A stretch of 64,000 nucleotides of DNA, taken from assembly GCA_966211585.1 (NCBI GenBank), contig CBIHNU010000013.1:36384-100383 (forward strand), read 5' to 3'. A program made the position numbers and the translations under genes. Positions within the stretch are counted from its first letter, which is position 1. Every line of letters starts with the position of its first letter. Of this stretch, positions 1 through 64,000 are shown one piece after another. The notes below the pieces were generated by a model. The model was given only the letters and a program-made list of their open reading frames with translations, searched no databases and had not been told where the DNA came from. This DNA comes from an uncultured Noviherbaspirillum sp. Its GTDB lineage: Bacteria > Pseudomonadota > Gammaproteobacteria > Burkholderiales > Burkholderiaceae_D.

Positions 1-1007
1 TCCGACTGCCGGGTCAGGAAACCCGGAATGCCCTGTACCGCGACCGACGAATCGATGCTGCTGACCTCGGTCTTGATCGACGCCATGATGTTGCCCTGGT
101 CGTCGGCCACCGGCTTGATCGACAGCCGTACGCCGTAGTCCTTGAATTCCACCGAGCCGCCGCCGAGCGATGACATTGCCGGCAGCGGAATCTGGCCACC
201 GGCCAGGAATTTTGCTTCACCGCCGCTGCGCGCGCTCAGTTCCGGTTCCGCTAGCATGTACGCGTCACCGTTGTTCTTGGCGATATTCAGCGTGGTATTG
301 ATCAGCGACGAAATGCCGAGGTAGGTGAGCAGGCCGTGGTTAGGCACCGGCAGTATGCCTTTCAGTGCGCCCTGGGTCTGCGGTTTGTCCGAACCGAGGT
401 TGCCGGCGAAGCCGACCATTGGACCGGCCACCGAGCCCGGCCATTGCAGTCCGATGTTTTCCAGGATCGATTTCTTCATCTCGATGATCTGCACTTTCAT
501 GTAGACCATCTTTTTCATCGACACTTCTTCTTCCCGCGCCAGGTTGGCCACCTGCGGATAGATCTTGGCGGCAGCCGCGATGCGCGCCAGGTTTTCCTTG
601 CTGGCGGTGCCGCTGATGATCACATTCGACCCCACTGGCGTGATCTCGATGGTGGGAATGTCCTTCAGCACCATGCTCAGATTGCGGTAGGCATCGCCGG
701 CATCACGCGGGCTGATGCGCACCGTGTAGATGGTCTTCTGGTTGTTGCCGGACCAGATCACCAGCGAGGAATCGCCGACCGCTTCGGCGATCAGCAGCAG
801 CTCCTTGTCATCGACAACCGAGGTGCTGAACAGCTTGCCGTTGCCGACCGCGATGCGTTGAACTTTATGGATCGGCAGCGACTTCACTTCGCCGACGAAC
901 ATCAGGATCTCGTTGTTCTTCGTTCCGGCCGTCGTTTCCTGCGCGTGTAGCGCGCCGGAAAACATGAGGGAACACCAGAGGCAGATTGCGAGGAGGCGTG
1001 TAAGCAT
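1..1007 (-). CDS. cpaC: Tad/Flp pilus secretin CpaC/RcpA (5' part; runs off the window, not in ORF track)
   Basis: Manual translation from ATG at 1007: MLTRLLAICLWCSLMFSGALHAQE (signal peptide)...VKSLPIHKVQRIAVGNGKLF...LAEPELSARSGGEAKFLAGGQIP...VEFKDYGVRLSIKP. These are typical CpaC N-domain and secretin motifs, and the gene lies directly downstream of cpaB. Confidence 0.9.
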   Translation of the reverse strand, partial: MLTRLLAICLWCSLMFSGALHAQETTAGTKNNEILMFVGEVKSLPIHKVQRIAVGNGKLFSTSVVDDKELLLIAEAVGDSSLVIWSGNNQKTIYTVRISPRDAGDAYRNLSMVLKDIPTIEITPVGSNVIISGTASKENLARIAAAAKIYPQVANLAREEEVSMKKMVYMKVQIIEMKKSILENIGLQWPGSVAGPMVGFAGNLGSDKPQTQGALKGILPVPNHGLLTYLGISSLINTTLNIAKNNGDAYMLAEPELSARSGGEAKFLAGGQIPLPAMSSLGGGSVEFKDYGVRLSIKPVADDQGNIMASIKTEVSSIDSSVAVQGIPGFLTRQS

Positions 1008-1021
1008 TATTTTTCTCTATC

Positions 1022-2101
1022 TCACTTAGAGGACTTGGCAGTCGCGGACTTGTTGGCGAGTTTAAGCAGGTCGTTGAAATTGCTCGGCAACGCTGCCGTC
1101 GCAGGCGCGGTCGCGGCATCGCCGGATGCGGCGGCGGGCGGCGGCATGATGCCCGATGGCGTCAGCGTCAGGCCGGCCGGCAGCGGCACATTGACGGCCG
1201 GCGTCACCGCGTCGCTGTTCCCCTTGCCGCCGATGATGTATTCGATATAGCCGGACGAAGACGACCTGTGCGGACGGGCCAGTGCCGCACGCTTGGTCCG
1301 TTCGCGTATGTCTTCCAGCATGTTTTCGGCGTTCACGGACTCGAAGTCGACTTCCTGCTTGTCGTTTTCGTTGCGCAGCACCGCGCGGATCTTGCCGAGT
1401 TCGGTTGCCAGCGCCAGTCGCGCCGCCTCGGTCGGCGTCACCTCCAGCGTGAAGTTGCTGTAGCTGATTCGCCGCTTTTCCGGTGCGACCGAGTTGGCAG
1501 GATCGTCGTGCGTGATTTTCTGGCCTGTCGCGAGCACCTTGACCTGGTCCAGGAAGGGCACCACCGTCTGGCCGTTTGATCCATCTCCGCTGCCCGGCAA
1601 CACCAGCATCAGGTCGACCAGGTTGCCCGGTTCGACCATATGCGAGACCGAGTTGATTTCGTCGACATTGACCGTCATCGCGCGCTTGCCCGGTTTCAGC
1701 GTGCCGGAGAAATCGGCGAACAGTTCACGCACGTCTTCCTTGCGCAGAGGCTTGCCTTTTTGCACCGGACGAATCAGCGCCTGGCCTTTCAGCGCATCGA
1801 ACTCATCGACCGTGATTGTGTCGTCATAAATGAAATCGGCCGGTACGTTGCGCGATGCGACCACGCTTTCGCTGAGCACGGCGCCGGGCGGCAGCGAGCG
1901 AATCGGCACCACCACGGCGACCGTGCTTCCCTTGTCCTGTTGCGATCGGGCGGTGAGTTCGGCTTCAATACTCTGTTCCTTGAACTTGAGATATTGCAGG
2001 GTCAGCCATGTGGTCAGCAAACTCAGCACGATGGCTACGATAAGCATCAACCATGTTTTGTTGATCTTTATGTTTGGGCGTTGGATTTTCAAGTTAGTCA
2101 A
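1022..2101 (-). CDS. cpaB: Flp pilus assembly protein CpaB/RcpC
   Basis: N-terminal TM segment, SAF-like region (VVVPIRSLPPG), 'GKRAMTVNVDEINSVSHMVEPGNLVDLML' and 'VKVLATGQ...TLEVTPTEAARLALA' RcpC motifs. TTG start. Confidence 0.9.
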   Translation of the reverse strand: MTNLKIQRPNIKINKTWLMLIVAIVLSLLTTWLTLQYLKFKEQSIEAELTARSQQDKGSTVAVVVPIRSLPPGAVLSESVVASRNVPADFIYDDTITVDEFDALKGQALIRPVQKGKPLRKEDVRELFADFSGTLKPGKRAMTVNVDEINSVSHMVEPGNLVDLMLVLPGSGDGSNGQTVVPFLDQVKVLATGQKITHDDPANSVAPEKRRISYSNFTLEVTPTEAARLALATELGKIRAVLRNENDKQEVDFESVNAENMLEDIRERTKRAALARPHRSSSSGYIEYIIGGKGNSDAVTPAVNVPLPAGLTLTPSGIMPPPAAASGDAATAPATAALPSNFNDLLKLANKSATAKSSK

Positions 2102-2170
2102 CCCTGCAAAAAGTAATATTGAATTTCCGCTTCTTTACCGCGCCGAAGAAGCGCTTCGGTGTTTCCTGTT

Positions 2171-2482
2171 TCAATCGAACGACACGTCGACCGGCCATTC
2201 GGGATCTTTCAGATCGAGGCATTTGTCGACCGTGACCGTGGCCGATACGCCGCCCGCGCCGGCGCTTGCGGACGTATAGCAGTTGGGCATCGACGAAATC
2301 GATATCGCATATGAATAATCGGTGTAGTAGTCGCGGATCGCCGTGGCCAGCCGTTGTATCGGCGGATTGTCTCCGGTCACCAGCACGATCACGCCAACCA
2401 TCAGCACCACCAGATACTCGATCAGCGACTGGCCGCGCATGCGGCGCGCGCGTAGCGGTCGCGAGAAGAGGCGTCTGCTCAT
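2171..2482 (-). CDS. Flp/TadE-type minor pilin-like protein (103 aa)
   Basis: Class III prepilin motif RG|QSLIEY followed by a hydrophobic helix. ATG at 2482 overlaps the upstream stop (ATGA). One Cys pair in the C-terminal part. Confidence 0.75.
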   Translation of the reverse strand: MSRRLFSRPLRARRMRGQSLIEYLVVLMVGVIVLVTGDNPPIQRLATAIRDYYTDYSYAISISSMPNCYTSASAGAGGVSATVTVDKCLDLKDPEWPVDVSFD

Positions 2483-3201
2483 GGCTTGTCCACCAGATTG
2501 GCGAGCACGGCGGTGTGGCTGCCGTTGCGTGTGATGACCAGGCTCGCTTCGGCCAGCCCGCGCTTCATGATCAGCGTGATGCCGGGGCCGGACTTGGTCG
2601 TTATCTGATAGCTGCTGATCGCCCGCCATCCCTGGTCGGCCAGCGTCTGGCGATAAAAATCGGCATTCGATTCGGCTGAAAAGGTATTGGTCAGCAGCAG
2701 CGTGCGCGCGTTTTTTCCATCGTCGCGGTGTTCAATGTCGTTAATGACGGTGCTGCCCGACATCATCGGCAGCGCCTTATCGGAATCGATCACGCGCGGC
2801 TGGTCCGGCGCCTGCGTCGCGCTCAGCAAACCGGTGGAACCGCTTCTGCCGGCTGCCTGGACCTGCACGGTGAAAAAGCATTTGCCGCGCGCCGAGGCGA
2901 TGGTTTGCCACGGATCGACCGTATATTCGAGAGGTGCTGAACCGAGGGGGCCGCCTTTCCACGCCTGCCGGTAAAACGCGAGAATCTGCTCCGGCTTCTG
3001 GTCGCTGTCGAAGCGCTTGATGCTCATCGGTATGCCGTTGTAGACCATGTACGGCGCTACCCATTGCAAGGACGTGGTTTTCGGTTCAGGAAATGCGGGG
3101 CAGTCGAGTTCTTTCGCCATCAATCCGGTCGACAGCAGGCCGCAGCAGGCCATTGCGGCCCAGCGCGTGCGGTTTCTGAAGTTTGCCGAATGGTTGTTCA
3201 T
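2479..3201 (-). CDS. Secreted hypothetical protein in tad cluster (240 aa)
   Basis: Start MNNHSANF at 3201, Sec-type signal, two internal FYRQ-containing repeats, tightly coupled to neighbours. Confidence 0.7.
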   Translation of the reverse strand: MNNHSANFRNRTRWAAMACCGLLSTGLMAKELDCPAFPEPKTTSLQWVAPYMVYNGIPMSIKRFDSDQKPEQILAFYRQAWKGGPLGSAPLEYTVDPWQTIASARGKCFFTVQVQAAGRSGSTGLLSATQAPDQPRVIDSDKALPMMSGSTVINDIEHRDDGKNARTLLLTNTFSAESNADFYRQTLADQGWRAISSYQITTKSGPGITLIMKRGLAEASLVITRNGSHTAVLANLVDKP

Positions 3202-3209
3202 CGCGCTGC

Positions 3210-4052
3210 TTATTTGAGGCGATCGGCCGGAACATTTTCCGGTTCGATCTTGCCGAGTTCGAGCTTCGATACTTCCGGCAGGAATACCGACACGGCGGCC
3301 TGCAGGTATTCCATGACCGGTACGCCGCCGATTGTCGCGGCAAAGATGGAGAAGGGCACCAGGCCTTTGGTTTGCTGCTTGACGCTGGTCTTGCTGGCGT
3401 CGTCGGGGCCGTCCGCACTCCATCCGTTGGCGAGCAGCACATTGGTTTCGCTGAAGCCGGAGGTCGAGTTCTTCAGCAGGAAATGGTCGTAGTCGATGTC
3501 CTTCACCTTGATGGTGACGGTCGCCGCATACTCGCCGTTCATCTCCAGCGTGAACGGGCCGAGTGTCGAAGCGAAATTCGCGATCGGATCGAGTATCAGG
3601 TTCAAGGTGCCGGGAGCCTGGTTATTGGCCACCGTGTTCTGGACGTCGCTGTAATTGGCCAGCAGTTGCTTGCCGCTGCGGTCTTGCCAGAGCGCTTTCG
3701 ATCCGCCGCTGAAACTGTTCGCACTGCGGTCCGTGCTCGAAAACTGCGTGTTCGCCCCGGTCTCGGAAAGCTGGCGTACACCAATCTCGCGGCGAATCTG
3801 GTCGTCGGTTTTCTCGTTGGCCTGCCATCTGCGGCTCACGCCGAACCAGCCGAGGCTGGAAGCGGCGTCGCCGCCGTACCAGACCGTGCGTTCCCACGCC
3901 GCATAACGCGCGGTCTGTACCGCGCTGGCGCGCACATCCAGGTACTTTCCGAGCAACGGAATCGCGAGAAACAGCGGTACCAGCACGAGCGCAGCCACGA
4001 TCACCAGTTCGACCATGGCTTGTCCGCGCGCTCTGGAAGGTATGGTTACCAT
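3210..4052 (-). CDS. tadE: TadE-like pseudopilin (280 aa)
   Basis: RG|QAMVEL prepilin motif, hydrophobic helix, 'AVQTARYAAWER' TadE-type motif. Start overlaps the upstream stop. Confidence 0.75.
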   Translation of the reverse strand: MVTIPSRARGQAMVELVIVAALVLVPLFLAIPLLGKYLDVRASAVQTARYAAWERTVWYGGDAASSLGWFGVSRRWQANEKTDDQIRREIGVRQLSETGANTQFSSTDRSANSFSGGSKALWQDRSGKQLLANYSDVQNTVANNQAPGTLNLILDPIANFASTLGPFTLEMNGEYAATVTIKVKDIDYDHFLLKNSTSGFSETNVLLANGWSADGPDDASKTSVKQQTKGLVPFSIFAATIGGVPVMEYLQAAVSVFLPEVSKLELGKIEPENVPADRLK

Positions 4053-5638
4053 AGGTGATAGGTCAGGGAAGCGTACTGTTCGAGGAAATTGTTCGGCGCC
4101 AGCCGGGCTTGCCAATACGGGCTGTACAGGCTGCCGAGTTCGGTCTTGCCATCGCCGCGCGCCCACAGTTTCGGCGGACGCGAAAAATAGATCTGCGCCT
4201 TGGTCAGGCTGCGCATGAAGCCGCTCTGCGTGCCGTTGGTCAGCGCGAACTGGCCGCCCGACATGCTGTTGCTGCTCGGGATCTTGTTATCCGCCTTTTC
4301 TATTTCAAGTATCAGTGGCGGACCGAGCAGGTTGTCCTTGTCGGTTTTCTTAACGTCGAAGTAGCTGCGCAGGCCGGCACGGGAATCGAGCGTCGCGCCT
4401 GCGCCGGCGGCCTTTTGCCGCAGCGCCGCCAAAGCGGTATCGGCGCGCTCGTACACGCCGCCATACGCATCGTCGGCTTCGGTGCCGAAATTGTTGTCCG
4501 GGTTCAGATTGCTGCTCGGGCCGGCCTGTGCGGCGCCCCAGCCCATCGGGATCAGCGGCACCGGGATCGGAATCGGGATCGGAATGCCGAGAATGCTGAT
4601 CCAGAAAATCGCATAGCCGGAAAAGCCGGTCGCGTCCATCGCACTCCAGGTCTTTTTGGAGCCGTTGATGTTCTTCAGTTCGGTTCCGCCACGATGCCAC
4701 AGATACATCAGGAAGGCGCCGTTCTGATAGGGAATGAAGCGGGTAGGGTCGACCACGAACGGGGTCAGGTACATCATTTCCGGGAAGTTCTTCGCCGGTC
4801 CGCCGTTCTTGGTGCTGCGGTCGCGCGAGAACTCGTCGAGCGAATCGATCGTGACCTGGGCCATGCGGTCCCCGTTGGCACCGTCCAGATTGGTCGCATT
4901 CGGGTTCTTCTTATTGGTGAACAGGAACCATTGCGCCAGATGAACGATGGCCGCCGCTGTGCCCGGCGTGCTCAGGTCGGCGTTCGTGTCGTTGAGCTTG
5001 ATGACGTTGTAGGCATCGTTGAAGGTCAGCAGGTCCTTCACCACGCCGAGCGAAGACTCATCGACGCCGGCCAGCTTGTCGAGCACCTTGGCCGGGGACA
5101 GGCCGATGGTCTGCGCGACGGTCAACGCGGTGCCGTAGTGGTAAATGGTTTGCGCAACGCTGAGGACGTCGATCAGCCCATCCAGCAGCTTTGTCGTGAC
5201 CGGTCCGATGGTGTCGAACGCCGATTTGAATACATTGGATACGCTTTTCGATGCGTTCCACGGCACGTCCCAAAATATTTTCGCAAGTGGTCCGCCGAGC
5301 GATGTCAGCACCTTCGGCACCCAGGAAAGCGGGCCGCGGTAGGTGGCGGAATAGTTGCGCGACCAGGACGTCAGTCCGACCACCTGCGCCACCGCTACCT
5401 GGTTGGCGATGATCGCGCGATTGGTATACGCGGCGAAGTTGTAGTCCCGCGCTTCCGCGAGCACCGCGCTATAGGCGGCAGCGTCAGCGGTATTCTGCAG
5501 CCGCATCTTGTTGATCGACTGCTGGCCCATGGTGTACATCGTCACCATCACCAGAATGATGATGGATACCGTGATGAGGGAAAAAACCAGCGCCTGACCT
5601 TGCTGGCTTTTACATCGGGAGATGGCAGTCAAGGTCAT
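4046..5638 (-). CDS. tadG: TadG-like large pseudopilin / putative tip adhesin (530 aa)
   Basis: QG|QALVF prepilin motif without E+5, 'LQNTADAAAYSA' Tad-domain motif, C-terminal YWQARL. Confidence 0.75.
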   Translation of the reverse strand: MTLTAISRCKSQQGQALVFSLITVSIIILVMVTMYTMGQQSINKMRLQNTADAAAYSAVLAEARDYNFAAYTNRAIIANQVAVAQVVGLTSWSRNYSATYRGPLSWVPKVLTSLGGPLAKIFWDVPWNASKSVSNVFKSAFDTIGPVTTKLLDGLIDVLSVAQTIYHYGTALTVAQTIGLSPAKVLDKLAGVDESSLGVVKDLLTFNDAYNVIKLNDTNADLSTPGTAAAIVHLAQWFLFTNKKNPNATNLDGANGDRMAQVTIDSLDEFSRDRSTKNGGPAKNFPEMMYLTPFVVDPTRFIPYQNGAFLMYLWHRGGTELKNINGSKKTWSAMDATGFSGYAIFWISILGIPIPIPIPVPLIPMGWGAAQAGPSSNLNPDNNFGTEADDAYGGVYERADTALAALRQKAAGAGATLDSRAGLRSYFDVKKTDKDNLLGPPLILEIEKADNKIPSSNSMSGGQFALTNGTQSGFMRSLTKAQIYFSRPPKLWARGDGKTELGSLYSPYWQARLAPNNFLEQYASLTYHLW

Positions 5639-5692
5639 CCGCCTGTTTGAATAATGTAGTACGGACGTACATTTCGGCGAAATCGAAGCCGG

Positions 5693-5737
5693 TTTTTCCG
5701 CGTATGGCAGGGATCATCCCTGCCATACCGGAAGAAA
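5693..5737 (-). terminator. Long stem-loop downstream of the pilin gene (terminator/attenuator or mRNA-stabilising hairpin)
   Basis: Perfect 12-bp stem GTATGGCAGGGA (5702-5713)/TCCCTGCCATAC (5717-5728), extended by TTCCG/CGGAA. No clear U-tract on the minus strand. Confidence 0.6.
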
Positions 5738-5745
5738 CGCGGTTC

Positions 5746-6045
5746 TTATTTGCTGGCAGCGTTGCCAGCGTCGTAGTTGGCCATACCCTTGCCCGAGGCT
5801 GCCTTGGATGCGGCGGCAGAGGCGGCGCTGGCGGCGGTTGCCTTGCCGGCTGCGGCACCGGTACCGGCGACTTCACCGGCGAGGCCGGCTACCTGGCCGC
5901 GAATGGTCTGGCCGAACATGCTGTACACGCCGATTGCCGCGACGGCGATCAACGCGACGATGATGATGTATTCGGTCATGCCTTGACCACGCTCGGCTTG
6001 GGGCGATTTCAGTGTCAGATTTTTGATACGTGTCGCGATTTGCAT
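5746..6045 (-). CDS. flp: Flp-family type IVb major pilin-like protein with Ala-rich extension (99 aa)
   Basis: RG|QGMTEYIIIVALIAVAAIGV matches the Flp motif (E+5, Y+6). First gene of the cluster, with RBS GAGGGG. Confidence 0.85.
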   Translation of the reverse strand: MQIATRIKNLTLKSPQAERGQGMTEYIIIVALIAVAAIGVYSMFGQTIRGQVAGLAGEVAGTGAAAGKATAASAASAAASKAASGKGMANYDAGNAASK

Positions 6046-6085
6046 GATGGTCCCCTCTTATAAAAGTCGATATTTATTGTCTCCG

Positions 6086-6110
6086 GACATCTGTGTGCAA
6101 AACAGATGTC
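6086..6110. promoter_or_regulatory. Perfect inverted repeat in the AT-rich flp/Sel1 divergent region (candidate operator)
   Basis: GACATCTGT-N7-ACAGATGTC, about 40 bp upstream of the pilin start. Confidence 0.45.
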
Positions 6111-6318
6111 ATCCGCGAAACGATACCATATGATATCTTCCCTGTAGGCATTTTTGCGTTCAAGAAAGTGTTTTCCGTACGACAAAAATACAACGTTGCG
6201 CGACGGAAATTACGATAACTTACAGGTCTTCGTAAAAGCAGATTACAGCGGGTGCTGAATGGTGCTGCCAGTCAATTTGACCTCGCTACTTCTTCGTTAT
6301 ATGGGCAAGGGGAAACAT

Positions 6319-7227
6319 ATGGTGAACCGATTTTTCAGGGAATGTGCGGTGGTGGCGGGACTGCTGGGCATCGTCTTGCCGGCGCACGCCGACTATCAAT
6401 CGGCGCGCGCGGCATACGAACACGGCGACTATGCCGTGGCCCTGAAAGAGTTTTCGGATGCCGCTTCGCAAGGCAACGTGGAGGCCGAAAACAACCTCGG
6501 CATCATGTATGAAAAAGGCCAGGGCGTGCCGGTGAATTACGCGCGGGCGATGGCCTGGTATCGCAAGGCGGCCGACCAGAATTTCGCCCCGGCGCAAACA
6601 TCGGTCGGTTATCTCCATGCCCATGGATTCGGCGTGCCGCGCGATTACGCGCAGGCGATGGCCTGGTATCGCAAGGCGGCCGACCAGAATTTTGCCCAGG
6701 CGCAGAACAATATCGGTGCGATGTACGAGATGGGGCATGGCGTTGCCGCCGATCCGGTACAGGCAGCAGAGTGGTATCGGAAAGCCGCCGATCAAGGGCT
6801 GGCATTGGGACAGGCCAATCTCGGCTTTCTGCATGCGCGAGGCAAAGGCGTCGCCAAAGACGATGCGAAGGCGGTCGAACTCTACGTCAAGGCGGCAGCG
6901 CAGAATCTGCCGCTGGCGCAAAACAATCTCGGCTACATGTACGCGCAGGGACGCGGGGTGCAAGAGGATTACGCGGCGGCGGCTTCGTGGTATCGCAAGG
7001 CAGCGGCGCAAGGATTCGGTCTCGCCGGATTCAATCTGGCCCGTCTATACGAGCAAGGCAAGGGCGTGCCGCAAGATAATGCCCAAGCCCTTTCGTGGCT
7101 GACGCAATCGGCAAACGCCGGCTACAAACCGGCGATGCGGCGCCTTGCGGATGTTTATACGCGCGGCTTGCTGGGGCAAAAGCCGTCTCCGGAAACCGCG
7201 AACCACTGGGCCGACAAGGCACGCTGA
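6319..7227 (+). CDS. Secreted Sel1-like repeat protein (7 SLRs, 302 aa)
   Basis: Signal peptide ending AHA|D and seven about 36-aa repeats of the type AQNNLG.MY..G.GV..D...A..WYRKAA.Q. RBS AAGGGG upstream of ATG 6319. Confidence 0.9.
   Translation: MVNRFFRECAVVAGLLGIVLPAHADYQSARAAYEHGDYAVALKEFSDAASQGNVEAENNLGIMYEKGQGVPVNYARAMAWYRKAADQNFAPAQTSVGYLHAHGFGVPRDYAQAMAWYRKAADQNFAQAQNNIGAMYEMGHGVAADPVQAAEWYRKAADQGLALGQANLGFLHARGKGVAKDDAKAVELYVKAAAQNLPLAQNNLGYMYAQGRGVQEDYAAAASWYRKAAAQGFGLAGFNLARLYEQGKGVPQDNAQALSWLTQSANAGYKPAMRRLADVYTRGLLGQKPSPETANHWADKAR
6546..6692 (+). repeat. 39-bp identical direct repeat within the Sel1 gene
   Basis: GGCGATGGCCTGGTATCGCAAGGCGGCCGACCAGAATTT at 6546-6584 and 6654-6692, 108 bp apart (one SLR). 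Confidence 0.85.
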
Positions 7228-7289
7228 GCAATCGCAATAGCAAATACAAATAACAATAACGAGAAGTGCACAAGAGGGAGGGGGAGTAC

Positions 7290-9176
7290 ATGTCGGCATC
7301 AATGCTTGCCATGGTCGGGACGGACGAAACAAAAAGCGTTCGCGAGTTGCTGGCCGATCCGATTTTCGAGAAAGCGTCCTATCTGGGGTTGGCCCGTCTG
7401 CTCCCGTACACATCCGAAAGAGTATTTCAGACAGGCGAATATCTGTACCGCGCCGGTCAGCAGGCTGACGAATTTCTCTATCTGCTGGAAGGCAAGGTCA
7501 AGCTGGTTTCGCAGAAGCAGCAGGAGATCGCTCTTGACAGTCGCCGGCTAGGGCAGGAGGCGGCCACCGATTTCGATCATTACCTTGCGGATGCCATCGC
7601 GCTCTCTCCGGTTCGGGTTCTGGTCATTTCACGAAAACACCTCGCATCGCTGTTTGAAACCCGCCCCGGCCTGCGTGCAAAGTTCTACTTTTCCCTGATG
7701 CAGACCTTTACAGGCGACCATCTGCATCCGCCGGAACGTCCCGCGAAAGAGGTTCTGCCCTTGCCGAATGCCGGCAAGGAGCCGGAACGGATTGCAACGC
7801 TGGTCGGCTGGCTGCTCACCTTCATCGCGCCGGCGCTGATTCTTTATTTCGGCCACGGCTGGGGGCTGGAAAACGATGCGCGCTATTTTCTCGCGATCTT
7901 TTCGTCGACCATCGTAATGTGGGTTTTCACGCTGGTCGATGAATACATTCCCGGAATTTTTGCGTTGCTGGCGACGCTGGCAATGGGACTGGTGCCGACG
8001 CCAGTCATCCTGTCAGGCCTCGCGTCAGACGGTTTCATGCTGGCGATGAGCGTACTCGGGCTTGCGGCCGTCATCGTCTCGTCCGGCCTCAGTTACCGGC
8101 TGCTGCTGGTGTTGCTGATGCGGCTGCCGAACACCGCGTTCTGGCAGAACAGCGCGCTGGTCGGACTCGGTTTCCTGCTGACCCCGTTGATCCCGTCGAT
8201 CAATGGCCGGGTCGCACTGGTGACGCCGTTCCTGTCCGACATGCTGGAGATACTGCATCATAAATCCAGGGGGCCTGCCGCCAACCAGCTTGCGGTGTCC
8301 GCATTTGCCGGTGTCAGCCTGTTGTCGGGCGCCTTCCTCAGCAGCAAGTCGGTCAATTTCGTGATTTTCGGTTTGCTGCCTGACCAGATACAGGATCAGT
8401 TCCAGTGGCTGAACTGGCTGGCCGCTTCCGCCGCCACGGCTCTGGTGCTGCTGGTTCTGTACATCGTGATGGCCATGGCGCTACCCGGCGGCCGCGAGCC
8501 GTCGAAGCTGTCGAAAGAGCAGTTGCAGATCCAGCTGTCGTTACTCGGCAAGTTGAAGCATCGGGAATGGGCCGCGATATGCGGCGTGGTCCTGTTCATG
8601 CTCGGCGTCGTCACTACCTCGCTGCACAAGGTGTCGTCCCCCTGGCTGGGCATGGCGATCCTGTTCGGCATGTTGCTGTTCGGCGCGTTGAACAAGAACG
8701 AATTCAGGGAAAAGATCGATTGGCCGTTCCTGATCTACCTCGGCGGCATCGTTGGCATCACCAGCGCCATCAATTACCTCGGCATCGGGCAACTGATTGC
8801 TTCGCACCTACCTTGGCTGGGCGAATACATGCACACCAATTTCAGCCTGTTCGTGCTGTTGCTGAGCGGTGTGATCTTCATCGTTCGCCTCGCCGTGCCG
8901 ATCACCGCCACCATCGTCATCATGGCGACCATCCTGATGCCGGTTGCGGTGCACTACGGCGTCAATCCATGGGTAGTCGGTTTCATCATCCTGATCATCG
9001 GGGAAATGTGGTTTTTTCCGTATCAGTGCTCGTACTACCTGCAGTTCCGGCAATTGACCAAGGGCCGGGTCTACGATGAAAACCTGTTCCTGAAATTCAA
9101 TGCCTTTTCCAATCTCATGAAGCTCGCGGCGATTTACGCATCGATGCCTTACTGGAAGTCGCTGGGGCTGCTATGA
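7290..9176 (+). CDS. Cyclic-nucleotide-binding domain fused to SLC13/DASS-family anion transporter
   Basis: N-terminal CNB-like fold (VFQTGEYLYRAG...FLYLLEGKVKL...VRVLVISR), Pro-rich linker, then many hydrophobic segments resembling DASS/CitT (EKIDWPFLIYLGG; EMWFFPYQ). RBS GGGAG. Confidence 0.8.
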   Translation: MSASMLAMVGTDETKSVRELLADPIFEKASYLGLARLLPYTSERVFQTGEYLYRAGQQADEFLYLLEGKVKLVSQKQQEIALDSRRLGQEAATDFDHYLADAIALSPVRVLVISRKHLASLFETRPGLRAKFYFSLMQTFTGDHLHPPERPAKEVLPLPNAGKEPERIATLVGWLLTFIAPALILYFGHGWGLENDARYFLAIFSSTIVMWVFTLVDEYIPGIFALLATLAMGLVPTPVILSGLASDGFMLAMSVLGLAAVIVSSGLSYRLLLVLLMRLPNTAFWQNSALVGLGFLLTPLIPSINGRVALVTPFLSDMLEILHHKSRGPAANQLAVSAFAGVSLLSGAFLSSKSVNFVIFGLLPDQIQDQFQWLNWLAASAATALVLLVLYIVMAMALPGGREPSKLSKEQLQIQLSLLGKLKHREWAAICGVVLFMLGVVTTSLHKVSSPWLGMAILFGMLLFGALNKNEFREKIDWPFLIYLGGIVGITSAINYLGIGQLIASHLPWLGEYMHTNFSLFVLLLSGVIFIVRLAVPITATIVIMATILMPVAVHYGVNPWVVGFIILIIGEMWFFPYQCSYYLQFRQLTKGRVYDENLFLKFNAFSNLMKLAAIYASMPYWKSLGLL

Positions 9177-10207
9177 AAAAACTCCGGTTGGCGATGATCG
9201 TCGTTTTTCTGGTTGCGTTGGCGGCGACCGTGGTGGTGTTCAATACCACCAAGCCGCGGCTGTTGATCCTACAGAGTTACGACCGCGACTATGCGTGGAC
9301 TCGGGATGTCGATGTCGGCATCAATCGCGTGCTCAAGGACCGAAATGACTATTCGGTGCGCTGGTTTTACATGGATACCAAGAGCCATCCTTGGCACGAC
9401 TACAAGGTCAACGTCGGGAAAACGGTCAAAAAGCTGATCGAGAACTGGCAGCCAAACGTCGTCATTGCAGTCGATGACGATGCGCAGAAATATGCAATGG
9501 AATCGTTCATCAATCGCCCGGACATCAAGATCATCTTCTCCGGCATGAATGGCTCCCTGGCCGACTACGGTTACGACAAGGCGAACAATGTGACAGGCAT
9601 CCTGGAGCGCAAACCTTTTAAGGCGGTGAAGGAAACGCTGCTGCTGATCGCCTCTTCGCAAAACCGCACGCGTCCTGTGCGCATCATGTTTCTTGGCGAT
9701 GCGTCCGAGTCTGTGCATAACGATGAACAGGAATTCAGAAAATTCGACTGGGGGCCGATCCAGGTGCTCGATTCGCGGTTTGCAAAGACCTTCGACGATT
9801 GGCGTTCCGCCATCGAGTTTTGCAATAACAATAATGTGGATTTCATCATTACCGCGAATTACCGGAAAATCCTCAGGGAAAAGGGCGTCAAGGGCCTGAT
9901 GCCGGTGCAGGAAATTCTCCAGTGGACCGATCAGAATTCACGCGTGCCGCTCATCGGGACGAATGCCTTTTTTGTCGAGGACGGCGGCTCGCTGGCGATC
10001 GGTACCTCGCCTTACGAACAGGGCGAAGTCGCGCTGTCGATGGCAAACGACATTTTGTACAAGGGAAAAAAGACGAGCGATATTCCGGTGCAGTCCACCA
10101 GGCAGTTCGTGGTCGCCATGCGCGCGTCGGGGATCAAGAAATGGAATATCAAGCTGCCGACGGTCTATGAATCCGCGGCGCGCTCGTCGGCCAACTTCTA
10201 TCCGTGA
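9173..10207 (+). CDS. Membrane-anchored ABC-type solute-binding protein (ABC_sub_bind-like)
   Basis: N-terminal hydrophobic anchor, 'LILQSYDRDYAWT', 'PNVVIAVDDDA', 'NVTGILE', 'GEVALSMANDILYKGKKTSDIPV'. ATGA overlap with the upstream gene. Confidence 0.8.
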   Translation: MKKLRLAMIVVFLVALAATVVVFNTTKPRLLILQSYDRDYAWTRDVDVGINRVLKDRNDYSVRWFYMDTKSHPWHDYKVNVGKTVKKLIENWQPNVVIAVDDDAQKYAMESFINRPDIKIIFSGMNGSLADYGYDKANNVTGILERKPFKAVKETLLLIASSQNRTRPVRIMFLGDASESVHNDEQEFRKFDWGPIQVLDSRFAKTFDDWRSAIEFCNNNNVDFIITANYRKILREKGVKGLMPVQEILQWTDQNSRVPLIGTNAFFVEDGGSLAIGTSPYEQGEVALSMANDILYKGKKTSDIPVQSTRQFVVAMRASGIKKWNIKLPTVYESAARSSANFYP

Positions 10208-10315
10208 AGACGCATATTGCTTGCGCGTGCTCGATCATATTTGCCGGGAGCCGCGCATATCGGCGTACGTGTTGCGATAGAGGAGCAATCGCCAACCCGG
10301 GAGGGACATTACAAA

Positions 10316-12217
10316 ATGAACTCTGCTAGCACACGCAAGTTGCCGCTGCACCCAAGAAGCTGGCCGATTGCGATCAAGCTCGCCGTCGCGCTGGCGCTCG
10401 CATCCTTGCTGCCGATGCTGATCGTGTCGTACCACAATCTGCAGCAAAGCATAGAAGTCACTGCGGAACGCGAATCCGAGGAACTGGAGCAATTGGCATC
10501 CAGTACAGGCGCGCGAATCGATCAATTGATCAAGGACACCGGGCACACCATCTCCTACTTCAGCTGGAGCGAGGAAGTGGTCCGTCTCGCCGCCGCACCC
10601 GACAAGAGCAGCCGCGAGCGGGTGGAAGACAAGATGGCGCGCCTGATGACAGCCAATGAAGACATCGAGCTGTTCATGGTGCTCGATGGCGGCGGCAAGG
10701 TGATCGCATCGAGCAAAGCGCAGTATGTCGGCCGCAAGCTGAATTTTCGGGATTATTTCAAGGAGGCGAGCAGGGGACGGGATTTCATCTCGGATCTCGA
10801 AGTCGGCACGGCCAGCCACAATCCCGGAATGTATTTTTCGGCGCCGGTACGCACTGCGACCGGCCGTGTATCCGGTGTGGCGGTGCTGAAGCTGAAAGGT
10901 GATGCGATCCGGATCATCATGGAGGAGGCGCGCAACCGCGAAGCCCGGCTGATGACCTTTCTGGTCGATAAGGACGGCATCATCATTTATCACCCCGAGC
11001 GAAAAGTTCTCTATCACAGCCTTGCACCGTTGCCGGCCGAGCTGCAGAAAAAATTGATCGACGAGAAGCGCTTTGGCGTTGATGTCGATGTGATTCACAG
11101 TTTCAATCTGCAGGATCTTGCAGGCAAGATGATCAATGCCAGGCAGCCGGACCACGCACGCTACCTGTCCCCGATCAGCAAGGTGCCGGAAATCGTCGGC
11201 TTCGCACCCACGCTGCGAAAGAACTGGCAAGTAGCGGTTGCCGAAACCGAGGATGCCTATGCCAGGCCGCTGCAGCAGTTGTTCCGCAATGCCGTCACCA
11301 GCGTCGCGCTGATCGGGCTGATCTTTGTCGGCCTCGCCTTCCTGTTCGCGCGCACGTTCACTCGTCCGTTGAAGGCGCTCACCGATTCCGCCGGCGCCAT
11401 CGAAAGAGGCGATCTGGAGCAGGCACATGTCGCTGTCTCGACGGAGGACGAGCTGGGACGCTTTACGCATACCTTCAATTCCATGATCGACGGCATCAAG
11501 GCAAGACAGCGGGAACGCGACATTTTCGGACGCATGGTTTCGCCGCAGGTAAGAGAAAAACTGCTGACCGGCGAATTGAAACTGGGCGGCGAAAACTTGC
11601 GGGTTTCGGTGCTGTTTTCCGATATCCGCGGTTTCAGCACGATGTCGGAAAAAATGAGCCCGCATGACGTCGTGATGCTGCTGAACGAATATCTGAAGGA
11701 AATGACCGAGGCGGTGCAGCCGTGGGGCGGTTACGTCAACAATTTCATCGGCGATGCGATCGTCGTGATTTTCGGCGCGCCGGAAGCGCGCGCCGAATGC
11801 GAGTTCTCCGCGATACGGGCCGCGCAGGCAATGAAAGTCCGTCTCGACGTACTGAATCGGCGGCGTGCCGAGCTGGGCGACCCGCCGATCATCACCGGCA
11901 TCGGCATCAGTACCGGCAAGGTGGTGGCAGGGCAAATCGGATCGCTGGAACGCTTCATGTATACGGTGATCGGCGATGCCGTCAATGTCGCCGCCCGCCT
12001 CGAAGGGTTGACCAAGGAATTCGACGGCAACCCGATCCTGGTGAATTCGGCAACCTATGAGGGCTGCCGCCAAAAGCAAATCGAAATCCAGTTCATCGAT
12101 CAGGGCTTGCAAAGGGTGAAGGGCAGGGAAGAACCGGTCCACGTGTATGGCGTGTATCCGGATGACAGCGCGGGCACGGATACCGCGCCACCGGCAGAGC
12201 AATCGCTGGTACGGTAG
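10316..12217 (+). CDS. Class III nucleotidyl (adenylate/guanylate) cyclase with periplasmic Cache domain and HAMP
   Basis: TM-Cache (FRDYFKEA, GMYFSAPV)-TM-HAMP (DELGRFTHTFNSM)-cyclase. Motifs FSDIRGFS, NNFIGDA, GIGISTG, YTVIGDAVNVAARLE, VKGREEPV. Confidence 0.9.
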   Translation: MNSASTRKLPLHPRSWPIAIKLAVALALASLLPMLIVSYHNLQQSIEVTAERESEELEQLASSTGARIDQLIKDTGHTISYFSWSEEVVRLAAAPDKSSRERVEDKMARLMTANEDIELFMVLDGGGKVIASSKAQYVGRKLNFRDYFKEASRGRDFISDLEVGTASHNPGMYFSAPVRTATGRVSGVAVLKLKGDAIRIIMEEARNREARLMTFLVDKDGIIIYHPERKVLYHSLAPLPAELQKKLIDEKRFGVDVDVIHSFNLQDLAGKMINARQPDHARYLSPISKVPEIVGFAPTLRKNWQVAVAETEDAYARPLQQLFRNAVTSVALIGLIFVGLAFLFARTFTRPLKALTDSAGAIERGDLEQAHVAVSTEDELGRFTHTFNSMIDGIKARQRERDIFGRMVSPQVREKLLTGELKLGGENLRVSVLFSDIRGFSTMSEKMSPHDVVMLLNEYLKEMTEAVQPWGGYVNNFIGDAIVVIFGAPEARAECEFSAIRAAQAMKVRLDVLNRRRAELGDPPIITGIGISTGKVVAGQIGSLERFMYTVIGDAVNVAARLEGLTKEFDGNPILVNSATYEGCRQKQIEIQFIDQGLQRVKGREEPVHVYGVYPDDSAGTDTAPPAEQSLVR

Positions 12218-12398
12218 TCGCTCCCTCTTTTTACGAATTCCCGGCAACGCCGGCCAGGAGTCGTGCTCGCGTCCGCAGCGCGCCCGCATGATTCGCGAAG
12301 GCAGCACCGAAATGCCGTCAGCCGGCGGCGATTTGCGCCTCGAACGCTGAGCGGCGGTTAAATCCTTTAAAATAGCGGCCTATCTTAGGATTCAAATC

Positions 12399-13511
12399 AT
12401 GGCCATCTCGACAACACAAGAAATCACCGCAGAACTGCGCGCCGGCCGCATGGTCATCCTGGTGGATGAGGAAGATCGCGAGAACGAAGGCGACCTGGTG
12501 CTCGCAGCGGAATTCGTGACGGCCGAGGCGATCAATTTCATGGCGAAATACGGCCGCGGCCTGATCTGTCTGACGTTGACCGAAGAGCGCTGCAACCAGT
12601 TGCACCTGCCGATGATGACGAGCCGTAACGGAACCTCCTACGGCACCAACTTCACCGTATCGATCGAGGCCGCGGAAGGCGTGACAACCGGTATTTCCGC
12701 CGCCGATCGTGCGAAGACCGTGCAAGTCGCGGTGGCCCGCAACGCGAAGCCATCCGATATCGTGCAGCCTGGCCATATTTTTCCCTTGAAAGCGCAAAAG
12801 GGCGGTGTGCTGATGCGCGCCGGCCATACCGAAGCGGGTTGTGATTTCGCCGAGCTGGCGGGCCTGACCCCGGCCGCGGTGATTTGTGAAATCATGAAGG
12901 ACGACGGCACGATGGCACGTCTGCCGGATCTGATCGAGTTCGCGAAAGAACACGGCCTCAAGATCGGCACGATCGCCGATCTGATTCATTATCGCAGCCA
13001 GAACGAGAGCATCGTCGAGCGTATCGGTGAGCGCATCATGCATACCGCGCATGGCAGCTTCAGGGCCATTGCCTATCGCGACAAGCCGAGCGGCGGCGCA
13101 CATCTGGCATTGGTGCATGGCGAGCTGAACCCGGAACTGGAAACGCTGGTACGGGTCCATCAACCGGTATCACTTCTCGACCTGCTGGAAACCCAGGCAA
13201 CGACGCACTCCTGGACCATGACTTCGGCGATGGCCGCGATCAGCGCCGCCGAGCGCGGCGCGATGGTCTTGCTGAATTGCGAAGAATCGGCGGAACAGAT
13301 GTTCGCGCAGTTCGCTGCGCTGAATACTCCTGAGCAGAAACCGCAGCCGCGCGGTTCGCGCATGGACTTGCGCACCTACGGTATCGGCGCCCAGATCCTG
13401 AAGGATCTCGGGGTCGGCAAGATGAAGCTGCTTGCCAGCCCGAGAAAAATGCCGTCCATGACAGGCTTCAATCTTGAAGTGGTCGGCTACCAGGCCAATC
13501 CAGAGGCCTGA
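12399..13511 (+). CDS. ribBA: 3,4-dihydroxy-2-butanone-4-phosphate synthase fused to a degenerate GTP cyclohydrolase II domain
   Basis: [11 protein letters not shown] and [15 protein letters not shown] motifs. The C-terminal GCHII-like domain lacks the Zn-binding cysteines. Confidence 0.92.
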
Positions 13512-13648
13512 AAACCGCATCCGCATGAGCGGATAGTTGTTGTATTCTCCAATAACATCGCCGCCGCAAATTTTGCTTGCAGCAAGATATGCCATCATCG
13601 AGCGGTGGCCAGGCATCAACAGGCGCAGTTGCGCATTAAGGAATCATC

Positions 13649-14134
13649 ATGACCGTAGGAACATACGAAACCAACTTGGGCGGAGCAGGTTTGCGCGTCG
13701 GTATTGTGCAGGCCCGTTTCAATGAAGACGTATGTCACGGCTTGCTGTCCGCTTGTCTGGCGGAGCTCAAGCACCTCGGCGTTGCCGATGAAGACGTGCT
13801 GCATGTAACCGTGCCGGGCGCACTGGAGATTCCGCTTGCATTGCAGAAAATGGCGGAAACCCAGCAGTTTGATGCGCTGATCGCAATCGGCGCAGTGATC
13901 CGTGGCGAGACTTATCATTTCGAGCTGGTGTCGAATGAATCGGGAGCGGGCATCACCCGCGTCGGCCTCGATTTCGGGATTCCGATCGCCAATGCGGTGC
14001 TCACCACCGATACCGACGAGCAGGCGGAAGCACGGATGGAGGAAAAGGGGGCGGATGCCGCACGGGTCGCGATCGAAATGGCGAATCTTTCGCTGGCGCT
14101 TAACGAACTGGCCGACGTGATCGAGGAAGAGTAA
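13649..14134 (+). CDS. ribH: 6,7-dimethyl-8-ribityllumazine synthase
   Basis: [25 protein letters not shown] motifs. Confidence 0.95.
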
Positions 14135-14137
14135 GAC

Positions 14138-14605
14138 ATGACCCAGAAAACTGCGCATGCGAACCCGAGCAAGAGCCGTACACCGCGTCATCGCGCACGC
14201 GAGTTTGCGCTTCAGGGACTGTATCAATGGTTGCTGAACAATGAAGATGCCGGCGCAATCGATGCGCATATCCGGCAGGCCCATGGTTTCGACAAGGCAG
14301 ACAGCGAGCATTTCGATGCGCTGCTGCATGGCACGATCAGGCAGGTGGCGGCATTACGTGAAGGTCTGGCGCCGTTGGTGGACCGGCCAATCGATCAGTT
14401 ATCACCAGTGGAACATGCGGCGCTGCTGATCGGCGCCTATGAGCTCAGCATGCATATCGAGATTCCATACAAGGTTGTCATCAATGAAGCGGTCGAGTTG
14501 ACCAAATCGTTCGGCGGCATCGATGGCCATAAATATGTGAACGGCGTGCTCGACAAGTTCGCCGCCAAGGTGCGCGACGCCGAAGTAGGCAACACCAAGC
14601 GTTGA
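14138..14605 (+). CDS. nusB: Transcription antitermination factor NusB
   Basis: [30 protein letters not shown]...YVNGVLD. Follows ribH. Confidence 0.95.
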
Positions 14606-14675
14606 GCGTGCCCGATCAGGTGGCGAAGATCGCTATCGCTGCCCGCTCCGGGCAGCACTCGTAAAAGCTTCCGTG

Positions 14676-15869
14676 ATGAATTTCCCCAGCATCAATCCAA
14701 ACCTCGCTTCCCGTCTTGCCAATATCGCGCCGTTCCATGTAATGGAACTCGCGAAAATGGCAACAGAACTGGAAAAGCAAGGCCGTCACATCATTCATAT
14801 GGGGATCGGCGAACCGGATTTTACGGCGCCGCCACCGGTGCTGGAAGCCGCTGCACGGGCGATGGCCGATGGCAGGATGCAGTACACGGCCGCAACCGGC
14901 ATCCCGGCGCTGCGCGAGGCGATCGCTGCGCATTATCAGCATGTCTATGGTTTGAACATCGCGCCGTCACGCATCGTTGTGACGGCCGGCGCATCGGCTG
15001 CCCTGTTGCTCGCGTGTGCGGCGCTGGTAGAGAAGGATGCGGAAGTCCTGATGCCGGATCCATCGTATCCGTGCAACCGCCATTTCGTCGCGGCATTCGA
15101 GGGGCGGGCAACCATGATTTCCAGCGGGCCGGAACACCGATTCCAGTTGTCGGACGCCATGGTGCGCGAGCACTGGACACCTGCCACACGCGGCGTACTG
15201 CTGGCATCGCCATCGAATCCGACCGGCACCTCGATTAGGCGCGACGAACTGGCGAAGATTGTTGCGAGCGTCCGGGAGCGGAACGGCTTCACGATCGTCG
15301 ACGAGATTTATCAGGGGCTGACTTACGACGAGACGCCGTTCTCCGCGCTGTCGCTGGGCGAGGACGTGATTGTCATCAACAGCTTTTCCAAGTACTTCAA
15401 CATGACCGGCTGGCGGCTCGGCTGGCTGGTGGTGCCGGAAGCAATGGTGCAACCGATAGAAAAGCTGGCGCAGAATCTTTTCATCTGCGCCTCCAGCATC
15501 GCGCAGCATGCCGGTGTTGCCTGTTTTGTCCCGGAGTCGATCGCGATCTACGAACAGCGCAAGGCCGAGTTCAAGCGGCGCCGCGACTACATCGTACCCG
15601 CCTTGCGCGAGCTGGGATTCGGCGTGCCGGTTACGCCGGACGGCGCGTTCTATGTGTACGCGGATTGCTCATCGCTGTCCGACAATGCGGATCGGCTGAC
15701 GATAGCGATGCTGAATCAGGCCGGCGTGGTGCTGGTGCCGGGTCTCGATTTCGGGCCGCATACCGCGCGCCAATACATCCGCCTGTCTTATGCAACCTCG
15801 ATGGAAAATCTGCAGCAGGCCGTGAGCCGGCTACAGATTTTTTTCGCTTCCCATCGCGCACGGCAATAA
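14676..15869 (+). CDS. PLP-dependent aminotransferase class I/II
   Basis: GIGEPDF, SPSNPTG, VDEIY, NSFSKYFNMTGWRLGW (PLP lysine). Confidence 0.92.
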   Translation: MNFPSINPNLASRLANIAPFHVMELAKMATELEKQGRHIIHMGIGEPDFTAPPPVLEAAARAMADGRMQYTAATGIPALREAIAAHYQHVYGLNIAPSRIVVTAGASAALLLACAALVEKDAEVLMPDPSYPCNRHFVAAFEGRATMISSGPEHRFQLSDAMVREHWTPATRGVLLASPSNPTGTSIRRDELAKIVASVRERNGFTIVDEIYQGLTYDETPFSALSLGEDVIVINSFSKYFNMTGWRLGWLVVPEAMVQPIEKLAQNLFICASSIAQHAGVACFVPESIAIYEQRKAEFKRRRDYIVPALRELGFGVPVTPDGAFYVYADCSSLSDNADRLTIAMLNQAGVVLVPGLDFGPHTARQYIRLSYATSMENLQQAVSRLQIFFASHRARQ

Positions 15870-15871
15870 AA

Positions 15872-15902
15872 AACCCCGTCCTGTTTGATGCAGGGCGGGG
15901 TT
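15872..15902. terminator. Intrinsic terminator between convergent aminotransferase and SLT genes
   Basis: AACCCCGTCCTG-N7-CAGGGCGGGGTT preceded by an A-run (U-tract on the minus strand). Confidence 0.75.
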
Positions 15903-15938
15903 GTCGGCGAATCGGGCTTTGCGATTGGCGAATTCGAC

Positions 15939-16892
15939 TTATAGCGCTGCCAGTTGATCCGATTTTGCCGTTTTCAGGTCTGGTGCTTGTTCGGCGGCGG
16001 CAGACTCGCCGCCCGTGTCCGACTTGGTGTCCGCTGCACGTTTCGCCGGCGCTGCACTTGCAGAAGTTGTGTAGATCGGCACTTTCTTGCCCATCGCAAC
16101 TTCCTTCAGGCGATGGTACTCCGCCAGGACTTTGGCGCCGTAACCGAAATCGGAGTCAAATGCGCCTGCACCGACATACAGCTTCAGGCCCGCTTCGACC
16201 GAGCCGCCGCGTGTCACATAGTCTTTCAGGATAAGGGATCCAACCTTGATGTTCGCGACCGGATTCAATGCTGCCTTGACACCGCCAAGGTCTTGAAACT
16301 TGTCATGGTGCACTTTTGACATGACCTGCATCAAGCCTTGCGCACCGACGGGGCTTTCGGCAAACGGGTTGAAGCCCGATTCGATCGCCATCACGGACAG
16401 GATCAGCAAAGGATCGAGCTTGATTTCCTTGGCAGTCATGTAGGCGGCGGACACCAGCATGTTGGTGGCATCGGACGCGACCCGGTAGCGCCGGGACAGC
16501 CAGTTGGTAACCCATTGCTGCTGCCGCGAAGTGCCCATCATCTTGATGTCGGCCTCCTTGAGCGGTCCTGTTTGCTGCGGGGCAGTCGCACTCGCCTGAA
16601 TTTTGGAAGACACCGACTGCATCAGTGTCCCGACCTCATAGGGGGCGATGACCGTTTCGTCTGCATCTGCAGTGGCAAAGGGAGACAGGGCCTTCAATTG
16701 GTCGGCCAGATCCGGTTTCACAAACAGAATGCCAAGTGTACTGATTGCAATGACCCCCAGGACCATGAGGGCATGATGGGCGGTGGTGAGAAAGCCGCTG
16801 GCGGTGTCGCGGACGAAGACCGCCCACGTTGCCGACTGGCTTGCTTTTTTCCGGGTGAATTCGAGCGTTGCCCGGGTTGCACGATTTAACAT
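15939..16892 (-). CDS. Lytic transglycosylase (SLT domain)
   Basis: AIESGFNP.AES.VGAQGLMQVM, 'NIKVGSLIL'. RBS GGAGG before ATG 16892. Confidence 0.9.
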   Translation of the reverse strand: MLNRATRATLEFTRKKASQSATWAVFVRDTASGFLTTAHHALMVLGVIAISTLGILFVKPDLADQLKALSPFATADADETVIAPYEVGTLMQSVSSKIQASATAPQQTGPLKEADIKMMGTSRQQQWVTNWLSRRYRVASDATNMLVSAAYMTAKEIKLDPLLILSVMAIESGFNPFAESPVGAQGLMQVMSKVHHDKFQDLGGVKAALNPVANIKVGSLILKDYVTRGGSVEAGLKLYVGAGAFDSDFGYGAKVLAEYHRLKEVAMGKKVPIYTTSASAAPAKRAADTKSDTGGESAAAEQAPDLKTAKSDQLAAL

Positions 16893-17203
16893 TGAACCTC
16901 CTGAATCATCGCGGTAAGCGAAGGACCCATAGCTCTGCGGCGATAGGCACTTGTACATACCGTGAATCAGAAACATCATCTGTCGTCACGAGCAGTGACA
17001 GGCAGACGGCGGAATCGTTTGCTTTGGACCGCCGGCGATGTGGAGCGCCGAATCAGTGGCAAACGACTTTTTTCGGGGGAGAAGGCGGACGCCTTTTGAA
17101 AACACTCCTTAAAATGTCATGTGGGACCCCGATCCCGTGAATGATGAGTTTTTTGATCAGCGTTGCCGGCGATGCCAAGCTCGCGTCCTCATCAAGTTGC
17201 GCG

Positions 17204-17233
17204 AATTTTAGGGGGCTGTTTATATCAAGTCAA
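17204..17233 (-). promoter_or_regulatory. Putative sigma70 promoter for the SLT gene
   Basis: Minus strand TTGACT (17233-17228), 18-nt spacer, TAAATT (17209-17204). Confidence 0.45.
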
Positions 17234-17364
17234 TACTAAAGATGTGATTCTTAATTACTTCTAAATCTTATTATTTCGCTGCACTGCAACAAAACATTAA
17301 TAAAATCAACTACTTGGATTCGCAATTAAAAGATAAGAGTGAATCTCAAACATTGTGAAAAATC

Positions 17365-18849
17365 ATGAAATATTCAGACTTGCGAGATTTTATTTCCCAA
17401 TTGCAACAATTGGGCGAATTAAAACGGATCTCGACACCGGTTTCCCCGTATCTGGAGATGACCGAGATCTGCGACCGCACATTGCGCGCCGGAGGGCCGG
17501 CGCTGCTTTTTGACAAGCCCGATGGCAAAACGATCCCGGTGCTCGCGAATCTTTTTGGCACCACGCGGCGCGTTGCGCTCGGCATGGGCGCCGAGGATAT
17601 CGGCGAACTGCGCCGGATCGGTCATGTGCTCGCGGCGCTGAAAGAACCGGAACCACCGAAAGCCCTGAAAGACGTATTGGGTCTCGGCTCGCTATTGAAA
17701 TCGCTATGGGACATGGCGCCCAGGGAGCAGCGTAGCGCGGCGTGCCAGGATGTGGTGTGGGAAGGCCATGACGTCGATCTTGGGAAACTCCCCATTCAAC
17801 ACTGCTGGCCGGGCGACGTCGCGCCATTGATTACCTGGGGCCTGGTAATTACCAAGGGACCGCACAAGAAGCGGCAAAATCTGGGGATCTATCGGCAGCA
17901 GGTGCTCGGCCGCAACAAGGTCATCATGCGCTGGCTCGCGCACCGTGGCGGAGCGCTCGATTTTCGCGAGCACGCCATCGTCAATCGCGGCAAGCCATAT
18001 CCGGTCGCGGTTGCACTGGGAGCCGATCCGGCCACCATTCTGGGCGCGGTAACACCGGTGCCGGACAGCCTGTCCGAATACCAGTTCGCCGGCCTGCTGC
18101 GCGGCAGCCGTACCGAGCTGGTCAAGGCGATCGGCAGCGAGCTGCGGGTGCCGGCCTCGGCCGAGATCGTGCTGGAAGGGCACATCTACCCGGACGAGTC
18201 GCATGCCACTGGTTATGAGCATGCGCTGGAAGGTCCGTACGGCGATCATACCGGCTACTACAATGAGCAGGACTGGTTCCCGGTATTCACGATCGACCGG
18301 ATCACGATGCGGCGCGACCCGATCTATCACTCCACGTATACAGGCAAGCCGCCCGATGAGCCTGCGATTCTTGGTGTCGCGCTGAACGAGGTATTCATTC
18401 CGTTACTGCAGAAGCAATTCACCGAAATCACGGATTTCTACCTGCCGCCCGAAGGCTGCAGCTACCGGATGGCGGTGGTACAGATGAAAAAATCCTATCC
18501 GGGGCATGCGAAGCGCGTGATGTTCGGCGTCTGGAGCTTCCTGCGCCAGTTCATGTATACCAAGTTTATTGTGGTGGTGGACGAGGATGTGAACATCCGG
18601 GACTGGAAAGAGGTGATCTGGGCGATCACGACACGAGTCGACCCGGTGCGTGACACCACCCTGGTCGACAACACGCCGATCGATTACCTTGACTTCGCGT
18701 CGCCGGTCAGTGGATTGGGCGGCAAGATGGGTATCGATGCGACCAACAAGTGGCCGGGCGAAACCAGCCGCGAGTGGGGACGCACGATTGAAATGACCGA
18801 TGAAGTAAAGGCGAAGGTCGATCGTATCTGGCAGGAACTCGGGCTGTGA
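17365..18849 (+). CDS. ubiD: 4-hydroxy-3-polyprenylbenzoate decarboxylase
   Basis: [36 protein letters not shown] motifs. 494 aa. Confidence 0.95.
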
Positions 18850-18913
18850 CTGTTTTCGTATCGGCATGCTGCCGGTGCAACATCAAATACAGCAGACGTG
18901 CGCCGTTCTTTGC

Positions 18914-18922
18914 TGATAAAAT
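18914..18922 (+). promoter_or_regulatory. Extended -10 promoter for SRP RNA
   Basis: TG-a-TAAAAT ending 7 nt before the predicted 5' end of the RNA. Confidence 0.55.
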
Positions 18923-18929
18923 GAAGGTC

Positions 18930-19026
18930 GGCGGGCCCCTACGCATTGCGGCATGGCCAACCTGGTCAGGTCGGGAACGAAGCAGCCACAGCTATTTCCC
19001 GCAAGTGCCGTAGACAAGGCTCGCCC
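18930..19026 (+). ncRNA. ffs: Signal recognition particle (4.5S) RNA
   Basis: Domain IV core CAGGTCG-GGAA-CGAAGCAG. Termini GGCGGGC/GCTCGCC pair. About 97 nt, near dnaX-ybaB-recR. Confidence 0.95.
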
Positions 19027-19062
19027 CTTCTTTCTGTTTCACCTCTGTTTCAAATTCCCCTT

Positions 19063-20706
19063 CTATTCTGGCCAGGCCCGGTCCAGTATCTGCCGTTGCA
19101 ATGCGGGTGCGGCGAGCGTGCCGTAGACCCGGCCGCATTCGGCATCGATTCGGCTGGCAATGAATGCATCGGCAATCGGCGCCGGTGCGTGGCGCAGCAT
19201 CAGGCTTGCCTGGGTTGCCAGCACGAGCCGCTGCACGAAGCGGCGCGCCTGCATTTCCCTTTGCTCGGGCGGCGTATGCAAATCCTTGCGCAATCCGCCG
19301 GCCAGCGCCTGCAGGCCGGCATGCGCATGCGCCGACCGATCCAGTTCATCGAGCAGCAGCAGGAATCCTTCGGTTTCCCTTTCGACTGCGCGCAGTACAT
19401 CCAGGCACATCACATTGCCGGAACCTTCCCAGATCGAATTCACCGGCGCTTCGCGGTACAGGCGTGCCATCGGGCCGGTTTCGACATAGCCGTTGCCGCC
19501 CCAGACTTCCATGCATTCGCCGGTGAATTCGAGCGCGCGCTTGCAGATCCAGAACTTGGCAGCCGGGGTGACAATGCGGCGCCAAGCGCGTTCCAGCGGA
19601 TCGTCCGGTGTTTCGAATGCGCGCGCCAGGCGCAGCATCAGCAGCGTTGCCGCTTCGCTTTCCAGTGCCAGGTCCGACAGCACATTGCGCATCAGCGGCT
19701 GTTCGGCCAGCAGCTTGCCGAAGGCCGTGCGATGCCGGGCGTGGTGCGCGGCTTGCACAAAGGCTTGGCGCATCAGGCCGGCGCTGCCGATCACGCAATC
19801 GAGCCGGGTGTAATTCGCCATTTCGATGATGGTCGGGATGCCGCGGCCTTCGTCGCCGACCATCACGCCGTACGCATCCTGGAATTCCACTTCGCTGCTG
19901 GAATTGGAGCGGTTGCCGAGCTTGTCCTTCAGTCGCTGCACCAGCACCGCATTCTTGCTGCCGTCGGGCCGCCAGCGCGGCACGAAAAAGCAGGACAGGC
20001 CGGCGTCGGTACGCGCCAGCACCAGGTGCGCATCGCACATCGGCGCGGAAAAAAACCATTTGTGACCGGTCAGCAGGTAGGCCGCGCCGCGTCCTTCGCC
20101 GTTCAGCGGCCGCGCAGTGGTGGCATTGGTGCGGACGTCGGAACCGCCTTGCTTTTCGGTCATGCCCATGCCGATCAGCATCGAGCGCTTCTGTTCGAGC
20201 GGCAAGTCGCGCGGATCGTGTTCGCAGGAAAACAGTTTCGGCTGCAGCGTCGCAAACAGCGCCGGCTCGTTGCGCAGCACTGGAATCGAAGCGAACGTCA
20301 TCGTGGTCGGACACAGCGATCCGGCTTCCACCTGCGAATGCATGAAATAGCCGGCGGCACGCGCGATATGCGCGCCCGGCTTCGGTTGCATCCATGGCAG
20401 CGCATGCAGGGCTTCGCGGCGCAACAGCGCGAGAAGCTGGTGCCAGCTTGGATGAAAATCGACCACATCGATGCGGCGGCCAAAGCGGTCGTGTGTGCTC
20501 AACTCGGGCAGGTGGTGGTTCGCCAGCTCGCCCAAATGCAATACTTCCTTGCTGCCCAGTTCGGCGCCGTAGTGCCTGAGCTGGTCTTCATGCCATTCCG
20601 CGCCGCCGTGCCGCACGCCATCGCTGAGCGCCACGTCGGTGGTGAAAAGGTTGTAATCCTGAAGTTCGGGGACCTGGTTGGTGACTTCATGTGTGGGCCA
20701 TTGCAT
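19063..20706 (-). CDS. aidB: AidB-like acyl-CoA dehydrogenase
   Basis: CPTTMTFA, GMGMTEKQGGSDVR, GHKWFFSAPMCD, KLGNRSNSSSEVEF, SIWEGSGNVMCLDVLR match the AidB subfamily. Confidence 0.85.
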   Translation of the reverse strand: MQWPTHEVTNQVPELQDYNLFTTDVALSDGVRHGGAEWHEDQLRHYGAELGSKEVLHLGELANHHLPELSTHDRFGRRIDVVDFHPSWHQLLALLRREALHALPWMQPKPGAHIARAAGYFMHSQVEAGSLCPTTMTFASIPVLRNEPALFATLQPKLFSCEHDPRDLPLEQKRSMLIGMGMTEKQGGSDVRTNATTARPLNGEGRGAAYLLTGHKWFFSAPMCDAHLVLARTDAGLSCFFVPRWRPDGSKNAVLVQRLKDKLGNRSNSSSEVEFQDAYGVMVGDEGRGIPTIIEMANYTRLDCVIGSAGLMRQAFVQAAHHARHRTAFGKLLAEQPLMRNVLSDLALESEAATLLMLRLARAFETPDDPLERAWRRIVTPAAKFWICKRALEFTGECMEVWGGNGYVETGPMARLYREAPVNSIWEGSGNVMCLDVLRAVERETEGFLLLLDELDRSAHAHAGLQALAGGLRKDLHTPPEQREMQARRFVQRLVLATQASLMLRHAPAPIADAFIASRIDAECGRVYGTLAAPALQRQILDRAWPE

Positions 20707-20812
20707 GGCGGATATCCTTTTCTCTTTTCTCAATGATGATTACATCAACCCAAGTCTATAACTTGCGTCGGCTCAGGTAAAATGAGGCCTACTTCTAATC
20801 GTCTGCCTGCCC

Positions 20813-22699
20813 ATGTCTTATCAAGTTCTCGCCCGAAAGTATCGCCCGAAGAGCTTCGACACGCTCGTCGGACAAGAACATGTCGTGCGGGCGCTGACGC
20901 ATGCGCTGGAGCAGCAGCGTCTGCATCATGCGTATCTGTTTACCGGCACGCGCGGCGTCGGCAAAACCACGCTGTCGCGCATTCTTGCCAAATCCCTGAA
21001 TTGCGAAACAGGCATTACCGCGCAGCCGTGCGGTATCTGCGAAGCGTGTATCGCGATCGATGCCGGCCGGTTTGTTGACTACATAGAAATGGACGCGGCG
21101 TCGAACCGCGGCGTCGACGAGATGGCGCAGCTGCTGGAACAGGCGGTGTATGCGCCGTCCAACGCCCGTTTCAAGGTCTACATGATCGACGAAGTGCACA
21201 TGCTGACCAACCATGCGTTCAATTCGATGCTGAAGACGCTGGAAGAGCCGCCGGAGCATGTGAAATTCATTCTCGCAACCACCGACCCGCAAAAGATTCC
21301 GGTAACCGTGCTGTCGCGTTGCCTGCAATTCAACCTGAAGCAGATGCCGCCCGGACATATCATCGGCCACTTGGAAAACATTCTCGGCCAGGAAGACATT
21401 GCCTTCGATGCGCCCGCTCTGCGCCTGCTTGCGCAGGGTGCGCACGGCTCGATGCGCGATGCGCTGTCGCTGACCGATCAGGCGATTGCCTACGCAGCCG
21501 GGAAGGTGACGCTGGAAGCGGTGCAGGGCATGCTGGGCGCGCTCGACCAGTCGTACCTGATTCGGGTGCTTGATGCGCTGGCATCGAAAGACGGCGCCGG
21601 CCTGCTGGCCGTGGCCGATGAAATGGCGACGCGCAGCCTGTCGTACAACGCCGCGTTGCAGGATCTGGGAACCTTGCTGCATCGGATCGCGTTGGCGCAA
21701 ACGGTGCCGGCTGCGCTGCCGGACGATCTGCCGGAGCGGGAAGACATCATGCGGCTGGCAGCCGCGTTCGATGCCGAGGAAGTGCAGCTGTTTTACCAGA
21801 TTGCCGTGCACGGCCGCAATGAACTGAGTCTTGCGCCGGACGAGTACGCCGGCTTTTCGATGACCTTGTTGCGCATGCTCGCGTTCCGGCCCGGCATCGG
21901 CGCTGCGGAAGCAAAGCCGCTGCCGCAGAGGCCGGCCGTAACGGCACCTGCCGCAGCAGCGGCACCGGTCGCGCGTTTGAGCGCTGCTGCGCCGCAAGCC
22001 GTGGCGAGTGCGCCGGTCGGCCGCCCGGCTGCTGCTATGAGCCCCGCGCGTGCCGCACTGGAAGCCGCGCGCAACGGCGGCAAGCTGCAACCGATTGCTG
22101 TTGCACCGGCTGCGCCGGTCCGGACGATCAACGAAGCGCCGCCACCACCTTGGGAAGAAGAATTGCAGCCGGTGATGGCCACAGAGGCTCAAAAAAAAAC
22201 TGAACAGCCATTGATGCCGGCGGAAGCCGTCACGCGCGAACCGGAAGCGCAATCCGCGCCAATCGCGCCCGTTGCCAGGATGCGCCCGCCCGATCCGACC
22301 CCGGTTCCGTCGCTGAACTGGGACGGCAACTGGCCGGCGCTGGCCGCGTCGTTGCCATTGCGCGGCGTCGTGCATCAACTGGCGCAGCAGAGTGAGTTGC
22401 TGCAATGCGAATTGCTGGGCGACGGTGCGCAATTCCATTTGCGGATTCCGGTCGACACGCTGCGTTCTGCCGGCGCCGTCGACAAGCTGGCGAATGCATT
22501 GTCCGAGCATTTCGGCAAAACGATCCGTGTGCAGACCGAGATCGGTGCGGTCGAGCAGACCGCCAATGCGGCGGCGGTCGCGGAACGCGAGGCGCGTCAG
22601 CGCCAGGCAGAGCAGAACTTGCATAGCGATCCTTTCGTGCAGACACTGATGCGCGAATTCGGCGCGACCATCGTGCCCGGATCGATCAAACCCGTTTAA
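20813..22699 (+). CDS. dnaX: DNA polymerase III subunit tau/gamma
   Basis: [33 protein letters not shown]. Pro/Ala linker and C-terminal tau domain. Confidence 0.97.
22191..22203 (+). other. Candidate recoding site in dnaX (A9 run with immediate -1-frame stop)
   Basis: CAA AAA AAA ACT GAA. The -1 frame reads AAC TGA (stop at 22201-22203). Confidence 0.6.
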
Positions 22700-22716
22700 C
22701 TTCAAGGAGTACGACC

Positions 22717-23043
22717 ATGATGAAAGGCCAACTGGCAGGGCTGATGAAGCAGGCCCAGGCGATGCAGGACAACATGAAGAAGATGCAGGAACAGCTTGCG
22801 TCGATCGAAGTGGAAGGCGAGTCCGGCGCGGGCATGGTAAAGGTCGTGATGACCTGCAAGAACGATGTCAAGCGCGTGACCATCGATCCGTCGCTGCTGG
22901 GCGACGACAAGGACATGCTGGAAGACCTGGTTGCTGCCGCATTCAACGATGCGGTGCGCAAGGCGGAAGCGACTTCGCAGGAAAAAATGTCGGGCATGAC
23001 CGCCGGCCTGCCGCTGCCGCCGGGCTTCAAGATGCCGTTTTAA
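22717..23043 (+). CDS. ybaB: YbaB/EbfC nucleoid-associated protein
   Basis: [37 protein letters not shown]. Lies between dnaX and recR. Confidence 0.95.
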
Positions 23044-23048
23044 ACAGC

Positions 23049-23360
23049 ATGATTCTCGAAGTCGCTCAGCTCGACGTGATTCCCGGCCAGGAGACGGCGT
23101 TCGAAGCCGCTTTCGGGCAGGCGCAGTCCATCATCGCTTCGATGAAGGGCTACCTGTCTCATGAGCTGCAGCGCTGCGTCGAGCATGCCAATCGCTATGT
23201 GCTGCTGGTGCGGTGGCAAACGCTGGACGACCATACGATCGGTTTTCGCCAGTCGCCGCAGTACCAGCAGTGGCGCAAGCTGCTGCATCATTTTTACGAT
23301 CCGTTCCCGACCGTGCTCCACTATGAGCCGGTATCTGATGGCGCACTGAAACCTGCGTAG
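23049..23360 (+). CDS. Antibiotic biosynthesis monooxygenase (ABM) domain protein
   Basis: FEAAF...GYLSHEL...YVLLVRW...HTIGFRQS pattern. 103 aa. Confidence 0.85.
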
Positions 23361-23367
23361 TGCCGAC

Positions 23368-23964
23368 GTGAAATCTCCTTCCAGCCTCGAATTCCTGACC
23401 GAAGCCTTGCGCCGCCTGCCCGGCGTCGGACCGAAGTCGGCGCAACGCATGGCCTACCACCTGATGCAGCACGACCGCGACGGCGCGGCGATGCTCGGAC
23501 GCGCGCTGTCGCAGGCAGTCGAGCGCGTGCACCACTGCGCCAGGTGCAATACCTTCACCGAACACGACGTGTGCGAAACCTGTCTCGACAGCGAGCGCGA
23601 CGCAACGCTGCTGTGCGTGGTCGAATCACCGGCCGATCAATTGATGATCGAGCAGACACTTACGTACAAGGGCTTGTATTTCGTGCTGATGGGTCACCTG
23701 TCGCCGCTGGACGGTATCGGCCCGAAGGACATCCACCTCGAAAAGCTGATTGCACGCGCCACCGACGGCGAGGTGCAGGAAGTGGTGCTCGCCACCAATT
23801 TCACCAACGAAGGCGAAGCGACCGCGCACTACATCAGCGAGACGCTGAAGGCGCGCGGCCTGAAGGTCAGTCGCCTGGCGCGCGGCGTGCCGGTCGGCGG
23901 CGAGCTGGAGTACGTGGATGCGGGAACGATTGCCCGCGCAATGCTGGATCGCCGGTCGACGTAG
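23368..23964 (+). CDS. recR: Recombination mediator RecR
   Basis: [12 protein letters not shown]4 Zn finger (CARC..C..C), Toprim [19 protein letters not shown] start. Confidence 0.96.
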
Positions 23965-24002
23965 AAGCCTCACGTTGCCCGGTGCCGGACAGGAGCTCGA
24001 CG

Positions 24003-24662
24003 ATGTTCGTTCACTCGGCAGAAAACCAGAGCTGGCTGCGTGCCCGGTGGCAGGGGTTGGTAACGCCGTCGTCGCCGGACCGTTCGGCAGCGGATGCGAT
24101 TTGGGATGCGTTGGTGCGCCATTATTCGGAACCGCAGCGCGTGTATCACAACCTGTCCCATGTGATGACGTTGCTGCGCCATGCGGATGCGGAGCGTGCG
24201 AACATTCACCGGCCGGACGTCGTCGAGTTCGCCATCTGGTTTCACGACGCGATTTACGATACCCGAGCACATGACAACGAACAGCGCAGCGCGGCGTGGG
24301 CGCGCCATGCGATGCTGGGCATGGGCATCGATCCGCACATCATCGACGCAGTCGCGCAATGCATACTCGCCACCCGGCGGCATGAAGTGAGCGCGCATGA
24401 GCTCGTCGATCTGCCGCTGTTTCTCGATCTCGACCTTGCGATTCTCGGCGCACACGAGGAAACCTACCGCCAGTACAGCAACGCGATCCGTGCCGAATAC
24501 GGCTGGGTGCCGGGGCCGGCTTATCGCGAGGGACGAACCCGGATATTGAAACACTTCCTCGAAAGGCCGACCTTGTTTTTCACGCCGGCGCTGGCCGCCC
24601 GCTACGAAATGCAGGCGCGGCGCAATATCGAGTGGGAGCTGCAGGAACTGTCTTCTTCGTAA
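24003..24662 (+). CDS. Predicted metal-dependent HD-superfamily phosphohydrolase
   Basis: YSEPQRVYHNLSH, WFHDAIYD, FLDLDLAILG, IRAEY motifs. Confidence 0.8.
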   Translation: MFVHSAENQSWLRARWQGLVTPSSPDRSAADAIWDALVRHYSEPQRVYHNLSHVMTLLRHADAERANIHRPDVVEFAIWFHDAIYDTRAHDNEQRSAAWARHAMLGMGIDPHIIDAVAQCILATRRHEVSAHELVDLPLFLDLDLAILGAHEETYRQYSNAIRAEYGWVPGPAYREGRTRILKHFLERPTLFFTPALAARYEMQARRNIEWELQELSSS

Positions 24663-24673
24663 TCAGGGTGGAT

Positions 24674-25918
24674 ATGGCAGAAAAACAATCGACCGGCCCG
24701 CTGGCCGGCATCAAGGTACTGGAGCTCGGCACGCTGATCGCGGGGCCGTTCTGCTCGCGCATGCTGGCCGAGTTCGGCGCAGAAGTCATCAAGATCGAAG
24801 CGCCTGACGGCGGCGACCCGATCCGGCAATGGCGGGTGCTGAAGGACGGCACCTCGCTGTGGTGGTCGGTGCAGTCGCGCAACAAGAAGAGCGTCACGCT
24901 CAACATGAAGGACGCGGCCGGCCAGGAGATCGCGCGCCGGCTGGCGCTGGATGCCGACATCATCATCGAGAACTATCGTCCCGGCGTGCTGGAGAAATGG
25001 GGCATCGGTTACGAGGACCTGAAAAAGATCAATCCGGCGACCATCATGGTGCGCCTGTCCGGATACGGCCAGACCGGGCCGATGAAGGATTTGCCGGGTT
25101 TCGGCGCGATCGGCGAATCGATGGGCGGCATGCGCTACGTGTCCGGCCATCCCGACCGGCCGCCGGTGCGCATCGGGATTTCGATCGGCGACTCGCTGGC
25201 GGCATTGCATGGCGTGATCGGCGCGATGATGGCGCTACGCCATCGCGATGTCAGCGGTGGGCGCTGGAACGGCAAGCACGGTGAGCAGTGCGTGGCCGGG
25301 CAGGGGCAGATGGTCGACGTCGCGCTGTACGAATCGGTATTCAACGTGATGGAATCTCTGGTGCCGGAGTACGACCACGCGGGTGTGGTGCGCGAACGCA
25401 CCGGCGGCGCGCTGCCGGGCATCGTGCCGTCGAATACCTACACCACGCGGGGCGGCGAGAACATCGTCATCGCCGGCAACGGCGATGCGATCTTCAAGCG
25501 CCTGATGCTGGCGATCGGGCGCGACGACATGGCGAACGATCCGCAGCTCGCGCGTAATGACGGCCGCGTGCCGCGCACCGGAGAAATCGACGATGCGATC
25601 CAGGCCTGGTGCGCCACGCAGGACATCGAGTCCGCGCTGGCGACGCTGAAGGCGGCCGACGTCCCGGTCGGCAAGATCTATTCGGTGCGCGACATGATGA
25701 GCGATCCGCAATTCCTCGCGCGCAGCATGTTCGAGCAGCATCGCTTTGCGGACGGTACGCCGATCAAGCTGCCGGCGATCACACCCAAGCTTTCCGAGAC
25801 ACCGGGCGAGACGAAATGGCTCGGTCCGGCACTCGGCGAGCACACCTCTGAAGTGTTGCGCGGGCTGGGTTATGATGACGAGCGCATCGCGCAGCTGCGA
25901 CGCGATCACGTCATTTGA
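24674..25918 (+). CDS. CaiB/BaiF family (class III) CoA-transferase
   Basis: GPLAGIKVLELG, RNKKSVTLN, ENYRPG, catalytic Asp in SIGDSLA. Confidence 0.92.
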   Translation: MAEKQSTGPLAGIKVLELGTLIAGPFCSRMLAEFGAEVIKIEAPDGGDPIRQWRVLKDGTSLWWSVQSRNKKSVTLNMKDAAGQEIARRLALDADIIIENYRPGVLEKWGIGYEDLKKINPATIMVRLSGYGQTGPMKDLPGFGAIGESMGGMRYVSGHPDRPPVRIGISIGDSLAALHGVIGAMMALRHRDVSGGRWNGKHGEQCVAGQGQMVDVALYESVFNVMESLVPEYDHAGVVRERTGGALPGIVPSNTYTTRGGENIVIAGNGDAIFKRLMLAIGRDDMANDPQLARNDGRVPRTGEIDDAIQAWCATQDIESALATLKAADVPVGKIYSVRDMMSDPQFLARSMFEQHRFADGTPIKLPAITPKLSETPGETKWLGPALGEHTSEVLRGLGYDDERIAQLRRDHVI

Positions 25919-25927
25919 GGAGACAGC

Positions 25928-26965
25928 ATGAACAAGAATTTCTGGAAGCAGTTCGCCATCGCGCTGGGACTGTTCCTGCTTGGTTACTTCACGCTCGGGC
26001 AGGTTTTTGCGCAGAGCGTCGAAAAGCAGAAGGTATCGATCGCGGTCGGCGGCAAGAATCTGTTTTATTACCTGCCGCTGACGATCGCCGAACAGCTCGG
26101 CTATTTCAAGGACGAAGGACTGCAGGTCGAGATCAGCGATTTCGCCGGCGGTTCGAAAGCGCTGCAGGCACTGGTCGGCGGTAGCGCCGATGTGGTGTCC
26201 GGCGCCTACGAACACACGATCAACATGCAGGCCAAAGGGCTGCCGATCAAGGCTTTCGTGCTGCAGGGACGGGCGCCGCAGATCGTGCTCGGCGTGTCGA
26301 CCAAGACCATGCCGAACTACAAATCGATTGCCGACCTGAAGGGCAAAAAGATCGGCGTGACCGCGCCGGGTTCGTCGACCAACATGATGGCGAACTTCGT
26401 GCTGGCGAAGGCCGGCCTGAAGCCGACCGACGTGTCGTTCATCGGCGTCGGCGCTTCTTCCGGCGCGCTGTCGGCACTGCGCTCCGGCCAGATCGATGCG
26501 ATCGCGAATCTCGACCCGGTGATCACGATGCTGGAACAGAAACATGAGATCAAGGTGGTGGCGGATACACGCACGCTGAAGGACACGCAGGACGTGTTCG
26601 GCGGACCGATGCCGGCCGCGACGCTGTACACCAACGAGGCCTTCCTGCAAAAATATCCGCACACCGCGCAGGCGCTGACCAATGCGATGGTGCATGCGCT
26701 GAAGTGGCTGCAGACCGCCGGCCCGTCGGACATCATCAAGGTGGTGCCGGAAAACTATCTGTTGGGCGATCGGGCGCTGTACATCGAGGCTTTCCTGAAG
26801 GTACGCGAGGCGCTGTCGCCGGACGGCATCATGCCCGAAGCCGGCCCGAAGACCGCACTGCGCACGCTGAAGGCGTTCGAGCCCGCACTGGCCGGCAAGC
26901 AAATCGACCTTTCAAAGACCTATACCAACGAATTCGCGAAGAAGGCCAACGCGAAATTCAAATAA
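25928..26965 (+). CDS. NitT/TauT family ABC transporter substrate-binding protein
   Basis: LPLTIAEQLGYFKDEGL, LKGKKIGVTAPGSST, signal peptide. Confidence 0.9.
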   Translation: MNKNFWKQFAIALGLFLLGYFTLGQVFAQSVEKQKVSIAVGGKNLFYYLPLTIAEQLGYFKDEGLQVEISDFAGGSKALQALVGGSADVVSGAYEHTINMQAKGLPIKAFVLQGRAPQIVLGVSTKTMPNYKSIADLKGKKIGVTAPGSSTNMMANFVLAKAGLKPTDVSFIGVGASSGALSALRSGQIDAIANLDPVITMLEQKHEIKVVADTRTLKDTQDVFGGPMPAATLYTNEAFLQKYPHTAQALTNAMVHALKWLQTAGPSDIIKVVPENYLLGDRALYIEAFLKVREALSPDGIMPEAGPKTALRTLKAFEPALAGKQIDLSKTYTNEFAKKANAKFK

Positions 26966-26966
26966 T

Positions 26967-26994
26967 CGGGTTGCCGGCACACACCGGCAACCCG
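26967..26994 (+). repeat. Perfect 11-bp hairpin between the SBP and ATPase genes
   Basis: CGGGTTGCCGG-CACACA-CCGGCAACCCG with no U-tract, so probably an mRNA-stabilising element. Confidence 0.6.
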
Positions 26995-27054
26995 CTCCTG
27001 TCACCCGTTTCGCATGTTTCGGAGGAAGCCCGCGCCCGCGGGCTCGGCTCGACG

Positions 27055-27864
27055 ATGATTCCAGCGCTCTCGCTCGACAATATCACCTGCACCTTCATTT
27101 CCGCCGACGACCGCTCGCAGCGTTACACGGCGGTCGCCGACTCCACGTTGCACATCGCTCCCGGCGAATTCGTGTCGGTGGTCGGCCCGACCGGCTGCGG
27201 CAAGTCAACCTTGCTGAATGTCGGCGCCGGCTTGCTGGCACCGTCTTCGGGCAGCGTCAAGGTGTTCGGCGAAGCGCTGGACGGCATCAACCGCCGCGCC
27301 GGCTACATGTTCCAGGCGGAAGCGCTGATGCCCTGGCGCAGCGCGTTGCAGAACGTGATCGCCGGCCTGCAGTTTCGCGGCATCGACGAAGCGCAGGCGC
27401 ACAAGCTCGGCGAGGAATGGCTGGCGCGCGTCGGCCTGCAGGGCTTCGGCGACCGCTATCCGCACCAGCTGTCCGGTGGCATGCGCAAGCGGGTCGCACT
27501 GGCGCAGACCCTGATTCTTGATCCGGACATCATCCTGATGGACGAACCGTTTTCCGCGCTCGATGTTCAAACCCGCCAGTTGATGGAAAACGAGGTGCTG
27601 GAATTGTGGAGCGCGAAGAAGAAGGCGGTGCTGTTCATCACGCATGACCTCGATGAAGCGATCGCAATGTCGGACCGCGTGGTGGTGCTGTCGGCCGGGC
27701 CGTCCACCCATCCGATCGGCGAATTCACGATCGATCTGCCGCGTCCGCGCGACGTCGCCGAAATCCGCACGCATCCGCGTTTCGTCGAGTTGCATGCGCA
27801 GATCTGGAATGTATTGCGCGAAGAAGTGCTGAAGGGCTATCAGCAACAGAAACGGAGAGCCTGA
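27055..27864 (+). CDS. NitT/TauT family ABC transporter ATP-binding protein
   Basis: GPTGCGKST, LSGGM, LMDEPFSALD, FITHD. Confidence 0.92.
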   Translation: MIPALSLDNITCTFISADDRSQRYTAVADSTLHIAPGEFVSVVGPTGCGKSTLLNVGAGLLAPSSGSVKVFGEALDGINRRAGYMFQAEALMPWRSALQNVIAGLQFRGIDEAQAHKLGEEWLARVGLQGFGDRYPHQLSGGMRKRVALAQTLILDPDIILMDEPFSALDVQTRQLMENEVLELWSAKKKAVLFITHDLDEAIAMSDRVVVLSAGPSTHPIGEFTIDLPRPRDVAEIRTHPRFVELHAQIWNVLREEVLKGYQQQKRRA

Positions 27865-27865
27865 G

Positions 27866-28717
27866 ATGTGGAACGCAATCAAGCCGAATCAGCGCAACCT
27901 GCGCGTCTGGCAGGCATTGCTGCTGGTAGTGCTGTTCGGGATCTGGCATCTTGCATCGCGCGAACCGCGGGCGGCATTCTTCTTCGGCGAGCCGGTGAAA
28001 GTGCTGCAACGCATCTGGCAATGGTTTACCGTCGGCGGCGGCACGCTGGACGTCGGCATCGGCGATGCAACCTGGTTTACGCTGCACTTTCCCGCCGAGA
28101 TCTATTCACACCTGCTGGTGACCCTGACCGAAACCCTGCTTGCATTCGGCATCGGCACGCTGCTCGGACTCGGCTTCGGCCTGTGGCTGGCATTGTCGCC
28201 GCTGTCGTCGGCGATTCTCGATCCCTATATCAAGGCGGCCAACTCGATGCCGCGCGTGATCCTCGCGCCGATCTTCGGCATGTGGTTCGGACTCGGCATC
28301 TGGTCCAAGGTCGCGCTGGCAGTGACGCTGGTGTTTTTCATCGTGTTCTTCAATGTCTACCAGGGCGTGAAGGAAGTCAGCCCGGTGGTGCTGGCGAATG
28401 CGCGCATGCTCGGCGCGAACCGGCAGCAGCTACTGCGCCAGGTCTATCTGCCGTCCGCCACGTCATGGGTATTTTCCAGCCTGCATACTTCGGTCGGGCT
28501 GGCGTTCGTCGGTGCGATCGTCGGCGAATATCTCGGTTCGGCGCGCGGTGTCGGTTATCTGATTCTGCAGGCCGAGGGCACATTTGACGTCAACACTGTC
28601 TTTGCCGGCATCCTGGTGCTGACCGCGTTCGCGCTGGTGCTCGACATGCTGGTCGGCGTGATCGAGAAGCGGCTGATGAAGTGGCAGCCAAGATCGGGCG
28701 AAACCGAAAAGCTGTAG
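27866..28717 (+). CDS. NitT/TauT family ABC transporter permease
   Basis: Multiple TM segments, ARMLGA EAA-like loop, GEYLGSARGVGYLI. Confidence 0.92.
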   Translation: MWNAIKPNQRNLRVWQALLLVVLFGIWHLASREPRAAFFFGEPVKVLQRIWQWFTVGGGTLDVGIGDATWFTLHFPAEIYSHLLVTLTETLLAFGIGTLLGLGFGLWLALSPLSSAILDPYIKAANSMPRVILAPIFGMWFGLGIWSKVALAVTLVFFIVFFNVYQGVKEVSPVVLANARMLGANRQQLLRQVYLPSATSWVFSSLHTSVGLAFVGAIVGEYLGSARGVGYLILQAEGTFDVNTVFAGILVLTAFALVLDMLVGVIEKRLMKWQPRSGETEKL

Positions 28718-28871
28718 CGGGCGCGGCTTTTGCTTCGATAACGATTTGCCGCTTGCTGCGCGGAGAAGGTGCAATCGCGCATCATAATGATCGTCGTCAT
28801 GCATGGCAGGCGATAACGGCGCATGGCTGTGCATCATGTGTGGGCATTTCGACCAATTTACGGAGAAGAAG

Positions 28872-29477
28872 ATGACAGGAATTTCGAGCAGGCAGGGCGT
28901 TCTCGCAATCGCTGGCTTGACAGTTTTTTCGGCTGCTACGCCGGCGTTCGCGCATCCCGGCATTCATCATGTCGCACTGAGCGTGACGACCGGATTCGCG
29001 CATCCCTTTTCCGGGCTGGATCATATGCTGGCATTTGCCGCGATCGGCTTGTGGAGCGCGCAGCACCGCGGACGGGCCACATGGCTGTTGCCGCTGCTGT
29101 TCATGGCGACGATGATATTGGGCGCATTGGCCGGCCTGGGCGGCCTGCGGCTACCGGGTATCGAAACTGGGATCGCCGCATCGGTGGCGATCCTCGGCCT
29201 GCTGACGGCGTTTTCAGTGCGCATGCCGCTGGCGGCGAGCAGTGCGCTGGTATCCGTGTTTGCGTTGTTGCATGGGTATGCGCATGGAACCGAGCTGCCG
29301 CAACAGATGTCGGCGGCGTCTTACATCTTCGGCTTCGCGATGGCGACCGGCTTGCTGCATCTCACCGGCTTTGCCGCGGCATCGCTGGCCAGCCGGTTGG
29401 CTGCAGGTGGTGCCACGCGGCTGGCCGGTGCCGGCATTGCGGCGACCGGCATGTACCTGCTCGCGGCCGTCGTTTGA
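28872..29477 (+). CDS. hupE: HupE/UreJ family Ni/Co transporter
   Basis: HPG..H...GFAHPFSGLDHMLA, FALLHGYAHGTELP. Confidence 0.88.
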   Translation: MTGISSRQGVLAIAGLTVFSAATPAFAHPGIHHVALSVTTGFAHPFSGLDHMLAFAAIGLWSAQHRGRATWLLPLLFMATMILGALAGLGGLRLPGIETGIAASVAILGLLTAFSVRMPLAASSALVSVFALLHGYAHGTELPQQMSAASYIFGFAMATGLLHLTGFAAASLASRLAAGGATRLAGAGIAATGMYLLAAVV

Positions 29478-29486
29478 GTGAAGGCG

Positions 29487-30971
29487 TCAGCCTTTCAGCA
29501 GCGGCCGTAGCGCAAGCACGCCGCGCCTGATCTCCTCGGGCGGCACCGCGGCGAAACCGAACAGCAGCCCCGATGCTTTCGCTTGCGCCTCCGCGGGACC
29601 GGCATTGTAGAAGCCCGATAACGCGCGCAACTCGATGCCTTTTTCCAGCGCTGCCTGCACCACTGCCTGGTCGTTGCGCCGGCGTTTGAAGGTGGCGGTG
29701 AACTGGATGCCGGCATCGGTCGCTCCGATCCGCAATTCGTCGGCCAGATGCGCATCCAGCGCGTCCAGCAAGGCCGCGCGCCGTTCCGCATACACGGTGC
29801 GGGTTCGTTTGATGTGGCGGCTGAAGTGTCCCTGCGTAATGAAATCGGCCAGCACCAGTTGCGGCACGGTCGCGGTATGGCGATCGATGATTGCCTTGCC
29901 CTGCGTGAACGCATCGACCAGCGCCGGCGGCACCACCAGGTAACCGAGCCGCAGCCCGGGAAACAGAAGCTTGGACAAGGTGCCGACGTACAGCACGCAG
30001 CCGGCCGTGTCCAGGCTTTGCAGCGATGCCAGTGGCGGCCCGGTGTAGCGGTATTCGCTGTCGTAGTCGTCTTCCACCACCCACACCTTGTTGCGCGCCG
30101 CCCAGCCGAGCAGCGCCAGCCGGCGTTGCAGGCTCATCGTCACGCCCAGCGGCAACTGATGCGACGGCGTCGCATAGACCAGCTTTGCATCCGGGTAGCG
30201 CTCGATGCCAAACGCGACTGACAGGCCTTCATTGTCCAGCGGCACCGGACAGGCGCGCGCATCGACCGCGCGTAATGACGCGGTAATGCCGCGATATCCC
30301 GGCTCCTCGACCCACGCAGCGTCATTCGGCGCCAGCAGCATCGATGCAATCAGGAACAGCGCCTGTTGCGAGCCGGAAGTGACGATGACCTGCTCGGGCG
30401 CGCAATGCACACCGCGCGAGGCACGCAGGTAAGCGGCCAGCGCCTCCCGCAACGGAGGGCAGCCGGCCGGATCGTCGTAGCCGAGGTGATGGCCGGGGCG
30501 GCGCCAGCGACGCGCTTCCAGGCGTGCCCACACTTCAAACGGGAACACATCGAGGCCGGGCATGCCGATGCGGAACGCGCGCGGCATGCCCTGGTGGATG
30601 TTCAGCCGCGCGGCTTCACCAATGAAGCCCTGGCCGCGTTTCGACAGGGGACGCAACGGGACGGGTGCGGCATTTTCCGGCACGGATCTCCTTGCCGGCG
30701 ACGAGAGCGGCAAGCTCGCGCTGACAAAGGTGCCTTTTCCCACGGTGCCGGATAGGAAGCCTTCCGCCATCAGTTGTGCATAGGCGTTCAGCACGGTCTG
30801 GCGCGAGATGCCGAACAGCCGCGACAGTTCCCGGGTCGGCGGCAATTGCGTGCCAGGGCCCATCCTGCCGTCGAGTATCGCCTGCTTGATGGCGTCATAC
30901 AGTTGGCGAAACATCGGTGTGCGCGAGGCCGGGTCCAGCCGCAGGGTCGTCAGGGATTGTGCCAGGTGCAT
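29487..30971 (-). CDS. MocR/GabR-family GntR regulator with aminotransferase domain
   Basis: wHTH (QLPPTRELSRLFGISRQTV...QLMAEG), EEPGY, TPSHQLPLG, EDDYDSEYRY, GTLSKLLFPGLRLGY. Confidence 0.93.
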   Translation of the reverse strand: MHLAQSLTTLRLDPASRTPMFRQLYDAIKQAILDGRMGPGTQLPPTRELSRLFGISRQTVLNAYAQLMAEGFLSGTVGKGTFVSASLPLSSPARRSVPENAAPVPLRPLSKRGQGFIGEAARLNIHQGMPRAFRIGMPGLDVFPFEVWARLEARRWRRPGHHLGYDDPAGCPPLREALAAYLRASRGVHCAPEQVIVTSGSQQALFLIASMLLAPNDAAWVEEPGYRGITASLRAVDARACPVPLDNEGLSVAFGIERYPDAKLVYATPSHQLPLGVTMSLQRRLALLGWAARNKVWVVEDDYDSEYRYTGPPLASLQSLDTAGCVLYVGTLSKLLFPGLRLGYLVVPPALVDAFTQGKAIIDRHTATVPQLVLADFITQGHFSRHIKRTRTVYAERRAALLDALDAHLADELRIGATDAGIQFTATFKRRRNDQAVVQAALEKGIELRALSGFYNAGPAEAQAKASGLLFGFAAVPPEEIRRGVLALRPLLKG

Positions 30972-30974
30972 GGG

Positions 30975-31060
30975 TTGGTCCGGATTTATATTGGTATTTT
31001 AAAAATAGCATTTATTGGTACTTCAGAAAAGCCAAAGCATGGGCTAATCTTTGCCCAATA
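30975..31060. promoter_or_regulatory. Candidate MocR-type operator
   Basis: Direct repeat TATTGGTA at 30989-30996 and 31013-31020, plus inverted CCAATA at 31055-31060, in an AT-rich divergent region. Confidence 0.55.
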
Positions 31061-31084
31061 CCCGCCTATCTGACGAGGACAGCA

Positions 31085-31546
31085 ATGCATACCTACGAAG
31101 CGACCGTCTCCTGGAAAAAAGGGGATCAGAATTTCTCCGACAACCGTTACAGCCGCGCGCATACCTGGCGCTTTGACGGCGGCGCGCAAGTGGCTGCGTC
31201 GTCGTCGCCGCTGAGCGTGCCGGAGCCGATGTCGGTGGCGGCAAACGTCGATCCGGAAGAGGCGCTGATTGCCGCCACGTCGAGCTGTCACATGCTGTTC
31301 TTCCTGTCGTTTGCCGCGAGGCGCGGCTTCGTGGTCGACGATTATGTCGATCATGCGGCCGGCGTGATGGAGAAAAACGGCGAAGGGAAGATCGCGATCA
31401 CACGCATCACGCTGCGCCCGGCGATCACGTTTTCAGGCGAACGCCGGCCGACGCCCGAAGAGCTGACCGAGCTGCATCATCGCTCGCACGAGGCGTGCTA
31501 CATTGCAAATTCGATCAAGGCCGACGTCGTTGTCGAATCCATCTGA
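31085..31546 (+). CDS. OsmC/Ohr family protein
   Basis: YSRAHTWRFDGG, DPEEALIAATSSCHML, second Cys in HEACYIANS. Confidence 0.88.
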   Translation: MHTYEATVSWKKGDQNFSDNRYSRAHTWRFDGGAQVAASSSPLSVPEPMSVAANVDPEEALIAATSSCHMLFFLSFAARRGFVVDDYVDHAAGVMEKNGEGKIAITRITLRPAITFSGERRPTPEELTELHHRSHEACYIANSIKADVVVESI

Positions 31547-31563
31547 CCCGGACCAGGAGCATC

Positions 31564-32205
31564 ATGTATATTCCCACCCACTTCGAAGAGACGCGAGCCG
31601 AACTGCTGCACCGGTTGATGCGCCAGCATCCGCTCGGTACGCTGGTGACATTGGAGAGCGGCGGGCTCAACGCGAATCATATTCCATTCGAATTCGACGC
31701 TGGTCCGGCGCCTTTCGGCGTATTGCGCGCCCATGTGCCGCGCGCCAACCCGGTATGGCGCGAAGCATCGACAGAGGTGGATACGCTGGTCGTTTTCCAG
31801 GGGCCGCAAACCTACATCACGCCGTCCTGGTATGCGACCAAGCAGGAGACAGGGCGCGTGGTGCCGACCTATAACTACATGGTCGTGCACGCCTACGGTC
31901 CGCTGCGTGTGATCGACGATGCAGTGTGGTTGCGCGCACACCTGGAACGCTTGACCGGCCACTTCGAGAACGGGCGCGCACATCCTTGGAAGGTGAGCGA
32001 TGCGCCCGACGAATACATTGCGAAACTGTTGCCTGCGCTGGTCGGTATCGAGATACCGATCACCAGGCTGCTGGGAAAATGGAAGGTGAGCCAGAACCAG
32101 CCGCAGGTGAATCGTGAGGGCGTCGAGCGCGGCTTGCGCGAGTCCGGCAGCGGCGCGAGTGCGATGGCGGACGAACTTGCGCGCCGTCTGCAGAACGGCG
32201 CATAA
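31564..32205 (+). CDS. paiB: PaiB-like FMN-binding split-barrel protein
   Basis: MYIP.HF, GPQTYITPSWY, VVPTYNYMVVHAYG, GKWKVSQN. Confidence 0.88.
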   Translation: MYIPTHFEETRAELLHRLMRQHPLGTLVTLESGGLNANHIPFEFDAGPAPFGVLRAHVPRANPVWREASTEVDTLVVFQGPQTYITPSWYATKQETGRVVPTYNYMVVHAYGPLRVIDDAVWLRAHLERLTGHFENGRAHPWKVSDAPDEYIAKLLPALVGIEIPITRLLGKWKVSQNQPQVNREGVERGLRESGSGASAMADELARRLQNGA

Positions 32206-32262
32206 ACGCAACGCATAAGCATACGCAGAGGCCGGCCGCTTCCAGATTTCCCCGCCGTTTTT

Positions 32263-33186
32263 CTACCAGACCGTTGCTTTCTTCCGGTTGCCGCCGGACG
32301 GCTCGTTGAAACTTTCCGCGAGAAATTCGGTGAACGCGCGCACACGCGGCGAAGCGCCATGCCGCTCCGGATAGACCGCGAAAATATCGGCTGACGGCGT
32401 TGCGTACTCCTGCAGCAGGACCTGCAGGCGGCCCGAGCGCAAATACTTCGCGATATCCCACTCGGCGCGCAGCATGATGCCGTGGCCGTCGAGCACCCAG
32501 TTCAGCGCGACCTCGCCGTCGTTGCTGCTGAGCGTGCCCCTGACCTTGATGGTTTCGATGTTCTTTCCCCGCGCGAAACGCCAGGTGCCGTACGCATTGT
32601 CGTTCTGCCGCAGCACGATGCAGTTGTGCCGTGCGAGGTCGTGCGGCACTTTCGGCGTGCCATGCTTTTTCAGGTAGGACGGCGCCGCGCACACCAGCCG
32701 CCGGTTGGCCGCAATCCGCTTCGCGACCAGTCGGGTATCGGGAATCTCGCCGAAGCGTATGCCGACCTCGAACGCTTCATCGACCAGGCTCAACGGATGA
32801 TCGGTGAGCTGCAGCTGCACCTCGACTTCCGGATAACGCTTGACGAAGCGCGACACGATCGGCGTCAGGTAGGTGCGGCCGAAACCCAGCGGCGCATTGA
32901 CCCGCAGCAATCCCTTCGGCGCGGCGCGATTGCGCGACACTAGCCGTTCCATGTCTTCCAGCTCGGTGATGATGCGCGCCGCGTTCGCATGGAAGGTTTC
33001 TCCTTCATCGGTCAGGCTGAGCCGCCGCGTGGTGCGGTTCAGCAACGGCACGCCGAGCCGGTCTTCCAGCTTCGACAGCCGCTTGCTGACCGATGCCGGC
33101 GTCACGCCGAGTTCGCGCGCGGCCGCCGACAGGCTGCCCTGCTTGACGATCAGTTGGAAAAATCGCAGTTCCAGCGACTCGATCAT
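32263..33186 (-). CDS. LysR-type regulator (DmlR/CrgA-like)
   Basis: GSLSAAARELGVTPASVSKRLSKLE, LLNRTTR. Divergent from tartrate dehydrogenase. Confidence 0.92.
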   Translation of the reverse strand: MIESLELRFFQLIVKQGSLSAAARELGVTPASVSKRLSKLEDRLGVPLLNRTTRRLSLTDEGETFHANAARIITELEDMERLVSRNRAAPKGLLRVNAPLGFGRTYLTPIVSRFVKRYPEVEVQLQLTDHPLSLVDEAFEVGIRFGEIPDTRLVAKRIAANRRLVCAAPSYLKKHGTPKVPHDLARHNCIVLRQNDNAYGTWRFARGKNIETIKVRGTLSSNDGEVALNWVLDGHGIMLRAEWDIAKYLRSGRLQVLLQEYATPSADIFAVYPERHGASPRVRAFTEFLAESFNEPSGGNRKKATVW

Positions 33187-33188
33187 TT

Positions 33189-33204
33189 TTAACTCCAGCG
33201 ATAA
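33189..33204. promoter_or_regulatory. Candidate LysR recognition site
   Basis: TTAAC-N6-GATAA near-palindrome containing T-N11-A, adjacent to the LysR start codon. Confidence 0.35.
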
Positions 33205-33340
33205 AGTAGGTTGAATTTACACGCATTCGATCAACTGTCAAATCCCGTAAAGTCTGTCCATCAACCGGACAGCCGCCAGCGGCATGGCGTGCCTGTCACC
33301 GGAAATTCACCCAACTGGACAACTGAAAAAAGGAAATGTC

Positions 33341-34402
33341 ATGCGGACATACAAGATTGCAGCGATTCCGGCGGACGGAATCGGGCCGGAAGTGATTGCG
33401 GCGGGGCTGGAAGTGCTGAACGTGCTGGCAAGGCGCGATGGCGGCTTTGCACTGGACGTCGAACACTTTCCGTGGAGCTCGGAGTACTACCTGAAGCACG
33501 GCCACTATATCCCCGAAGGCGGCCTGGAAAAGCTGAAAACCTTCGACGCGATTTTCTTCGGCGCGGTGGGCAGTCAGCAGGTGGCGGACCATGTGTCGTT
33601 GTGGGGCCTGCGCCTGCCGATTGCGCAGGGTTTCGACCAGTATGCGAACGTGCGCCCGGCGCGCGTGCTGCCCGGCGTGAACAGTCCGCTGAAAGGCGGT
33701 GAGGGCATCGACTGGGTGATCGTGCGCGAGAATTCGGAAGGCGAATATGCGGGCCACGGCGGCCGCGCACATCGCGGCCTGCCGATTGAAGTCGGCACCG
33801 AGACGGCGGTATTCACCCGCGCCGGTGTCGAGCGGATTCATCGCTTCGCGTTCGAACTGGCGCGCAAGCGGCCGCGCAAGCACCTGACGCTGGTCACCAA
33901 GTCGAACGCGCAGCGCTTCGGCATGGTGATGTGGGATGAAATCTTCGCCGAAGTTGCGGCGGATTTCCCGGACGTGACAACCGATCGCGAACTGGTCGAT
34001 GCGGTGACCACGCGCATGGTACTGAAGCCGCAGACGCTGGACGTGGTGGTCGCGACCAATCTGCACGCAGACATTCTGTCGGACCTGGCCGCCGCGCTGT
34101 CGGGCAGCCTCGGCATCGGCCCGACCGCGAACTTGAATCCGGAGCGCACTTTCCCGTCGATGTTCGAGCCGATCCACGGTTCCGCGTTCGACATTACCGG
34201 CAAGGGCATCGCCAATCCGATCGCCACCTTCTGGACCGCTGCGATGATGCTGGAACACCTGGGCGAGGCCGATGCGGCGGCGCGGCTGATGAAGGCGGTC
34301 GAGGCGGTGACCGCGGAAAAGATTCACACGCCCGACCTCGGCGGCAAGGCCACGACCGCGCAGGTCACAGCGGCGGTGCGCCGCCATCTGGGCGCCGCAT
34401 AA
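33341..34402 (+). CDS. ttuC: Tartrate dehydrogenase / D-malate dehydrogenase (decarboxylating)
   Basis: IPADGIGPEV, FDQYANVRP, RENSEGEY, TKSNAQRFGMVMWD, SMFEPIHGSAFDI. Confidence 0.9.
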   Translation: MRTYKIAAIPADGIGPEVIAAGLEVLNVLARRDGGFALDVEHFPWSSEYYLKHGHYIPEGGLEKLKTFDAIFFGAVGSQQVADHVSLWGLRLPIAQGFDQYANVRPARVLPGVNSPLKGGEGIDWVIVRENSEGEYAGHGGRAHRGLPIEVGTETAVFTRAGVERIHRFAFELARKRPRKHLTLVTKSNAQRFGMVMWDEIFAEVAADFPDVTTDRELVDAVTTRMVLKPQTLDVVVATNLHADILSDLAAALSGSLGIGPTANLNPERTFPSMFEPIHGSAFDITGKGIANPIATFWTAAMMLEHLGEADAAARLMKAVEAVTAEKIHTPDLGGKATTAQVTAAVRRHLGAA

Positions 34403-34421
34403 ATCGCCGAGAATCCGAGCG

Positions 34422-35708
34422 ATGACAGCGATCACGCCCGCATCCGCCCGCGCGCTGCTGCGCGCGATGTTCGACGCGGCAATCGCATCCGCGCAGCCGG
34501 CGCGCTGTCTGCCGCCGCATCTGCCGGCGCGGCCGGCAAGGCGCGTGATCGTGATCGGCGCCGGCAAGGCGTCGGCGGAGATGGCGCGCGTGGTCGAACA
34601 GCACTGGGAGGGCGAGCTGCGCGGACTGGTAGTCACCCGCTATGGTTATCGCGTACCTTGCGAGCGCATCGAGATCGTCGAAGCCGCGCATCCGCAGCCG
34701 GACGAGGCGGGCGAGCAGGCGGCGCGACGCATGCTCGCGATGGTCGGCAATCTGCGCGCCGACGATCTGGTGCTGTGCCTGATTTCCGGCGGCGGTTCGG
34801 CTTTGCTGCCGCTGCCCGCGCCCGGCATCACGCTCGCGCACAAGCAGGCGGTGAATGCCGCACTGCTGGCAAGCGGCGCCGGCATTTCGGAAATCAATTG
34901 CGTGCGGCGTCATCTGTCCGGCATCAAGGGCGGCCGGTTGGCGGCTGCCTGCCATCCGGCGCAAGTGCTGACCCTGCTGATGTCGGACGTGCCGGGCGAT
35001 GATCCCATCGATATCGCGTCCGGCCCCACGGTACCCGACCCGACCACCTGTGCCGACGCGCTGGCAGTGCTGGCGCGCTACCGGATCGATGTGCCGCCGG
35101 AGGTTGCCGCGTTGCTTGAGAGCGGTGCAGGCGAAACCGTGAAGCCGGGCGATCCGCGGCTGGCCGGCGCACAGACGCGCATGATCGTACGGCCCCAAAC
35201 GGCGCTCGAAGCGGCCGCCCGCGTCGCGCGCGATGCCGGCATCCCGACATACATTCTCGGCGACAGCATCGAAGGCGAAGCCCGCGAAGTCGGCAAGGTC
35301 ATGGCCGGCATTGCGCACAGTGTCGCCTTGCATGGACAGCCGTTCCAGCCGCCATGCATCCTGCTGTCCGGCGGCGAAACCACGGTGACGGTACGTGGTA
35401 ACGGCCGCGGCGGCCGTAACGTCGAATTTCTTCTTTCGCTCGCGCTGGCGCTGAACGGCCGGCCGGGCATTCACGCACTCGCGGGTGATACCGACGGCGT
35501 CGACGGCCAGGAAGAGATCGCCGGTGCCTGTATCGGCCCCGACACGCTGGCGCGAGCCATTCACCTCGACCTGCGGCCGGCCCACAGCCTGGCGAACAAC
35601 GACGGCCACGGCTTTTTCCAGGCGCTCGGTGATGCGGTTGTGACCGGCCCGACGCTGACCAACGTCAATGATTTTCGCGCAATCCTGATCGGAGCGGATT
35701 GCGCATGA
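34422..35708 (+). CDS. ttuD: Glycerate 2-kinase / TtuD (MOFRL family)
   Basis: GAGKAS, LISGGGSAL, IKGGRL, SGGETTV, GRGGRN, TDGVDG, TGPTLTNVNDFR. Confidence 0.9.
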   Translation: MTAITPASARALLRAMFDAAIASAQPARCLPPHLPARPARRVIVIGAGKASAEMARVVEQHWEGELRGLVVTRYGYRVPCERIEIVEAAHPQPDEAGEQAARRMLAMVGNLRADDLVLCLISGGGSALLPLPAPGITLAHKQAVNAALLASGAGISEINCVRRHLSGIKGGRLAAACHPAQVLTLLMSDVPGDDPIDIASGPTVPDPTTCADALAVLARYRIDVPPEVAALLESGAGETVKPGDPRLAGAQTRMIVRPQTALEAAARVARDAGIPTYILGDSIEGEAREVGKVMAGIAHSVALHGQPFQPPCILLSGGETTVTVRGNGRGGRNVEFLLSLALALNGRPGIHALAGDTDGVDGQEEIAGACIGPDTLARAIHLDLRPAHSLANNDGHGFFQALGDAVVTGPTLTNVNDFRAILIGADCA

Positions 35709-35801
35709 CCTTGCACCTGACCGACTCATAGCGTGTGGGTAAGCGGCCGCGCCCGACACGCCTCATTACTATTCGGCGGCCGATTTTGGAAGGAGAACTC
35801 C

Positions 35802-36812
35802 ATGAAAAAACTACTCGCCGCCGCACTGATCGGCGTGACTTCGCTTGCGGCTGCATCGGCCGCGCTGGCGCAGGACCCGATCGTCATCAAGTTCAGCCAT
35901 GTGGTCGCCGAGCATACGCTGAAAGGAAAGGCCGCCGAATATTTCAAGAAGCTGGCCGAAGAGCGCACGCACGGTGCGGTGAAGGTCGAGGTTTATCACA
36001 ACTCGACGCTGTACAAGGACAAGGAAGAACTGGAAGCGCTGCAACTTGGTGCGGTGCAGATGCTGGCACCGACGCCCGGCAAGTTCGGCCCGCTTGGAGT
36101 GCGCGAGTACGAAGTGCTCGACCTGCCTTACCTGTTTGACAGTCTGGCCGAAGAACACAAGGTGACTCAGGGAGCGGTCGGCCGGCAACTGCTGGACAAG
36201 CTGACCAGCAAGGGCGTGCTCGGGCTTGCGTTCTGGGACAACGGTTTCAAGGAAATGACCAGCAACAAGCCGTTGCGCAAGCCGGAAGATTTCAAGGGAA
36301 TGAAAATTCGCATCCAGTCGTCACGCGTGATCGATGCGCAGATGCGCGCGCTCGGCGCACTGCCGCAGGTGATGTCGTTCGCCGAACTGTACGGCGCGCT
36401 GCAGACCGGTGTGGTCGATGGCCAGGAGAATCCGACCAATGTGATCTATCCGTCCAAGCTGTATGAAGTGCAGAAATACCTGACGCTGTCCGATCACGGC
36501 TACCACGGCTATGTGGTGATCACCAATCCGAAGTTCTGGGCCGGACTGCCGCCGGATATCCGCAGCACGCTCGAAGGCGCGTTGCGCGATACCAGCAAGT
36601 ACTTCAACGAGGCCGCCGAAAAGGAAAACGCGGAAGGGCTGGAAGCGATCCGCAAGTCGGGCAAGACGCAGATCATCACCTTGACCGCCGAGGAGAAGAA
36701 GGCGTGGAAAAAGGCGCTGATACCGGTGCACAAGGCGATGGCAGACCGGGTCGGAAAGTCGCTGCTGGAGTCGATCTACAAGGAGACCGGATTCGATCCG
36801 GACAAGCTGTAA
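35802..36812 (+). CDS. dctP: TRAP transporter substrate-binding protein (C4-dicarboxylate type)
   Basis: IKFSHVVA, LQLGAVQM, KIRIQSS (conserved Arg), ALQTGVVDGQEN. RBS AGGAG. Confidence 0.9.
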   Translation: MKKLLAAALIGVTSLAAASAALAQDPIVIKFSHVVAEHTLKGKAAEYFKKLAEERTHGAVKVEVYHNSTLYKDKEELEALQLGAVQMLAPTPGKFGPLGVREYEVLDLPYLFDSLAEEHKVTQGAVGRQLLDKLTSKGVLGLAFWDNGFKEMTSNKPLRKPEDFKGMKIRIQSSRVIDAQMRALGALPQVMSFAELYGALQTGVVDGQENPTNVIYPSKLYEVQKYLTLSDHGYHGYVVITNPKFWAGLPPDIRSTLEGALRDTSKYFNEAAEKENAEGLEAIRKSGKTQIITLTAEEKKAWKKALIPVHKAMADRVGKSLLESIYKETGFDPDKL

Positions 36813-36822
36813 GCGGTAGCGC

Positions 36823-36879
36823 TGCCCGCGGCATGCGCGGGCAATGGCAGGGCGGAAGCGCAGGCGCTTCCGCCCTGTC
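36823..36879. terminator. Tandem GC-rich hairpins between convergent dctP and tal
   Basis: TGCCCGCG-N5-CGCGGGCA (36823-36843) and CAGGGCGGAAGCGC-AG-GCGCTTCCGCCCTG (36848-36877). Confidence 0.55.
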
Positions 36880-36885
36880 GCGTTT

Positions 36886-37821
36886 TCAGCGCAATGCGTC
36901 GATCATCTTTTCCAGCTTCACCGCATCCGCGCAGAACTGGCGGATGCCTTCGGCCAGCTTTTCCGTACCCATCGCGTCGTCGTTCAACTGATAGCGGAAC
37001 GCTTTTTCGTCCAGCTCGATTTTTTTCAGGTCGGATGCACGCGCTTCTTCCAGGTCCAGCTTGCGCGTGATCGGCGCGTCGCCGTCCGCCAGCTTCGCCA
37101 GCAGTTCCGGGCTGATCGTCAGCAGGTCGCAGCCGGCCAGTTCGATGATCTGCGAGGTGTTGCGGAAGCTCGCGCCCATTACTTCCGTGCTGTAGCCAAA
37201 CTTGCGGTAATAGTTGTAGATGCGCTTGACCGACTGCACGCCGGGATCGTCCGCGCCGCTGTATTCCTGGCCGGTCGACTTCTTGTACCAGTCGTAGATG
37301 CGGCCGACGAAGGGCGAGATCAGCTGCACTCGCGCATCCGCGCAGGCGATCGCCTGCGGCAGCGCGAACAGCAGCGTCATGTTGCAGCGTATGCCTTCCT
37401 TTTCCAGCACTTCGGCGGCGCGAATGCCTTCCCAGGTCGACGCGATCTTGATCAGGATGCGTTCGCGCGGAACGCCTGCTTCTTCGTACAGCGCGATCAG
37501 CGCGCGTCCCTTGGCGATCGTCGCTTGCGTGTCGAACGATAACCTGGCATCGGTCTCGGTCGATACGCGGCCGGGAATGATGTCCAGGATTTCGCGGCCG
37601 AAGGCGACCAGCAGGCGGTCGGTGATGTCGGAGGTCGACTGGCGCATATGATCGCGCACCGCCTTTTCCAGCAGCGGCCGGTACTCGTCCTTTTGCACTG
37701 CTTTCAGGATCAGCGACGGATTGGTGGTGGCATCGCGCGGCGCGAACGCCTTGATCGACTGGAAATCGCCGGTATCGGCGACGATGGTGGTGTATTGCTT
37801 CAGTTGTTCGAGCTGGTTCAT
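36886..37821 (-). CDS. tal: Transaldolase
   Basis: [39 protein letters not shown]. Confidence 0.96.
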
Positions 37822-37948
37822 AAATCGGAGGTAAAAGCGGAGGTCAAAGAGGCGAAACGTCAATGATAACCAAGTTGCGCGGAGTGCCGGCGCTTTCCGC
37901 GTTCGATTGGATGTGGATCAGCTTGCCCAAACGGAAACCGGAAATGTT

Positions 37949-38818
37949 TCAGGCCTTCGGCGGATGCCTGAGGAAGAAATCGAATTGCATGTCGAGTTTT
38001 TGCAATGCTTTTTGTGCATTCTGCATTTTCTTGCGGAATTCCGGGCCGCGCTTCAGTGCGAGGCCGACCGCAAGGATGTCGATCACCACCAGGTGTGCGA
38101 GGCGCGCGGAGATCGGCGTGTACGGGTCGATGTTGAAACTCAGGTCGATCGGCACCAGCGCAGTCGCCGCGTCCGCCAGCGGCGTGCCGCTCGGGCTCAA
38201 TGCGATCACGTCGGCGCCGACCTTGCGTGCCAGTTGCACGCTATGCAGCAGCGCGGTGCTGTTGCCGCGCTGCGAAATCGCGACGACCGCATCGCCTTTC
38301 TGCAGCAACGCGGCGGAAATCGTGTGGATGTGCGGATCGGCGTACGCGACGGTCGGTATGCCGGAGCGGAAGAACTTGTGCTGTGCATCGGCGGCGACGA
38401 TGCCGGAAGTGCCCTGGCCCCAGAACTCGATCTTGCTGGCGCGCGCCAGTATCTCGAGCGCGCGATCGATCGCGGCCGGCGACAGGTTGTTGCGCAGGTC
38501 CAGCAAGGCGTTGATCGAGCGGCTGCAGATCTTGTTGACCAGGTCGGCGGCCAGGTCGTCCTGCAACGGCGCTTCGTCCAGTTGCGGCAGCGCCAGCGCC
38601 AGCGTCTGCGCCAGCTTCAGCTTGAACTCGTGCCAGCCATCATAGCCGAGCGCGCGGCAGAAACGCACCACGGTCGGTTCGGACACCTGCGCATTCTTGG
38701 CCAGTGCGGTGATGTTGCCGGATACCGCGAGGTCCGGGTTTTTCAGCACCGCGAGCGCCACCTTCTTTTCCGATTTGGACAGGGCGTCGAGTTGCGTACG
38801 GATCGAATCGAGCAGCAT
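37949..38818 (-). CDS. hexR: RpiR-family regulator HexR
   Basis: HTH (VSEPTVVRFCRALG) plus SIS domain. Downstream of zwf. Confidence 0.9.
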   Translation of the reverse strand: MLLDSIRTQLDALSKSEKKVALAVLKNPDLAVSGNITALAKNAQVSEPTVVRFCRALGYDGWHEFKLKLAQTLALALPQLDEAPLQDDLAADLVNKICSRSINALLDLRNNLSPAAIDRALEILARASKIEFWGQGTSGIVAADAQHKFFRSGIPTVAYADPHIHTISAALLQKGDAVVAISQRGNSTALLHSVQLARKVGADVIALSPSGTPLADAATALVPIDLSFNIDPYTPISARLAHLVVIDILAVGLALKRGPEFRKKMQNAQKALQKLDMQFDFFLRHPPKA

Positions 38819-38857
38819 GGCTGGCTTAGCGCGTGGGCGGAGTGGCGACGGCGCTCA

Positions 38858-40333
38858 TTATAGTTCCGGCAATGCCTCTTCCCGCCACTGCAGGCCGTCG
38901 CGCCCGATCAGCGCGCTGGCCGCGGCCGGGCCCCAGCTTCCGGCGGTGTACGGAATCGGTTCGTCGCCTTCCTGTTCCCAATAATCGAGAATCGGCTCGA
39001 CCCATTCCCATGCGGCTTCCAGTTCGTCGCTGCGCATGAACAGCGTGAGCTGGCCGCGCAGCACGTCGAGCAGCAGCCGCTCATACGCATCCATGCGCGG
39101 CATCTTGAAGGTTTCGCGGAAATCCAGTTCCAGTTCGACCGGACGCAGCCGCATGCCGTCGCCCGGCGTCTTGGCCATCAGGTTCAACTGCAAGCCTTCG
39201 TCCGGCTGCAGCCGGATCACCAGGCAGTTCGGCTGGAAACTGCTGTTCGGCTGCGCGAAAATCGAATGCGGGATCGCCTTGAAGCGCACCACGATTTCGG
39301 CCAACTGGTCCGCCATGCGCTTGCCGGTGCGCAGGTAGAACGGCACGCCGGCCCAGCGCCAGGTCTCGATCTCGGCCTTGACCGCGACGAAGGTTTCGGT
39401 GCGGGAGGCCGGATTCGCTTGCGGCTCCTTGCGGTAGCCGGGCACTGCGGCGCCGTCGACGTGGCCGGAGCGATACTGGCCGCGGATCACGTTTTGCGCC
39501 AGCGTGTGCGGCGTGAAGCGCTTGAGCGAGCGCAGCACCTTCAGTTTTTCGTCGCGCACCGCATTCGGTGTGGCGGAGGTGGGAGGTTCCATCGCGACGA
39601 TGCAGAGTAGTTGCAGCAGATGGTTCTGCAGCATGTCGCGCAGCGCGCCGGCGGTTTCGTAATAGTCCATCCGGTTGCCGACGCCGAGCTCTTCCGCGAT
39701 CGTGATCTGCACGTCGGAAATCCATTCGCGCCGCCACAGCGGTTCGAACAGCACGTTGCCGAAGCGCAGCGCCAGCAGGTTCTGCACCGTTTCCTTGCCG
39801 AGGTAATGGTCGATGCGGAAAATCTGCGATTCGGAAAACACGCGGCCGACTTCCGCATTGATCTGCCGCGCGCTCGCCAGGTCGCGGCCGAGCGGCTTTT
39901 CGAGCACCACGCGCGAGGTCGGCGTTGCGAGTCCGCAGGTCGCCAGGTTGTGGCAGATCTTCGCGAACAGGCTGGGCGGCGTCGCCAGGTAGAACACGCG
40001 GGTGATCTTGTGGTCCGGCATTTCCGGGCGCATTGCCTCGACCAGCGCCTGGTAGGTCGCGGGGTCGTTCGCGTCCAGCGCGACGTATTGAAGGCGCGCG
40101 CAAAACGTGTTCCACACCGCATTATCGAATTCCGCCACATGCGGCTTCGCATTCTGCTCGACTTCTTTCAGGAACTTGTCGCGGCTCCAGTCGTGCCGGC
40201 CGACGCAGATGATGCGCGCCGACGAAGGCAGGTCGTGCGAGCGGTCGCGGTTGTACAGTGCGGGCAGCAGCTTGCGCATCGACAGGTCGCCGCTGCCGCC
40301 GAATAACACCAGGTCGAAATCGGTAAGAGCCAT
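38858..40333 (-). CDS. zwf: Glucose-6-phosphate 1-dehydrogenase
   Basis: GGSGDLS, EKPLG, RIDHYLGKE, RWAGVPFYLRTGKR. Confidence 0.96.
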   Translation of the reverse strand: MALTDFDLVLFGGSGDLSMRKLLPALYNRDRSHDLPSSARIICVGRHDWSRDKFLKEVEQNAKPHVAEFDNAVWNTFCARLQYVALDANDPATYQALVEAMRPEMPDHKITRVFYLATPPSLFAKICHNLATCGLATPTSRVVLEKPLGRDLASARQINAEVGRVFSESQIFRIDHYLGKETVQNLLALRFGNVLFEPLWRREWISDVQITIAEELGVGNRMDYYETAGALRDMLQNHLLQLLCIVAMEPPTSATPNAVRDEKLKVLRSLKRFTPHTLAQNVIRGQYRSGHVDGAAVPGYRKEPQANPASRTETFVAVKAEIETWRWAGVPFYLRTGKRMADQLAEIVVRFKAIPHSIFAQPNSSFQPNCLVIRLQPDEGLQLNLMAKTPGDGMRLRPVELELDFRETFKMPRMDAYERLLLDVLRGQLTLFMRSDELEAAWEWVEPILDYWEQEGDEPIPYTAGSWGPAAASALIGRDGLQWREEALPEL

Positions 40334-40401
40334 GGTTTGTAATGGATTAATGTAAAAAGGATGCCGCCGCAACGCCTGACGCGCCAGCAGCCGCGTTTGT
40401 C

Positions 40402-42048
40402 TCAGCGAGCGGCCGCCCGTGCCCGTTCGATCAGCGCGTTGGTTGAGCCGTCGTGCGCTTCGGGATGCGGTTTCCCGGTCAGTTCGTGCTCGATGTTTTT
40501 CGCCAGCACCTTGCCGAGCTCCACGCCCCACTGATCGAAGCTGTTGATGTCCCACACCACGCCTTGCACGAATACCTTGTGCTCGTACAGTGCAACCAGA
40601 GCGCCCAGCGTGGCAGGCGTCAACGCATCCATCAGGATCGTGTTGCTCGGGTGATTGCCTGGGAAAGAGCGGTGCGGCAACAAGGCTTCGATCGTGTTTT
40701 CGGCGATATGTTGCGCCTGCATTTCGGCACGCACTTCATCGGCGCTCTTGCCGCGCATGAAGGCTTCCGATTGCGCGAAACAGTTTGCCAGCAACACGGT
40801 GTGATGCCCGGCAATGCCGTGGCTCGGCGCCAGTGCCGCAATGAAATCGACCGGCGTCATGTCGGTGCCCAGATGCAGCAACTGGAAATATGCGTGCTGG
40901 CCGTTGGTGCCAACGTCGCCCCAGACAACGGGGCAGGTTGCGACGTCGACTTCCGCGCCACCAGCGGTCACGCGCTTGCCGTTGCTTTCCATTTCCAGTT
41001 GTTGCAGATAGGCAGGGAAGCGGCTCAGATCCTGATGGTACGGTGCGATCGATAGTGAAGTGGTGCCGAAGAAATTGCGATACCAGAGGCCGAGCATACC
41101 GAGGATCGCCGGCATGTTGCGCTCCAGCGGCGCGGTGCGGAAATGCTGGTCCATCGCATGTGCGCCGGCCAGGAATTCGCTGAAACGGTCGAATCCGATC
41201 GCCAGCGCGATCGGCAGGCCGATCGCCGACCAGATCGAATAGCGGCCGCCGACCCAGTCCCAGAACGGGAACATGTTGTCCGGATCGATGCCGAACGCGC
41301 GCACCGCCTCGGTATTGGTCGATACCGCGACGAAATGTTTCGTCAGGTCCGCTTCGTCACCATGACCGAGAAACCATGCGCGCGCCGACTGCGCGTTCAT
41401 CATGGTCTCGCGGGTGGTAAATGTTTTCGATGCAATAATGAACAGCGTGGTGTCCGGCTTGACCCTGGCCAGCACCGCGTCGAGGTCGTGCGCGTCGACA
41501 TTCGACACGAAATGCATGGTCAGCCGCGGATGCACGAAAGGCCGCAACGCGAGGCAGGCCATTTCCGGGCCGAGGTCGGAGCCGCCGATGCCGATGTTGA
41601 CGATATCGGTGATCGGCTTGCCGCTGCGGCCGCACCATTGCCCGGAGCGCACGCGCTCGCTGAACGCATGGATCCGATCGAGCACCGCATGAACCTCTTG
41701 CATGACATTCTGTCCATCCACCATCAGCGTTTCGCCGCGCGGCGCGCGCAGCGCGGTATGCAGCACCGCGCGCTGTTCGGTGGTGTTGATCTTTTCGCCG
41801 GCAAACATTGCGTCGCGCTTTTGCTCGACACCGCAGTCGCGCGCCAGATCGGCCAGCAGCCGCATGGTCGTCGCGTCGACACGGTTTTTCGAATAGTCGA
41901 GCAACAGGCCGGCGGCTTCGAGCGACAGGCGGTCGAAGCGGTCGGGGTCGTGCGCGAACAGCGTGCGCATTTGCCACTTGCCCGCTTCGACATAATGCGA
42001 GGCGAGGGCGTGGAAAGCGGGGCGGGTGCTGAGAACGGGTCGTTGCAT
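40402..42048 (-). CDS. pgi: Glucose-6-phosphate isomerase
   Basis: [36 protein letters not shown]. Confidence 0.96.
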
Positions 42049-42099
42049 GATGGTCGTATTGTGAAAATGCCTCGATCGATCAACTATACATCAATTTAT

Positions 42100-42114
42100 G
42101 GTAATTTCACTACA
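42100..42114. promoter_or_regulatory. Candidate HexR operator (pgi side)
   Basis: GGTAATTTCACTACA resembles the tGTAAT-N3-ATTACa / GTAGT-N3-ACTAC HexR palindrome. Confidence 0.55.
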
Positions 42115-42257
42115 TATTGTTTGAGCGGCCTTGCATCGCCCTTGATATTTGTCATCCGGCAGCATAGTGCAGTTGTGCTATGCAAACAAAGGCGCAGGAC
42201 ATCTTCTTGTGCCGTAATCGGTTCGGTGCGGGATGCGGCAGGCGGAAAATGAAAAAT

Positions 42258-42272
42258 AGTAGTAAAATTTCA
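42258..42272. promoter_or_regulatory. Candidate HexR operator (edd side)
   Basis: AGTAGTAAAATTTCA, a weaker match to the same palindrome, 22 nt upstream of edd. Confidence 0.4.
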
Positions 42273-42294
42273 TAAAATATTTCAGGAGCTTCTC

Positions 42295-44208
42295 ATGGCC
42301 CTTCATTCAGTCCTTGCCTCGGTCACCGATCGCATTGTCGGTCGCAGCCGCCCGACCCGTCTCGCTTATCTCGCCCGCCTGGATGCGGCGCGCAGCCGGG
42401 GCGTACATCGCTCCGCTTTGTCCTGTACCAACCTGGCACATGGATTCGCGTCCTTCCCGGCGCACGACAAGCTGGTGCTGAAGCAGCAGCGCGATCCGTC
42501 AGTGGCGATCGTGTCTTCCTACAACGACATGCTGTCCGCACATCAGCCGTTCGAACGCTTTCCGCACATCATCAAGGAAGCGGTGCGCGCCGCCGGCGGC
42601 GTGGCCCAGTTCGCCGGCGGCGTGCCGGCGATGTGCGATGGCGTGACGCAAGGCCAGCCAGGCATGGAGCTGTCGCTGTTTTCGCGCGACACGATCGCCA
42701 TGGCGACCGCAATCGCGCTGTCGCACAACATGTTCGATGCGGCGGTCTATCTCGGCGTGTGCGACAAGATCGTGCCGGGCCTGCTGATCGGCGCGCTGCA
42801 TTTCGGCCATCTGCCCGCCGTGTTCATCCCCGCCGGTCCGATGACGACAGGCATCGCGAATTCGGAAAAGGCCAGGATCCGCCAGCTGTACGCGCAGGGC
42901 AAGATCGGGCGCGAGGAACTGCTGGAGTCGGAATCGCAGTCCTACCATGCACCCGGTACCTGCACCTTCTACGGCACCGCCAACAGCAACCAGATGCTGA
43001 TGGAAGTGATGGGCCTGCATCTGCCGGGCGCCGCATTCATCACGCCGAACACGCCGTTGCGCGATGCGCTGACTGCCGCCGGCGCGCGCCGCGCAGTCGA
43101 GATCAGTGCCGAGCGCGGGCATTACACGCCGGTGGGCCATGTGGTCGACGAGAAGACGATCGTCAATGCGATCGTCGCATTGCTGGCGACCGGTGGCTCG
43201 ACCAATCACACGCTGCATCTGGTCGCGATCGCCAAGGCGGCCGGCATCGTGATCGACTGGGACGATTTCGATGCGCTGTCGGCGGTGACGCCACTGCTGA
43301 CGCGCATCTATCCGAACGGCGAGGCCGACATCAATTATTTTCAGGCGGCTGGCGGCCCCGGCTTCGTGATCCGCGAGCTGCTCGATGCCGGCCTGCTGCA
43401 TGACGACGTGAGCACGATTCTCGGTCACGGCCTGCGTGCGCATTGCAGCGAACCCTTCCTCGAAGGGCAGTCGGTGATGTGGCGTCCGACGCCGCAGGCC
43501 AGTGGCGATCCAGCCGTGCTGCGCGGCGCCGCCGAACCATTTTCCCTGGACGGCGGACTGCGCCTGTTGAAGGGCAATCTCGGCCGTGCGGTGGTCAAGA
43601 CTTCTGCGGTGAAACCGCAGCATCGGCTGGTCGAGGCGCCCGCCATCGTGTTCGATTCGCAGGAAGCATTCATGCAGGCGTACAAGGCCGGCACACTGGA
43701 CCGCGACTTCGTCGCCGTGGTGCGCTACCAGGGACCGCGCGCCAACGGCATGCCGGAACTGCATGCACTGACGCCGGCGCTGGCCAATCTGCAGGATGCC
43801 GGTCGCCATGTCGCGCTGGTCACCGACGGCCGCATGTCCGGTGCATCCGGCAAGGTGCCGGCCGCGATCCACGTATCGCCGGAAGTGCTGGCCGGTGGTC
43901 CGCTCGGCCGCGTGCGCAGCGGCGACCTGATCCGGCTCGACGCCGAGAATGGCATCCTGCAGGCGCTGGTGCCGGAAGCCGAATGGGCTGCGCGCGATGC
44001 CACGCCGGCAGCCGATCTGTCGGCGAACCAGGTCGGCATGGGGCGCGAGCTGTTCGCGATGTTCCGTCATTCGGTCAGCGAAGCCGAGCAGGGCGCCGCC
44101 ACCTTCGGCCTGCCGCCGCCGCTGCATCTGCCGGAAGAAAACGACAATCCGCTCGCGGTACCCGAGGGTAATTCTTCGTCGGATGAAGACCATCTGATTT
44201 CACGCTAA
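42295..44208 (+). CDS. edd: Phosphogluconate dehydratase
   Basis: [45 protein letters not shown]. Confidence 0.96.
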
Positions 44209-44221
44209 TTTCACGCTAATT
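44197..44221 (+). repeat. 11-bp tandem duplication spanning the edd stop codon
   Basis: ATTTCACGCTA ATTTCACGCTA ATT. Confidence 0.85.
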
Positions 44222-44243
44222 GCAGACCAACCGAAAGCCGCCC

Positions 44244-44873
44244 ATGACCATGTCAATGCTGGAAATCATGTTTGCCTCGCCGGTCATCCCGGTGATTGCG
44301 ATCGACGATATCGCGCACGCGGTGCCGCTCGCCAACGCGCTGGTTGCCGGCGGCATCCGGGTGCTGGAAGTGACGCTGCGTACCGCGCACGGCCTGCCCG
44401 CGATTCGCGCGATTGCGGAACAGGTGCCGCAGGCGATCGTCGGTGTCGGCACGCTGACGCAGCGCGACGAATTCGCCGCTGCGCGCGACGCCGGCGCGGT
44501 ATTCGGCGTTTCGCCGGGACTCACGCCGAGCCTGATCGATGCCGCGAAATCCAGCGGCCTGCCGCTGCTGCCCGGTGTGATGTCGCCGTCCGAAGTGATG
44601 GCTGCGCGCGAAGCCGGGTTCCGTCACCTGAAGCTGTTTCCGGCGGTGCCGGCCGGCGGTATCGGCATGCTGAACGCCATCGCCGGTCCCTTGCCGGATG
44701 TGACTTTCTGTCCAACCGGCGGCATTTCGCAGCAGACCGCGGCGCAGTTTCTCGCCTGTAAAAACGTCGCCTGCGTCGGCGGTTCATGGCTGACGCCGAA
44801 GGATGCGATGAAGGCGGGGGATTGGGGCAGGATTACCGCGCTGGCCGTGGCCGCCAGCGGGTTGCGTACCTAA
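44244..44873 (+). CDS. eda: KDPG/KHG aldolase
   Basis: GGIRVLEVTLRT, VGVGT, LKLFPA, FCPTGGI. Confidence 0.95.
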   Translation: MTMSMLEIMFASPVIPVIAIDDIAHAVPLANALVAGGIRVLEVTLRTAHGLPAIRAIAEQVPQAIVGVGTLTQRDEFAAARDAGAVFGVSPGLTPSLIDAAKSSGLPLLPGVMSPSEVMAAREAGFRHLKLFPAVPAGGIGMLNAIAGPLPDVTFCPTGGISQQTAAQFLACKNVACVGGSWLTPKDAMKAGDWGRITALAVAASGLRT

Positions 44874-45865
44874 ACGGGCGATTTTTCCTCGGCCTGCACC
44901 ACGACGCAATTGCGCCCCGAGCGCTTGGCCTGATAAAGCGCCCGGTCGGCCGCGTGGAGCAGGGTGCTCATCTTGCTCGGATGGCCGGGCGTCAGCGTGC
45001 TGACGCCGAGACTGATCGTGACGCATCGGGCGACACCGGATCGGGCATGTTCCAGCGCCAGCGCCTCGACCGCCGCTCGCATCGCTTCGGCCACCTGCAA
45101 TGCGCCCTCAGGGTCGGTGTCCGGCAATATTACGGTGAATTCCTCGCCGCCATAACGCGCGACCAGGTCGCGCGGACGATGCAGCGTGTCGCTCAGCGCA
45201 GCGGCGATCCGCGCCAGGCATTCGTCGCCGCGCTGGTGACCGTAGTTGTCGTTGTAGTCCTTGAAAAAATCGACGTCGATCATCACCAGCGACAGCGGCG
45301 ACGCCGCGCGCTTGGCACGCCGGAATTCGTCTTCCAGGTGAAGATCGAAACGGCGCCGGTTGGCGATGCCGGTCAATCCGTCGACCAGGGTCTGCGATTC
45401 CAGTTCGACCGCCAGTTCGCGCAGCTTGCGCTCGCGCGACACCGCCATGCTGACGTCGGTGATCTGCACCAGGCAGTGGCGCGGCACGCCGGCGACTTCG
45501 AGCGGCACCACATGCACCGCCTGCTGCATGCGCATACCGCCGGCAGCATCCGCCGTCGTTGCGTGAAGCGGAAACGGCGCCTTGTTCAGTGTCTGCGAAA
45601 TCAGCGATGCGAAATTGTTGTGCAGCGCTTCGCGGATTGCGGCATGCGTGCGGCCGTCGACCATGTCCGGGAACACCTCGGCAAAGGTCTTGCCCAGCAC
45701 TTCCGCGGTCGGAAAGCGCGAATGCTGCTCGACCCAATGATTCCACAGCACGATACGCTGCTGCGCATCGAATACGATCACGCCCGCGCGCACTGCCTTC
45801 AGCACGCTGTTCAACAGCTCGGGTTGCGTATCCGACCGGTGTTCCGGCCTGCTTTTGATGGACAT
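44870..45865 (-). CDS. PAS-GGDEF diguanylate cyclase
   Basis: PAS (GVIVFD...WN...EVLGK), DGLTGIANRR, DVDFFKDYNDNYGHQRGD, I-site RPRD, GGEEF. Confidence 0.92.
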   Translation of the reverse strand: MSIKSRPEHRSDTQPELLNSVLKAVRAGVIVFDAQQRIVLWNHWVEQHSRFPTAEVLGKTFAEVFPDMVDGRTHAAIREALHNNFASLISQTLNKAPFPLHATTADAAGGMRMQQAVHVVPLEVAGVPRHCLVQITDVSMAVSRERKLRELAVELESQTLVDGLTGIANRRRFDLHLEDEFRRAKRAASPLSLVMIDVDFFKDYNDNYGHQRGDECLARIAAALSDTLHRPRDLVARYGGEEFTVILPDTDPEGALQVAEAMRAAVEALALEHARSGVARCVTISLGVSTLTPGHPSKMSTLLHAADRALYQAKRSGRNCVVVQAEEKSPV

Positions 45866-45867
45866 GC

Positions 45868-46482
45868 CTAACCCGTCAGCTTTCGGAGGTAATCGTCGAT
45901 GTACTGCTGCAGATCCTGCAGGGCAGGCATGTCGAGCAGGAACGCGACATAACCGTGGATGTAGTGCTTTTCGATGTTGAAATCGATTTTCAGTGTCAGC
46001 ACCACGCCGTCCCATTCCTTGCCCGATACGCCGAGGATGTCGTCGCCGGTGCCGACATGGTAGACCGGCAGCGAGCCGTTCAGCTCCTTGCCGGACGCAT
46101 TGGCGAACGAGCCCATGCAGGAATTCAGGATGATGTTGCCGATCTCGCTCATCGCCTCCTGTTCCATCTCGCTCAGCTCTTCCATCGTCAGACTCTGGCC
46201 GACCATCAGGCGCACGATTTCCAGGCTTTTCTCTTCCGGGAACATCAGGAAGGCTTCCGTGTTGAACGCGCCTTCGAAATGCTGCGCGATCGCACAGATG
46301 CGGCGTCCTTCGGTACTGCCCAGCGCCTTCGCGACTTCGGCGCGGCTCTGGAAAGCGATCATCGGCACCGACATCGTCACTTCTTCATTGACGATGCGGC
46401 TCATGGCGGCCGCGGCCCGGCCGACGCCGAGGTTGAAGATTTCAACCAGGGCATCATGCTGGATATCCGTGAGCTGGAACAT
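45868..46482 (-). CDS. cheC: CheC-like protein phosphatase
   Basis: Two ExxN motifs (EIFN, EIGN). 204 aa, coupled to the REC gene. Confidence 0.85.
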   Translation of the reverse strand: MFQLTDIQHDALVEIFNLGVGRAAAAMSRIVNEEVTMSVPMIAFQSRAEVAKALGSTEGRRICAIAQHFEGAFNTEAFLMFPEEKSLEIVRLMVGQSLTMEELSEMEQEAMSEIGNIILNSCMGSFANASGKELNGSLPVYHVGTGDDILGVSGKEWDGVVLTLKIDFNIEKHYIHGYVAFLLDMPALQDLQQYIDDYLRKLTG

Positions 46483-46844
46483 CAGGGGCTTTCGAGAACG
46501 GCGATGATCTGGTCGATGCGGGCTTCGGTAATCGGTTTTTCCGCGAAACTGATTCCCAGCGCGACCGCCCGATCGCGCGTCGCATCCTGCACGTTTGCCG
46601 TCAGCAACGTGATGCGGACGGCCGGATATCGCTGGCGGATTTTTTCGACGGCGGCGAAACCGCCCATGCCGGGCATGTTCAGGTCGAGCATGATCAGGTC
46701 GGGTGCAATGGACTGCAGCTTGTCCAGCGCTTCTTCGCCGCTGGCCGCTTCGGCCACGGTCCAGTCAGGGTGCTTCTGCAGGATGAACTGCCGGGAGAGC
46801 AGGCGTGATACCCGGCTGTCATCCACTACAAGTATCGTTGTCAT
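46482..46844 (-). CDS. Single-domain CheY-like response regulator
   Basis: ILVVDDS, phospho-acceptor in MLDLNMP, LLTA, KP. 120 aa. Confidence 0.9.
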   Translation of the reverse strand: MTTILVVDDSRVSRLLSRQFILQKHPDWTVAEAASGEEALDKLQSIAPDLIMLDLNMPGMGGFAAVEKIRQRYPAVRITLLTANVQDATRDRAVALGISFAEKPITEARIDQIIAVLESP

Positions 46845-46993
46845 TTTTATATCGTTAGGTTCAATATGCGCCAAATAACTCTTCTCGATAAGTCTACCAT
46901 CCGATTGCGGCCCGGTTTTCAAGCTTTCAGAGAAAAACGCGATGGCTTGCCGAGCGTCGCTTAAAATAAGCCAATTCTTTTTTTTCATTCATC

Positions 46994-47665
46994 ATGACTC
47001 AAGACGAACTGAAACAGGCGGTGGCCCGCGCCGCGATCGACTACGTGCCGGAAGGCGAAATCATCGGCGTCGGCACCGGCTCTACCGCCAACTATTTCAT
47101 CGACGAACTCGGCCGCATCAAGGGTCGCATCAAGGGCGCGGTTGCATCGTCGGAAGCGACTGCGGCGCGGCTGAGATCGCACGGCATTGCAGTGCTGGAC
47201 CTGAACGAGGTCGAGTCGATGTCGGTATATATCGATGGCGCCGACGAAATCACATCGCAAGGCGCGATGATCAAGGGCGGCGGCGCTGCGCTGACGCGCG
47301 AGAAAATCGTCGCCTCGGTTGCGCACAAATTCGTCTGCATCGCCGACGGCTCCAAGCTGGTCGGCATGCTCGGCGCGTTTCCGCTGCCGGTGGAGGTGAT
47401 ACCGATGGCGCGCGCGGTGGTAGCGCGCAAGCTGGCGGCACTGGGCGGTGAGCCACGCTTGCGGCTGAAGGACGGTCAGCCGCTGCTGACCGACAATGGC
47501 TGCATGATCATCGATATGGTCGGTTTGAAGATCGCCGACCCGATCGCGCTGGAAGCGCAGATCAACAATATTGTCGGCGTGGTGACGGTCGGGTTGTTCG
47601 CGCAGCGCGGTGCGAACGTTGCGCTGCTGGGTACCGAAGATGGCGTGAAGACGCTGACGTTCTGA
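46994..47665 (+). CDS. rpiA: Ribose-5-phosphate isomerase A
   Basis: [32 protein letters not shown]. Confidence 0.96.
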
Positions 47666-47682
47666 TACGTCGCGCGCCAGGG

Positions 47683-47720
47683 AAAAAGCCTGCCGGTATT
47701 GGTGTCGGCGAGCTTTTTTT
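47683..47720 (+). terminator. Intrinsic terminator after rpiA
   Basis: AAAAAGC-CTGCCG...CGGCGA-GCTTTTTTT, an imperfect stem followed by T7. Confidence 0.65.
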
Positions 47721-47814
47721 CGTGTTGAGAAGGTGCGGTATTTGTCCCGCGGTGCGGGCACGAGATCAATGTATTTTTCCTGAGTGAGAGGTGGGTGAGG
47801 GGCGCGCACGCTCC

Positions 47815-47997
47815 TCACTGTCCCAACGCATCAAGCGGACTCTTCACCCCGCCACTGCCCACTTTTAAAACGTGGGTATAGATCATTGTCGTGGTCACAT
47901 CGGAATGCCCGAGGAGTTCCTGTACTGTTCTGATGTCGTATCCTGTCTGTAATACATGAGTGGTAAACGAATGACGCAAGGTATGCGGTGTTGCCGG
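47815..47997 (-). pseudogene. intI: Integron integrase C-terminal relic (60 codons)
   Basis: Manual translation: [60 protein letters not shown]. It has the tyrosine recombinase H-x-x-R, LGH and Y motifs plus the IntI-type tail [16 protein letters not shown]. No start codon; an in-frame stop lies 6 codons upstream. Confidence 0.9.
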
Positions 47998-48034
47998 GCA
48001 TGGGGCGTTACTTCATAGGTGAAAGTCCAAGTTG

Positions 48035-48069
48035 AAAAGCCCGCTGCGGCATTGCCGGAGCGGGCTTTT
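48035..48069. terminator. Bidirectional intrinsic terminator downstream of yggX
   Basis: AAAAGCCCGCT-N13-AGCGGGCTTTT with additional inner pairing CGGC/GCCG. Confidence 0.85.
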
Positions 48070-48087
48070 GTTCGTTGTCGCGAGTAA

Positions 48088-48360
48088 TTATTCGGTTGGC
48101 GGCACGTAACCGGCGGCGGCGTCCGCACCGGAACCAAAGAAATGATTTTCCATCTGCTGCGCCAGGTATTTGCGGGCGCGCGCATCCGCCAGGTTCAGCC
48201 GGTTTTCATTGACCAGCATGGTCTGATGCTTCAGCCATCCGGCCCAGGCTTCCTTCGACACATTTTCGTAAATCCGCTTGCCGAGCTCGCCCGGGTACGG
48301 CGGGAAGTCCAGTCCTTCAGCGTCCTTGTTCAGTTTGATGCAGTGGACCGTGCGGGCCAT
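48088..48360 (-). CDS. yggX: Fe(II)-trafficking / oxidative damage protection protein
   Basis: [32 protein letters not shown]. Confidence 0.95.
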
Positions 48361-48447
48361 GTTCTACTCCTTGTCGATTCAAAATATTGCCGCATATTGG
48401 ATACGCGGCGGGAAGCGGATGTTCCCGCTGCGCCAAAGCGGGACGGG

Positions 48448-49758
48448 TTAAAGTTGCTTGATGAGCACAAGCGATTTTCGTTGCCAGTTATACATGTGCC
48501 GACGATCTTTCGGCAGGTCGTCGACGGTTGCGTGCACGAAGCCGCGCTTGAGGAACCAGTGCGCAGTGCGCGTGGTCAGCACGAACAGCTTGCTGAAGCC
48601 GGCGGCGCGCGCGCGGTTTTCCATGTGCTTCAGGATGCGTTCGCCGTCGCCCTGGCTTTGCACGTCCGGATTGACGGTCAGGCAAGCCATTTCGGCCATT
48701 TTTTCCACGGGGAACGGATACAGCGCCGCGCAGCCGAAAATCACGCCGTCGTGTTCGATCACCGAGAAATAGTCGATCTCGCGCTCGATCAGTTCGCGGC
48801 CGCGCTTGACCAGCGTGCCGTCCGCTTCCAGCGGTTCGATCAGTTTCAGGATGCCACCGACGTCTTCGATGGTCGCTTCGCGCAGCGTCTCCAGGTTTTC
48901 GGTGCTGACCATGGTGCCGACGCCGTCGTGCGTGAAGATTTCCAGCAGTGCCGAGCCGTCCAGCTCGAACGGCACGATATGCACGCGCGGCACGCCGCTG
49001 CGCGACGCGCGTACGCAATTCTGCAGGTAGTACGCGGTATCGGCCGGCAGGTGGCCGGATTTCAACAGTGCATCGGCTTTCGCCGACGTCAGCTCGCGCA
49101 GTTCGCGGCCGTCCGGATCGCTCATCAGCGGTGTTTCCGTGATGAAGATCAGCTTGTCGGCGCGCAGCGCGGCCGCCGCCGCCACCGCCACGTCTTCCAT
49201 CGTCAGGTTGAACGCTTCGCCGGTCGGCGAGAAGCCGAGCGGCGACAGCAGCACCAAGCCGCCGGTAGCGAGGATGGGATTGATGGTTTCGTAAGCAATC
49301 TTGCGCGCGATGCCGGTAAATTCCAGGTCGACGCCATCGATCACGCCGATCGGGCGCGCGGTGACGAAATTGCCGGAAATGATGCGGATCGCCGCATGCG
49401 CCATCGGCGTGTTCGGCAAGCCCTGGCTGAACGCGGCTTCGATGTCAAGCCGCAGTTCGCCGGCCGCTTCCTTCGCGCATTCCATCGCGGCAGCGTCGGT
49501 GATGCGCAGGCCGTTGTGGTAGCGCGCGCTCAGGTTGCGCAATGCGAGCTGCTCTTCGACCTGCGGACGCGAGCCGTGCACGATCACCACCTTGATGCCG
49601 AGCGCATGCAGCAGCGACAGATCCTGCGCCAGCACCGGCAGCGCGCCCGCGCGAACCAATTCGCCGGGGAAGGCAACTACGAAAGTCTTGCCGCGGAACG
49701 CGTGGATATACGGCGCAACCGAGCGCAGCCACTGAACGAATTGAATAGGGTTTTCCAT
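48448..49758 (-). CDS. argA: Amino-acid N-acetyltransferase (N-acetylglutamate synthase)
   Basis: FVQWLRSVAPYIHAFRGKTFV, VHGSRPQ, EIFTHDGVGT, GNAT domain with LFVLTTRTAHWF. Confidence 0.95.
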   Translation of the reverse strand: MENPIQFVQWLRSVAPYIHAFRGKTFVVAFPGELVRAGALPVLAQDLSLLHALGIKVVIVHGSRPQVEEQLALRNLSARYHNGLRITDAAAMECAKEAAGELRLDIEAAFSQGLPNTPMAHAAIRIISGNFVTARPIGVIDGVDLEFTGIARKIAYETINPILATGGLVLLSPLGFSPTGEAFNLTMEDVAVAAAAALRADKLIFITETPLMSDPDGRELRELTSAKADALLKSGHLPADTAYYLQNCVRASRSGVPRVHIVPFELDGSALLEIFTHDGVGTMVSTENLETLREATIEDVGGILKLIEPLEADGTLVKRGRELIEREIDYFSVIEHDGVIFGCAALYPFPVEKMAEMACLTVNPDVQSQGDGERILKHMENRARAAGFSKLFVLTTRTAHWFLKRGFVHATVDDLPKDRRHMYNWQRKSLVLIKQL

Positions 49759-49765
49759 GATGCGC

Positions 49766-49773
49766 ATTATAAT
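49766..49773. promoter_or_regulatory. Overlapping -10 hexamers on both strands (bidirectional promoter for argA and hrpA)
   Basis: ATTATAAT gives TATAAT at 49768-49773 (+) and 49771-49766 (-), inside a 25-bp gap between divergent ATGs. Confidence 0.6.
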
Positions 49774-49783
49774 TCGCCCCGAC

Positions 49784-52700
49784 ATGTCTGCACCTGAACA
49801 CACTCAAAAAACGTCGCCCAAACCGCGCACGCCGCAAGCCCAGCCCGCCGCACCGGCCGTGCGCAACCCGCTGCCGCCGATCTCGTTTCCCGAAGAGTTG
49901 CCGGTCTCCGGTCGACGCCGGGAAATCGCCGATGCGCTGCGCGCGCACCAGGTAATCATCGTCTGCGGTGAAACCGGCTCGGGGAAAACCACCCAGTTGC
50001 CGAAGATCTGTCTGGAGCTCGGACGCGGGCAAACCGGCCTGATCGGCCACACGCAGCCGCGCCGCATCGCTGCATCGTCCACTGCAAAGCGCATTGCGCA
50101 GGAACTCAATTCGCCGCTGGGCGAGCATGTCGGCTTCAAGGTGCGTTTCACCGACACGTTGTCGAAGGGCGCATCGGTGAAGCTGATGACCGACGGCATC
50201 CTGCTGGCGGAGACGCAGACCGATTCGCTGCTGAAGCAGTACGACACCATCATCATCGACGAGGCGCACGAGCGTAGCCTGAACATCGATTTCCTGCTCG
50301 GCTACCTGAAGCAGCTGCTGCCGAAGCGGCCCGATCTCAAACTCATCATCACGTCGGCGACCATCGATGCGGACCGCTTCGCACGCCATTTCGGCACGCC
50401 GGAAATGCCGGCGCCGGTGATCGAGGTGTCGGGCCGGTTGTATCCGGTTGAAGTGCGCTATCGGCCAGTCGAGCAGGATGTGAAGACCGACGTCAAGCCT
50501 TCCGCCGCCGCCTCACGCAAGGAGCAGCGTGACCTGATGGACGCGGTGATCGATGCGGTCGACGAGCTGGCCCGCATCGGTTCCGGCGACGTACTGGTGT
50601 TCCTGCCCGGCGAGCGCGAGATCCGCGATGCGGCCGAGGCGCTGCGCAAGCATCATCCGCCGCACGTCGAGATTCTGCCGTTGTTCGCGCGGCTGTCGGC
50701 ACAGGAGCAGGAGCGGGTGTTCAAGCCGTCCAATGCGCGCCGTATTGTGCTGGCAACCAACGTCGCCGAAACCTCGCTGACGGTGCCCGGCATCCGTTAC
50801 GTGGTCGACGCCGGGCTGGCGCGCGTCAAGCGCTACAGCTATCGCAACAAGGTCGAGCAGTTGCAGATCGAGCCGGTCGCGCAGTCGGCCGCCAATCAGC
50901 GCGCCGGCCGCTGCGGCCGGGTCGCGGCGGGCGTCTGCATCCGGCTGTACGACGAACAGGATTATCTGAAGCGGCCGAAATTCACCGATCCGGAAATCCT
51001 GCGTTCGTCGCTGGCGGCGGTCATCCTGCGGATGAAATCGCTGCGGCTGACCGATGTCGAAACCTTCCCGTTCATCGAGCCGCCGCCGGGGCGCGCGATC
51101 GCCGATGGCTACCAGCTGCTGCAGGAACTGGGTGCCGTCGATGACGACAACCGCGTGACGCCGCTCGGCAGACAGCTCGCGAAGCTGCCGCTCGATCCGC
51201 GCGTCGGCCGCATGATCCTGGCCGCGCGCGACAATGCGGCGCTGACCGAAGTGCTGATCATCGCGTCCGCGCTATCAGTGCAGGACCCGCGCGATCGGCC
51301 GCTGGAAGCACAGGATGCGGCCGACAACGCGCACAAGAAATTCGCCGACGACAAATCCGAATTCCTCAGCTATCTGAAAATCTGGAAATGGTTCGAGGAA
51401 GCGATCGAGCACAAGAAATCGAACCGGCAGCTGATGGACCATTGCCGCGCCAATTTCCTGTCGCAACTGCGGCTGCGCGAATGGCGCGAAGTGCATTCGC
51501 AATTGTTGACGCTGGTGCGTGAGCAGGGCTGGCGCCTGAACGAGGCGCCGGCCACTTATGAGCAACTGCATACCGCGCTGCTGACCGGCCTGCTCGGCAA
51601 TGTCGGCTTCAAGTCGGAAGACGAACCGCAATACCTTGGCGCGCGCGGCATCAAGTTTTTCATCTGGCCCGGATCGAGCCTGGCGAAAAAGGCCGGACGC
51701 TGGGTCATGGCGGCGGAACTGGTCGATACCACGCGGCTGTATGCGCGCTGCGTCGCGCAGATCCAGCCGGAATGGCTGGAGCGCGTCGGCGGCCATCTGC
51801 TGAAGAAGTCTTATGGCGAGCCGCGTTGGGAAAAGCGCTCGGCGCAGGTCACTGCATCGGAGCGCGCGACCCTGTACGGGCTGGTGGTGTACAGCCAGAG
51901 GCGCATTGATTTCGGCAAGATCAATCCGGCCGAAGCGCGCGAGATCTTCATTCGCGACGCATTGGTCGGCGGTGAATTCGATACCCGCGCGCCGTTCTTC
52001 GCGCACAACCAGAAGCTGGTGCGCGAAATCGAAAACCTGGAGCACAAGTCGCGCCGGCTCGACGTGCTGGTCGACGAGGAACTGATCGCTGCGTTCTACG
52101 ACAAGCTGCTGCCGCAGCACATCCACAACGGCATCGCGTTCGAGAAGTGGCACAAGGACGCGACCGCGAACAATCCGAAGCTGCTGTATCTGAATCGCGA
52201 AGACCTGATGCGGCATGAGGCAGCCGGCGTTACCACCGACCTGTTCCCGAAAGCGATGAATGTGGCCGGCGTCGCGATGACGCTGAGCTATCACTTCGAA
52301 CCGGGCAGCCCGCGCGACGGCGTGACGCTGACGGTGCCGCTGTATGCGCTGAACCAGGTATCGGCCGAGCGCTGCGAATGGCTGGTGCCCGGCATGCTGA
52401 AGGAAAAGGTGCACCTGCTGCTGAAGTCGCTGCCGCAAAAGCTGCGCCGCCATTGCGTGCCGCTACCCGACTATGCGGCCGGTTTCTGCGAGCGTGCCGC
52501 GTTCGGCAAGGGCAGCCTGATCGACGCGGTGATTGTCGATGTGCGCGAGCAGACCGGCATCATGCCGAAGACCACCGACTTCAAGCTGGAGACGCTGCCC
52601 GCGCATCACTTCATGAACTTCAAGATTGTCGACGAGCATGGTCGGCAACTGGAGATGGGACGCAACCTTGCCGGCCTGCAGGCCGAGTTCGGCGGGCAGG

Positions 52701-53683
52701 CCAGAGAGAGTTTTCAAAAGCTGGCGGAAGCGGCGCCGGTAGCGCCTGTCGCCGGCAACTCGTCCGAGCCAGCGCATTCAGGCTCGAGCCGAAACGTGAC
52801 GCCTGCAACGGGTGGCGCGCGATCCGCCGGCGTCAGCGAGCTGCAAAACCTCACTGCGTGGTCGTTCGGTGAACTGCCCGAGCTGCTCGAAATCCCGCAA
52901 GGGAAACAGACGCTGATCGGCTTTCCGGCGCTGGTCGACAAGGTTACGCATTGCGATGTCGAAGTGTTCGACGATCCGGCCGAAGCAGCACGCGTGCATC
53001 GGATCGGTCTGCGCCGGCTGTTCGCGTTGCAACTGAAGGAACAACTCAAATACCTGGAAAAGAACATTCCAGGCTTGCAGCAGATGGGCATGCAGTTCAT
53101 GTCGCTCGGTTCGCAGGAAGAACTGCGCGACCAGATCATCTGGGCCGGGCTGGAGCGTGCCTGCTTGCAGGAGCCGTTGCCGAAGAACGCGGACGAATTC
53201 AACAAGCGCAAGGACGAAGGCAAGTCGCGGCTTGGCTTGCTGGTGAACGAGATTGCGCGTCTCGCTTCGCAGATCCTCGCCGAGTACTACACGCTGCCGA
53301 AAAAGCTGCAAGGCGCGAAAGCGCATCCGCAAAGCATGGCCGACATGCAGGCGCAATTGCAGGCACTGGTCGGCAAGCGCTTCATCGCCGACAACGATTA
53401 CACGCAACTGTCGCACTTTCCGCGCTATCTGAAAGCGATCAACGTGCGGCTGGAAAAGCTGCGCGCCGATCCGGTACGCGATGCGCGGCTGATGGTGGAA
53501 TGGCAGCAGGTGGCGATGCCTTGGCAGCGCGCACAGAAAGACCGGCGCGGCGATCCGAAGATGACCGAGTTCCGCTGGTTGCTGGAAGAGTTGCGGGTCT
53601 CGCTGTTCGCGCAGGAGTTGCGCACGCCGATGCCGGTGTCGGTGAAGCGACTGCAGAAGGTGTGGGAATCGATGCAGCGCTGA
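49784..53683 (+). CDS. hrpA: ATP-dependent RNA helicase HrpA
   Basis: GETGSGKTTQ, TQPRR, DEAHE, SAT, QRAGRCGR, long C-terminal HrpA region. Confidence 0.96.
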   Translation: MSAPEHTQKTSPKPRTPQAQPAAPAVRNPLPPISFPEELPVSGRRREIADALRAHQVIIVCGETGSGKTTQLPKICLELGRGQTGLIGHTQPRRIAASSTAKRIAQELNSPLGEHVGFKVRFTDTLSKGASVKLMTDGILLAETQTDSLLKQYDTIIIDEAHERSLNIDFLLGYLKQLLPKRPDLKLIITSATIDADRFARHFGTPEMPAPVIEVSGRLYPVEVRYRPVEQDVKTDVKPSAAASRKEQRDLMDAVIDAVDELARIGSGDVLVFLPGEREIRDAAEALRKHHPPHVEILPLFARLSAQEQERVFKPSNARRIVLATNVAETSLTVPGIRYVVDAGLARVKRYSYRNKVEQLQIEPVAQSAANQRAGRCGRVAAGVCIRLYDEQDYLKRPKFTDPEILRSSLAAVILRMKSLRLTDVETFPFIEPPPGRAIADGYQLLQELGAVDDDNRVTPLGRQLAKLPLDPRVGRMILAARDNAALTEVLIIASALSVQDPRDRPLEAQDAADNAHKKFADDKSEFLSYLKIWKWFEEAIEHKKSNRQLMDHCRANFLSQLRLREWREVHSQLLTLVREQGWRLNEAPATYEQLHTALLTGLLGNVGFKSEDEPQYLGARGIKFFIWPGSSLAKKAGRWVMAAELVDTTRLYARCVAQIQPEWLERVGGHLLKKSYGEPRWEKRSAQVTASERATLYGLVVYSQRRIDFGKINPAEAREIFIRDALVGGEFDTRAPFFAHNQKLVREIENLEHKSRRLDVLVDEELIAAFYDKLLPQHIHNGIAFEKWHKDATANNPKLLYLNREDLMRHEAAGVTTDLFPKAMNVAGVAMTLSYHFEPGSPRDGVTLTVPLYALNQVSAERCEWLVPGMLKEKVHLLLKSLPQKLRRHCVPLPDYAAGFCERAAFGKGSLIDAVIVDVREQTGIMPKTTDFKLETLPAHHFMNFKIVDEHGRQLEMGRNLAGLQAEFGGQARESFQKLAEAAPVAPVAGNSSEPAHSGSSRNVTPATGGARSAGVSELQNLTAWSFGELPELLEIPQGKQTLIGFPALVDKVTHCDVEVFDDPAEAARVHRIGLRRLFALQLKEQLKYLEKNIPGLQQMGMQFMSLGSQEELRDQIIWAGLERACLQEPLPKNADEFNKRKDEGKSRLGLLVNEIARLASQILAEYYTLPKKLQGAKAHPQSMADMQAQLQALVGKRFIADNDYTQLSHFPRYLKAINVRLEKLRADPVRDARLMVEWQQVAMPWQRAQKDRRGDPKMTEFRWLLEELRVSLFAQELRTPMPVSVKRLQKVWESMQR

Positions 53684-53784
53684 GCGGCGCAGGACCATGG
53701 CTGACTGCCGAGATCGGGCGATTCATCTACAATGATCGGCGGAAATTTTCTGCGACCACAACATCACATAAACCCGGAGATGCT

Positions 53785-54558
53785 ATGAAACGATTGCTGC
53801 CGATACTGCTGCCGATACTCGCTCTTTTTCTTTCCGTAGCCGCCCATGCGGACACGTCGCGCCTCGATGATATCCAGAAGGCCGGCAGCCTGCGGATATG
53901 CACCACCGGCGACTACAAGCCGTTCACCTATCAGAACCCGGACGGCAGTTTCGAAGGCATGGACATCGACATGGCGAAGTCGCTGGCCAAGGCTCTGGGG
54001 GTGGAAGCGCATTTCGTCAAATCCTCCTGGCCGACGCTGATGAGCGATTTCACGGAGAAGTGCGATATCGCGATGGGCGGCGTATCGGTGACGCTGGAGC
54101 GGCAGAAAAAAGCGTTCTTCTCCAACTCGCATATGGTCGATGGCAAGGCGCCCATCGTGCGTTGTGCGGACGTTGCGCGCTTCCAGACGCTGGATGCCAT
54201 CGACCAGCCCGGCACGCGCGCCATCGTCAATCCGGGCGGCACGAACGAACGCTTCGCACGCGCCCATTTCAAGCATGCAAAGCTGACTGTCTATAAGGAC
54301 AACGTCACGATTTTCGACCAGATCGCGCATGGCGATGCGGATGTGATGATCACGGACGCCAGCGAAACGCGCTGGCAGTCGAAGCAGCATCCCGAACTCT
54401 GCCCGGTGAACCCGGACCAGCCGCTGCAATATGCCGAAAAGGCCTATATGCTGCCGCGCGGCGATGTCACTTTCAAGGCATTCGTCGACACCTGGCTGCA
54501 TCTGCAGCAGAAGACCGGCGAGTACCAGGAAATTTACGCGAAGTGGCTCGGAAAGTAG
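53785..54558 (+). CDS. pheC: Cyclohexadienyl dehydratase-like solute-binding-fold protein
   Basis: Signal peptide, TTGDYKPF, NPGGTNERFAR, MITDASE. No adjacent permease. Confidence 0.75.
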   Translation: MKRLLPILLPILALFLSVAAHADTSRLDDIQKAGSLRICTTGDYKPFTYQNPDGSFEGMDIDMAKSLAKALGVEAHFVKSSWPTLMSDFTEKCDIAMGGVSVTLERQKKAFFSNSHMVDGKAPIVRCADVARFQTLDAIDQPGTRAIVNPGGTNERFARAHFKHAKLTVYKDNVTIFDQIAHGDADVMITDASETRWQSKQHPELCPVNPDQPLQYAEKAYMLPRGDVTFKAFVDTWLHLQQKTGEYQEIYAKWLGK

Positions 54559-54626
54559 CAACCCCGGAGCTGCGCCGCATCCTTGGCACGGCTTGCTCTC
54601 CGATGGAAGGCAAGAAGGCAGGAGGA

Positions 54627-54668
54627 CTCTGCGCACCAGCGTACCGGCGACGGTGTTGGTGCGCGGAG
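54627..54668. terminator. Long hairpin with GNRA loop between convergent pheC and DUF1348 genes
   Basis: CTCTGCGCACCA...ACCG-GCGA-CGGT...TGGTGCGCGGAG. Confidence 0.5.
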
Positions 54669-54710
54669 CGCCCCCTGCGGGGATTCGAAAACCGCTTTAA
54701 ATCGCGTGCC

Positions 54711-55178
54711 TCACAAATCCAGCTCGCTCAATCCCGGATGATCGTCCGGCCGGCGACCGAGCGGCCAGAAGAATTTCCGCTCTGATTCCTTGATCGGCAG
54801 GTCATTGATGCTCGCATGGCGGCGCATCATCAGTCCGTGCTCATTGAACTCCCAGTTTTCATTACCGTAGCTGCGAAACCAGTTGCCGGAATCGTCGTGC
54901 CACTCGTAGGCGAAGCGCACCGCGATGCGGTTCCCGGTGAATGCCCACAATTCCTTGATCAGGCGATAGTCCAGCTCCTTTGCCCATTTGCGCTGCAGGA
55001 ACTGGCGCACCTGTTCACGGCCGACCGGAAAGTCGGCGCGGTTGCGCCAGCGCGTATCTTCGGTATAGACCAGCGCGACGCGTTCGGGGTCGCGGGTGTT
55101 CCATGCGTCTTCGGCGAGACGCACTTTCTGCGCGGCAGTTTCGGCAGTAAACGGTGGCAGCGGCGGCTTGTTTTCCAT
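54711..55178 (-). CDS. DUF1348 / NTF2-like (SnoaL-like) protein
   Basis: [45 protein letters not shown]. Confidence 0.9.
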
Positions 55179-55214
55179 TGCGTATCCTGTTCTTGAAGTT
55201 GTGGGCGGGATCAT

Positions 55215-55270
55215 GTAGACAGATTTGTCTACATGGCGAAACTGTAGCAGTGGTAGACAAAGCTGTCTAC
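55215..55270. promoter_or_regulatory. Two TetR operator palindromes
   Basis: GTAGACA-N4-TGTCTAC at 55215-55232 and 55253-55270. Confidence 0.8.
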
Positions 55271-55279
55271 AATGGAAAA

Positions 55280-55879
55280 ATGAAAGCAGACACTCGACTA
55301 CTGAAGCAGGCGCCGGCACGGGAACGGATTCTTCTCACCGCGCACAGGCTCTTTTATGCGGAAGGCATCCGGGCAACCGGCATCGATCGGGTCATCGCGG
55401 AAGCCGGCGTGACCAAGGTCACTTTTTACCGGCACTTCCCGAGTAAAAACGACCTGGTTTGCGCCTATCTCGATTATCGGCATCAGCGCTGGATGGCCTG
55501 GTTTGCCGATGCCTTGCAGCGTCACGGCAGCGCGAATCGCGGCGCCGGCGTGAACGCTCTGATACCGACCCTGTCCGAATGGTTCGGCGACGAGGGTTTT
55601 CGCGGATGTGCTTTCCTGAACGGCGTGGGCGAGGTCGGCAGCGTGCTGCCGCAGGTACTGGAAATTACGCGGCGCCACAAGCAGGACATGACGGCCGCCA
55701 TTGCCGGCCTGCTGCCGGGTTCGCGGCGCCGCGAAAAGCAGGCGCAGGCCATCGCGCTGGCCGTGGACGGTGCGATCGTCCGGGCGCAGTTCGACGAGAC
55801 GCCGGACGGCGCGCTCCACGCGCTGGGCGGGATATTGAAGAGTCTTCAAGCTGACGGTAAGCCGGCACGCGGTTCGTGA
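55280..55879 (+). CDS. TetR/AcrR family regulator
   Basis: ARERIL...[40 protein letters not shown]. Confidence 0.92.
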
Positions 55880-55940
55880 ATTCGTCTGCGGCCGTTCGAT
55901 TCGCAATGGACAAAGCGAGCTGATTCCTTGTCCGGCATGT

Positions 55941-57638
55941 TCATCCGATATCCGGAGGCGCCGCGACAACCCGGTTGCGGCCGGTCCGCTTGGCCGCATA
56001 CAGGGCCTTGTCGGCGCGTCGGATGGCGCTTTCGATACCCGGTTCGCGGACATCGTATTGCGCAAGGCCGCAACTGATCGTGACCGTGAATTCCCTGTCT
56101 TCGTGATGGAAGATATCGTCCGACACCGCCATGCGCAGCCGTTCGGCTGCCACTGTCGCCTGTTCCGCCGTCGTGTGTACCAGCGCCAAGATGAACTCCT
56201 CGCCGCCGAAACGCGCGAAGATATCCTCGCCCCGCATTTCTCCGCCGCAGATTTCCACGATGCGCTGCAGGACCATGTCTCCGGTCGGATGGCCGTAGCT
56301 GTCGTTGACGTTTTTGAAATGATCGACGTCGAGAATGACGATCGACAGAGGCGTCTGGTGCCGGCTCATGCCGACGGCCAGTTTTCCGACATGTTCCAGG
56401 AAGAAGCGCCGGTTATAGCAGGGCAGTGAAGGGTCGGTAATCGCGTTGCGGTACAGGTCTTCGCTCAGCGTTTCCAGCTCGCGGTGCCGTTCCGCCAGTT
56501 CGGTGTGCGCCGCTTCGATCTCCCTGCGCGACTGCTCGCGGTCGGCGATGCGCCTGCGCTGCTCGCGCCAGTATAGGCCGGCGATGGTCAGGAACGCCAG
56601 AAGCGTTGCCACGATCGCCGTATGGCGGATCGCGCGGTAATGCAGCGGGGCGACGCGCATGAAGATCGACACCGTCCATGGTGACTCCGGCAGTTTCTTT
56701 TGCCGCAGCACGTAGCCGGCGTTGTCGCCGAGGCTGTCTGCGTCATCGTCGCTGTTCACCTTGATGATGCGGACGCGGCTGCCGGGAATGGATTGTTCTT
56801 CGAGATGCAGCGGCTGCCGCAGAATGGCATCGTACTGTCGGGTATTTTTCAACCGCCTCATCTGCTCCGCGCCAAGCGGCTTGAGAGGACGGTATTTCCA
56901 GTCGGCGCGGGAACTGAGGAAATTGATTCCCAACTCGTCAGCGACCGTCACCTCGTAGTCATGGCCGACCACCCGCCATTCGCGATCGAGATCGGTGAGA
57001 CTGATCTTGATCGCCACCACGCCGAGAATTCCCTGGCCGGCCATGACCGGATGAGAAATGTAGTAGCCCGGTGACCGGCTGACGACGCCCAGCGCGTAGA
57101 AGTGTCCGTCCTTGCCGCGCATCGCGTCCTGGAAATAGGGGCGAAACGAGAAATTGTGGCCGACAAACGAGTTCTGCTCTTGCCAGTTGCTTGAGGCGAT
57201 CGTGTTGCCTTTCCTGTCGATCAGATACACGACTTCGGTGCCTGCGGCGCGGTTCAACTCGGAAAGGAAGACGCTGGCGGCATGGGTGCGCCGCAGATTG
57301 TCCGGCTCACGCAGCGCCGACAGCGTCAGCGAGTGGCTGGCCACGACGGCGGGGAGGTAACTGTATCGCTGTATCGGGGCGAACAGCGCCGCTGTCACCG
57401 ACGTTGCGCGTCGCTCGGCTTCCGCCTCCAGCGCGTCCAGACCCCAGCGCATCGAGAGCAGGTAAGACAGGAAAAGAATGGCGCCGGCGACGGAAACGCC
57501 GACGCCAAGGCGATGCAGTGACGGTCCGAAAAAGGCGCGCGTGCCGCCGCGGTCAGCGAGTGCAGGGATGCCGCCGGACGGAGTCCGTGCGCGCAGGCCT
57601 GCAAAGCCTTCCGGCTTGCAGCGTCCCTTGTTCAACAT
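55941..57638 (-). CDS. Membrane diguanylate cyclase with DctB-like dCache sensor
   Basis: TM, DctB-like periplasmic region (YSYLPAVV, NFSFRPYFQDAM, LGVVSRSPGYYISHPV), TM, coiled coil, I-site RGED, GGEEF. Start uncertain (57638 has RBS AGGGAG; 57665 is an alternative). Confidence 0.85.
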   Translation of the reverse strand: MLNKGRCKPEGFAGLRARTPSGGIPALADRGGTRAFFGPSLHRLGVGVSVAGAILFLSYLLSMRWGLDALEAEAERRATSVTAALFAPIQRYSYLPAVVASHSLTLSALREPDNLRRTHAASVFLSELNRAAGTEVVYLIDRKGNTIASSNWQEQNSFVGHNFSFRPYFQDAMRGKDGHFYALGVVSRSPGYYISHPVMAGQGILGVVAIKISLTDLDREWRVVGHDYEVTVADELGINFLSSRADWKYRPLKPLGAEQMRRLKNTRQYDAILRQPLHLEEQSIPGSRVRIIKVNSDDDADSLGDNAGYVLRQKKLPESPWTVSIFMRVAPLHYRAIRHTAIVATLLAFLTIAGLYWREQRRRIADREQSRREIEAAHTELAERHRELETLSEDLYRNAITDPSLPCYNRRFFLEHVGKLAVGMSRHQTPLSIVILDVDHFKNVNDSYGHPTGDMVLQRIVEICGGEMRGEDIFARFGGEEFILALVHTTAEQATVAAERLRMAVSDDIFHHEDREFTVTISCGLAQYDVREPGIESAIRRADKALYAAKRTGRNRVVAAPPDIG

Positions 57639-57842
57639 CCCGTGTCTCCCTGGTTCGTTGCGCATGATGCCGCCATGCCCATGCGCCGCCCGGAATTAGG
57701 CATTTTCCTGGCGATTCTTTTCTGATTATTCTAGCGGGCAGGCGGGCATCCGCCAACGGGGAAACGCGGATTCCGGCAATGCGAGGCCATTCACGCAACA
57801 GCGCTCGCAGCGGCCGGCAGCGACAGGCTGCCGTGCAGTCCG

Positions 57843-59843
<2,001 letters not shown>

Positions 59844-59999
59844 GTCTCGTCCTGCCGCTGGTGGGATGCGAATTGGTTTTTATGTATGCCGGTTGACCGG
59901 CTTCAAGAATGTATCACCTGTTGGCGCTGGCCGCAGCCGGCGCCGGCATCCCGGTGGAGTGTGCGGCGCAGCATCGCCAATCGCGCAAATCGTGACGTG

Positions 60000-60014
60000 T
60001 GGCATGTCTCTTGC
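60000..60014 (+). promoter_or_regulatory. Sigma54 -24/-12 promoter for iorAB
   Basis: TGGCATGTCTCTTGC has GG-N10-GC spacing and a divergent sigma54 activator next to it. Confidence 0.7.
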
Positions 60015-60089
60015 GCCATTCCGGTTATCCGCCAGGGATCTGTACCAGGCTGTTTCAAACTGTTCCAACATGACAAGCGAGGAGCAACA

Positions 60090-60557
60090 ATGACAACCAG
60101 TTTCAACCTGAACGGCAAACCGGTCTCGGTGACTGCCGAGCCCGATACGCCGCTGCTGTGGGTGATTCGCGACGAGATCGGCCTGACCGGCACCAAGTTC
60201 GGCTGCGGCGCGGCATTGTGCGGCGCTTGCACCGTGCATCTCGACGGTACGCCGGTGCGCTCGTGCCAGACGCCGGTGTCGGCGGTGGCCGGCAAGAAGG
60301 TCGCGACCATCGAATCGCTGTCGAAGAACAATTCGCACCCGCTGCAGAAGGCCTGGATCGCGCATGACGTGCCGCAGTGCGGTTACTGCCAGTCGGGGCA
60401 ACTGATGAGCGCCGCCGCGCTGCTGGCGCATAACACGAACCCGAGCGACGCCGACATCGACAATGCGATGAGCGGCAACATCTGCCGCTGCGGCACCTAC
60501 AACCGCATGCGCGCCGCGATCAAGGATGCGGCCGCCGAAATGCGCAAGAAAGCCTGA
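60090..60557 (+). CDS. iorA: 2x[2Fe-2S] subunit of isoquinoline 1-oxidoreductase/aldehyde oxidoreductase family
   Basis: [41 protein letters not shown]. Confidence 0.9.
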
Positions 60558-60569
60558 GGAGAAAACGCC

Positions 60570-62693
60570 ATGACACTTTCACGCCGCGATTTTCTCAAGA
60601 CCTCCGCATATGCCGGAGGCGGACTGATGCTCGGGATGTACCTGCCGCACGCGATGACCGAGGCGCAGGCCGCCGGCACCGTCTACACGCCGAATGCCTG
60701 GGTGCATATTGCCGACAACAATATCGTCACGCTGATTTCCGCCCGTTCCGAGATGGGACAGGGTGTGTATACCTCGATGCCGATGCTGATCGCCGAGGAG
60801 CTGGACATCGACCTGAAAAAGATCCGGGTCGAGATTGCACCGCCGAACGCGGTGTATGTCAATTCGCTGCTCGGTGCGCAGATCACCGGCGGTTCGACCT
60901 CGGTGCGCGACGCATGGGAAAAGCTGCGCATCGGCGGCGCCCAGGTGCGCACCATGCTGGTGGCGGCCGCCGCCGACAAATGGCACGTCGATACGGCGCA
61001 ATGCCATGCGAAGAACGGCATGGTGTACGGTCCCGGCGGCAGGAAAGCCAGCTACGGCCAGCTCGCCGAAGCGGCATCGAAACTGCCGGTGCCGAAGGAA
61101 GTGGCGCTGAAGGACCCGAAACATTTCAAGGTGGTCGGCAAGGCCACCAAACGCCTCGATACGCCGCACAAGGTCAATGGCACCGCCGAATACGGCATCG
61201 ACGTGAAGCTGCCCGGCATGGTGTACGCGTCGCTGGAACAGTGTCCGGTCATCGGCGGCAAGGTCAAGAGCTTCGATGCGAGCAAGGCGCGTACCATGCC
61301 CGGCGTGATCGAGGTGGTGCAGATCGACGACGGCGTCGCGGTGGTGGCGAACAGCTACTGGCGCGCGAAGAAGGCACGCGACACGCTGGCCGTGGAATGG
61401 GACGAAGGCCCGGTCGCCAAATTGAGCAATGCGTCGATGATGGACGGCATCCGCAAGGCCGCGTCCGACCAGAAGATCCTGAACATCAAGAAGACCGGCG
61501 ATGCGGCCGAGGCGATGAAGGGCGCGGCCAAGCTGGTGCAGGCCGAATACGAGCTGCCGCTGCTGGCGCATGCGACGATGGAACCGATGAACTTCACCGC
61601 CGATTTCCACGACGGCAAATGCCTGCTGATCGGACCGACGCAATTCCAGCAGGGCGCGCAAGGCGCGGTCGCCGCCGCGCTCGGCATCAAGCCGGAAGAC
61701 ATCACGCTGAAGACGACTTTCCTCGGCGGCGGCTTCGGGCGCCGGCTGGAACTCGATTTCATCGTGCAGGCGGCGCAGATCTCGAAAGCGGTCGGCAAGC
61801 CGGTCAAGCTGCTGTGGTCGCGCGAGGACGACACCACGCACGACTTCTACCGGCCGATGGCCTTGCATCGGATGGAGGCCGGCCTGAATGCGAACGGCAT
61901 GCCGGTGGCGTTGACCTTTCAGCTCACGTCGCAGTCGATCACGCAGCGCGCGTTCGGCCTGCCGAAGGACACCGTCGATCCGTTCATGGCTGAAGCGTCG
62001 GTGGTGCCGTACGAGATTCCCAACATGACGCAGGACATGGTGATCCACGACGCCGGCCTGCGCGTCGGCTACTGGCGCTCGGTCAGCCATGCGCTGAATG
62101 CATTCTCCAATGAAAGCTTCGTCGACGAACTGGCGGTCGCGGCCGGCAGGGATCCGTATGCGTTCCGCGTCGACCTGCTGACACACAAGCCGCGTTTTGC
62201 GAACGTGCTGAAACTGGCGGCCGAGAAGGCCGGCTGGGGCAGGCAGGCCGCCGGGCGTTCGCTTGGCATCGCGTTGATGGAAGGCTATGACACCTACATG
62301 GCGCAGGTGGCCGAGATCTCGGTAAAGGACAACCAGATCCGCGTGCATCGCGTGGTGGTGGCGGCCGACCTCGGGCATATGGTGAATCCGGACACGGTCG
62401 AGGCGCAGATCCAGTCGAGCATCGTGTATGGGCTGTCGGCGGCATTGAGCGGCGAGGTGACGCTGGTGGACGGCCGGGTGCAGCAGACCAACTTCAACAA
62501 TTACCAGGTGCTGCGGATGAACGAAACACCGCATGTCGATGTCATCCTGGTCAAGAGCACCGAAAAGCCGGGCGGCATCGGCGAACCGGCTACCGCGCTG
62601 ATCGGCCCGGCGGTGGCGAATGCGCTGTTCGCCGCGACCGGCAAGCGGGTGCGCAAACTGCCGCTATCGCCGGAAAACATCGCTCGCGCATAA
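60570..62693 (+). CDS. iorB: Molybdopterin-binding subunit (IorB-like, xanthine oxidase family)
   Basis: SRRDFLK leader, RSEMGQGV, TGGSTSV, HATMEP, GGGFGRR, WRSV, GGIGEP. Confidence 0.9.
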   Translation: MTLSRRDFLKTSAYAGGGLMLGMYLPHAMTEAQAAGTVYTPNAWVHIADNNIVTLISARSEMGQGVYTSMPMLIAEELDIDLKKIRVEIAPPNAVYVNSLLGAQITGGSTSVRDAWEKLRIGGAQVRTMLVAAAADKWHVDTAQCHAKNGMVYGPGGRKASYGQLAEAASKLPVPKEVALKDPKHFKVVGKATKRLDTPHKVNGTAEYGIDVKLPGMVYASLEQCPVIGGKVKSFDASKARTMPGVIEVVQIDDGVAVVANSYWRAKKARDTLAVEWDEGPVAKLSNASMMDGIRKAASDQKILNIKKTGDAAEAMKGAAKLVQAEYELPLLAHATMEPMNFTADFHDGKCLLIGPTQFQQGAQGAVAAALGIKPEDITLKTTFLGGGFGRRLELDFIVQAAQISKAVGKPVKLLWSREDDTTHDFYRPMALHRMEAGLNANGMPVALTFQLTSQSITQRAFGLPKDTVDPFMAEASVVPYEIPNMTQDMVIHDAGLRVGYWRSVSHALNAFSNESFVDELAVAAGRDPYAFRVDLLTHKPRFANVLKLAAEKAGWGRQAAGRSLGIALMEGYDTYMAQVAEISVKDNQIRVHRVVVAADLGHMVNPDTVEAQIQSSIVYGLSAALSGEVTLVDGRVQQTNFNNYQVLRMNETPHVDVILVKSTEKPGGIGEPATALIGPAVANALFAATGKRVRKLPLSPENIARA

Positions 62694-62711
62694 CGTGGCA
62701 TAGTGATGAAT

Positions 62712-62738
62712 GGCGCGCCGTGCAAGTCGCGGCGCGCC
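62712..62738 (+). repeat. Hairpin between iorB and xdhC
   Basis: GGCGCGCCG-N9-CGGCGCGCC. Confidence 0.5.
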
Positions 62739-62772
62739 GCCTGAACTTGATTTTCTTTCATTGGTTTCCGCC

Positions 62773-63795
62773 ATGGACAGCATCGATCTCGAAGTCCTCA
62801 AAACCTGCGACGCCTGGCTGCGCGACGGCCGCCGCTGCGAGCTGGTTACCGTCATCAAGACCTGGGGCTCCAGCCCGCGTCCCGAAGGCGCGACGCTGGC
62901 GATCCGCGACGACGGCCGCGTAGTCGGTTCGGTCTCGGGCGGCTGTGTCGAAGACGACCTGATCGAGCGCGTGCGCAATGAAGGCATCACGCGCACGCTG
63001 CCCGAGATCGTCACCTACGGCATCACCGCCGACCAGGCGCATCGCTTCGGCCTGCCTTGCGGCGGCACGATACAGCTCGCAATCGAACCGCTGTCGGACA
63101 ACAGCCGCATCGGCGAATTGCTGCAGCGTCTCGCGCAGCATGAGCTGGTGGCGCGCCGGCTCGACCTGTCTTCCGGCAATGTCACGCTGGGGCCGGCCGG
63201 CGCCGGCATGCGTCTGCAGGTGTCGGCCTCGACGCTGACCACGATCCACGGTCCGCGCTGGCGGCTGCTGATCATCGGCGCCGGACAGCTGTCGCGCTTT
63301 CTCGCGCAGATCGCCGTCGGTATGGATTACCACGTGACGGTATGCGATCCGCGCGAAGAATACCGCGACGGCTGGGACCTGCCCGGCGTGGCGCTGAACC
63401 ATGCGATGCCGGATGACCTGGTGATCGAGATGCGGCTCGACAGCCGCAGCGCGGTGGTGGCGCTGACGCACGACCCGAAGCTCGACGACCTGGCGCTGAT
63501 GGAAGCGCTGAAGTCGGACGCGTTCTATGTCGGTGCGATCGGTTCGCGCGTCAATAACGACAAGCGGCGCGAACGGCTCAAGCTGTTCGACGTGACCGAC
63601 GCCGAACTCGCGCGGCTGCACGGCCCGATCGGCATCTATATCGGCAGCAAGACGCCGTCCGAAATCGCGATCTCGATTCTGGCCGAGATGACGGCGGTGA
63701 AGAACGGCGTGCAACTGCCTGCGGAAGCCGCGGTCGCGCATGCAAAACGCGCCGCCGAGCTGCCGCCAACCGGTGCGCAATGCGGGCTTGACTGA
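62773..63795 (+). CDS. xdhC: XdhC/CoxI family Moco chaperone
   Basis: TWGSSPRP.G, GSVSGGCVE, FGLPCGG, LTHDPKLDD, YVGAIGS, HGPIGI.IGSKTP.EIA. Confidence 0.92.
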   Translation: MDSIDLEVLKTCDAWLRDGRRCELVTVIKTWGSSPRPEGATLAIRDDGRVVGSVSGGCVEDDLIERVRNEGITRTLPEIVTYGITADQAHRFGLPCGGTIQLAIEPLSDNSRIGELLQRLAQHELVARRLDLSSGNVTLGPAGAGMRLQVSASTLTTIHGPRWRLLIIGAGQLSRFLAQIAVGMDYHVTVCDPREEYRDGWDLPGVALNHAMPDDLVIEMRLDSRSAVVALTHDPKLDDLALMEALKSDAFYVGAIGSRVNNDKRRERLKLFDVTDAELARLHGPIGIYIGSKTPSEIAISILAEMTAVKNGVQLPAEAAVAHAKRAAELPPTGAQCGLD

Positions 63796-63966
63796 TTCCG
63801 TCCGGCATTTCCTCCCGGCAGCGTGAGCGGCCATTACTGTGAGCAGGTTTGATTTGTCTCTACAACCGCCTCAGATATTCCCCTTCCAATCGTTGACATT
63901 GTTCAATCGACAATAACTCCCCGTCGATATAGTGATTTTGTAAACCTGGTCCATCAAGGAGCAGCA

Positions 63967-64000
63967 ATGCAAACATCACGACGCAGTGATCAGCACGGGC
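63967..64000 (+). CDS. 5' end of a gene running off the window (MQTSRRSDQHG...)
   Basis: AAGGA RBS followed by ATG at 63967, with an AT-rich upstream region. Only 11 codons are visible. Confidence 0.35.
   Translation, partial: MQTSRRSDQHG

What the first reader, a model, noticed from the sequence alone, without database searches (positions are those of the whole stretch)
6319..12217. Candidate undescribed cyclic-nucleotide signalling module: Sel1 + cNMP-domain/SLC13 fusion + solute-binding protein + Cache-HAMP cyclase
Seen: four co-oriented genes (62-bp gap, an ATGA overlap, then about 108 bp) encode a secreted Sel1 protein, a CNB domain fused to a DASS-like membrane protein, an anchored SBP with no ABC permease/ATPase nearby, and a periplasmic-sensing class III cyclase. 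Established: class III cyclases make cNMPs, CNB domains gate transporters and channels, and SBPs and Sel1 proteins (e.g. ExoR) can modulate membrane sensors. Inference: this is a self-contained circuit in which the SBP hands a ligand to the Cache domain, the cyclase makes a cNMP, and the cNMP gates the SLC13 protein. I know of no characterised system with this arrangement.
Basis: partly seen in the sequence, partly recalled or inferred. Interest (0 to 1): 0.82.

Follow-up and report, generated by a model that had tools for sequence, protein, structure and literature searches.

The report
Binding-protein-coupled DASS permease with accessory cyclase
The four genes are real, but the unit conserved across bacteria is an anion-carrier-type permease with a nucleotide-sensor-like domain plus its own membrane-tethered binding protein, probably an undescribed kind of binding-protein-dependent transporter; the cyclase is an optional add-on and the Sel1 gene belongs with the neighbouring pilus genes.

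Summary
Observation confirmed. Four co-oriented genes lie at 6319-12217 with the stated gaps (62 bp, ATGA overlap, 108 bp) and the stated domains.

Interpretation partly supported.
- The CNB-like/DASS permease gene is followed at once by the anchored PF04392 binding-protein gene in all 26 evaluable related loci. The same holds in remote pairs whose permease has no CNB domain.
- The two genes co-occur in 8 of 8 genomes of the genus and in none of the 17 others. No ABC genes lie nearby.
- So the binding protein's partner is the permease, not the cyclase's Cache domain. [quoted passage not shown]
- The dCache-HAMP cyclase ortholog is adjacent in only about 30% of loci, upstream or downstream and sometimes overlapping. 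It never occurs without the pair. That supports a real but accessory link.
- Direct cNMP gating is uncertain (about 50%). The CNB phosphate cassette has Tyr-Leu where Arg-Ser/Thr is expected. The cyclase has Asn at the base-specifying Lys/Glu position.
- Sel1 tracks the divergent Flp/Tad pilus locus. It lies on the opposite strand in Rhodocyclaceae loci and is absent from two cyclase-bearing loci.

No paper describing this pairing was found.

The parts
6319..7227 (+). Secreted Sel1-repeat protein (302 aa; alternative start 6259). It is co-oriented with the module here, but its conserved partner is the divergent Flp/Tad pilus locus.
   Evidence: Pfam Sel1, 6 repeats, E 4e-64. NCBIfam ExoR, MotX and AlgK matches are far below their cut-offs. 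The gene is divergent from the flp gene in every locus that has it. It lies on the opposite strand to the module in L026, L029 and L030, and is absent from L031 and L034.
7290..9176 (+). CNB-like domain fused to a DASS/SLC13-fold permease (628 aa). This is core gene 1 of the conserved pair.
   Evidence: Pfam cNMP_binding, Na_sulph_symp and CitMHS. AF2 model pLDDT 81.7. Foldseek TM 0.79-0.80 to AtDiT2.1, NaCT and VcINDY. At least 242 clusters of homologs, none characterised.
7419..7661 (+). CNB-like beta-roll domain (cytoplasmic, N-terminal).
   Evidence: Pfam PF00027, 44 bits against a cut-off of 27.5. The family profile hits PKG/PKA CNB domains at E 1e-12. The single sequence best hits the DNR sensor domain.
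7551..7595 (+). Non-canonical phosphate-binding-cassette equivalent, G88-Q-E-A-A-T-D-F-D-H-Y98-L-A-D-A102. Tyr-Leu stand where Arg-Ser/Thr are expected.
   Evidence: Alignment to 7pza (FGEMALLDGQPRSADATA) and to DNR (..PNYVATA). The family-wide motif is G-E-E-A..Y-L-x-D-A in both cyclase-linked and cyclase-less loci. G88 and E90 are invariant, and Y98 and A102 are at least 90% conserved.
7803..9173 (+). DASS/IT-superfamily elevator-type membrane domain. The predicted hairpin tips read PSINGR and VPITAT, with no SNT motifs.
   Evidence: Pfam Na_sulph_symp at residues 180-576 of the 636-aa form. TIGR00785 scores 85.5, below its cut-off of 198.6. Secondary structure of the model. Motif search.
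9173..10207 (+). Membrane-tethered type I periplasmic binding protein of the PF04392 clade (344 aa). This is core gene 2; its start overlaps the permease stop (ATGA).
   Evidence: Pfam ABC_sub_bind E 9e-10. AF2 pLDDT 93.5, with a TM helix at residues 2-25 and then the binding-protein fold. Foldseek best hits are 3lkv, 3lft (L-Trp) and 6hnj. It lies directly downstream of the permease gene in 26 of 26 evaluable loci. Invariant polar and aromatic residues sit at the C-terminal ends of strands in both lobes.
10316..12217 (+). dCache_1-HAMP-class III nucleotidyl cyclase (633 aa; alternative TTG start at 10217). This is the accessory gene of the module.
   Evidence: Pfam dCache_1, HAMP and Guanylate_cyc. 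Full-length orthologs occur only in genomes that hold the pair, and are always adjacent. They lie downstream in seven loci and upstream in four.
11741..11743 (+). Asn codon at the base-specifying Lys (AC) or Glu (GC) position of the cyclase (YVNNFIGD).
   Evidence: Aligned to IDKFMGD in 6fht and IDEFMGD in the Cya2 guanylyl cyclase 2w01. Asn is conserved in all 10 module-linked orthologs, whereas a non-module paralog has Lys.
5746..6045 (-). Context: Flp-type pilin gene, first gene of the divergent Tad/Flp pilus cluster (TadG-like 4046-5638, RcpC/CpaB 1022-2101, secretin 3-1007).
   Evidence: Pfam Flp_Fap (weak), Tad, RcpC and Secretin. The Sel1 and TadG orthologs are present in the genus only in G000, G002 and G004.

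Best explanation
The conserved functional unit is a translationally coupled two-gene pair.
- One gene encodes a DASS/SLC13-fold, elevator-type permease with an N-terminal cytoplasmic CNB-like domain.
- The other encodes a type I periplasmic binding protein of the PF04392 clade, held on the membrane by an uncleaved N-terminal helix.

I propose that the tethered binding protein captures a periplasmic solute of unknown identity and delivers it to the permease. That would make the pair a binding-protein-dependent secondary transporter of a class not yet described, working like TRAP, TTT and TAXI-GltS.

The CNB-like domain is a cytoplasmic regulatory module added in one subclade of these pairs.

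In this genome's lineage, and in a few others, a dCache_1-HAMP-class III cyclase has been recruited to the operon. It most likely senses a periplasmic ligand through its own Cache domain and makes a cyclic nucleotide that acts on the CNB-like domain to tune transport.

Sel1 is not a module component. It belongs to the neighbourhood of the divergent Flp/Tad pilus locus, although here it may be co-transcribed with the module.

Shown: the gene anatomy, the folds, the conserved adjacency and phyletic co-occurrence, and the residue patterns.
Inferred: ligand hand-over, transport, cNMP binding, and the direction of regulation.
For: Permease-SBP pair:
- The SBP gene lies immediately downstream on the same strand, often overlapping, in 26 of 26 evaluable loci. 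Identity to the window permease ranges from 29% to 82%.
- The same holds in 8 of 8 evaluable copies from an order-wide sample, and in the isolates Sulfuritalea hydrogenivorans and Denitratisoma oestradiolicum.
- Within the genus the two genes co-occur in 8 genomes and are both absent from 17.
- Remote SBP relatives (27-34% identity) still follow a DASS-like gene. In L044 and L045 that gene has no CNB domain, so the pairing is older than the CNB fusion.
- There are no ABC genes nearby.
- The permease has the DASS elevator fold.
- The SBP has a PF04392-type binding-protein fold, a TM anchor about 6 residues before the first strand, and invariant cleft-lining residues.

Precedent and open question:
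- TAXI-GltS was proposed as a new SBP-dependent secondary transporter on the same kind of evidence. That paper states that only TRAP and TTT were known before it and asks for further classes (PMC12344293).

Cyclase link:
- Orthologous cyclases (56-75% identity, all with the Asn variant) are adjacent in 11 loci, in two gene orders. In L026 and L030 the called ORFs overlap by 4 bp.
- The cyclase-bearing loci are spread over at least 3 clades of the permease tree.
- Within the genus the cyclase ortholog never occurs without the pair.
- The cyclase keeps both metal-binding Asp residues and the transition-state Asn and Arg.
Against: - There is no experimental evidence of any kind.
- No SBP-DASS fusion protein (a Rosetta stone) was found among the 150 best SBP relatives.
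- A complex could not be modelled with the tools available.
- The closest solved folds to the permease include Na+-independent exchangers (plastid DiT1 and DiT2.1). SBP coupling to an exchanger would be unusual.
- Tandem double-SBP relatives pair with HAMP-PAS histidine kinases, so this SBP clade can also serve signalling partners.
- The CNB cassette lacks the Arg and Ser/Thr that bind the cyclic phosphate, and it resembles DNR (Y-V-A-T-A) at that site.
- About 70% of pairs have no dedicated cyclase, yet they keep the same cassette.
Confidence: 0.55

Rival explanations
1. The anchored SBP presents a ligand to the cyclase's Cache domain, the cyclase makes a cNMP, the cNMP gates the SLC13-type protein, and Sel1 modulates the sensor. 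All four genes form one self-contained module.
For: - The four genes are co-oriented, with short gaps and no terminator-like sites between them.
- SBP-like proteins can partner with membrane sensors. Tandem PF04392 proteins sit just upstream of HAMP-PAS kinases. XylFII-LytS appears among the fold matches.
- In the genus, Sel1, the cyclase and the pair co-occur in G000, G002 and G004.
Against: - The SBP is invariably next to the permease, and usually there is no cyclase ortholog in the locus or the genome.
- The SBP also pairs with CNB-less DASS genes.
- The cyclase has its own dCache_1 ligand-binding domain.
- When the cyclase lies upstream, it is separated from the SBP gene by the permease gene.
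- Sel1 is on the opposite strand in L026, L029 and L030 and is absent from L031 and L034.
Confidence: 0.1
2. The pair is a transporter unit, but the CNB-like domain does not bind a cyclic nucleotide. It is an FNR/DNR-like or KCNH-like sensor of another cytoplasmic ligand (a metabolite, or an intrinsic ligand). The cyclase is linked only through shared regulation or a shared substrate cue: for example, its Cache domain senses the same solute and its cNMP acts on a CRP-type regulator.
For: - The cassette has Tyr-Leu in place of Arg-Ser/Thr throughout the family. The same Y-[LV]-A-x-A is seen in the DNR sensor domain, which is the best single-sequence PDB hit and the best Foldseek hit for this part.
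- The cassette is equally conserved in the roughly 70% of loci that lack the cyclase.
- A distant CNB-DASS protein (L018) keeps the canonical PRSAS, which shows that this family's change is derived.
Against: - The orthologous cyclase is adjacent in at least 3 clades and two gene orders, sometimes with overlapping ORFs, and never occurs without the pair.
- The family profile is closer to PKG/PKA CNB domains (E 1e-12) than to CRP/FNR regulators (E 1e-7).
- Gly-Glu of the cassette is kept in most members.
- These genomes carry many other class III cyclases that could supply cNMP.
Confidence: 0.3
3. The tethered SBP-like protein is not a substrate donor. It is a regulatory or structural subunit, or the ligand-sensing half of a non-transporting receptor ('transceptor') built on a DASS scaffold.
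For: - The very short tether (about 6 residues) and the invariant pairing fit a permanent subunit.
- The hairpin tips lack the SNT motifs of characterised DASS carriers, and TIGR00785 is below its cut-off.
- Relatives of the SBP pair with kinases.
Against: - The only cytoplasmic domain is CNB-like, which is an input module with no known output activity. CNB-less pairs have no cytoplasmic domain at all.
- The membrane domain keeps a full DASS elevator fold with many invariant polar residues.
- Residues lining the SBP cleft are invariant, as in true ligand binders.
Confidence: 0.12

Closest known systems
TAXI-GltS of Bordetella pertussis (BP0403/BP0402; Jaques et al. 2025, PMC12344293)
   Same: A binding-protein gene is translationally coupled to the gene of an elevator-type secondary carrier that normally works alone. 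No TRAP or ABC membrane genes are present. The case was proposed from genome context plus modelling.
   Different: Here the SBP is a type I PF04392 protein, a family otherwise known from ABC importers, and not a TAXI protein. The carrier is DASS-fold, not GltS/ESS. The SBP is tethered by a TM helix. No fusion proteins were found. The carrier bears a CNB-like domain, and some loci add a cyclase.
TRAP transporters (DctP or TAXI SBP + DctQM; e.g. HiSiaPQM) and TTT (TctABC)
   Same: These are SBP-dependent secondary transporters. The TRAP M subunit shares the DASS elevator fold (PMC12344293). The window permease gives weak Pfam DctM and Foldseek SiaQM matches.
   Different: There is no Q-like subunit. 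The SBP is of an unrelated family. The membrane protein is nearer to true DASS carriers than to DctM. A cytoplasmic regulatory domain is present.
DASS/SLC13 carriers with solved structures (VcINDY, LaINDY, NaCT, NaDC3, NaS1, plastid DiT1/DiT2.1)
   Same: The overall fold is the same (TM 0.79-0.80) and Pfam PF00939 is matched.
   Different: Identity is only 14-19% and TIGR00785 is below its cut-off. There are no SNT hairpin motifs. An N-terminal CNB-like domain is present. An obligatorily linked binding-protein gene is present.
Class III cyclase with an adjacent CNB-domain effector gene (Xanthomonas campestris XC_0250 cGMP cyclase + XC_0249 CNB-GGDEF; PMC3770947)
   Same: A class III cyclase gene lies next to the gene of a protein that carries a CNB domain as the presumed direct receptor (abstract).
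   Different: The effector here is a transporter, not a diguanylate cyclase. The CNB cassette and the cyclase specificity residue are both non-canonical. The cyclase is membrane-bound, with a Cache-HAMP input.
PF04392 (ABC_sub_bind) binding proteins with structures: TrpX 3lft, VC 3lkv, CD0873 6hni/6hnj
   Same: These are the best fold matches (E 1e-11 to 1e-13), and the Pfam family hit is shared.
   Different: Identity is 14-16%. The known members bind aromatic amino acids and serve ABC importers (PMC10443332). This one has no ABC partner and is tethered by a TM helix.

Membership tests
DASS / SLC13 (Pfam PF00939, TCDB 2.A.47) | Pfam Na_sulph_symp above the gathering score | tested here: met
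   86 bits against a cut-off of 27.
DASS / SLC13 (Pfam PF00939, TCDB 2.A.47) | NCBIfam TIGR00785 (dass subfamily) above its curated cut-off | tested here: not met
   85.5 bits against a cut-off of 198.6.
DASS / SLC13 (Pfam PF00939, TCDB 2.A.47) | Two-domain elevator fold with two re-entrant hairpins | tested here: met
   AF2 model compared with AtDiT2.1 (TMt 0.80), NaCT (0.79) and VcINDY (0.79).
DASS / SLC13 (Pfam PF00939, TCDB 2.A.47) | Ser-Asn-Thr motifs at both hairpin tips (known from VcINDY; recalled from my own knowledge) | tested here: inconclusive
   The protein has no SNT tripeptide. The predicted tips read PSINGR and VPITAT. The tips were assigned from the model's secondary structure, not from a residue-level structural alignment.
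Cyclic-nucleotide-binding domain (PF00027) | Pfam cNMP_binding above the gathering score | tested here: met
   44 bits against a cut-off of 27.5. The family profile hits PKG/PKA CNB domains at E 1e-12.
Cyclic-nucleotide-binding domain (PF00027) | Phosphate-binding cassette Arg and the following Ser/Thr, which hold the cyclic phosphate | tested here: not met
   Tyr98-Leu99 align with Arg-Ser of 7pza. Tyr holds this position in 23 of 25 aligned family members and in at least 90% of 50 homologs.
Cyclic-nucleotide-binding domain (PF00027) | Cassette Gly-Glu | tested here: inconclusive
   Gly88 is invariant. The next residue is Glu in most members but Gln in the window. The residue after that, Glu90, is invariant.
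Cyclic-nucleotide-binding domain (PF00027) | Binds cAMP, cGMP or another cNMP | not testable with these tools
   This needs ITC or DSF on the purified domain.
Class III nucleotidyl cyclase (PF00211) | Catalytic domain with two metal-binding Asp residues and the transition-state Asn and Arg | tested here: met
   FSDIRGF, IGDA and AVNVAARLE are conserved in all orthologs and align to Cya2 and bPAC.
Class III nucleotidyl cyclase (PF00211) | Base-specifying Lys (adenylyl) or Glu (guanylyl) | tested here: not met
   Asn (YVNNFIGD) aligns with K of 6fht and E of 2w01. Asn is conserved in all 10 module cyclases. The product is therefore not predictable from sequence.
Binding-protein-dependent secondary transporters (as a kind: TRAP, TTT, TAXI-GltS) | SBP gene conserved next to, and translationally coupled with, a secondary-carrier gene, with no ABC components | tested here: met
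   26 of 26 evaluable loci, with further remote pairs. ATGA overlap in the window. No ABC genes within about 10 kb.
Binding-protein-dependent secondary transporters (as a kind: TRAP, TTT, TAXI-GltS) | Membrane component of the elevator type | tested here: met
   DASS fold.
Binding-protein-dependent secondary transporters (as a kind: TRAP, TTT, TAXI-GltS) | Transport depends on the SBP; SBP and carrier interact physically | not testable with these tools
   No multimer modelling or assay was available. No SBP-carrier fusion was found among the 150 best SBP relatives.
TRAP transporter (TCDB 2.A.56) | DctP- or TAXI-type SBP plus DctQ and DctM membrane parts | tested here: not met
   The SBP is PF04392. 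The DctM hit is marginal (24 bits against 23.8) and overlaps stronger DASS hits. There is no Q gene.
PF04392 ABC-type substrate-binding protein | Family HMM above the cut-off, and a type I binding-protein fold | tested here: met
   38.7 bits against 25.9, although only the C-terminal third of the model is matched. The best Foldseek hits are the PF04392 structures.
PF04392 ABC-type substrate-binding protein | Cognate ABC permease and ATPase genes | tested here: not met
   There are none in the window neighbourhood. Only two other weak PF04392 matches exist in the whole genome.
ExoR-type Sel1 regulator | NCBIfam ExoR equivalog above its cut-off | tested here: not met
   48 bits against a cut-off of 450. 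This is a generic Sel1-repeat protein.

The most novel reading that the evidence does not exclude
[quoted passage not shown] In this lineage the transporter is gated by a matched non-canonical signalling pair. One partner is an Asn-variant class III cyclase that makes a nucleotide other than, or in addition to, cAMP and cGMP. The other is a Tyr-for-Arg CNB cassette tuned to that product. A periplasmic cue sensed by the Cache domain would then switch a nutrient carrier directly.
Probability: 0.15. Interest if true: 0.85.

Novelty: new variant of a known kind. Interest (0 to 1): 0.66.

Why it matters
Until 2025 only TRAP and TTT carriers were known to use binding proteins without ATP. The paper that added TAXI-GltS asks whether further classes exist and whether all of them are elevator-type carriers (PMC12344293).

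A conserved pairing of a DASS-fold elevator with a binding-protein family known only from ABC importers would be a further class. It would directly support the elevator rule.

The pair would also be an example of a bacterial secondary carrier with a built-in second-messenger-type sensor and, in some genomes, its own dedicated cyclase. That offers a compact system for studying post-translational control of nutrient uptake.

Cultured carriers of the pair make it testable: Sulfuritalea hydrogenivorans sk43H and Denitratisoma oestradiolicum.

Tried and rejected
- Replacement signalling enzyme. In loci without the cyclase I looked for another signalling enzyme. The neighbours are unrelated: NRPS, caspase-WD40, acetyl-CoA synthetase, Band7, ABC ATPase, TAXI-like SBP.
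- SBP-DASS fusion. I looked for a fusion protein among the 150 best hits of an SBP profile in 1.8 billion representatives. None was found. The long hits are tandem double SBPs or SBP plus a RodZ_C domain.
- Shared Cache sensor with swapped output. I tested whether the dCache-HAMP chemoreceptor next to the pair in L050 shares the cyclase's Cache domain. It has no similarity.
- Tad-cyclase correlation. I tested whether cyclase presence tracks adjacency to Tad pilus genes. This partly collapsed: the 'c5' cluster in L027 and L034 is a TPR-secretin beside a TAXI-like gene, not a Tad locus. Only two lineages show Tad adjacency.
- SBP against PDB sequences. The single sequence found nothing, and the profile found only 3lkv at E 0.004. 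The fold search was needed.
- Canonical-cassette relative. L018 has no adjacent cyclase or PF04392 gene, so it says nothing about the cyclase link.
- Greedy longest-ORF gene calling picked antisense ORFs in this high-GC DNA. I replaced it with GC3-GC2 weighting.
- Literature searches for CNB + SLC13, for PF04392 or COG2984 + DASS, and for cNMP-domain transporters found no description of this arrangement.

Full report
**1. Observation**

- Sel1: 6319-7227.
- CNB-like/DASS permease: 7290-9176.
- Binding protein (SBP): 9173-10207.
- Cyclase: 10316-12217.

The starts at 7290 and 10316 follow strong purine-rich ribosome-binding sites. The gaps are 62 bp, a 4-bp ATGA overlap, and 108 bp.

Pfam confirms every domain call:
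- Six Sel1 repeats (E 4e-64).
- cNMP_binding, plus Na_sulph_symp and CitMHS.
- ABC_sub_bind (PF04392).
- dCache_1, HAMP and Guanylate_cyc.

No terminator-like site lies in the gaps. No ABC transporter gene lies within about 10 kb. Upstream, on the other strand, is a Flp/Tad pilus cluster: Flp pilin, a TadG-like protein, RcpC/CpaB and a secretin. Downstream is ribBA.

A 690-aa antisense ORF over the cyclase gene is a high-GC artefact.

**2. What is conserved**

I collected related loci in two ways: 23 from one genome per GTDB species, and wider regions from relatives in the same genus. I mapped the four proteins onto them by tblastn. I then called and clustered all neighbouring genes.

*The permease-SBP pair.*
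- The SBP gene lies directly downstream of the permease gene, on the same strand and often overlapping it, in all 26 loci where the flank can be read. Permease identity to the window runs from 82% down to 29%.
- In an order-wide sample of 401 genomes only 9, the window's own genome included, hold the family. All 8 evaluable copies in the other 8 genomes have the SBP adjacent.
- In the genus, permease and SBP co-occur in 8 genomes and are both absent from 17.

*The pairing is older than the CNB fusion.*
- A profile of the SBP found 529 representatives at E <= 1e-30.
- I sampled the genomic context of members that are only 27-34% identical to the window SBP.
- Six of the seven single-domain SBPs sampled sit within 10 bp of, or overlapping, a DASS-like gene. 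The seventh (L046) lies on a 1.8-kb contig where the point cannot be judged.
- In two of those six (L044, L045) the DASS protein has no CNB domain at all.
- The cultured Sulfuritalea hydrogenivorans sk43H and Denitratisoma oestradiolicum carry the pair as well.

**3. The cyclase**

- A full-length ortholog (56-75% identical) is adjacent on the same strand in 11 loci. It lies downstream of the SBP gene in the Oxalobacteraceae-type loci and upstream of the permease gene in the Rhodocyclaceae/Sterolibacteriaceae-type loci. In L026 and L030 the called ORFs overlap by 4 bp.
- In roughly 70% of loci it is absent, and no other signalling enzyme takes its place.
- In the genus the ortholog is present only in G000, G002, G004 and G020, always next to the pair. 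The other four pair-bearing genomes have only paralogous cyclase-domain matches.
- In the order sample, 1 of 8 pair-bearing genomes has it.
- On a maximum-likelihood tree of the permeases, the cyclase-bearing loci fall in at least three separated clades and need 3-4 gains or losses.

The cyclase therefore depends on the pair, but the pair does not depend on the cyclase. Adjacency kept through rearrangement, and across deep splits in the tree, argues for a real functional link.

**4. Sel1**

- Wherever a Sel1 ortholog is present it lies divergently next to the flp pilin and TadG-like genes.
- In L026, L029 and L030 it is on the opposite strand to the module and convergent with it.
- The cyclase-bearing loci L031 and L034 have no Sel1 gene.
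- In the genus, the Sel1 and TadG orthologs occur only in G000, G002 and G004. There the pilus locus, Sel1 and the module travel together as one accessory block.

I conclude that Sel1 belongs to the pilus neighbourhood. In the window it may still be co-transcribed with the module.

**5. Proteins**

*SBP.*
- The AF2 model is confident (pLDDT 93.5). A transmembrane helix at residues 2-25 runs almost directly into a type I binding-protein fold.
- The best structural matches are the three solved PF04392 proteins, at 14-16% identity. Those proteins bind aromatic amino acids (PMC10443332).
- The hydrophobic anchor is present in all orthologs and in the remote relatives.
- The invariant residues include S35, Y36, Y40, W42, R63, W64, K70, D101, D102, Q105, N139, E145, D176, S178, Y230, R231, S279, E282 and Q283. 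They sit at the C-terminal ends of the strands in both lobes, where type I binding proteins hold their ligand. That placement is an inference from topology. It points to one conserved ligand, whose identity is unknown.

*Permease.*
- The model (pLDDT 81.7) has the DASS elevator fold. TM-scores are 0.79-0.80 to plastid DiT2.1, NaCT and VcINDY. TRAP SiaQM matches more weakly.
- It is a divergent member. TIGR00785 is below its cut-off. The predicted hairpin tips read PSINGR and VPITAT rather than SNT.

**6. The nucleotide question**

*The CNB-like domain.*
- It passes the Pfam threshold.
- Its phosphate-binding cassette reads G-[E/Q]-E-A-A-T-D-x-x-x-Y-L-A-D-A. Tyr-Leu align with the Arg-Ser/Thr that hold the cyclic phosphate in canonical domains.
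- The change is family-wide and is the same with or without a linked cyclase. These are the most conserved positions of the domain.
- The DNR sensor domain, which is not a cNMP binder (my own knowledge), has the same Y-V-A-T-A. It is the best single-sequence and fold match for this part.
- The family profile, however, is closer to PKG/PKA domains.

*The cyclase.*
- It keeps both metal-binding Asp residues and the transition-state Asn and Arg.
- It has Asn where adenylyl cyclases have Lys and the Cya2 guanylyl cyclase has Glu.
- The Asn is conserved in all module-linked orthologs. A neighbouring paralog has Lys.
- From my own knowledge, mycobacterial cyclases with non-canonical residues at this position are still active. 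The enzyme is probably active, but its product cannot be read from the sequence.

I put direct nucleotide control of the permease at about 50%.

**7. Comparison with what is known**

- Jaques et al. 2025 proposed TAXI-GltS as a new SBP-dependent secondary transporter from genetic linkage, translational coupling, fusions and modelling.
- They state that only TRAP and TTT were known before, and that elevator mechanics may be the common requirement (PMC12344293).
- The pair here fits that theme with a different carrier (DASS) and a different SBP family (PF04392).
- Literature searches found no description of it.
- A cyclase next to a CNB-effector gene has a precedent in Xanthomonas XC_0250/XC_0249 (PMC3770947).
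- Notes from other agents of this scan reached the same 'binding-protein-coupled DASS' reading in other genomes. I treat those notes as leads, not as evidence.

**8. Verdict**

- Best explanation (confidence 0.55): a binding-protein-dependent DASS-type transporter with a CNB-like regulatory domain. This lineage has an accessory Cache-HAMP cyclase that probably feeds that domain. Sel1 belongs to the adjacent pilus locus.
- Main weaknesses: there are no experiments, no fusion protein was found, no complex model could be made, the cassette is non-canonical, and transcript data were unavailable.

Noticed in passing
window 3-6045 (- strand) and 6319-7227: A Flp/Tad pilus cluster lies divergent from the Sel1 gene: secretin, RcpC/CpaB, two unassigned ORFs, a TadG-like protein and the Flp pilin. 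In the genus, this TadG ortholog, the Sel1 ortholog and the cyclase ortholog occur only in the same genomes (G000, G002, G004). Pilus locus, Sel1 and the module therefore behave as one accessory block.
   Followed up: partly
window 6086-6110: A perfect inverted repeat, GACATCTGT-GTGCAAA-ACAGATGTC, lies in the 273-bp flp-sel1 divergent intergenic region. It is visible in the sequence and could be an operator. Its conservation in relatives was not checked.
   Followed up: no
L042:5001-9311 and L052:231-4212: Tandem double PF04392 binding proteins of about 650 aa, close relatives of the window SBP (E 1e-63 to 1e-76 against its profile), sit 19 bp upstream of HAMP-PAS histidine kinases. The same SBP clade therefore seems to serve signalling partners too.
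   Followed up: partly
L024, L032, L053 (AP012547.1), L055 (LR778301.1): A large caspase-domain (Peptidase_C14) protein, with WD40 or FGE-sulfatase domains, is encoded next to the permease-SBP pair in four cyclase-less loci. Two of these are cultured isolates.
   Followed up: no
L014:5547-6902, L027:4168-5142, L034:285-1382: TAXI-like (NMT1_3) binding-protein genes lie just upstream of the pair in three loci. In L027 and L034 a TPR-secretin gene accompanies them.
   Followed up: no
L017 (G003:C61) 1706-6639: Two tandem, strongly diverged CNB-DASS paralogs (29-33% identical to the window protein) are followed by a single SBP gene.
   Followed up: no
permease tree: Genomes of a single genus carry permease-SBP pairs from four different clades of the family tree (G000/G004; G024/G008; G001; G003). 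The pair therefore looks like a horizontally exchanged accessory unit. Only about 2% of genomes in the order have it.
   Followed up: partly
L050 (CP049885.1) 2133-7238: In a complete genome the pair is followed by a dCache_1-HAMP-MCP chemoreceptor gene. Its Cache domain is unrelated to that of the window cyclase.
   Followed up: yes
window 10235-12307 (- strand): A 690-aa antisense ORF is longer than the true cyclase ORF. It has the codon-position GC pattern of a non-coding frame. It is a trap for longest-ORF gene calling.
   Followed up: yes

What the first reader, a model, noticed from the sequence alone, without database searches (positions are those of the whole stretch)
11732..11755. Cyclase has Asn at the ATP-specifying Lys position (NNFIGD instead of DKFIGD)
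Seen: TAC GTC AAC AAT TTC ATC GGC GAT = YVNNFIGD, with AAT at 11741-11743. Both metal-binding Asp residues, the Thr of YTVIG and the N/R of VNVAARL are intact. Established: Lys here selects ATP in adenylate cyclases and Glu selects GTP in guanylate cyclases. Inference: the enzyme is catalytically intact but has relaxed or altered base specificity. AAT is one base from AAA/AAG, so a private mutation is also possible.
Basis: partly seen in the sequence, partly recalled or inferred. Interest (0 to 1): 0.62.

Follow-up and report, generated by a model that had tools for sequence, protein, structure and literature searches.

The report
Cyclase clade with Asn at base-selecting site
A membrane sensor enzyme that makes a cyclic-nucleotide signal carries asparagine where its relatives use lysine to pick ATP. 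This is the fixed hallmark of a whole uncharacterised enzyme lineage, not a one-off mutation, so its product needs to be measured.

Summary
Window 11732-11755 reads YVNNFIGD in a 633-aa dCache-HAMP class III cyclase (10316-12217, +). Asn476 (AAT 11741-11743) aligns with the base-specifying Lys of solved adenylate cyclases and with Glu488 of the guanylate cyclase Cya2. Both metal Asp residues, the class IIIb Thr, the Asn/Arg pair and the gamma-phosphate Lys are intact.

The 'private mutation' option is refuted:
- All 120 closest protein clusters (59-92% identity) read NNF[IV]GD.
- In a library of 50%-identity representatives, every relative above about 50% identity has Asn (one has Ser). Those below have mostly Lys, with a few Arg/His/Gln/Glu.
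- The Asn group is monophyletic (support 0.994).
- Both Asn codons are used, and the catalytic domain shows dN/dS of 0.13-0.23.
- Five more positions co-vary with the Asn, including Val483, its cross-strand neighbour.

The lineage is rare (2 of 201 genomes of the order) but occurs in Beta- and Gammaproteobacteria, Myxococcota and Chloroflexota. It often sits in an operon with a PF04392 binding protein and a secondary transporter.

The substrate cannot be read from sequence. My best guess is an active cyclase that still makes mainly cAMP with relaxed base discrimination. I recall one precedent, Rv1900c. I class this as a new variant of a known kind, of moderate interest.

The parts
10316..12217 (+). 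Gene for a 633-aa membrane receptor cyclase: TM1, periplasmic dCache_1, TM2, HAMP, transducer element, class IIIb catalytic domain. The ORF opens at TTG 10217; ATG 10316 matches the 624-641-aa homologues.
   Evidence: (dCache_1 3.5e-21, HAMP 1e-10, Guanylate_cyc 4e-21). AlphaFold model with mean pLDDT 86.5.
10463..11059 (+). Periplasmic dCache_1 sensor domain (residues 50-248).
   Evidence: Strand/helix pattern in the model.
11342..11500 (+). HAMP domain (residues 343-395).
11504..11575 (+). Conserved linker RERDIFGRMVSPQVREKLL (residues 397-420), at the place of the cyclase transducer element. It contains FGRM, compared with the FGRY motif.
   Evidence: Invariant columns R397, F404, G405, V408, S409, P410, R413, L416, L417. 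CTE motif as described in PMC5995499.
11600..12133 (+). Class III cyclase catalytic domain (residues 429-606).
   Evidence: PDB matches at 1.7e-33 to 4.6e-26.
11621..11623 (+). Asp436, first metal-binding Asp (FSDIRGF).
   Evidence: Invariant.
11732..11734 (+). Tyr473, a clade-specific residue (Lys-type relatives have V/T/I/L/M).
11741..11743 (+). Asn476 (AAT) at the base-specifying Lys/Glu position; this is the finding.
11753..11755 (+). Asp480, second metal-binding Asp, at the tip of the beta2-beta3 hairpin.
11762..11764 (+). Val483, a clade-specific residue (Lys-type relatives have Met/Leu) and predicted cross-strand neighbour of Asn476.
   Evidence: DSSP strands 473-478 and 481-486 with a two-residue turn.
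11933..11935 (+). Gln540, a clade-specific residue (Lys-type relatives have Asn/Ala in GN[IF]GS).
11963..11965 (+). Thr550, the second substrate residue; Thr in place of Asp defines class IIIb.
   Evidence: Definition in PMC2613629.
11984..11998 (+). Asn557...Arg561, the transition-state pair (VNVAAR).
12119..12121 (+). Lys602 (VKGR), at the place of the triphosphate-positioning Lys.
   Evidence: At least 90% conserved. Role of that Lys taken from PMC2576301.
9173..10207 (+). Membrane-anchored PF04392 (ABC_sub_bind) periplasmic binding protein with no ABC permease or ATPase nearby; the most constant partner of Asn-type cyclases.
7266..9176 (+). DASS/SLC13-type transporter with an N-terminal CNB-like domain. 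Its 4-base overlap with the next gene suggests one operon.

Best explanation
The gene encodes a working receptor-type class IIIb nucleotide cyclase. A periplasmic dCache domain, probably acting with the co-operonic PF04392 binding protein, senses a ligand. HAMP and the transducer element relay the signal, and a homodimeric catalytic domain cyclises a nucleoside triphosphate.

Asn476 is not an accident. It is the fixed, selected hallmark of a monophyletic lineage that arose once from Lys-type dCache/HAMP cyclases. It came with a small set of co-substitutions: Tyr473, Val483, Glu496, Gln540 and Asn577. Val483 packs against Asn476 across the beta2-beta3 hairpin.

I infer that the enzyme still uses a purine NTP, most likely ATP, and that the base is read less strictly than by Lys. 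The Asn amide can donate a hydrogen bond to adenine N1 or accept one from guanine N1-H. The paired Lys-to-Asn and Met-to-Val changes enlarge the pocket rather than fill it.

Shown here: position, conservation, monophyly, intact catalytic set, purifying selection, operon context. Inferred: catalytic activity, product identity, relaxed specificity.
For: - Position: aligned opposite Lys of CyaB, bPAC and CyaC and opposite Glu of Cya2. In Cya2, the nearest solved homologue, the single exchange E488K at this site switches GTP to ATP use (PMC5995499).
- Conservation: 121 of 121 close sequences read NNF[IV]GD. 23 representatives at 50% or more identity have Asn and 1 has Ser; representatives below that have mostly Lys.
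- Monophyly: 71 Asn + 1 Ser, support 0.994, with a Lys-type dCache_3-HAMP sister group.
- Selection: both Asn codons are used. The catalytic domain has dN/dS 0.13-0.23 and is the most conserved part of the protein.
- Catalytic set: D436, D480, T550, N557 and R561 are invariant and K602 is at least 90% conserved.
- Co-varying residues, and hairpin geometry that puts 476 opposite 483.
- No special likeness to pyrimidine cyclases: PycC models score Lys-type controls as high or higher.
- Precedent, recalled from the abstract of Sinha et al. 2005 (EMBO J 24:663; paper not held): Rv1900c has Asn342 at this position and is an active adenylate cyclase with about 7% guanylate cyclase side-activity. PMC4886424 confirms its atypical residues and dual activity.
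Against: - No activity or substrate data exist for any member, and literature searches found none.
- Sequence rules fail for some bacterial cyclases (XC_0250).
- Asn is about 3 Å shorter than Lys, so it may not reach the base at all.
- The strict invariance of Asn (never Lys, Arg or Gln in about 140 sequences) argues for a specific positive role rather than mere relaxation.
- The Rv1900c precedent rests on memory, and that enzyme belongs to a distant subclass.
- The genome already has a canonical Lys/Thr CHASE2 cyclase. A second cyclase making the same cAMP is possible but not required.
Confidence: 0.5

Rival explanations
1. Changed product. The Asn clade makes mainly something other than cAMP: cGMP, both purine cNMPs in comparable amounts, or a pyrimidine or other cyclic nucleotide. 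That would define a separate signalling channel beside the genome's canonical adenylate cyclase.
For: - This one position alone flips specificity in the nearest solved homologue.
- In the Pycsar cytidylate cyclase EaPycC, the specificity residue R142 lies four residues before the second metal Asp (D146), i.e. at the same place (PMC11224242).
- Asn reads uracil in PycTIR and in some CD-NTases (same paper).
- Absolute invariance of Asn plus five co-varying residues.
- The genome already has a Lys/Thr cyclase.
- The operon's CNB-like domain has a conserved but non-canonical phosphate-binding cassette.
Against: - There is no Glu, which marks known guanylate cyclases (PMC4215837).
- The pocket changes (Lys to Asn, Met to Val) remove bulk. 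Pyrimidine cyclases add bulky Tyr/Phe/Arg/Gln residues.
- PycC models do not favour the clade over Lys-type controls.
- No Pycsar-type effector is adjacent.
- The CNB-DASS partner is confined to one sublineage. Other clade members pair with MFS transporters or with none, so it is not a dedicated receptor.
Confidence: 0.25
2. Ordinary ATP-specific adenylate cyclase. Asn476 does not change base choice but tunes kinetics or regulation, for example lower basal activity and a wider ligand-dependent range, or loss of a Lys-dependent CO2/bicarbonate response.
For: - Lys-to-Ala mutants of Rv1625c and Slr1991 keep measurable, CO2-responsive activity, while the Lys646 mutant of CyaB1 loses the CO2 response. 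So this Lys is tied to regulation in at least one class IIIb enzyme (PMC2613629).
- Thr550 and the rest of the pocket are of the class IIIb adenylate cyclase type.
- In Rv1900c the equivalent Asn is reported to be dispensable for activity (recalled from memory).
Against: - If the residue were unimportant for base choice, drift to Ser, Ala, Gln or back to Lys would be expected. Only one Ser is seen.
- The role of Lys in CO2 sensing is itself disputed.
Confidence: 0.2
3. Catalytically dead or very weak domain, kept as a scaffold or sensor.
For: Loss of the substrate Lys lowers activity in several model cyclases (general knowledge; PMC4215837, notes that such changes often diminish activity).
Against: - All metal, transition-state and phosphate residues are invariant over several phyla.
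- The catalytic domain is the most conserved part, with dN/dS 0.13-0.23.
- Degenerate domains seen in two-domain relatives lose several residues at once.
Confidence: 0.04
4. Private point mutation or sequencing error of an AAA/AAG Lys codon.
For: AAT is one base from AAA/AAG.
Against: Asn is present in every clade member from independent assemblies and phyla, and is encoded by both AAT and AAC.
Confidence: 0.01

Closest known systems
Cya2 of Synechocystis PCC 6803 (PDB 2W01) and its E488K adenylate cyclase variant (6FHT)
   Same: Nearest solved catalytic domains (E 7e-32 and 1.7e-33). Same fold, same metal Asp and Asn/Arg residues, and the same N-terminal transducer element. The residue at this exact position decides GTP versus ATP use.
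   Different: Cya2 has Glu/Gly at the two substrate positions and a CHASE2 sensor. The window protein has Asn/Thr and dCache-HAMP.
Class IIIb adenylate cyclases with a Lys/Thr pair: P. aeruginosa CyaB (3R5G), Spirulina CyaC (1WC0), bPAC/OaPAC
   Same: Thr at the second substrate position and the GDA..FGAP and YTVIGD.VN.A.R motifs. 40-50% identity in the catalytic domain for the nearest Lys-type HAMP cyclases.
   Different: All have Lys where this clade has Asn. They also have Met/Leu at 483, Asn/Ala at 540 and small aliphatic residues at 473.
Mycobacterium tuberculosis Rv1900c (PDB 1YBT/1YBU)
   Same: By my recollection of Sinha et al. 2005, it has Asn342 at the substrate-Lys position yet is an active adenylate cyclase with a guanylate cyclase side-activity. 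Its atypical residues and dual activity are confirmed in PMC4886424.
   Different: It is a soluble alpha/beta-hydrolase fusion from a distant subclass, and it also lacks the catalytic Asn (it has His). It was not among the 35 PDB sequences matched at E <= 1e-10. The residue-level alignment could not be checked here.
Pycsar pyrimidine cyclases (PycC, e.g. EaPycC)
   Same: Class III fold, and a non-Lys residue (R142) at the same position that takes part in base choice.
   Different: PycC proteins are short soluble enzymes paired with TIR or TM effectors, and their pocket is filled with bulky residues. The PycC HMMs score Lys-type controls as well as this protein.

Membership tests
Class III nucleotide cyclase (PF00211) | Sequence or fold match to the catalytic domain | tested here: met
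   Pfam 75.9 bits against a cut-off of 21.9. PDB matches down to 1.7e-33. Confident model with the expected beta-alpha-beta core.
Class III nucleotide cyclase (PF00211) | Two metal-binding Asp residues | tested here: met
   D436 and D480, invariant.
Class III nucleotide cyclase (PF00211) | Transition-state Asn/Arg pair and triphosphate Lys | tested here: met
   N557 and R561 are invariant; K602 is at least 90% conserved.
Class III nucleotide cyclase (PF00211) | Head-to-tail homodimer with cyclase activity | not testable with these tools
   Needs protein biochemistry.
Class IIIb subclass | Thr in place of the substrate-binding Asp | tested here: met
   T550 in YTVIGD. Definition from PMC2613629.
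Canonical ATP-specific adenylate cyclase | Lys at the base-specifying position four residues before the second metal Asp | tested here: not met
   Asn476.
Canonical guanylate cyclase | Glu at the same position | tested here: not met
   Asn476. Cya2 has Glu there.
Pycsar pyrimidine cyclase (PycC) | Specific match to PycC models beyond generic class III similarity | tested here: not met
   82.5 bits, against 101 and 87 bits for Lys-type controls.
Pycsar pyrimidine cyclase (PycC) | Adjacent cNMP-activated TIR or TM effector | tested here: not met
   The neighbours are a DASS transporter, a PF04392 protein, a Sel1 protein and RibBA. They have no PADLOC hits.
HAMP-linked receptor cyclases | TM, extracytoplasmic sensor, TM, HAMP, transducer element, catalytic domain | tested here: met
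   Clade members carry dCache_1, dCache_3 or sCache_3_2 sensors but always HAMP.

The most novel reading that the evidence does not exclude
The Asn476 lineage is a distinct receptor-cyclase family whose main product is not cAMP. It could be cGMP, a mixed purine output or a pyrimidine cNMP. That would give bacteria a ligand-gated second-messenger channel outside phage defence. In some lineages it might be read by the conserved non-canonical CNB-like domain (Arg replaced by Tyr) fused to the co-operonic DASS transporter.
Probability: 0.2. Interest if true: 0.8.

Novelty: new variant of a known kind. Interest (0 to 1): 0.45.

Why it matters
The residue at this position is the main base selector of class III cyclases; in the nearest solved relative it alone switches GTP to ATP use. 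A whole, anciently fixed lineage with Asn there is a natural experiment on how these enzymes read the base. If its product or specificity differs, it would add a signalling channel to environmental Proteobacteria, Myxococcota and Chloroflexota. It would also caution against the blanket annotation 'adenylate cyclase' that these proteins now carry. The test is cheap: one expression construct and an NTP panel.

Tried and rejected
Only 1 of 80 loci (L007, Archangium) was Asn-type, so it was of little use for synteny. I used the look-up of encoding contigs and a DNA pattern search instead.
2. I tried to read product identity from the co-operonic CNB-like domain. Its cassette lacks the canonical Arg, its best PDB match is the non-cNMP sensor DNR, and the fusion is limited to one sublineage. 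It cannot serve as a reporter of the product.
3. A Pycsar relationship is rejected after Lys-type controls scored as high.
4. Literature searches for the motif, for any characterised Asn-type dCache-HAMP cyclase and for the Rv1900c residue numbers found nothing usable. The Rv1900c precedent therefore stays a recollection.
5. The old Actinobacteria survey (PMC2447327) is held only as abstract and references.
6. The N-terminal extensions of the MFS partners are not CNB domains.

Full report
**Observation**

Window 11732-11755 reads TAC GTC AAC AAT TTC ATC GGC GAT, which translates to YVNNFIGD. It is in frame with the ORF 10217-12217 on the + strand. The likely start is the ATG at 10316, which gives 633 aa; the homologues are 624-641 aa. 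Counted from that Met, AAT 11741-11743 is Asn476.

Pfam finds dCache_1 (residues 50-248, 3.5e-21), HAMP (343-395, 1e-10) and Guanylate_cyc (429-606, 4e-21; 75.9 bits against a cut-off of 21.9). An AlphaFold model built on 46 homologues has mean pLDDT 86.5 and shows the expected order: membrane helix, mixed alpha/beta sensor, long helix, catalytic beta-alpha-beta core.

**Is it the base-specifying position?**

Yes. HMMER alignments to solved structures give these pairings:

| Protein | Sequence at the site |
|---|---|
| Window protein | GGYVNNFIGD |
| Engineered Cya2 E488K adenylate cyclase (6FHT) | GGTIDKFMGD |
| Native Cya2 guanylate cyclase (2W01) | GGTIDEFMGD |
| P. aeruginosa CyaB (3R5G) | GGTIDKFVGD |
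| bPAC | GGEVTKFIGD |

The second Asn therefore stands where these enzymes have Lys or Glu, four residues before the second metal Asp.

In Cya2, the closest solved relative, this residue is called the determinant of base specificity, and the single exchange E488K converts the guanylate cyclase into an adenylate cyclase (PMC5995499). Lys and Asp/Thr in adenylate cyclases, and Glu in guanylate cyclases, are the accepted pattern (PMC4215837).

They are invariant in two independent clade alignments:
- D436
- D480
- T550, which places the enzyme in class IIIb as defined in PMC2613629
- N557
- R561

K602, at the place of the triphosphate-positioning Lys (PMC2576301), is at least 90% conserved.

**Private mutation or fixed character?**

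It is fixed.

- All 120 best 90%-identity clusters (59-92% identical over the catalytic part) read NNF[IV]GD.
- An exhaustive HMMER search of 1.84 billion 50%-identity representatives found 98,526 class III relatives. Of the best 150, every representative above about 50% identity has Asn (23) or Ser (1). Below that line almost all have Lys, with a few Arg, His, Gln or Glu.
- In a FastTree of 182 catalytic domains that are non-redundant at 85%, the Asn sequences form one clade of 71 Asn plus 1 Ser, with support 0.994. Its sister group is Lys-type dCache_3-HAMP cyclases.
- At the DNA level the codon is AAT in the window, L087 and L090. It is AAC in L003, L005, L007, L088 and L089.
- Pairwise dN/dS of the catalytic domain is 0.13-0.23, although dS is near saturation. 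This domain is the best conserved part of the protein.

**Distribution**

The lineage is rare. A DNA pattern for NNFIGDA hit 2 of 201 evenly drawn genomes of the order. It is nevertheless phylogenetically wide. Source names and loci include Burkholderiales, Noviherbaspirillum, Rhodocyclaceae, Sulfuritalea, Sulfuriflexus, Thermoflexales/Chloroflexi and Archangium.

**What changed together with Lys to Asn**

I compared 140 Asn-type with 103 Lys-type domains. Six further columns are at least 90% one residue in the clade and at most 10% that residue outside it.

| Position | Asn clade | Lys-type relatives |
|---|---|---|
| 400 (transducer element) | Glu | mostly Ile/Leu/Val |
| 473 | Tyr | V/T/I/L/M |
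| 483 | Val | Met/Leu |
| 496 | Glu | Ala |
| 540 | Gln | Asn/Ala |
| 577 | Asn | Ser |

In the model, strands 473-478 and 481-486 are joined by the two-residue turn G479-D480. That geometry puts residue 476 directly opposite 483 across the hairpin. This is an inference from hairpin geometry, because no coordinates were available.

Both changes remove side-chain volume next to the base pocket. That points to a roomier pocket rather than a narrower one. It is the opposite of the pyrimidine cyclases, which use bulky Phe/Tyr, Arg and Gln residues (PMC11224242).

**Context**

The gene is the last of a co-oriented set:
- a Sel1-repeat protein (6259-7227);
- a DASS transporter with an N-terminal CNB-like domain (7266-9176);
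- a PF04392 binding protein (9173-10207, overlapping the transporter gene by 4 bases);
- the cyclase.

The trio of transporter, binding protein and cyclase recurs in other Betaproteobacteria, in either gene order (L087, L088, L089).

| Lineage (locus) | Partners of the Asn-type cyclase |
|---|---|
| Another betaproteobacterial family (L105) and Sulfuriflexus (L003) | An MFS transporter with a sensor-like N-terminal extension, plus a PF04392 protein |
| Chloroflexota (L005, L090) | A 325-339-aa RskA_C-like protein directly upstream |
| Archangium (L007) | None; the cyclase stands alone |

So the Asn-type catalytic domain is always HAMP-linked, with dCache_1, dCache_3 or sCache_3_2 sensors, and is often paired with a PF04392 protein and a secondary transporter.

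The genome has one other class III cyclase, a CHASE2 enzyme with canonical DKYIGD and YTVMGD motifs. It also has 12 CNB-domain hits.

**Can the product be inferred?**

Not firmly.

The CNB-like domain of the transporter looked like a candidate receptor. Its cassette consensus is RRLGEEAATDFDHYLADAVA. Tyr replaces the phosphate-binding Arg in 26 of 27 homologues, and the window's own sublineage also has Gln for Glu. Its best PDB match is the non-cNMP sensor DNR. It is strongly conserved, so it probably binds something. That ligand could equally be a carboxylate, and the fusion is missing from other branches of the clade.

PADLOC PycC models hit the protein at 82.5 bits. Lys-type controls score 79-101 bits, so this is generic class III similarity.

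The literature shows that specificity cannot always be read from these residues. XC_0250 is a strict guanylate cyclase with non-canonical residues (PMC3770947).

As I recall from the abstract of Sinha et al. 2005, Rv1900c carries Asn342 at this position and is an active adenylate cyclase with about 7% guanylate cyclase side-activity. The paper is not held. PMC4886424 confirms the enzyme's atypical residues and its dual activity.

**Verdict on mechanism**

Most likely (about 0.5) this is an active, ligand-gated purine cyclase that still makes mainly cAMP but reads the base less strictly. The Asn amide can either donate to adenine N1 or accept from guanine N1-H.

| Reading | Probability |
|---|---|
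| Active, mainly cAMP, relaxed base reading (best explanation) | about 0.5 |
| A different main product | 0.25 |
| Fully ATP-specific, with the change serving regulation. The Lys is linked to the CO2 response in CyaB1 but not in Rv1625c or Slr1991 (PMC2613629). | 0.2 |
| Dead domain. Unlikely given the invariant catalytic set. | 0.04 |
| Private mutation. Refuted. | 0.01 |

**Novelty and score**

No characterised member, curated NCBIfam model or paper was found for this lineage. Its sources call it 'adenylate cyclase' or 'adenylate/guanylate cyclase domain-containing protein'.

It is a new variant of a known kind: a class IIIb receptor cyclase family defined by Asn at the base-selecting site. 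Interest is moderate (0.45). The pattern is clean and cheap to test. However, a precedent for Asn at this site exists, and the most probable outcome is a somewhat promiscuous adenylate cyclase.

Noticed in passing
window 7266-9176, cassette at about 7548-7600: The CNB-like domain fused to the DASS transporter has a highly conserved but non-canonical phosphate-binding cassette (consensus GEEAATDFDHYLADA). Tyr replaces the canonical Arg in 26 of 27 homologues, and the window's sublineage also has Gln for Glu. Its best PDB match is the heme/NO sensor DNR. It may bind a ligand other than a classical cNMP.
   Followed up: partly
window 9173-10207; L003 10767-11774; L105 4762-5757; L087 4901-5935: A membrane-anchored PF04392 'ABC substrate-binding' protein with no ABC permease or ATPase nearby is the most constant neighbour of Asn-type cyclases. 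It may hand a ligand to the dCache sensor or to the transporter.
   Followed up: partly
L105 2753-4765 and L003 8666-10762: The MFS transporters in the equivalent modules carry an N-terminal extension of about 270 aa, with weak sCache_3_2 or HAMP similarity and no CNB domain. They are possible sensor-transporter fusions.
   Followed up: partly
window 10235-12307, minus strand: A 690-aa open frame lies antisense to the whole cyclase gene. It is most likely a GC-rich shadow ORF, not a gene.
   Followed up: no
G000 contig C33 46844-47359 (L002): The genome's only other class III cyclase is a CHASE2 receptor cyclase with the canonical Lys/Thr pair (DKYIGD, YTVMGD).
   Followed up: yes
window 12399-13511 and L089 10436-11542: ribBA lies directly downstream of the module in both the window and a 53%-identical relative, so the insertion site is partly syntenic.
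   Followed up: no
proteins P0160, P0166, P0173, P0222 (Arg), P0197 (His), P0242 (Gln), P0263 (Glu): Among otherwise canonical class IIIb relatives at 42-48% identity, the same position is occasionally Arg, His, Gln or Glu. The base-selecting site has been changed several times independently.
   Followed up: no
L005 4978-5997, L090 5022-5999, L103 4070-4990: In Chloroflexota, and in the Lys-type sister group, a protein of about 306-339 aa (RskA_C-like, or without any Pfam hit) sits immediately upstream of the cyclase. It might be a divergent counterpart of the PF04392 partner.
   Followed up: no

Follow-up and report, generated by a model that had tools for sequence, protein, structure and literature searches.

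The dnaX gene of an uncultured Noviherbaspirillum species carries nine consecutive A's in the part of the gene that precedes the C-terminal tau domain. The locus raises the question of whether this run serves to make a second, shorter DnaX protein (gamma) besides the full-length tau and, if so, whether the switch would be made by RNA polymerase or by the ribosome. The original prediction, made from the nucleotide sequence alone, was that this lineage makes gamma, probably by transcriptional slippage. We analysed the gene in a window of 64,000 nucleotides (the whole stretch to which the original prediction refers), in related genomes and in other families of the same order. The features of the gene are collected in Table 1.

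The A9 run occupies positions 22191-22199 and is read in the frame of the ORF as CAA AAA AAA ACT, exactly as had been claimed. Positions 22190-22203 read C-AAAAAAAAA-CTGA, and the codons CAA AAA AAA ACT GAA encode Q460 K K T E. According to the ORF list, the zero frame of dnaX continues uninterrupted through the run to aa 628. The other two frames close soon after the run, the -1 frame after one codon and the +1 frame after four. In simulated transcripts with different run lengths, either an A10 run or a -1 ribosomal shift led to AAC-TGA and a product of 463 aa ending with QKKN, which confirmed the predicted protein. The A8 transcript produced 466 aa ending with QKKLNSH and the A11 transcript 467 aa ending with QKKKLNSH, while A6 and A12 transcripts stayed in frame.

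Four Pfam domains were found in the DnaX of the window: DNA_pol3_delta2, DNAX_ATPase_lid, DNA_pol3_gamma3 and DNA_pol3_tau_5. The run lies about 100 codons 3' of the end of domain III (aa 357) and 43 codons 5' of the Pfam match to domain V, so the truncation would indeed fall just before the tau C-terminus. The clamp-loader core (domains I-III) is common to tau and the predicted gamma. In an exact look-up in a collection of 15 billion proteins, the DnaX of the window was on record only as the 628-aa tau form, and the A10 and A8 gamma products were absent from the collection.

Table 1. Features of the dnaX gene and of its A9 cassette (window coordinates).
Feature	Position	Strand	Remarks
dnaX, single open frame for tau	20813-22699	+	628 aa, 67.4 kDa; ORF list and Pfam
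Clamp-loader core, domains I-III, aa 20-357	20870-21883	+	Pfam matches at aa 20-178, 183-230 and 232-357
Ala/Pro-rich linker 5' of the cassette, poorly conserved	21884-22187	+	Sequence; ~32% flank identity between relatives
AGAGG, SD-like pentamer, not conserved	22183-22187	+	4 nt from the heptamer
Recoding cassette CTC-A9-CTGA (candidate)	22188-22203	+	A9 at 22191-22199; A9CTGA invariant in 30/30, preceding CTC at least 90% conserved
Tau-only C-terminal part, aa 463-628, absent from predicted gamma	22199-22696	+	Pfam DNA_pol3_tau_5
TGA stop, -1 frame	22201-22203	+	Read after one extra A or a -1 ribosomal shift; predicted 463-aa gamma ending QKKN, 49.6 kDa
TGA stop, +1 frame	22212-22214	+	Read from A8/A11 transcripts; 466/467-aa products
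Weak GGAA-loop hairpin, outside the conserved cassette	22215-22232	+	-7.2 kcal/mol; starts 16 nt past the heptamer
Tau domain V	22328-22684, aa 506-624	+	Pfam DNA_pol3_tau_5

Runs of this length are rare in the genome. Its 4.93 Mb (60.3% GC) contain only 21 runs of at least nine A's or T's, the A9 of dnaX included. With a self-trained codon model, the run in dnaX was the only one for which the same open strand and phase were best on both sides, with scores that were low. Two other tests of whether the remaining 20 runs are genic, based on the longest ORF and on GC3 periodicity, failed because shadow ORFs are common; dnaX itself looked 'non-coding' in these tests. An antisense open frame of 636 aa (20795-22705, minus strand) spans all of dnaX. 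Such shadow ORFs arise often in DNA rich in GC, and this one confounded simple tests of coding status by ORF length.

Around dnaX, a gene of an AidB-like acyl-CoA dehydrogenase lies on the 5' side on the opposite strand (19063-20733). On the 3' side, a 103-aa gene of the antibiotic-biosynthesis-monooxygenase (ABM) type (23049-23360, plus strand) is situated between ybaB (22717-23043) and recR (23368-23964), and thus breaks up the usual dnaX-ybaB-recR cluster in the window. A scan of positions 20500-24200 found no SRP RNA next to dnaX.

For the conservation analysis, we scanned one genome per species and collected 80 dnaX loci of Oxalobacteraceae. Exact A9 followed by CTGA was present in 29 of the 80 loci and in the window (n = 30 carriers), which answers the question of conservation of the run and of the -1 stop put by the original prediction: the A9CTGA motif is identical in all carriers. 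In these genes the cassette is located at 72-77% of the gene length and leaves a tau-only tail of 141-186 aa. When the sequences were aligned without gaps, with the run as the anchor (n = 30), CTC-A9-CTGA was the only conserved stretch; the median pairwise identity in the 60 nt on each side was 0.32-0.33, and the flanks are near saturation.

The conservation extends to positions where the encoded protein would not require it. The lysine codons of the cassette are AAA in 60 of 60 cases, compared to 45% elsewhere in the same genes, and the threonine codon is ACT in 30 of 30, compared to 10.6% elsewhere. The codon before the run ends in T in 28 of the 30 carriers, and GCT makes up 11.6% of the alanine codons elsewhere in these genes. 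Three bases that flank the run (22188-22190, 22200) are conserved as well, namely T at -2 and C at -1 before it and C at +1 after it, though these positions are synonymous or free. Fixed synonymous codons such as those of the cassette are beyond the reach of selection at the protein level. The gene of the window had been said to prefer AAG otherwise; the direction of this bias is right, but the bias itself is only slight (without the run, the gene has 10 AAG and 6 AAA codons). Within the run, none of the nine A's varies, not even those at 22191 and 22199, which an A_AAA_AAA heptamer can spare.

The most strictly conserved feature is the -1-frame stop, located one codon past the run in 30/30 carriers. 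The +1-frame stop is less regular and is still much closer than expected: its median distance is 5.5 codons downstream, compared to 21 at random positions in the same genes, and it lies within 10 codons in 80% of carriers compared to 29% under the null. None of 20,000 permutations gave a median as low as the observed one, in a test that ignores phylogeny and makes the p-values optimistic. Among 27 distinct flank clusters, the +1 stops vary both in codon and in position; therefore, each lineage has maintained its own +1 stop, and the stops do not descend together as a single block.

A site of the E. coli type has an SD-like element about 10 nt upstream and a stem-loop about 6 nt downstream of the heptamer. 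We looked for such elements around the A9 run. RNAalifold, run on the 30 cassette sequences, predicted 0 pairs and no consensus structure. The MFE z-scores showed no trend, with averages of -0.36 for the 55 nt downstream and -0.18 for the 45 nt upstream; the power of this screen is low, as the E. coli positive control reached just z = -0.84. An SD-like GGAG or GAGG within 20 nt upstream was found in only 2 of 35 cassette-bearing sequences. The Rfam model of the DnaX frameshift element, RF00382, had no match at E <= 10 in the window and none in two cassette-bearing relatives, whereas the E. coli control reached 96.8 bits. The AGAGG and the weak GGAA-loop hairpin to which the original prediction had drawn attention are both present in the window, but neither is conserved in the relatives, and both are probably irrelevant. 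None of the 30 cassettes contains AAG, the site being A_AAA_AAA and not A_AAA_AAG. In the cassette-less relatives we looked for another X_XXY_YYZ heptamer that is closely followed by a stop in the -1 frame, and found none that is conserved. Genes for both tRNA-Lys(UUU) and tRNA-Lys(CUU) are encoded in the genome.

To place the carriers, we used a tree of DnaX residues 1-365 with 140 sequences, in which the nearest relatives of the window are Noviherbaspirillum, with 95% identity. Many deep branches carry the cassette: Noviherbaspirillum, Collimonas, Herminiimonas, Oxalicibacterium, Actimicrobium, a clade of freshwater MAGs and Undibacterium arcticum. Herbaspirillum sensu stricto, Massilia, Duganella, Janthinobacterium, most Undibacterium and Oxalobacter are without it. 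The state of the A-run requires 13 changes on the tree, compared to about 35 with shuffled labels. In alignments with the nearest carriers, the homologous position of Oxalicibacterium flavum holds a decayed remnant, CAAGAAAAAACGC, and at the same position the cassette is scrambled in L005 and deleted in L011. On the simplest reading, the cassette looks to have had one old origin in much of Oxalobacteraceae, with several independent losses thereafter. The loss of the cassette in many of the close relatives would mean that gamma made by it is dispensable, though useful. In E. coli, too, gamma is dispensable.

Two further observations concern the sequences in the tree. Remnant or deleted cassettes occur in species nested among carriers (L037, L005 and L011). 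Three entries labelled 'Candidatus Paceibacteria' (L016), 'Bordetella parapertussis' MAG (L024) and 'Polynucleobacter' MAG (L023) have dnaX genes of the Oxalobacteraceae type that fall inside the family; these bins are probably mislabelled or contaminated.

To look beyond Oxalobacteraceae, we sampled the same GTDB order with one dnaX for each family (57 families in the sample). In seven other families, the dnaX linker holds a run of A9 or A10 with stops near in both shifted frames: A9 in f42 (L098), f49 (L144), f55 (L131), f58 (L140) and f60 (L119/L081/L082), and A10 in f15 (L106) and f53 (L110). All three codon phases are represented among these runs, and their positions differ. About 49 of the 57 sampled families had no such run, and this patchy spread probably reflects repeated origin or repeated loss. 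No A7 run of this kind was present in any sampled family, and A8 was present in one. A single family, f52 (L141, G052), has A_AAA_AAG at about aa 392, the only such case, where the neisseria_FSE model scored 29.1 bits, below its 50-bit threshold. Thus, dnaX genes of apparent frameshift type and of apparent slippage type coexist in one order, and the run lengths form two classes, the A6G ribosomal type and the A9/A10 type seen here.

A C stands directly 3' of the run in five of the six A9-bearing families. Family f60 shares GCTC-A9-CT(G/A)A with Oxalobacteraceae, yet it is not their sister in the tree; its cassette could be explained either by shared ancestry or by convergence. In two of three f60 genomes the +1-frame stop is far from the run (236 and 332 nt). 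In this family, a small SRP RNA gene is located immediately 5' of dnaX (L081:917-1015, 81 bits).

We are highly confident that the cassette is a recoding site under selection, which would produce gamma by truncating DnaX before the tau-specific C-terminus, and the comparative evidence supports the original prediction on this point. A run without any role in recoding, encoding a conserved Gln-Lys-Lys-Thr-Glu linker peptide or persisting by mutational bias or hitch-hiking, would agree with the fact that several sister clades manage without it. Nevertheless, selection on the protein explains neither why rare synonymous codons are fixed in the cassette, nor the enrichment of stops in both shifted frames, nor the recurrence of A9/A10 runs with near stops at other positions and phases in other families, and we find this reading very improbable. 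Still less credible is a contingency locus at the DNA level, where replication slippage would toggle tau as in phase variation. Homopolymer runs are hot spots of replication slippage (discussed in PMC1088944), but the length is exactly nine in 30 of 30 independent assemblies, and a change of one nucleotide in the DNA would delete the C-terminus of tau, a part that E. coli cannot do without (10.1101/2022.11.10.516041).

A programmed -1 ribosomal frameshift as the main source of gamma is the more serious competitor. The in-phase A_AAA_AAA heptamer (22192-22198) is in the right phase and is followed by AAC-TGA, with the -1 stop one codon on, a layout like A_AAA_AAG-AGTGA of E. coli, and it is this stop that is conserved most strictly. 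Besides, an A9 run always holds A_AAA_AAA in phase, and some -1 shifting would yield the same QKKN product. As the main route, this is still rather unlikely. Conserved 3' structure, a conserved 5' SD-like element and a match to RF00382 are all missing, and in E. coli the ribosome shifts far less readily on A_AAA_AAA than on A_AAA_AAG (PMC5009743). The two A's outside of the heptamer are invariant; a -1 shift needs only one stop, yet early +1-frame stops are strongly enriched; and tRNA-Lys(CUU) is present. The nine invariant A's, the stops in both frames, the lack of stimulators and the various phases in other families therefore favour slippage of the Thermus type over -1 frameshifting of the E. 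coli type. We consider slippage of RNA polymerase the likely main route to gamma, as the original prediction did; in its favour are the strict A9, the stops in both frames, the tRNA-Lys(CUU) of the host, and the lack of conserved stimulators and of an RF00382 match.

If slippage is the main route, RNA polymerase transcribing the T9 template would realign the nascent A-tract and release A10, A11 and A8 mRNAs besides A9. The A9 mRNAs, as well as A6 and A12, would be translated to full-length tau of 628 aa, and the A10 mRNAs would stop at AAC-TGA to give the 463-aa gamma. Translation of the A8 and A11 mRNAs would terminate four codons past the run. The resulting gamma would retain domains I-III without the polymerase-binding, tau-specific C-terminus and would join the clamp loader. 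We infer from sequence that slippage occurs, how efficient it might be, and that gamma enters the clamp loader. A more speculative extension, which we consider a long shot, is that the fixed T-C and C flanks tune the dwell of the polymerase (e.g. while it awaits scarce CTP), that the gamma:tau ratio would then follow nucleotide pools and growth state, and that the order, in which dnaX genes of PRF type, of slippage type and without a cassette occur together, would offer a natural system for studying the replacement of one recoding mechanism by another. The idea of a flank effect is based on the recurrence of T-C before and C after the run in the non-sister family f60, and of the C after it in five of the six A9-bearing families.

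To our knowledge, slippage-made gamma has been shown experimentally only in Thermus, and the list of candidate lineages is very short. A search of the literature on dnaX in connection with Burkholderia, Oxalobacteraceae/Burkholderiales or the member genera found no report of the site. The present analysis adds to the presumed slippage lineages a large group of Betaproteobacteria from soil and freshwater that can be cultured and are amenable to genetics, among them Noviherbaspirillum, Collimonas, Herminiimonas, Oxalicibacterium and Actimicrobium. The sister clades with a decayed cassette could serve as natural 'knock-outs' for asking what purpose gamma has in the clamp loader. With regard to annotation, these dnaX genes should list a second, gamma product, which is missing from the automatic gene calls in our data.

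Among the known systems, that of Thermus thermophilus appears to be the closest. There, according to the accounts of Larsen et al. 2000 given in PMC5009743 and PMC1088944, slippage on A9 produces mRNAs with extra bases, and near stops in both non-zero frames are described in the same two papers as a hallmark of the gene. The window shows all of the Thermus-type sequence features: a run of at least nine past domain III, one tau ORF, and stops in both frames. In both cases the sense strand carries A9 past the clamp-loader core, within one ORF for tau, the stops in the other frames are near, the short product (predicted here) would be without the tau C-terminus, and ribosomal stimulators would not be needed. 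Unlike Thermus, the carriers belong to another phylum (Betaproteobacteria/Oxalobacteraceae), slippage is predicted here from sequence, the -1 stop has its fixed place one codon past the run, and conservation includes the flanks (T-C on the 5' side and C on the 3' side).

The -1 frameshift of E. coli, Salmonella and Neisseria (RF00382) shares with the window the same gene and purpose, as well as the slippery Lys-Lys, the one codon and the -1 TGA. It differs from the window with respect to AAG, a conserved SD-like element, a stem-loop and an RF00382 match, all lacking here, and to the host, which has tRNA-Lys(CUU). Three of the four E. coli-type sequence features (A_AAA_AAG, the SD-like element, and the stem-loop or model match) are thus missing and the immediate -1 stop is present; the efficiency of A_AAA_AAA as a shifter in E. 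coli is also far below that of A_AAA_AAG (PMC5009743). The local peptides, AQKKTE here and AKKSE in E. coli, are similar, but this likeness is forced by the cassette, Lys-Lys followed by NNT-GAN, and says nothing for or against homology of the two sites.

Two other arrangements are more distant. In the two-ORF dnaX genes, with A10 (or A7-A9) runs, recoding is needed for making tau (Antonov et al. 2013, PMC3711429). There, as in the window, a poly-A run at the gamma/tau boundary serves recoding, but the polarity is opposite: here the zero frame does not end at the run, tau results from standard decoding, and gamma would need the slip. In Caulobacter crescentus, gamma arises by partial ClpXP proteolysis of tau (10.1101/2022.11.10.516041); two DnaX forms come from one gene, as predicted here, by a route that, unlike the one proposed for the window, is post-translational and has no cassette at the nucleotide level. 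By analogy, a route of the ClpXP type could be in use in the relatives without A9. In the carriers we very probably see a known trick, that of Thermus, newly placed in Oxalobacteraceae, with A9 slippage providing a short and a long clamp-loader subunit from one gene.

Follow-up and report, generated by a model that had tools for sequence, protein, structure and literature searches.

A probable 3'-terminal remnant of an integron-integrase gene in the rpiA-yggX spacer of an uncultured Noviherbaspirillum species

Introduction

What is the origin of a 60-codon reading frame that lies between the convergent core genes rpiA and yggX of an uncultured Noviherbaspirillum sp. (Burkholderiales)? The frame is part of a window of 64,000 nucleotides (the whole stretch of DNA that was analysed; assembly GCA_966211585.1, contig CBIHNU010000013.1, positions 36,384 to 100,383), to which all coordinates refer unless another contig or locus is named. 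The original prediction read the frame as the relic of an integron-integrase gene (intI), with AT-richer codons than its neighbours and a tail resembling the C-terminus of IntI1, and supposed that a chromosomal integron had once occupied the site. As checks it proposed a profile comparison of IntI with XerC/D and a phylogenetic placement; as evidence against itself it named best matches to XerC/D or phage integrases and the lack of an integron at this locus in any relative.

Of the intI genes in genomes, about a third are pseudogenes, which often belong to another clade than the functional copy and have been interpreted as failed transfers followed by rapid decay (Nemergut et al. 2008, PMC2426708). 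Pseudogene remnants of the IntI_Cterm type were searched for near CALINs by the authors of IntegronFinder (Cury et al. 2016, PMC4889954). Mobile class 1 integrons descended, according to reviews, from a chromosomal integron of Burkholderiales (formerly Betaproteobacteria; PMC8618304). Here we report that the frame very probably represents the 3' end of an intI gene of the IntI1/Burkholderiales clade, which was acquired by horizontal transfer, truncated in the rpiA-yggX spacer and left without function.

Results

Translation gave 60 uninterrupted minus-strand codons and a TGA stop exactly where they had been predicted (Table 1). The frame is open from position 48012, five codons 5' of the fragment, and is preceded there by an in-frame TGA; the spacer between the convergent genes measures 422 bp. 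GC3 of the fragment is 0.53, as against 0.80 in rpiA, 0.74 in yggX, 0.80 in argA and 0.81 in hrpA, which bears out the claim of AT-richer codons and points to a foreign origin.

Table 1. Features of the rpiA-yggX region in the window (positions in nucleotides) and insertions in the corresponding spacer of six other species of the genus.
Feature	Coordinates or length	Strand	Evidence and remarks
rpiA, ribose-5-phosphate isomerase A, left core gene	46994..47665	+	223-aa ORF; PF06026; orthologues 78-87% identical in 42/43 genus genomes
T1, terminator-like hairpin with T7 tail	47680..47721	+	-19.5 kcal/mol, z -2.4; terminator scan; distance to rpiA stop as in the single terminator of relatives
93 nt 3' of the stop codon of the relic, part of the extra DNA	47722..47814	-	no DNA match, significant fold or Rfam match
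Putative intI remnant, last 60 codons + TGA, with box II catalytic residues (HxxR, GH, Y) and IntI-specific tail	47815..47997	-	TIGR02249, 104.8 bits, profile 258-315/315
37 nt between truncation breakpoint (~48000) and T2, with in-frame TGA at 48013-48015	47998..48034	-	no intI1 upstream similarity, SD-like motif or promoter-like site
T2, strong bidirectional terminator hairpin, AAAAGCCCGC...GCGGGCTTTT	48035..48069	.	-25.3 kcal/mol (minus), -28.5 (plus), z ~-5; motif common to the spacers of at least 20 relatives
yggX, Fe(II)-trafficking protein family, right core gene	48088..48360	-	90-aa ORF; PF04362; orthologues 88-97% identical, adjoining rpiA in relatives
Spacer of G003	1.5 kb		361-aa ORF, no Pfam match
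Spacer of G009	~6 kb		RND efflux operon
Spacer of G031	at least 6 kb		RND efflux operon
Spacer of G012	0.86 kb		uncharacterised insert; no IntI trace
Spacer of G028	3.4 kb		uncharacterised insert; no IntI trace
Spacer of G029	at least 2 kb		RtcB-like gene + membrane ORF
Spacer-insertion loci of these six species	L086 1489-2995; L088 1764-7787; L087 1-5960; L085 1-2114; L175 1673-2530; L176 2784-6150

In an NCBIfam profile search, the fragment matched the integron-integrase model TIGR02249 (104.8 bits, E 5.5e-30) and NF011946 (94.9 bits), both alignments covering residues 1-58 up to the final profile position (315/315); Pfam returned only the generic PF00589 (E 3.4e-16). The TIGR02249 and PF00589 values are far beyond chance. 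The XerD and XerC models reached 71.2 and 70.9 bits, in alignments restricted to a partial C-terminus that ended at about residue 43-45, before the IntI-specific tail, and membership of the XerC/XerD equivalogs was rejected. The top solved structure was IntI4 of Vibrio cholerae (VchIntI4, 2a3v; E 2e-19), aligned to residue 57; Xer structures were weaker by at least five orders of magnitude and ended at residue 43-44. The catalytic HxxR, the second His and the nucleophile Tyr are present (HTLRH, LLGH, IYTH) in columns that are 97-100% conserved in 88 IntI tails, and are followed by an IntI-specific tail (VGxxGVxSPLD) that is missing from XerC/D. Since these 14 residues after the catalytic tyrosine are matched by IntI models only, the fragment can be assigned by homology to the tail end of an integron-integrase gene.

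To an origin from XerC/XerD or a phage or ICE integrase we give next to no credence. Box II of tyrosine recombinases is common to these families, as the 71 bits for XerD/XerC reflect, but the IntI models score 24-34 bits higher and alone cover residues 45-58. The genuine xerC and xerD genes of the host genome (on contigs C7 and C23) align to the fragment only up to residue 41-45, and the 80 best genome matches, like the best PDB match, are all IntI. The comparison set beforehand as a check therefore came out in favour of an integron integrase, with the IntI models ahead by about 30 bits.

Among known integrases, the fragment shares 48 of 58 residues (83%) with class 1 IntI1 (WP_000845048, e.g. 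on NZ_LR890753.1), as the predicted likeness to its C-terminus implied, and 51 of 58 (88%) with the IntIs of Rhizobacter and other Burkholderiales MAGs. The chromosomal IntIs of the genus are just 65-78% identical in the tail, and the copy on contig C4 of the same genome, which also falls into a different clade, is 73% identical; a recent duplication of the C4 gene was rejected on these grounds. In a maximum-likelihood tree of 58 columns, a length at which resolution is necessarily poor, the relic grouped with IntI1 and the IntIs of Rhizobacter and Comamonadaceae (support 98/85). This clade was nested in a wider Burkholderiales clade (100/94), and the IntIs of the genus fell into three other clades, separate from it. 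The placement agrees with the original prediction and suggests that the relic belongs to the IntI1/Burkholderiales clade.

The closest tails (84-88%) are those of MAG IntIs of Rhizobacter, Aquabacterium, Ideonella and Rubrivivax (loci L093-L102), which differ from the stub in being full-length, in their GC3 (0.71-0.90 versus 0.53) and in their unrelated flanks. With a best match of 86% in a representative library of 1.84 billion proteins, the true donor lineage appears to be unsampled. Synonymous sites are saturated against every relative (pS 0.7-0.9), which rules out a dS-based dating of the relic. Because of this saturation, a DNA identity to intI1 of about 75% and unrelated downstream DNA, the relic evidently does not stem from a clinical class 1 integron; it has moreover no IRi/Tn402 context, no attI1 and another stop position than IntI1, with which it has in common the 48 tail residues and the supported clade.

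One member of the relic clade (L102, 2053-4632; MAG contig JAZJZP010000114.1) is a full-length IntI with 86% tail identity that lies two genes upstream of an rpiA homologue, in the order purL-orf-intI-membrane protein-rpiA. Side and orientation are unlike those in the window, and a chance association is expected at ~10%, given the neighbours sampled. A class 1 IntI1 (100% identical) was found in a same-genus MAG, G064, on contig C269 (2966 bp; L174, 379-1389); in all likelihood this contig represents a mobile element or was mis-binned, and the gene is not a chromosomal one.

In 23 same-genus genomes, where rpiA and yggX are likewise convergent, just 52-150 bp separate them and include one bidirectional terminator (AAAAAGCCCGC...GCGGGCTTTTT); G064 has the same compact arrangement. 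The greater length of the host spacer therefore argues for an insertion. About 313 bp of extra DNA lie between T1 and T2, each hairpin being at the ancestral distance from its gene; with ancestral-looking outer flanks at both, the exact insertion edges seem blurred. No DNA match to the extra DNA was found in the host genome, 60 relatives or 80 intI loci, which led us to reject a repeated or mobile element (host genome and relatives) and flanks in common with a known intI locus (the 80 loci).

The spacers of six other species have received unrelated, independent insertions (Table 1), so that the convergent rpiA-yggX spacer seems to be a recurrent landing spot for foreign DNA in the genus. At least 20 same-genus genomes share the conserved REC-CheC genes that lie directly upstream of rpiA (45868-46988). 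At the level of the genus this operon is thus no recent insertion, and the landing spot is the downstream spacer alone.

No trace of IntI was found at rpiA-yggX in the 42 other species of the genus. IntI scored above the family cut-off in 17 of 43 genus genomes, at least 15 further loci were fragmentary or contained stops, and a comparison of coordinates placed none of the IntI loci of the genus near rpiA. The supposed chromosomal integron at this site is thus not borne out: relatives have neither an integron nor an IntI trace there, so that decay in place of a resident integron is undocumented, the host has no attI or attC, and the flanks match nothing. A reading in which the stub is all that is left of a resident IntI1-clade integron in the chromosome, with the rpiA neighbourhood as a recurrent home for this clade (cf. 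L102), is unlikely. Of the two outcomes named in advance as adverse, the lack of an integron in relatives was thus observed, whereas the best matches proved to be IntI.

Homology to intI1 and 80 intI loci, at the DNA or protein level, is limited to 47821-48003, which places the breakpoint at about 48000. Approximately 255 of the 315 profile positions are lost, leaving ~18% of the gene; with this 5' part went the first catalytic Arg and Lys as well as the additional domain specific to IntI. This domain (the IntI patch, between patches II and III) is a criterion of both Nemergut et al. (2008, PMC2426708) and Cury et al. (2016, PMC4889954); in the stub, everything before profile position 256 is missing, and the 90 nt upstream are unrecognisable. 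With 58 of 315 positions and 104.8 bits, as against a curated cut-off of 265, the fragment falls short of a full-length IntI. No orphan 5' part of intI was found elsewhere in the 96.8%-complete assembly, which favours deletion over rearrangement and led us to rule out a split gene.

Functional IntIs of comparable identity differ from each other by a mean pN of 0.135, a value not exceeded by the pN between the relic and its nearest tails (0.085). Two conserved columns deviate: the Ala of RHSFATH, present in 88 of 88 tails, is replaced by Thr, and a 98%-conserved Leu by Val. The terminal branch of the relic in the 58-column tree (0.26) is three times the median (0.084). The open frame and the low pN imply that the truncation is recent or that some constraint may persist; our own reading is that of a fairly recent truncation, followed by modest drift.

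Within the extra DNA, a promoter scan revealed no promoter-like site, and none of the in-frame starts is preceded by a Shine-Dalgarno-like motif. The spacer had no match to Rfam or other ncRNA, and the extra DNA contains no attC-like fold on either strand (z -1.2 to +0.2) and no attI remnant, the attI side of the relic being only 37 nt long. Lacking a promoter, a start signal and a recombination site, and with terminators on both sides, the stub is presumably silent and functionless; T2 would insulate it against read-through from yggX. That it was kept for a function, either as a small protein (e.g. 54 aa from TTG 47979) or as a cis element modulating recombinases or neighbouring genes, would accord with the open frame, the intact catalytic R, H and Y, and the lack of excess nonsynonymous change, but the stub is absent from all 42 other species, its invariant Ala is replaced, and, judging from the architecture of 2a3v, 60 residues of box II alone could not fold into a recombinase domain. 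Together with the missing promoter and SD motif and the flanking terminators, these points make retention for a function very improbable.

The inner edges of the extra DNA carry a direct repeat with 8 of 9 matching positions, GTTGAGAAG (47724-47732), just inside T1, and GTTGAAAAG (48031-48039), which overlaps the start of T2; it may be what remains of a target duplication, or have no meaning. Integrases are documented in a preprint as able to insert cassettes at GTT secondary sites (bioRxiv 10.1101/2022.09.11.507474), and the extra DNA might on this basis be an off-target gene cassette or else an assembly chimera. We give little credence to either: the cassette is opposed by the lack of an attC-like fold, and the repeat by our estimate that it would arise by chance at about p 0.05. 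The same sequence is contained in a 455-kb ENA metagenome contig (24.7x coverage) with core genes on either side and can therefore not be regarded as an assembly artefact. A search for population variation gave only contigs of the same organism as other carriers of the exact RpiA, all 100% identical.

A complete integron, In0 or CALIN (sensu Cury et al. 2016), which requires an intact intI and/or at least two attC, with attI adjoining the 5' end of intI, was rejected for the spacer: the intI is truncated, and there is no attC-like fold and no match to an RNA or structure family. The stub thus has only the features that identify the ancestry of an IntI; it is not a functional IntI and belongs to no integron category. 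A heuristic R''/R' hairpin scan of the whole genome gave cluster counts equal to chance and one dense cluster inside RND pump genes, and missed the known attC on C4 that served as positive control.

This C4 locus (C4:175627-176567; L009 9613-10624, minus) is a second intI, of the type found in the genus (348.7 bits; GC3 0.55), with a frameshift and TGA and TAA stops. A LexA-box-like site, CTGT-N8-ACAG, lies in its promoter region, and the remainder of this decaying integron (L009 10625-12707) has two low-GC cassette-like ORFs, a DUF6678 protein and a 160-aa ORF without Pfam match, bounded by GTTAGAA / TTCTAAC cores. A truncated IS110-family transposase gene is apparently inserted in the second attC. 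Another C-terminal-only intI remnant of the genus (G066:C29; L084 3660-4052, minus; profile 256-315) is fused to an unrelated N-terminal reading frame of 70 aa; four small ORFs on the same strand 5' of it (L084 3868-5952), one of them cupin-like, look like surviving cassettes.

Discussion

The origin of the frame that we consider very probable, a truncated intI of foreign descent, can be outlined as follows, although the order of events is inferred. A DNA segment with an intI of the IntI1 clade would have entered the insertion-tolerant rpiA-yggX spacer by horizontal transfer. A later deletion with a breakpoint at ~48000 would then have taken the 5' four-fifths of the gene together with everything on the attI side (attI, Pc and cassettes, if any), leaving ~313 bp of foreign DNA between two terminator hairpins.

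Whether the lost part amounted to a complete integron is, in our estimate, an even call. Given that this spacer takes up foreign DNA of various kinds, the fragment may just as well have been truncated already when it came in with other foreign DNA, i.e., as a passenger in an island or transposon remnant that was mostly deleted later, and no integron would then have functioned there. The spacers of six other species contain unrelated cargo (an RND operon, an RtcB-like gene, unknown ORFs), no resemblance to an intI flank, attI or attC is seen on either side of the stub, and fragmentary intI pieces are frequent in the genus. On the other hand, the 313 bp show no sign of another element (IS ends, repeats elsewhere in the genome and other coding remnants are all lacking), and a pre-truncated passenger needs as many events as decay in place. 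We therefore regard the passenger as a tentative explanation, to be ranked somewhat below an integron that worked at the site.

On the preferred reading of a truncated foreign intI, the stub is another example of a well-documented kind of decayed intI, unusually short and without cassettes. Like the pseudo-integrons described previously (PMC2426708, PMC4889954), it is a decayed, non-functional intI in a proteobacterial chromosome that is not found in close relatives, and it fits the category of failed transfers of Nemergut et al., as its clade of origin is unlike that of the other intI of the genome. It is more extreme than the usual pseudogenes with frameshifts or stops in that only the last 60 codons are left. 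It also differs from the IntI_Cterm remnants associated with CALINs: there is no cassette array beside it, so that standard integron annotation would miss it. The integron on C4 likewise has an inactivated intI (frameshift and stops) of low GC3 (0.55), but this gene belongs to the other, genus-typical IntI clade (73% tail identity), is nearly full length and retains its promoter region, cassette-like ORFs and an IS110-family insertion, whereas the stub has neither promoter nor cassettes.

The finding is of little importance in itself and implies no new mechanism. Short intI stubs of this kind go unnoticed by gene callers as well as by integron finders. In principle, such relics could give a signal with intI1 primers or probes that target the conserved 3' end. 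If the stub did descend from a resident integron of the IntI1 clade, it would contribute one piece of evidence on the whereabouts of class 1 integron ancestors prior to their capture by Tn402. At least two integron integrases, from separate lineages, appear to have been acquired and then inactivated by this genome, which fits a frequent gain, decay and loss of integrons.
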